From positions 1 through 14,634 of the forward strand of contig JBKAGE010000083.1 of NCBI GenBank assembly GCA_046290225.1: a DNA stretch of 14,634 nt. Direction: 5' to 3'. Origin of the DNA: Bradymonadia bacterium (GTDB lineage Bacteria; Myxococcota_A; Bradymonadia; UBA7976; UBA1532). This document shows positions 1-14,634 of the stretch, piece after piece (the first letter of the stretch is position 1; each line of letters starts with the position of its first letter). The position numbers and the translations under genes were made by a program. The notes beneath the pieces are model-generated. The model did not search any database and was not told the DNA's origin. It saw only the letters and a program-made list of their open reading frames with translations.

Positions 1-1
1 C

Positions 2-106
2 GGCAAGGACCCCAACGGCTACCGCTACGACTTCGTCAAGCTCGCCGAGAAGGCCGCCACCCTCGCTGGCGTACAGCCCAAGAAGGTCCAGGCCATCGCC
101 AAGTAA
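2..106 (+). CDS. 3' end (partial) of a probable VWA-domain protein with a YfbK/DUF3520-like C-terminus
   Basis: Frame 2 is open from the window edge: GKDPNGYRYDFVKLAEKAATLAGVQPKKVQAIAK, stop TAA at 104-106, with strong GC3 codon bias. GxDxxGYRxxFxxL resembles the C-terminal motif of YfbK-like VWA proteins. Only 34 aa are visible. Confidence 0.6.
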   Translation, partial: GKDPNGYRYDFVKLAEKAATLAGVQPKKVQAIAK

Positions 107-120
107 TGCGTGTGATGTGA

Positions 121-140
121 TGCTCAAGGCTGGATGAGCA
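121..140. terminator. Small hairpin between convergent genes, possible bidirectional terminator
   Basis: TGCTCA-aggctgga-TGAGCA (6-bp stem) lies in the 43-bp gap between stops at 106 (+) and 150 (-). No U-tract. Confidence 0.25.
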
Positions 141-149
141 CGGAAGTGG

Positions 150-506
150 TCAGTGGGGGGTGGGTGCTTCCAGGGCTTTCTCTACAGCTTCGACCAGACC
201 AGGCAGGCCGAACTCTTTGCGCACCACTGTGAAGCCATTGGGCGCCAGCTCGGGGTTGCCGGTGACCATGACGATGGGGATACCGCGCTGATCGAGCATC
301 CACGCCAGATCGCCGCCCATCAGTCGCTTCAAGCGCACATCGATGATCGCGACGTCGGGCGGAGCGCCTTGCTTCGAGAGGTGGTTGCCCTCTCCGCCAG
401 AGCCCGCCTCGATCATCTCCGCGTGAGACCACCTCTTCGTCAGTGTCCTGCGGATGGCCTCTCGATCGACTGGATCGTCGTCGACGAGCAGAATCCGAAT
501 ACTCAT
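150..506 (-). CDS. Single-domain response regulator (CheY-like receiver), 118 aa
   Basis: MSIRILLVDDD acidic pocket, PDVAIID phosphoacceptor Asp, IPIVMVTG Thr and VRKEF Lys. I moved the start from the ORF track's 614 to ATG 506, which has AGGAG about 7 nt upstream on the minus strand. Confidence 0.9.
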   Translation of the reverse strand: MSIRILLVDDDPVDREAIRRTLTKRWSHAEMIEAGSGGEGNHLSKQGAPPDVAIIDVRLKRLMGGDLAWMLDQRGIPIVMVTGNPELAPNGFTVVRKEFGLPGLVEAVEKALEAPTPH

Positions 507-664
507 CGCGCCACTCCTCGTGGTCAGCCGCCTTGTCATCGAGATACAAGACAGACCACCATCTCCCCACTGTGTTGACTCCACCACACCCACGTTACCT
601 GAGGTGTGGGCCAAGGTGAATCAAGAACCCGGTTTCTTTGGCGCGTGTGAAAGAAGTGAGCTGC

Positions 665-1129
665 ATGAGCCCAGATGTGCACATCGAAGAGTTCCATGGA
701 GAAGAGGCCAGAGCACATTGGCCTGATGTTCGGCCACTGGCCATGCTGGTGTTTGCAGTGGACGACGCCGATGCCTGGGATCGACGAGTGGCGTTTCACC
801 CTGGGCTGCATGTGCTCGTTGCCCGAGCGGCGGAGCAGGTCGTGGGGTTCAAGATCGGATACCTCAGCCGGCCAGACCGGATGGAGAGCTGGTTGGGTGG
901 TGTGCATCCGGACTGGCGTCGGCACGGCGTCGGGGCCGCGATGATGCGGCGTCAGCATGCCTGGGCCGCAGCCCAAGGTCTGCGTCGTATTTGGACCCTC
1001 ACCCATGATCACTGGCCCGCCATGATCGCCCTCAACCTCGCCCACGGTTTTCACATCATCGGCAGCTACACCGAGCGTTCAGGGGGCACGAAGCTCATTT
1101 TGGAGAAGTGCTTCGTAAGAGGTGAGTGA
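665..1129 (+). CDS. GNAT-family N-acetyltransferase, about 154 aa
   Basis: Acetyl-CoA motif A GGVHPDWRRHGVGAAMM, upstream VVGFKIGY strand, and C-terminal AMIALNLAHGF motif. ATG 665 is preferred over TTG 638, but the start is uncertain. Confidence 0.9.
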   Translation: MSPDVHIEEFHGEEARAHWPDVRPLAMLVFAVDDADAWDRRVAFHPGLHVLVARAAEQVVGFKIGYLSRPDRMESWLGGVHPDWRRHGVGAAMMRRQHAWAAAQGLRRIWTLTHDHWPAMIALNLAHGFHIIGSYTERSGGTKLILEKCFVRGE

Positions 1130-1217
1130 CACATTCGAATGCCTGCGGTGTTCAACCGGCGAAACGCATCGGAGCCCGAAGACGCAGGGCTGTGGTGCAC
1201 GGACCGGAGGCACCTGA

Positions 1218-3515
1218 ATGTTCGATCTCGTCGGCCGTGTGGTCTGGCTGTACTGCCTGTGGGGGCTCGGATGCGCGTGGGCGCAGCAGAGTCGACCGGG
1301 GGAGATCACCCAACAACCAGAGGTCGTGGCGGCTGTACCCGCCTCACGCAGCAGCTTGAGCGGCGTCTTGCTGCGCAAGGGGATGCGCTCACCTCTGGTG
1401 GGTTTGATGGTGAAGGCCAGCTGGGGGAAAGGGGCATTCGAGCACGAGGCCTTCACGGATGAGCATGGGCGGTTTGTCATCGAGGGGCTGCCGCCGGGCG
1501 CCCTCGAGCTCGTGGTCGAAGAGCCAGGCTTCGAAGTGTTGAAGGATACGTTCGAGCTCGGCGAGGGTCAGATCTTGGAGGTGCAGTACTTCCTCGGGCC
1601 CCAAGGCTTCGAAGAGACCGATATGGTCATCGTCGGGCAGCGCGTCCGCCGCGTGGTGACGGTCCATCAGATCACTGCAGAAGAGGCGCTCACCGCCCCA
1701 GGCACTCAAGGGGACATCCTCAAGGCTGTGCCCAACTTGCCCGGCGCCGCGCGGCCACCCTTCGGATCGGGCGATCTGGTTTTGCGGGGCGGAGGCTATA
1801 CCCAGGCGGTCATCGAGGGGCAGGACATCCCATATGCATTTCACTTCGGTGACATCCGCAGCACCATCAGCGCCGATCTCGTTGAGACACTGGCTGTGTA
1901 TCCGGGGAACTATGGTGTGGAGTTCGGCCGGGGGAACGGCGGCTTCGTCGACATTCAGCTGAGACGACCGAGCATGGAGGGCGTGCACGGAAACGTCGAC
2001 GTGAACCTCTTCGACGCCGGCGCTTTCGTCGAAGGGCCCATCGGCACGGGGGGCTCACTCGCCGTGGGCTTTCGGCGCAGCTACATCGACGTGTTGTTTC
2101 CTGTGGTCATGCCCAAGGAGGCCGTGGAGGACTTTCGCACCGCTCCGCGATATTTCGACGGTCAGATGCTCTACGACCACCGGTGGTCAGGGCACACCGT
2201 GCGGTGGTTCACCTATGGCGGTGGCGATCGCCTCGTGCTGCTCATCGACGAGCCCTCGGAGAATGATCCCGGCCTGCGGGGGCGTCTTGACAACCGCGTG
2301 GAGTGGGTGGGCAGCTTCGTCGACTGGGAAGCCACTGTCGCCGAAGGCGTCAGGCACACCGCCTCACTCGGCTACCTGTATACACACAGCCGGCAGAGCC
2401 TCGGCGACGACCTGCGGTTGGACTTCGATCTACATCAGGTCACGTTTCGAGACGCGTTGTCGGTGAGGCTGAGCGAGGCGGTGACGTGGCGGGTGGGGCT
2501 CGATCACAAGGTGCTCTATACCTGGGCCGACGTGCTCGCGGTGTTCCCGCCGAAAGAAGGCGACGCACCGCCGCCGCTCTCCGCCGGCGATCCGCGTCAG
2601 ATCGAGCGCACGTTCTGGTCCTGGGAGCCGGCCCTGTGGACCGAAGCTGAGCTGCGGTGGGGCGATCTCACGCTGATCCCTGGTCTGCGCGTCGATCACT
2701 ACAGCCTCACCGACGAGATCCTGTTTCAGCCTCGCTTGACTGCACGCTATCGAGTAAATGGCGCCACCACGCTCAAGGGGGCTGTGGGTCAGTACACTCA
2801 GCCGCCGGATCTCGACGAGGTGGATGACACGTTCGGCACCTCAGCCATCAACGCCGAGCAGAGCTTGCACACCTCTCTCGGTGTTGAGCGCCGGTTTGGC
2901 GATCACCTCTCCGTCGACGTGACGGGTTTCTATAAAGGCTTCGATCAGCTGATCACCGCGGACAGAGATGATCCCGACACCCGATATCGGAACCAGGGGA
3001 TCGGCAGAGCCTATGGCTTGGAGGCGCTGATCAGGTTCGGGGGTCATCCCCGGTTCAATGGATGGCTGGCCTATACACTGCAAAGATCCGAACGGAGAGA
3101 CAGGCCAGGGGTGGCCTGGCGGGCCTTCGACCAGGACCAGACCCACAACCTCGTGCTGGTGGGGCGCTATCGGTTGACCCGGGACTGGTCCATCGGCGGA
3201 CGCTGGCGCTATGTGACCGGCAACCCGCAGACCGAATACGACCGCGCCATCTTCGACAGCGACAATGACGTGTACGTGCCCATCGTGGCCGGGCAGACCA
3301 ACACGGGCCGTCTACCGGCCTTTCATCAGCTCGACCTGCGCATCGATCGTCAGTGGCTCTTCGACACCTGGCAGTTGACCGCCTACCTCGACCTGCAGAA
3401 CGCCTACAACCGCGCCAACGCCGAGGCCTTTACCTACAACTACGATTACACCCGGCGAGACACCCTCGGTGGCTTGCCCCTGCTGCCATCATTTGGCCTG
3501 AGAGGTGAGTTCTGA
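1218..3515 (+). CDS. TonB-dependent outer-membrane receptor with N-terminal carboxypeptidase-regulatory-like domain, 765 aa
   Basis: GGAGG RBS at 1206-1210. Signal peptide, then TDEHGRFVIEGLPPG (CarboxypepD_reg-like), plug motifs DILKAVPNLPG, LVLRGG and YPGNYGVEFGRGNGGFVDI, barrel motifs PGLRVD, QPRLTARY, GRAYGLE, LDLRID and YLDLQNAYNR, and a terminal Phe (GLRGEF). Confidence 0.93.
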   Translation: MFDLVGRVVWLYCLWGLGCAWAQQSRPGEITQQPEVVAAVPASRSSLSGVLLRKGMRSPLVGLMVKASWGKGAFEHEAFTDEHGRFVIEGLPPGALELVVEEPGFEVLKDTFELGEGQILEVQYFLGPQGFEETDMVIVGQRVRRVVTVHQITAEEALTAPGTQGDILKAVPNLPGAARPPFGSGDLVLRGGGYTQAVIEGQDIPYAFHFGDIRSTISADLVETLAVYPGNYGVEFGRGNGGFVDIQLRRPSMEGVHGNVDVNLFDAGAFVEGPIGTGGSLAVGFRRSYIDVLFPVVMPKEAVEDFRTAPRYFDGQMLYDHRWSGHTVRWFTYGGGDRLVLLIDEPSENDPGLRGRLDNRVEWVGSFVDWEATVAEGVRHTASLGYLYTHSRQSLGDDLRLDFDLHQVTFRDALSVRLSEAVTWRVGLDHKVLYTWADVLAVFPPKEGDAPPPLSAGDPRQIERTFWSWEPALWTEAELRWGDLTLIPGLRVDHYSLTDEILFQPRLTARYRVNGATTLKGAVGQYTQPPDLDEVDDTFGTSAINAEQSLHTSLGVERRFGDHLSVDVTGFYKGFDQLITADRDDPDTRYRNQGIGRAYGLEALIRFGGHPRFNGWLAYTLQRSERRDRPGVAWRAFDQDQTHNLVLVGRYRLTRDWSIGGRWRYVTGNPQTEYDRAIFDSDNDVYVPIVAGQTNTGRLPAFHQLDLRIDRQWLFDTWQLTAYLDLQNAYNRANAEAFTYNYDYTRRDTLGGLPLLPSFGLRGEF

Positions 3516-4369
3516 TGTGTCGAATGCGCTGCTTGATGGCGGTGGTGGTGCTCATGTGGGGCTGTGACGAGGACTTCGAGGCTCGCACCCTGCTCGAAGG
3601 CTATCGCGTGATGGGCATCTCCGCAGATCGGCCAGAGGTGGGCCTCGAAGACACGGTCACCCTGCACGTGCACGACTTCGACACCGAGGGTCGACCGCCG
3701 ACGTACCGCTGGTCGGTCTGCATGGCCTCAGTGGGGGCAGAGAACAACTTTGAGTGTGTCGACGAGACGTGGCGTTTCTCGTTGGAAGGGGCGCGCACCC
3801 TCACCGTGGACTTCGAGCGGGTGGGCGCCGAGTCGGTGAGCCTGAGCTCGATCTATGAGCAGGCGTTGAGTCGTTACGGCGGGATGCCCTCGGCCACCGG
3901 GATCAAAGATCTGGAAGAGGGCTTTGACGTGCTCTTTACGCTCAACAGCGGTCCAGAAGGTGGCCGAGAGGTCGAGACCGTGAAGCGGGTGACGGTGAGA
4001 TCCCCGGCTCGAGAAGAGGGGCCCAATACGAACCCTGAGGTCTCGCGCTTTTCGGTGGAGGCCGTCGCACGGGCCAGCACGTCTGTGGAGTTGGCCGTCG
4101 AGGTGACCGATGGCTCGGCGCAGCCCTACGTGCTGGAGCGGTATGGCGAAGACGGAGTGGTGGTTGAGTCGAGTGATGCCACAGAGGAGCTGGCCTATAC
4201 CTGGTACACCACAGCTGGTGAGACCGATCCGCCCGTGACCTTTGGGGATGTGCAGCGCACCACATTGAAGCTGCCTGCAGAGGCCGGCCTGGTCCGTGTC
4301 TTTGTGACGGTGCGGGATGGCCGCGGCGGGCTCGATGTGGCGGAGGCGGAGATCGAGGTGAGGCCTTGA
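3515..4369 (+). CDS. Putative lipoprotein partner of the TonB-dependent receptor, 284 aa
   Basis: Starts in a TGATG overlap with the receptor stop. Lipobox-like VLMWG-C followed by DEDF. Beta-rich acidic sequence with C-terminal VFVTVRDGRGG, an Ig-like strand motif I recall from myxobacterial lipoproteins downstream of such receptors. Confidence 0.8.
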   Translation: MCRMRCLMAVVVLMWGCDEDFEARTLLEGYRVMGISADRPEVGLEDTVTLHVHDFDTEGRPPTYRWSVCMASVGAENNFECVDETWRFSLEGARTLTVDFERVGAESVSLSSIYEQALSRYGGMPSATGIKDLEEGFDVLFTLNSGPEGGREVETVKRVTVRSPAREEGPNTNPEVSRFSVEAVARASTSVELAVEVTDGSAQPYVLERYGEDGVVVESSDATEELAYTWYTTAGETDPPVTFGDVQRTTLKLPAEAGLVRVFVTVRDGRGGLDVAEAEIEVRP

Positions 4370-4378
4370 TGGGCCTTT
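4360..4378 (+). terminator. Weak hairpin at the convergent gene junction
   Basis: gAGGCCT-tgat-GGGCCTtt overlaps stop 4369. The stem is short and is followed by only a minimal T run. Confidence 0.2.
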
Positions 4379-4390
4379 GAGCGTCAGGGC

Positions 4391-6868
4391 CTACCGCCGG
4401 CGGCGGAGCAGTCCGGCGCCGAAGAGCAGCAGTACCCACGCCACCGTGCTGCGGCCACCAGCGGCGTTGCAGCCGCCCTCGGCGGTGCCGTTGTCACCCA
4501 CCACCTGCGCCATGGGGGGCGGCGGCGTGCTGCCGGGGTTGTCCGTGTCGCCGCCACCAGGGTTGTCGCCCCCTTCACCGCCGCCGTTGCCCGCGTTGTC
4601 GTTGGGGTCGAGGACCGGAGGCTCCGGGGGATCTGTGTAGTCGCCCACGCACTGCAAGGTATCGTTCACGATGGCACAGGCGGTGCCCGAGGGGCAGTCG
4701 ACGTTGCGGCACGGATCGCCGACGCAGGCGCCGTTCAGACACCTCTCGTCTTCGCCACAGTCCATACCGGCGCAGGCGTCGGGGCGGCACTCGCCGCCGA
4801 GGCAGGCTTCACCGGCGGGGCACTGGAAGCCGCCACATGGATCGGGCTGGCATGCACCGTCGATGCAGCTCTCGTACAGCGGGCAGGAGAGCGCGGCGCA
4901 GGTGTCGACACACTCACCGGCGCGGCAGAACTGATCACCACCACAGCTCATGCCGTCACAGGGATCCGCCTGGCAAGTGCCGTTCACGCAGGCCTGGTTG
5001 CCCTCACAGCCGTTCACGGTGCAGTCGCCGGGGCGGCAGCTGCCCGCCACGCAGGTCTCGCCGGCGCCGCAGTCGACGCCGGCGCAGGTGTCTTCACAGC
5101 GGCCCGTGGTCTCGTCGCACACCGCCGAGCCTTCGCAGACCACCTCGTAGCAGCGGGGCACGCAGAGGCCGCGGATGGGCTCGCAGAAGGTGCCTTCGGT
5201 GACGCACTCGTTGTTCTGGCAGGGCTCGCGACACTCACCGCGATCACAGATCGTGTCGCCGGGGCAAACCGGATCAGAGGGGAAGTCCTCGTCGACGGTG
5301 CCATCACAGTCGTTGTCTTCCCCGTCGCAGACCTCTTCCGAGGTGCCACAGAAGCCGCAAGCGTTCAGCGTACCCTCGTCGATGGCGCCATCACAGTCGT
5401 CGTCTTCGCCGTTGCACACCTCTTCGATGGGCTGCAGATCGGGCACGCAATCGAAGTAGCCGTTCTCGTCGCACTCCTGCATGCCCAGGGCGCAGCGGCC
5501 CGGCAGGCCTGTGGCGCACACCTCCGGGGGGATGGGCTGGCCGAGATCGTCGATACAGGGCTCGCCGTCACAGACGTCGCCGCGGCCATTGCCGTCGCTG
5601 TCGAGCTGATCGGGGTTGGGCACCTCGGGGCAGTTGTCGCAGACGTCGCCGAGGCCGTCACCATCGCTGTCGGCCTGATCGGGGTTGGGCACGCCGGGGC
5701 AGTTGTCCTCTTCGCCGCAGAGATCGTCGCCGTCCTCGTCGACGCAGGCGCCGCCGAGAGAGCGCTCGAGCACCAGAATCGAGAAGGCCGTCGCGGAGCC
5801 CGGCTCCCAGTTGTTCGGTGCTGCCCAGCCACCGTTCGCCGCCTGCAGGTTGGTGAGCTGCCAGGCGAAGTCGTAGTACCAGCCTGCGGGCTCCTCGGGG
5901 TAGCCGTCGCCGGCGGGGTTCCGTTGCCCACCGATGGCGTGGGCGTCGAGGCCTCCGTTGGGGTTCTCCCCGCTCACCTCGAGGCCCTTCGCCGCAGCCC
6001 AGAGGTAGTAGTAGTAGCTCTGGTTGAAGCGCTGGTTGATGTGGCGATCGTAGGTGTAGTTGTTCTGCAGCCAGCCCAGGGTCTGTTGCACCTCGGCGCT
6101 GCTCACGTCGAGACCTGCGAGTCGGTAGGTCCAGAGGCCCGAGGCGGTCATCGAGCTGGAGCTGCCGGAGTTGTGCCCGGGGCGGTAGTTGTGGCCGCCG
6201 TCGAACTGCCGGGTGTTGTTCACGAAGCCCACGGTGCGGTTGAGGGTGTTCGCCGCCCCTTGAGAGACCTGCTCCGCGGCGCTCAGGCCCGCCATGGCGA
6301 ACTGGGTCGTGGACAAATCACCGTCGAAGTCAGGGAAGTCGTAGTTCCAGCCACCCTGGTTGGTGCCGGCGTTCCCCTGCATGCTGCGCAGGGCCTGCAC
6401 ACCAGACTCCAGGGCTTGCCGGGCACCGACGAAGCCGCCCACGTCATCGGGGCCGCCGGTGAGCAGATAGACCGAGATGGCCATGAGGTTGGAGCCCGTC
6501 ACATAGGAGTTGGGCACCCCGCCCTGCAAGCCATCGTCCTCCTCGATCATGTAGCGGATGGCGCTGCGCACCCGCTGCTGATCATCAGGAGACATGTTCT
6601 CGTACCCCAGAGGCTCTGCGTTCCAATCCGACGAGGCCCGCTTCTCGAGAAAGCACAGCGTGGCGAGGCCTGTAGCCTCTGGCGTGGGCCCGAAGCCGCC
6701 GTCACCCCGCTGCTGACCACGGAAGTACTGCAGCCCACGCTCGATGGACTGGTTGACCCGCTCGCCGAAGGGGGTGACCTGAGCCTCTGCGTCGCCGGGC
6801 GTGCCCAGAGTGACGCTGCCCAGGGCAAAGAGCCCGGCGGCGAAGAGTGAAGGGGTGATGCGGATCAT
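4391..6868 (-). CDS. MYXO-CTERM cell-surface protein, 825 aa: prenyltransferase/squalene-cyclase-like alpha/alpha barrel, TSP3-like repeats, MopE-related metal-binding repeats and Cys-rich stalk
   Basis: Start moved to ATG 6868 (GGAGG RBS at 6874-6878). Signal peptide ends AEA-Q. QW-like motifs [22 protein letters not shown] and QAANGGW. Two DNCPxVPNPDQxDSDGxGxGDVCD repeats and two E-VC(N/D)GEDxDCDGxxDE repeats. Many CxxxxCxxxxxCxxGxC repeats, a Pro/Gly linker, and C-terminal GGCNAAGG, hydrophobic helix, RRRR. Confidence 0.9.
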
Positions 6869-6902
6869 GGGGACCTCCGATGCGCTGACCGGAAGGTGGA
6901 TG

Positions 6903-6918
6903 ATCAAGTCTCGTGCCA
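6903..6918 (-). promoter_or_regulatory. Candidate sigma-54 (-24/-12) promoter for the MYXO-CTERM gene
   Basis: Minus strand reads TGGCACG-agac-TTGAT against consensus TGGCACG-N4-TTGCW. The -24 box and spacing are perfect, with one mismatch at the -12 C. It lies 35-50 nt upstream of ATG 6868. Confidence 0.45.
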
Positions 6919-6961
6919 CCTGGGAAATCTACGGATTATGGGGCTTCGAGGCCCCTTGGGG

Positions 6962-7040
6962 TGAGACCTGCGCACCACGAGGTCACAGGCACTGTGACGT
7001 GCATAGCCCAGTTCGGTCTCATTGCAGGCTGTGGTGCGCA
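6962..7040. repeat. Nested inverted repeats in the divergent intergenic region (operator, enhancer or structured RNA)
   Basis: TGCGCACCAC 6969-6978 / GTGGTGCGCA 7031-7040 (perfect, 10 bp); GTCACAG-gca-CTGTGAC 6982-6998 (perfect, 7 bp); TGAGACC 6962-6968 / GGTCTCA 7015-7021. Confidence 0.55.
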
Positions 7041-7126
7041 TCGATGATGTGCTCTTTCAACTGTGGTGATACAGTCCGCGCGCACGGAAACAACCGCCTC
7101 ACGGCACAGGGAAAGAGAGCAAAAAC

Positions 7127-8236
7127 ATGCGCATCGGCGTACCTGCAGAGGTCAAGAATCACGAGTACCGGGTGGGGCTGGTCCCCGCCGGGGTACGGGA
7201 CATGGTCCGCCACGGCCACAGTGTCATGGTGCAGAGCGGCGCCGGGATCGGCAGTGGCATCACCGACGAGATGTACGCTGCTGCCGGGGCTACCCTCGTC
7301 GAAGACGCCGCCACCGTCTGGGGCGAGGCCGAGATGATCTGCAAGGTCAAAGAGCCTGTCGCCAGCGAGTACGATCTCATCCAGAAGGGTCAGATCATCT
7401 ACACCTACCTGCACCTCGCCGCGGTGCCCGAGCTCGCCCAGGTGCTGCTCGACAAAGAGGTGGCTGGTGTGGCGTACGAGACCATCGAGACCGCCGATGG
7501 CCGGCTGCCCCTGCTGCAGCCCATGAGCGAGGTCGCAGGCAAGATGGCCACCCAGGTGGGTGCACGAGGCCTCGAGAAAGAGGCCGGCGGCAAGGGCATC
7601 TTGATGGGCGGCGTGCCTGGCGTGCGCCGCGCCCGGGTGGTGGTCCTCGGCGGTGGCGTCGTGGGCATCAACGCCGCGAAGGTCGCCGTGGGCATGGGCG
7701 CCCGCGTGAGCATCCTCGACATCAACGTCGCCCGGCTCAACTACCTCGAAGATGTGTTCATGGGCAAAGTCGACACGGTGTACTCCGACTCGGAGACCCT
7801 CGTGGAGAGCCTCAAGTGGGCTGACCTGGTCATCGGCGCCGTGCTCGTCGCCGGAGCTCGGGCCCCCACGCTGGTGACCCGGGAGCACCTCAAGCTCATG
7901 GAGCCCGGCTCGGTGCTCGTCGACGTCGCCGTCGACCAGGGTGGCTGCTTCGAGACCACCCACCCCACCACCCACGAGGCGCCGACCTACATGGTGGACG
8001 ACATCCTGCACTACTGCGTGAGCAACATGCCCGGCGCCGTGTCGCGGACCAGCACCTTCGCTCTGAGCAACGTCACCCGGCCTTACGGCCTCGCGCTGGC
8101 GAACAAGGGCGTCGAGAAGGCCTGCGCCGAAGATCCCGCCCTGGCCAAGGGCCTCAACACCTTCCGCGGTGAGTGCAGCCATCCGGCGGTGGCGGAGTCC
8201 CTCGAACTGACCTACACCATCCCCCCGCTGGGCTGA
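7127..8236 (+). CDS. ald: Alanine dehydrogenase, 369 aa
   Basis: [21 protein letters not shown]-terminus, [29 protein letters not shown], Rossmann [18 protein letters not shown] and [16 protein letters not shown] are all AlaDH signature segments. The length is typical. Confidence 0.98.
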
Positions 8237-8243
8237 TACAGTG

Positions 8244-8262
8244 CTCCGCGGATGACGCGGAG
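8244..8262 (+). promoter_or_regulatory. GC-rich hairpin after the ald stop, overlapping the RBS of the next gene
   Basis: CTCCGCG-gatga-CGCGGAG is a perfect 7-bp stem. Its 3' arm contains the start of GGAGGAG (8259-8265) ahead of ATG 8271. No U-tract. Confidence 0.4.
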
Positions 8263-8270
8263 GAGCCATC

Positions 8271-9683
8271 ATGACATGCCTGATGGGGGTCTGGCGCTCA
8301 GCCCTCACCTGCCTCGCCGCCCTCGCGTGCCTTGCCCAGCCTGCCCTCGGCCAGATCAGCATCAACGAAGCAGAGCTGGAGCGCATCCTCCAAGAAGACG
8401 TGGCCCCCGTCATCGGCGACGTCGATCTGCTGCTCCTCGAAGGCCCCAAATATCTCGCCAAACGCTTGCCTGCCATGCAGGCCGCCGGTGACTTCGGCGG
8501 CCAGATGGATCTGCTCACCCCCGGCGACTTCAGCCTCGGCATCGGGGTGCTCGGTGGGGTCTTCTTCGGCTTCGACGACGAGGTGGGCAACCGGTTCCAG
8601 AAGTTCCCCAACAAGCTGCCCGAGCCCCTGCCGATCCCTGCGGGGGTGATCTCCGGGCGTGTCGCTGTGACCCCGGACTTCGAGCTGGCAGGGCGCTATG
8701 GGTTCTTCCCGAACTTCGAGGTGAAGTCGAAGGGCTACCTCATCAAGGGCACCACCAGCATCTGGGGTCTCAAGGGGCGGTATCGTCACAGCAGGGCCAA
8801 AGGGTGGACGCCCGCCTTCATCGGCTCCGCGGGCTACAGCTACTTCACCGGTTTCCTCAACGTCGGCCGCGACTTCAGCTTCAATCTGACCCCGATCCGG
8901 AACAACGAGTTCAATCAGACGGTGAACGAGGCCTTTGGCCGGAACGTGCTCGGCGACGGCGAGGAGGTGAACTGGCGGGCGTTCTTCTCCGGTGCCCCCA
9001 TCATCGGCTGGGACATCCATCAGATCAGCCTTGAAGAGCGCATGGTCTGGGACGTGGGCTTCTGGCATCCCTATCTCGGCGCCGGCGTGGATTACGCCTG
9101 GGGCCACGTAGATTCAGGCACCGATCTCGAACTCGACGCCCGCCTCAGCGGTCCGGGGCCCCTCGTCGAGGCCTGGCAGAACGCCAACAACGGCAGCCCC
9201 AAACTCCTCGACATCATCCCCAGGCAGCGACGTACGCTGGTCACCGAGTCCCCCCGAACCCTCGGCGGTCGGGCCATCGTGGGTACCGAGTTCGACATCG
9301 GCTCGGTGGTGCGCTTTGCCCTCGGTGCTCAGTACGACGTGGGCACCGGGAGCATCGCGGGCGGCTTCACCTTACGCTTTGCCAGCATCACGCCCCCTCC
9401 ACCACCGCCACCTCCGCCAGAGGTCAAGCCTCGAACGAAGCGCCCCAAGAAGGGGGCCCGGCGAGGTCAGAGGCCTGGGAAATCAGCCAAGAAGGCACCG
9501 AAGAGTCGAAAGGCGGGCAAGCCTGCGCAGAAGCTGCGCCCAGGGCAAAAGGCAAAGAAGAAGACGCGAAAACGCACGCCGGCCAAGGGGAAGCGCCCCA
9601 AGAAGTCGTCCAAGAAGAAGCCGCCGAATCCAAAGTCCTCGAAGAAGAAGCGTCGACAGCGACAGAAGAAGGCAGAGCCATGA
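8271..9683 (+). CDS. Exported protein, probably an outer-membrane beta-barrel, with C-terminal polyproline and K/R-rich tail, 470 aa
   Basis: GGAGGAG RBS and a signal peptide ending PALG-Q. Amphipathic strands include FELAGRYGF, IWGLKGRY, GSAGYSYF, HPYLGAGVDYAWG, IVGTEFD, FALGAQY and GGFTLRF, followed by P9 and an 85-aa basic tail. GC3-biased codons. Confidence 0.75.
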   Translation: MTCLMGVWRSALTCLAALACLAQPALGQISINEAELERILQEDVAPVIGDVDLLLLEGPKYLAKRLPAMQAAGDFGGQMDLLTPGDFSLGIGVLGGVFFGFDDEVGNRFQKFPNKLPEPLPIPAGVISGRVAVTPDFELAGRYGFFPNFEVKSKGYLIKGTTSIWGLKGRYRHSRAKGWTPAFIGSAGYSYFTGFLNVGRDFSFNLTPIRNNEFNQTVNEAFGRNVLGDGEEVNWRAFFSGAPIIGWDIHQISLEERMVWDVGFWHPYLGAGVDYAWGHVDSGTDLELDARLSGPGPLVEAWQNANNGSPKLLDIIPRQRRTLVTESPRTLGGRAIVGTEFDIGSVVRFALGAQYDVGTGSIAGGFTLRFASITPPPPPPPPPEVKPRTKRPKKGARRGQRPGKSAKKAPKSRKAGKPAQKLRPGQKAKKKTRKRTPAKGKRPKKSSKKKPPNPKSSKKKRRQRQKKAEP

Positions 9684-10138
9684 CCGTGCGCCTCATCGTC
9701 TGGGGGAGTCTGATCACGCTGATGGGATGTTCGGAGAACCCCCTCGATCCCGACGAGATCAACGGCGGCTCAGTGATCAACGAAGAGGTCACTGGGGGTG
9801 CAGGCGGAGGCGTCGAGGCCAACTGCGCCAATACCTGCAACGTGTTGGCGCAATGCCAGGGCGAGCTCGGGCTGCAACTCGCCGACGACTGTGAGACCAA
9901 CTTCTGCCTCAACACCCTCGATGATGGAGCTCGACAGTGTGTCGTGGGAGCAAATCAGTGCGTCGAGGCCGGCGAGTGCATCGGCATCACCTGCGACGCG
10001 GTGTGTGAGGTGTTGTTGCAGTGTGGGGCGCAGGTGACGGCAGAGGAATGTCCGGATCTGTGCAATCAACAGATCGCGGTGCCGTCGAGGACCTGTGTGT
10101 TGCTCTCCAACACCTGCGACGAGGTGGCAGGCTGTTGA
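9680..10138 (+). CDS. Cys-rich lipoprotein with two 8-Cys repeats, 152 aa
   Basis: ATGA overlap with the upstream stop. Lipobox LMG-C, an acidic/Gly linker, then two repeats of C-x3-C-x5-C...C-x3/4-C-x10-C-x6-C-x5-C. Confidence 0.85.
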   Translation: MTVRLIVWGSLITLMGCSENPLDPDEINGGSVINEEVTGGAGGGVEANCANTCNVLAQCQGELGLQLADDCETNFCLNTLDDGARQCVVGANQCVEAGECIGITCDAVCEVLLQCGAQVTAEECPDLCNQQIAVPSRTCVLLSNTCDEVAGC

Positions 10139-10155
10139 TCAGCCTCTGAGCGACA

Positions 10156-13100
10156 TCAGCGGACGTAGATGTAGCCGTTGGTCCAGATGTAGACGTCTTC
10201 GAACTGGCCGCCGCTCTCCGTGCCTCGGATGGTGAAGTTCGAAGAGCTGATGCCCAGGTTGTAGATCTGCCCGTTGGCGGGGAAGGTCCGGGTGCAGCCC
10301 GTGCAGCTGGTGTTGTCGGCGATGCCCTCGTCCACGAAGCTGGTGGTGGGGGTGGCGTTGTCCATGGAGCCGAAGGCGATGTCGCCCCAGCCGTCGTGGG
10401 TGGTGGACCAGTTGTGGTTGGTGAGGTTGGGGCTGCCTGAGGGGCCCATGTCCCAGCTGCCGCTGCTGGGACCGTCCACCACCTGGAAGTTCTCGAGGAA
10501 GAACTGGCTGTAGTTGAAGGGCAGAGTGGTGGACAAGGCCGTCTCGGTCTCGCTGTTGCAGCTACCCGTCTCGCCCATGTGGATGCGGTTGTTGCTCCAA
10601 CGCGCGATGCTGCAGTTGTTCAAGTAGTCGAGCTCCTGGTTGGGGAACGTCTGCATCAACGCAGGGGTCAGGCGGGTCCAGCCGCCATTGTCCGTGGTCA
10701 TGTCACAGGTGACGATGAAGGGGGCGTTGCCGCCAGGGCCATCAGGGTCGATGGTGTAGAGGCCATCGCCGATGTTGTCGACGTAGGTGTAAGGCGCCAC
10801 CGAGGGGTTGCGGTACTCGTTGCAGCTGGTGGCGTAGGTGTTGTCCGCCCACTCACGCGCGCCCGTGTCGATGTCGATGAGCAGACCCGTCTCACAGGCA
10901 CCCGCGTCGCTGCCACCGGCGCCGATGTTGGCCGCCACGTCACGGCAGCCGCCAATGGTGACCTGGCCACAGACCTGGGTCTCACACACTGCCACGCCGA
11001 GCTCTACGCCCTGGCGGATGGTGCTCTGCTCTCCAATGGTGGTCTCGGGGAAGATGATGACGTCGTTCTCGATGGTGACGTCGTCGCCCACATCGGCGCT
11101 GTCGCGAATCAGCACGTTGGTGCCGATGTTGACGTTGTTTCCGTAGGTACTCCGGGGCCACAGGCGGCTGTTGTTCCCGAGCGCGAGGTCGGTGCCGATG
11201 GTGTTCTGCTCGTCCAGAATCACATCGTCGCCGATGCTGGCCCGTGCGCCGATGGTACTGCGGAACAGGATGGTGGTGCGCTCGCCCACGGTGCTGTCGG
11301 CCCCGAGGGTCACGCCATCGTAGAGAGCAGAGTCATCGTGAATGGTGCAGCCCGACTCCACAGTGACGAAGATGCCCAGGGTGGTGTCGTGATGCATGTG
11401 GCCGTTGTCGCCGACGCTGCTCTGGTTCCCGATGAACACCCGGTCTTCCAGAGTCACGTTGTTGCCCAGCGAGCCGCGAACCTCAGTGTTCTCACCGAGG
11501 GTGGCGTCATCGCCCGCGGCAGCACCAGAAGCAAACTCAGCACCAGCGCCCATGGCGAGGCTGTTGCCGATGGTCACGTAGCTGCGCACGATGCCGCCAG
11601 CACCGATGATCGCCTCATCGCCGATGACGGTGTTGCCTTCGACGGTGGCCCCAGCGCCGAGGCTCAGGGTGTGGCCCACGCTGGTGTTGCTGCCGATGCT
11701 CGCGCCTGCGAGCAGGTCGGCGCTGGCGCCCACCTGGCTGTTGTTCCCCAAGGTTGCGCCGTCAGCGAAGCTCGAGCCGTCACCAACGCGACCGAGGATG
11801 CCGACGCTGGTGTTGTTGCCGAAGCTGCTGCCCGCTCCAATGTTGGCCTTGCTGCCAAAGAAACAGTTCGTACCTGCGGTGACGTTGTCACCCAACTCTG
11901 CCAGTACCTCCAACGAGCAGCCCGTGCTCAGGCCCACGTTGGCGCCCAGCCGTACGCCATTGCCCAGGCTGGCGCCGTCGGGTACCACTGAGCCGGCGCC
12001 GATCACAGCGCTGTTGCCCACAGTGCCGTTCACCGTGGCGCCATCGCCGATGTTGGCGTAGGTACCGATGACCGCGTTGTCACCGATGACGATGTCGTTG
12101 CCGAGGGTAGCAGTGGGGTCGATGTCGGCGTTCACGCTCACGCAGGCGTCGCCGTAGCCATCACCGTTGTTGTCCGTCTGATCGGCATTGCTGACAGTCA
12201 CGCAGTTGTCGACATCCTGACAGATGCCATCACCATCGGCGTCATTCGTCGCGTCGTTCGCGCACACATCACAGGCGTCACCCAAGCCATCCGCGTCAGT
12301 GTCTGTCTGAGTCGCGTTGGGGGTCAGGGGGCAGTTGTCCACCTCAGTGGCCACGCCGTCATCATCGTCATCTATCGAGAGCAAGGGCGTGGGCTCGGAG
12401 AGCGCCACCACGGTGCCATCACCGAGATCGAGGTAGGGCAGGTTGTTCCCCATCTCGTTGGCGTTGTCCCCGAGGTTGTTGGAGTTGCCGAGGCCGGTTT
12501 GACCATAGGCACCATAGCCCCAGCACTTCTGACTGCCATCAGTGAACAGCGCGCAGCCGAAGTAGTGCCCCAGGTTCATGTCGGCCACCACCAGGGGCTG
12601 GCCCTGGCCATCAGTGCCGAAGTCCATGTAGGGCAGGTTGTCGCCCATCTCGTTGGCGCTCTCGCCGATTCGGACGTTGTTGCCGTACCCCTGACCGAGT
12701 GAGCCGTAGTAGTTGATGCCCCAGCACTTGGTGCCACCGTTCTCGAGCAGAACACAGTTGTGGTAGGCGCCCGTCCAGAGGTTCTTCACCGTGAGCGGGT
12801 TGCCCTGGCCATCGGTGCCGAAGTCGACGTAGGGCAGGTTGTCGCCCATCTCGTTGGCAGCATCACCGCGGTTGTTGGTGTCACCATAGCCGAGGGTGCC
12901 ATAGCCGCTGTGCCCCCAGCACTTCACACGATCGTTGTCCAACACCGCGCAGAAGTTGTGGATGTTGTTGCCGATGTATTTCGCCGTGCGGCCAGTGCCC
13001 AGGTCGGTGAAGGCAAGGTTGTTGCCCATTTCGCCGGGATTGTCACCCCGCCCGGTGTTGTTGCCGTGACCCAGCTCACCGTGACCGTTGTAACCCCAAC

Positions 13101-13785
13101 ACTTCACCCGGCCATCTTCCAGAATGGCGCAGCTGTTCAGGTAGCCCGCCGTCACCTGGCTCGCGAGCAGTGGCTGGCCGTTCTCGGTGCCGAGGTCGAC
13201 ATAGGGCAGGTTGTCGCCCATGTTGCTGGCGTTGCTGCCGTAGGTGCTGGTGTTGCCCTGGCCCAGGTTGCCCCAGCTGCCCTGACCCCAGCACTTCACC
13301 CTGCCGTTATCGAGCACCACACAGTTGTGGTAGAAATCTGTGTCCAGGAAGGTGGCGGTTCGCCCTGTGCCGAAGTTGATGGGCGGCAGGTTGTTCCCCA
13401 TCTCGTTGGGGCCATCACCGCGATTGCTGGTGTCGCTCTGGCCCAGGCTGCCGTAGCCACCGTGCCCCCAACATTTCACCGCCCCACTCTGCAACCTCGC
13501 GCACGCGGCGTAAATCGACGTGTTCACCTCTACAGCGGGCTCGCCGAGATCGACATAGGGCAGATTGTTCCCCATCTCGTTGGCAGCGTCACCGCGGTTG
13601 TTGGTGTCGCCCTGACCCATCTGGCCGTGACCGCTGTAGCCCCAGCACTTCACCTGACCATCATCAAAGACGGCACATGTGAAGTAGTCATGGTTGGCGT
13701 GGGCGACAGAGGCGCCCAGAAGCGTCAACGTGCCTGCCCCGAGCAGGGTCTTCAGAGCGTGGCGAATGAGATGACGATGCTTCAT
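10156..13785 (-). CDS. Secreted mosaic protein, 1209 aa: RCC1/BLIP-II-type 7-bladed propeller, TSP3-like Ca repeats, long hexapeptide left-handed beta-helix and fibrinogen-like (CDMxxxGGGW-type) C-terminal domain
   Basis: GGAGAG RBS and signal peptide ending AHA-N. Seven C-x(9)-CWG..G.LG..EMG.NLP..D.G repeats. DNCP..PN..Q.D.D.DG.GDACD repeats. About 400 aa of [ILV]G-x-x-x-x hexapeptides. SCNEY...[11 protein letters not shown]...[11 protein letters not shown], ending YIYVR. Confidence 0.92.
10900..12135 (-). repeat. Intragenic hexapeptide repeat tract (left-handed beta-helix)
   Basis: Continuous 6-residue periodicity, for example [24 protein letters not shown] ... [30 protein letters not shown]. 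Boundaries are approximate. Confidence 0.88.
12405..13695 (-). repeat. Seven intragenic RCC1-like repeats (about 60-67 aa each)
   Basis: KCWG occurs seven times. Repeats 1 and 5 share [21 protein letters not shown] and are visibly similar at DNA level (about 13545-13655 versus 12820-12927). Confidence 0.9.
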
Positions 13786-13886
13786 CAGCGTCTCTCCATG
13801 TGTAGATGTAAGCTTGCTGGCTCACTGTAAGGTGCAGGGGGGCGCATGACCACACAAAAACACAATGTGGGTAGACCGGGTGGGCA

Positions 13887-13901
13887 GACTCATTCTGAGT
13901 C
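13887..13901. promoter_or_regulatory. Perfect dyad in the intergenic region between the two fibrinogen-domain genes
   Basis: GACTCA-ttc-TGAGTC, about 100 bp upstream of ATG 13785. Function is not assignable. Confidence 0.3.
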
Positions 13902-13948
13902 GGTGGAGAGCTTCTAGGTGGGTGTGTTGTAGATGCTCACTTGCGCGC

Positions 13949-14634
13949 TCAGCGGAGCCACATAGCGATGGAGCTGACGAAGTAATGGCTGCCGCCGTCG
14001 ATACGCCAGTAGACCTGGCCGGAGCTGCTGCCTGCGAAGCTCATGTAGTAGCAGCTTCGGAACCACCAGCCGGAGCGGAAGCTGGAGCCACAGTTGCTGC
14101 TCCACTGGTCGTTGTCGCGGTCGTAGGTGCTGAACGCGTTGCCACCCTGATAGCTGGAGAAGCGACCATCGTCGTTGGACTGTGCGGTGGTGGTGACGGT
14201 CATGAAGTAGTTGGTGGACTCATCACCGACAGAGAAGTTGGCGTACTCGTGGGTGCGGACGTTGGTGCGCACGTCGAGCTCGTTGTTCCCGAGGGCGGTG
14301 AGGGCATGAATGCGGTCATTGCCGAGCCAGCCGAGGTTGCCGTTGGCGGTATCGCCGAAGCCTGCTTTGTAGGTGGCCCAGTTCTGGTGGAAGTTGTTGA
14401 AGTTGGTGGTCTGGTTGTTGAGGGCCAACAGAGTCCAGCCGCCACCATCAGTGGTCATGTCGCAGTAGGCCTGGAACGCGTCGAGGCCACCGGCACCGTC
14501 AGGGTCGAGCCAGTAGGTGCCGTCCTGGTCCGCACCTGAGTTGAGGGCCTCAAGGCAGTTGATTGCCGCGCCCTCGGGGGTGAGGCCGTTGACGCAGCTG
14601 CCGTCGAGCAGGGCCTCAGCCCCCATGTCAGCGT
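13949..14634 (-). CDS. 3' part (5'-truncated) of a protein ending in a canonical fibrinogen C-terminal (FReD) domain
   Basis: The frame is open to the window edge (..ADMGAEA), so ATG 14626 is probably internal. Motifs: NCLE..DGTYWLDPDG, YCDMTTDGGGWT, NWATYKAGFG, WLGNDRIHALT, YANFSVGDE..NY, FSTYDRDND...NC, GWWFRSC, ending MWLR. Confidence 0.92.
   Translation of the reverse strand, partial: ADMGAEALLDGSCVNGLTPEGAAINCLEALNSGADQDGTYWLDPDGAGGLDAFQAYCDMTTDGGGWTLLALNNQTTNFNNFHQNWATYKAGFGDTANGNLGWLGNDRIHALTALGNNELDVRTNVRTHEYANFSVGDESTNYFMTVTTTAQSNDDGRFSSYQGGNAFSTYDRDNDQWSSNCGSSFRSGWWFRSCYYMSFAGSSSGQVYWRIDGGSHYFVSSIAMWLR

Follow-up and report, generated by a model that had tools for sequence, protein, structure and literature searches.

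Organization of the P0001 gene

The window (the whole stretch of DNA analysed, 14,634 nucleotides from an uncultured Bradymonadia bacterium) carries the P0001 gene, preceded by a candidate promoter motif and by the tail of a tandem paralogue truncated by the contig end (Table 1). The order of RCC1, TSP3 and hexapeptide modules given in the original prediction was borne out by a Pfam search of P0001. The seven expected RCC1-like blades correspond to seven RCC1_2 matches (109 bits) and to seven KCWG motifs spaced by 58–67 aa within residues 46–420, and the TSP3-like repeats to three TSP_3 matches (29 bits). A signal peptide with neither a membrane anchor nor a sorting tag had also been proposed, and both the sequence and a hydrophobicity scan agree with it: past the signal peptide P0001 has no hydrophobic segment (best 19-residue Kyte–Doolittle mean 1.1), no sorting tag or lipobox is found in its sequence, and its C-terminus, GYIYVR, lacks a transmembrane segment and so is unlike a MYXO-CTERM ending. 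The host genome has 20 MYXO-CTERM matches, none within a gene of the P0001 family (150 of 285 candidates scored).

Table 1. Features of the P0001 locus; positions refer to the window
Feature	Position	Strand	Basis or remark
P0001 gene, 1209-aa secreted mosaic rod protein	10156..13785	(-)	ORF call and profile searches
Sec-type signal peptide, residues 1-30, AHA end	13696..13785	(-)	cleavage site by eye; no lipobox
Seven-bladed RCC1-like beta-propeller head, residues 31-462	12400..13695	(-)	Pfam RCC1_2 x7; KCWG motifs
TSP3-like Asp/Cys repeats, residues 470-549	12139..12378	(-)	Pfam TSP_3; putative Ca binding
Hexapeptide beta-helix rod, residues 550-930	10996..12138	(-)	64 hexapeptides in ~21 coils; a single conserved ridge
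Cys-rich rod cap, residues 931-965	10891..10995	(-)	Cys conservation in aligned rods
Neck and GGGW subdomain, residues 966-1040	10666..10890	(-)	NF040941, 47.2 bits
Variable jelly-roll tip, residues 1041-1209	10159..10665	(-)	structure model
Upstream bipartite motif GTGT[AG]G-N19..23-TACA[ACG]T	13824..13855	(-)	putative promoter role
Tail of tandem upstream paralogue, truncated by contig end	13949..14632	(-)	rod-cap end and full fibrinogen C-terminal domain

The tip, originally described as fibrinogen-like, retains this character in a GGGW motif of ~35 residues, while the remainder does not. P0001 scores above the cut-off of 30 with NCBIfam NF040941 (the YCDxxxxGGGW domain), whereas Fibrinogen_C is matched by residues 1008–1039 alone (positions 17–46 of 221 in the profile), at 16.2 bits against a cut-off of 22. 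The true fibrinogen domain of the upstream neighbour (129.6 bits with PF00147) aligns significantly with the tip over 34 residues only, and no ficolin or fibrinogen chain is among the 50 matches listed in the tip structure search; the suggested ficolin or intelectin identity is thus not supported. P0001 shares the GGGW subdomain with ficolins, intelectins and NF040941 proteins; nevertheless, its stalk is hexapeptide and not the collagen Gly-X-Y stalk of ficolins (no collagen Pfam match in P0001), and its tip continues as a jelly-roll, in a layout nearer to the procollagen C-propeptide than to fibrinogen-related lectins. Residues ~1030–1209 are modelled as a jelly-roll beta-sandwich, and along its length the modelled tip weakly resembles the trimeric procollagen C-propeptide (Z 7.2, 171 aligned residues, rmsd 3.9), Z-scores of 7–9 being in the range that the search tool calls common. 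The same tip is found in one paralogue and in a DUF4842 fusion protein elsewhere; its nearest clusters in the atlas comparison carry Fibrinogen_C on 12–42% of members (0.94–0.96), and a viral sequence scan with the tip gave no match.

The hexapeptide rod

The rod matches Pfam Hexapep with 122 bits and contains 64 hexapeptide anchors over residues 555–929, i.e., 21.3 coils and not the 23 predicted, while the predicted length of ~10 nm stands (~10.2 nm, assuming 0.48 nm per coil). The anchor residue is I, L or V in 55 of the 64 hexapeptides and is followed by Gly in 41, fitting the pattern [LIV]-[GAED]-x-x-[STAV]-x with 18 residues per coil. In the AF2 model the rod is a single solenoid devoid of helices (pLDDT 89). 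One corner of the solenoid is more conserved than the other two (0.63 versus 0.47 and 0.49), a value reached by none of 20,000 permutations, and this ridge includes the charged and aromatic residues R770, F806, D823, F841, D858, R874, W876, and R878. The cap cysteines C934, C939, C947, and C964 are present in 81–88% of 43 aligned rods, and the cap has low pLDDT in monomer models.

The best-matching solved structures by rod sequence are QdtC, LpxD, and LpxA (E 5e-20 to 1e-17), and the rod shares its hexapeptide register and profile matches with the left-handed beta-helix (LbH) superfamily, comprising LpxA/LpxD/GlmU, gamma-CA, YdcK, eIF2B epsilon, and dynactin p27. It differs from the superfamily in being exported, in its ~21 coils, in the lack of conserved His, in the fused adhesin domains and in being massively paralogous. 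With P0001 no NCBIfam enzyme model comes anywhere near its cut-off, and no column of the 43 aligned rods exceeds 28% His, with P0001 itself having a local cluster of H796, H798, and H799. The absence of such a column and the single-solenoid model speak for the original proposal of a secreted beta-helix repurposed from an enzyme fold.

LbH chains gave the highest or tied Z-scores in both rod structure searches (Z 12–21), with an rmsd of ~12 Å for each LbH chain among the matches listed, while both AF2 rod models superpose on right-handed helices with an rmsd of 2–4 Å. Judged from superposition, the models appear to be mirror images of LbH chains, with a hand apparently opposite to that of the LbH enzymes. 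A bias of AF2 towards right-handed solenoids has been reported (PMC12775518); a less likely reading is that the hand of the rod is truly opposite to that of its enzyme relatives, as both models suggest. The idea of trimerization discussed below leans on the same LbH enzymes, whose hand the AF2 models do not share. Foldseek returned poor-TM matches alone for both models, and the nearest clusters in the atlas comparison of the rod lie under 0.8, a lead only. An ice-binding Thr ladder was ruled out, as the rod has just one TxT motif.

Paralogue family and distribution of the rod

The host genome contains 52 rod-bearing ORFs, 33 of which align without gaps over at least 390 aa. Their 44 heads fall into 12 clusters and comprise RCC1 propellers, GGGW domains, PKD/Ig arrays and a legume lectin, while the 32 tips form 19 clusters of fibrinogen, COLFI-like, LamG and jelly-roll types; Pfam domains of binding type occur at both rod ends across the family. 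Full fibrinogen domains (128–147 bits) are found in four of the 32 tips and in the upstream neighbour. The family comprises giant proteins with 41, 55, and 70 blades, and of the 30 members for which a start was called, 29 have a hydrophobic N-terminus. In 14 of 43 complete members there is no tip and the rod is C-terminal, so it is the rod, and not bivalency, that is constant; the bivalent character seen originally as the defining idea is therefore not supported, the more so as 30 of the 32 ORFs sampled in a second lineage (see below) have the rod beginning close to the N-terminus. The TSP3 repeats, placed before the rod in most paralogues, together with the hexapeptide beta-helix of ~400 aa, were shown to be a constant chassis with interchangeable heads and tips.

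In sequence comparisons the head, rod and tip of P0001 each have a different nearest paralogue. The head reaches 78% with that of C35:178342, its sister in the FastTree phylogeny (support 97), the rod of which reaches only 44/67%; the rod is closest to those of GGGW-headed genes (78–93%), and the tip to that of C51:41684, whose rod reaches only 25/33%. Trees agree with this mosaic pattern. DNA similarity of P0001 to its paralogues falls after aa ~1050, and the alignments showed the shuffling points to be the TSP3/rod junction, the TSP3 stretch being the head/rod exchange zone, and the position after the GGGW motif. The tail of the upstream neighbour is 68% identical to residues 936–1163 of C82:36569, in which the rod ends at 949. 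Recent gene conversion was rejected: the only two pairs of at least 97% identity over at least 120 nt are both overlaps between neighbouring stop-to-stop frames. The bipartite motif has 15 matches genome-wide, 13 of them upstream of family genes, from which regions it had been derived; a sigma-70 consensus scan found no promoters, and among the neighbours of 35 family loci no gene family is seen more than 4 times.

The nearest named relatives of the host RecA are Myxococcales and Bradymonadia MAGs (77–79%), and secretin and T2SSF-family genes lie together at two loci (C34 and C57). A TpsB/ShlB search gave no match, its positive control being equally silent. Predation by Bradymonadia is reported to be contact-dependent (PMC11509652); the lifestyle of the uncultured host is judged from its class. 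The sole DNA run listed covers 7 of 30 bins and was left out as evidence of habitat; no RNA run was listed. A search of 27 genomes of the same family did not find the rod, and multiple copies are present in 1 of 61 sampled genomes of another order, so it does not belong to the core predation machinery. A parallel expansion is seen in another Myxococcota genus (116 and 86 matches), with gp38-like, glycine-rich, FG-GAP, fibrinogen and RCC1 tips. Two of the seven foreign matches, the simple-repeat frames G027 and G029, were left out as members. A GTDB-wide pattern scan gave 41 loci, each matching a part of the rod at 23–38% identity. Two of them were opened: the first codes for a Myxococcales protein that has a leader-like N-terminus and a short C-terminal hexapeptide tract, and the second is an LpxD-like enzyme gene adjoining a BamA-like gene (names by eye). 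None of 197 pattern matches in a JGI metagenome scan was confirmed. Many large extracellular-type proteins elsewhere bear hexapeptide tracts. No description of this rod family or build was met in the literature searched, in keeping with the initial statement that no protein of this architecture had been characterised.

Proposed function and alternatives

The analogy to the mosaic adhesive trimers (MATs) of Bdellovibrio, drawn at the outset, gained support from the large shuffled paralogue family found in the genome. MAT fibres of B. bacteriovorus are formed by 21 paralogues, exported proteins of ~1000 aa (Caulton et al. 2024, PMC10769870), and the two systems have in common a large paralogue set, a constant module with swapped binding tips, no classical anchor and a predatory-type host. 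They differ in the chassis (hexapeptide solenoid with TSP3 repeats here, intertwined triple beta-helices in MATs), in size (a rod of ~10 nm versus a ~55-nm fibre; PMC10769870), in copy number (52 to more than 100 versus 21) and in the variability of both ends in the rod family. Moreover, the ~130-aa beta-rich domain which by description follows the MAT signal peptide is absent in P0001, where an RCC1 blade begins at residue ~31. An S74 chaperone accompanies 13 of the 21 MATs, the other 8 lacking it (PMC10769870). S74 (PF13884) has no match in the host genome (the positive control matched in 2 of 14).

Trimeric autotransporter adhesins, such as YadA, BadA and UspA1, are modular, beta-solenoid-containing surface adhesins, and UspA1 appeared in the rod structure search (Z 11.4, rmsd 10.5). 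However, they end in a beta-barrel anchor, which P0001 lacks, and the C-terminal YadA anchor PF03895 was found neither in P0001 nor in the genome (the control matched in 1 of 14). The variable Tips of the Myxococcus Kil/Tad pilus are reported to be interchangeable domains for prey contact in Myxococcota (PMC12075869), and the main text of that paper has no mention of hexapeptide, RCC1 or fibrinogen; rod genes, unlike the Tips, stand alone and lack a pilin N-terminus.

P0001 is best explained, with a probability of roughly 0.58, as a member of a lineage-expanded, shuffled, probably trimeric adhesin library, MAT-like in function and built on an unrelated chassis. The protein would be exported by the Sec pathway and then, folded and disulfide-bonded, by type II secretion. 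Three rods would pack side by side via the conserved ridge, by analogy with enzyme LbH domains, and the resulting stiff ~10-nm trimer, with a head and a tip on each of its three chains, would bind glycans or surface proteins with avidity. As proposed for Bdellovibrio MATs, the library could widen the range of foreign surfaces gripped by the cell, prey first and then substrates. Display of the family on the cell surface would be probable, although P0001 has no visible anchor. The absence of a recurrent neighbouring gene, the patchy distribution, the apparent right hand of the AF2 models and a rod that is short next to the MAT fibre also tell against this reading.

The same oligomeric chassis might instead serve self targets. 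Its members would then be lectins, either released or bound to the matrix, that serve in biofilm cohesion or kin recognition or as a variable protective coat against phages and grazers. The lack of a membrane anchor, the giants, and two binding ends suited to cross-linking agree with this, as does the resemblance, confined to ~40 aa, of the TSP3 repeats to those of the cohesion protein MtsC, and patchy, explosive expansions are as compatible with an arms race as with prey range. Nevertheless, 19 tip clusters in one genome would exceed the seeming needs of a matrix scaffold, and cross-linking is not general, since the 14 members lack tips and most sampled second-lineage members lack heads, so that we regard self targets as rather unlikely. 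Less plausible still is a monomeric rod acting as an export or anchoring tag, whose ridge would bind an outer-membrane partner, LPS or a secretion machine, with passengers fused at either end. The charged and aromatic ridge, the hexapeptide tracts of extracellular-type proteins elsewhere and the position of the TSP3–rod unit, the sole constant one, C-terminal in 14 members and N-terminal in the second lineage, would suit such a tag, but there is no linked partner gene at family loci, and the solved hexapeptide domains matched by profile are mostly trimeric enzymes. Fibrinogen and COLFI tips are also trimer-forming folds, and the structure 4aej, matched in the tip search, is titled a trimer. 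That the rod is still an enzyme, an acyltransferase or gamma-carbonic anhydrase working outside the cell and directed there by the binding domains, is scarcely credible despite its closeness to QdtC, LpxD, and LpxA and the His cluster of P0001, given the helix-free model, the lack of a His-rich column, the low enzyme-model scores and the improbability of extracellular acyl-CoA or acyl-ACP.

The known answers to multi-surface recognition by predatory Myxococcota are MAT fibres and Kil tips, and the adhesin library, if confirmed, would be a third, unrelated solution, in which an enzyme fold of the lipid-A type was turned into an exported scaffold and multiplied to about 50 and more than 100 copies in two lineages. 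A bolder extension, which we hold to be doubtful, is that the TSP3 repeats and rod form a self-contained assembly-and-display module, an undescribed route to Myxococcota surface fibres, with trimers mixed from paralogues. Mixed trimers may form because the rods of dozens of co-regulated paralogues align without gaps and have the one conserved ridge in common; with ~50–100 genes, heads and tips could then be combined in thousands of ways, which would give a bacterium a combinatorial repertoire for recognition. The family also offers about 60 tip domains with ready-made boundaries for glycan-array work and a natural 21-coil hexapeptide rod, the oligomeric state and hand of which are simple to measure.

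Architecture of P0001

The N-terminus of P0001 resembles a Sec signal peptide and is followed by a head of seven KCWG blades (matched seven times by Pfam RCC1_2), TSP3 repeats (three TSP_3 matches), a rod (Hexapep in ten stretches), and a tip. The sequence was searched for a lipobox, a transmembrane segment, and a sorting tag, and none was found. The original prediction of a signal peptide, seven RCC1-like blades, TSP3-like repeats, and no anchor or sorting tag is borne out, and so is its hexapeptide stalk, save that the 64 hexapeptides, with two four-residue steps within, make ca. 21 coils and 10 nm (rise assumed 0.48 nm) instead of the ca. 23 coils claimed.

The tip had been called fibrinogen-like, which holds for residues 1005–1039: they match NF040941 (the GGGW domain) over its cut-off, but PF00147 stays under its own, and 34 residues, no more, align with the true fibrinogen domain of the adjoining ORF. 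P0001 is not a ficolin, and the supposed analogy of its tip with ficolins, which carry collagen stalks, is not supported. In the AF2 model of residues 820–1209 (pLDDT 82; 34 sequences, just 3 across the variable part), ca. 1030–1209 form a jelly-roll, for which the structure search gave middling Z values with the gingipain cleaved adhesin (Z 8.9, rmsd 3.4, 135 aligned), meprin (Z 8.3), and CBM29 (Z 7.7); the entire tip matched the procollagen C-propeptide, again with a middling Z (Z 7.2, rmsd 3.9, 171 aligned). A tip of the same type, 54% identical, recurs in an unrelated protein, where it is joined to DUF4842.

Coordinates of P0001, other genes of the window, and the giant family members of the same genome
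Feature	Contig	Position	Strand	Remark
P0001	window	10156–13785	-	1209 aa
TonB-dependent-receptor-like gene with carboxypeptidase-regulatory domain, then lipoprotein-like ORF without Pfam match	window	1218–4369	+	
842-aa secreted protein: prenyltransferase-like alpha-toroid, TSP3, long Cys-rich repeats	window	4391–6919	-	weak Pfam for toroid
Alanine dehydrogenase-like, by eye	window	7127–8236	-	no Pfam/NCBIfam family
470-aa ORF with Pro-/Lys-rich tail and 152-aa Cys-rich lipoprotein-like ORF	window	8271–10138	+	no family match for either
Giant RCC1 member, 70 blades, rod at end	C44	74949–90557		5203 aa stop-to-stop
Giant RCC1 member, 55 blades, rod at end	C36	69437–81331		3965 aa stop-to-stop
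Giant RCC1 member, 41 blades, rod at end	C77	71967–82577		3537 aa stop-to-stop

The host is a member of Myxococcota, probably of Bradymonadia: its closest named RecA matches belong to Myxococcales and Bradymonadia MAGs (77–79%), and MYXO-CTERM tags are present in its genome. Judged by eye, the 842-aa protein has a MYXO-CTERM-like tail; a relative adjoins another family gene at C36:232945–234651.

A shuffled family on a constant rod

The observation is real and amounts to more than was first read, its interest lying in the whole family beyond the single protein. The window is one complete contig of an 8.58-Mb genome in which 52 ORFs match the rod (BLASTP, E≤1e-4), with matches at E≤1e-30 in 44 places and gap-free alignment over at least 390 aa in 33 ORFs. 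The 52 are spread over 35 loci, with one tandem run of nine, and their stop-to-stop frames occupy 2.3% of the genome; 29 carry a tip, 14 end with the rod, and nine are truncated by contig ends. The window's upstream ORF also belongs to the family, being the tail end of a second member whose tip is a full fibrinogen domain. Two adjoining minimal members lie at C51:43943–45229 and C51:41684–43738, one consisting of leader, TSP3, and rod alone, and the other of leader, rod, and a P0001-type tip.

Heads (44) fall into 12 clusters, 27 of the heads being RCC1-type, and the 22 scanned include PKD arrays, tandem legume lectins, Ig domains, and GGGW domains. Past the GGxW motif the tips form 19 clusters. 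Fibrinogen_C was found at E≤0.05 in 27 of the 32 tips scanned (strong and full-length in just four), COLFI above threshold, either past the shared motif or with two matches, in three, LamG in one, weak F5/8 in one, and no match in three.

P0001 is itself a mosaic. Its head is 78% identical to that of C35:178342, whose rod is just 44/67% identical (N/C part), while its rod is 78–93% identical to those of three genes with GGGW heads, and its nearest tip belongs to C51:41684, with a rod only 25/33% identical (N/C part). In the rod tree (34 rows) P0001 groups with five non-RCC1 genes (support 99/97), the relatives of its head sitting in a separate clade (100/98); in the head tree (20 rows, built with FastTree) its sister is C35:178342 (97). 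In sliding DNA windows the nearest paralogue changes at about aa 500–600 and vanishes beyond aa ca. 1050.

A bipartite motif, which we infer from sequence to be a promoter common to family genes, lies 68–98 nt upstream of the called starts in 11 of 30 members; genome-wide it has 15 matches, 13 of them at family genes, all with RCC1 heads, an enrichment that is partly circular since the motif was derived from the same upstream regions. It is overlapped by a palindrome, YACA-N11-TGTR, possibly a regulator site, present at 13850–13870 of the window and upstream of paralogues (9 of 30 family upstream regions versus 37 of 4014 background windows).

Function and fold of the rod

Hydrophobic N-termini were found in 29 of the 30 members with called starts, and the lipobox pattern in none of the 30; what the genome encodes is a shuffled family with leaders on a constant non-catalytic rod, and the P0001-type rod is very probably secreted and non-catalytic. 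Secretin and T2SSF-family genes lie side by side at C34 and C57; no YadA anchor, known from YadA adhesins, was found in the genome, and no recurrent neighbour gene at the 35 family loci, from which export by Sec and then type II secretion may be proposed. At C57:55699–60528 the secretin and two T2SSF-family genes, near the family gene C57:45649, have a layout that suggests a Tad (Kil-like) cluster. Once outside, the rods would trimerise through a conserved ridge, and heads and tips would bind with avidity. We put the probability that the family is a recognition library at about 80%. Foreign or prey targets have a little better than an even chance, the rival being that the proteins are self-directed matrix or coat lectins.

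Functionally the family is like the Bdellovibrio mosaic adhesive trimers (MATs; PMC10769870). The analogy holds for the large shuffled paralogue family and fails in the structural tests: judged against the published MAT description, RCC1 blades or varied heads stand where the MAT N-domain would be, and no S74 chaperone was found in the genome. Hexapeptide, left-handed beta-helix (LbH), fibrinogen, and RCC1 are absent from the two MAT supplementary files searched. Myxococcus, too, meets prey with swappable variable domains, those on the Tips of its Kil/Tad pilus (PMC12075869), and predation in Bradymonadia requires contact (PMC11509652). The rod family is not described in the available portions of PMC9957290 and bioRxiv 2023.11.21.568195, nor was a description found in a literature search that reached few subscription papers. 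The strategy is thus known, and the chassis apparently undescribed.

One of the three rod corners is more conserved at exposed non-Gly positions (0.63 vs. 0.47 and 0.49), a score reached in none of 20,000 permutations, which treat hexapeptides as independent while the aligned rows are related; the same corner is more hydrophobic. A continuous ridge is predicted by a three-fold core, and LbH enzymes form trimers. It would also arise from a partner-binding edge, as on a monomeric anchoring tag; a trimer is more likely than not. That the rod is an enzyme is unlikely, since His reaches at most 28% in any alignment column and every enzyme model scored under its cut-off on P0001. By sequence the rod belongs to the hexapeptide superfamily, outside its enzyme families, and the predicted repurposing of this fold as a secreted non-enzyme rod is supported.

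AF2 gives a single unbroken solenoid (pLDDT 89). Both AF2 models superpose on several right-handed helices with rmsd of 2–4 Å, and on LbH chains with high Z yet rmsd of ca. 12 Å, statistics from which we read the models as right-handed. The rod is likelier to be left-handed, since its sequence is that of a typical hexapeptide and AF2, according to PMC12775518, is biased toward right-handed solenoids on repetitive sequences.

Distribution in other genomes

No rod was found at 1e-30 in 30 relatives or at 1e-20 in 27 same-family genomes; one of the 27 has four matches to a longer profile at 1e-12. Among 8000 proteins scored, 35 have the rod at E≤1e-30, 27 apparently the host's own and eight from other assemblies, four of these with a four-part build like that of P0001. 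Searched with a profile, 1.84 billion representatives yielded 31 matches at 1e-30 and 952 at 1e-10; in 30 high-ranking ones among the 150 listed (three from the host), Hexapep occurs in 29 and TSP_3 in 11, with PKD, lectin, cadherin, EGF, protease, or propeller partner domains. Seven of 400 other genomes of the phylum (four candidates scored each) match at 1e-25.

Two of these seven belong to a second genus, from another family: at 1e-12, G104 has 116 matches among 150 scored of 166 candidates, and G250 has 86. These figures count matches rather than gene copies, and a handful of housekeeping enzymes are among them. Of 61 genomes sampled from that order, G104 alone has more than one match. In 32 G104 ORFs (20 hand-picked regions, upper part of the match list) the rods are 127–295 aa long, begin at most 170 residues from the frame start in 30, and typically have a leader plus a short Asp/Cys motif in front; the lipobox pattern occurs in two. 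The 31 passenger regions scanned comprise Fibrinogen_C (seven), glycine-rich families (five, one being phage gp38, slightly below cut-off), FG-GAP (two), RCC1, TLDc, Ig, and Hexapep (one each), and 13 without a match. With matches patchy across genomes and numerous in the host and in G104 and G250, the chassis is thus sporadic and has expanded explosively at least twice, perhaps independently. The second genus (G104, G250; loci L101–L134) merits separate study.

At L103, on contig C102 of the same-family genome G005, a long Cys-rich ‘CPAGxYC’ repeat protein ends with TSP3 and a short hexapeptide rod. P0024, a partial family member 71% identical across 61% of the rod, lies on a 2.5-kb contig labelled Phycisphaerales, a candidate for mis-binning or transfer.
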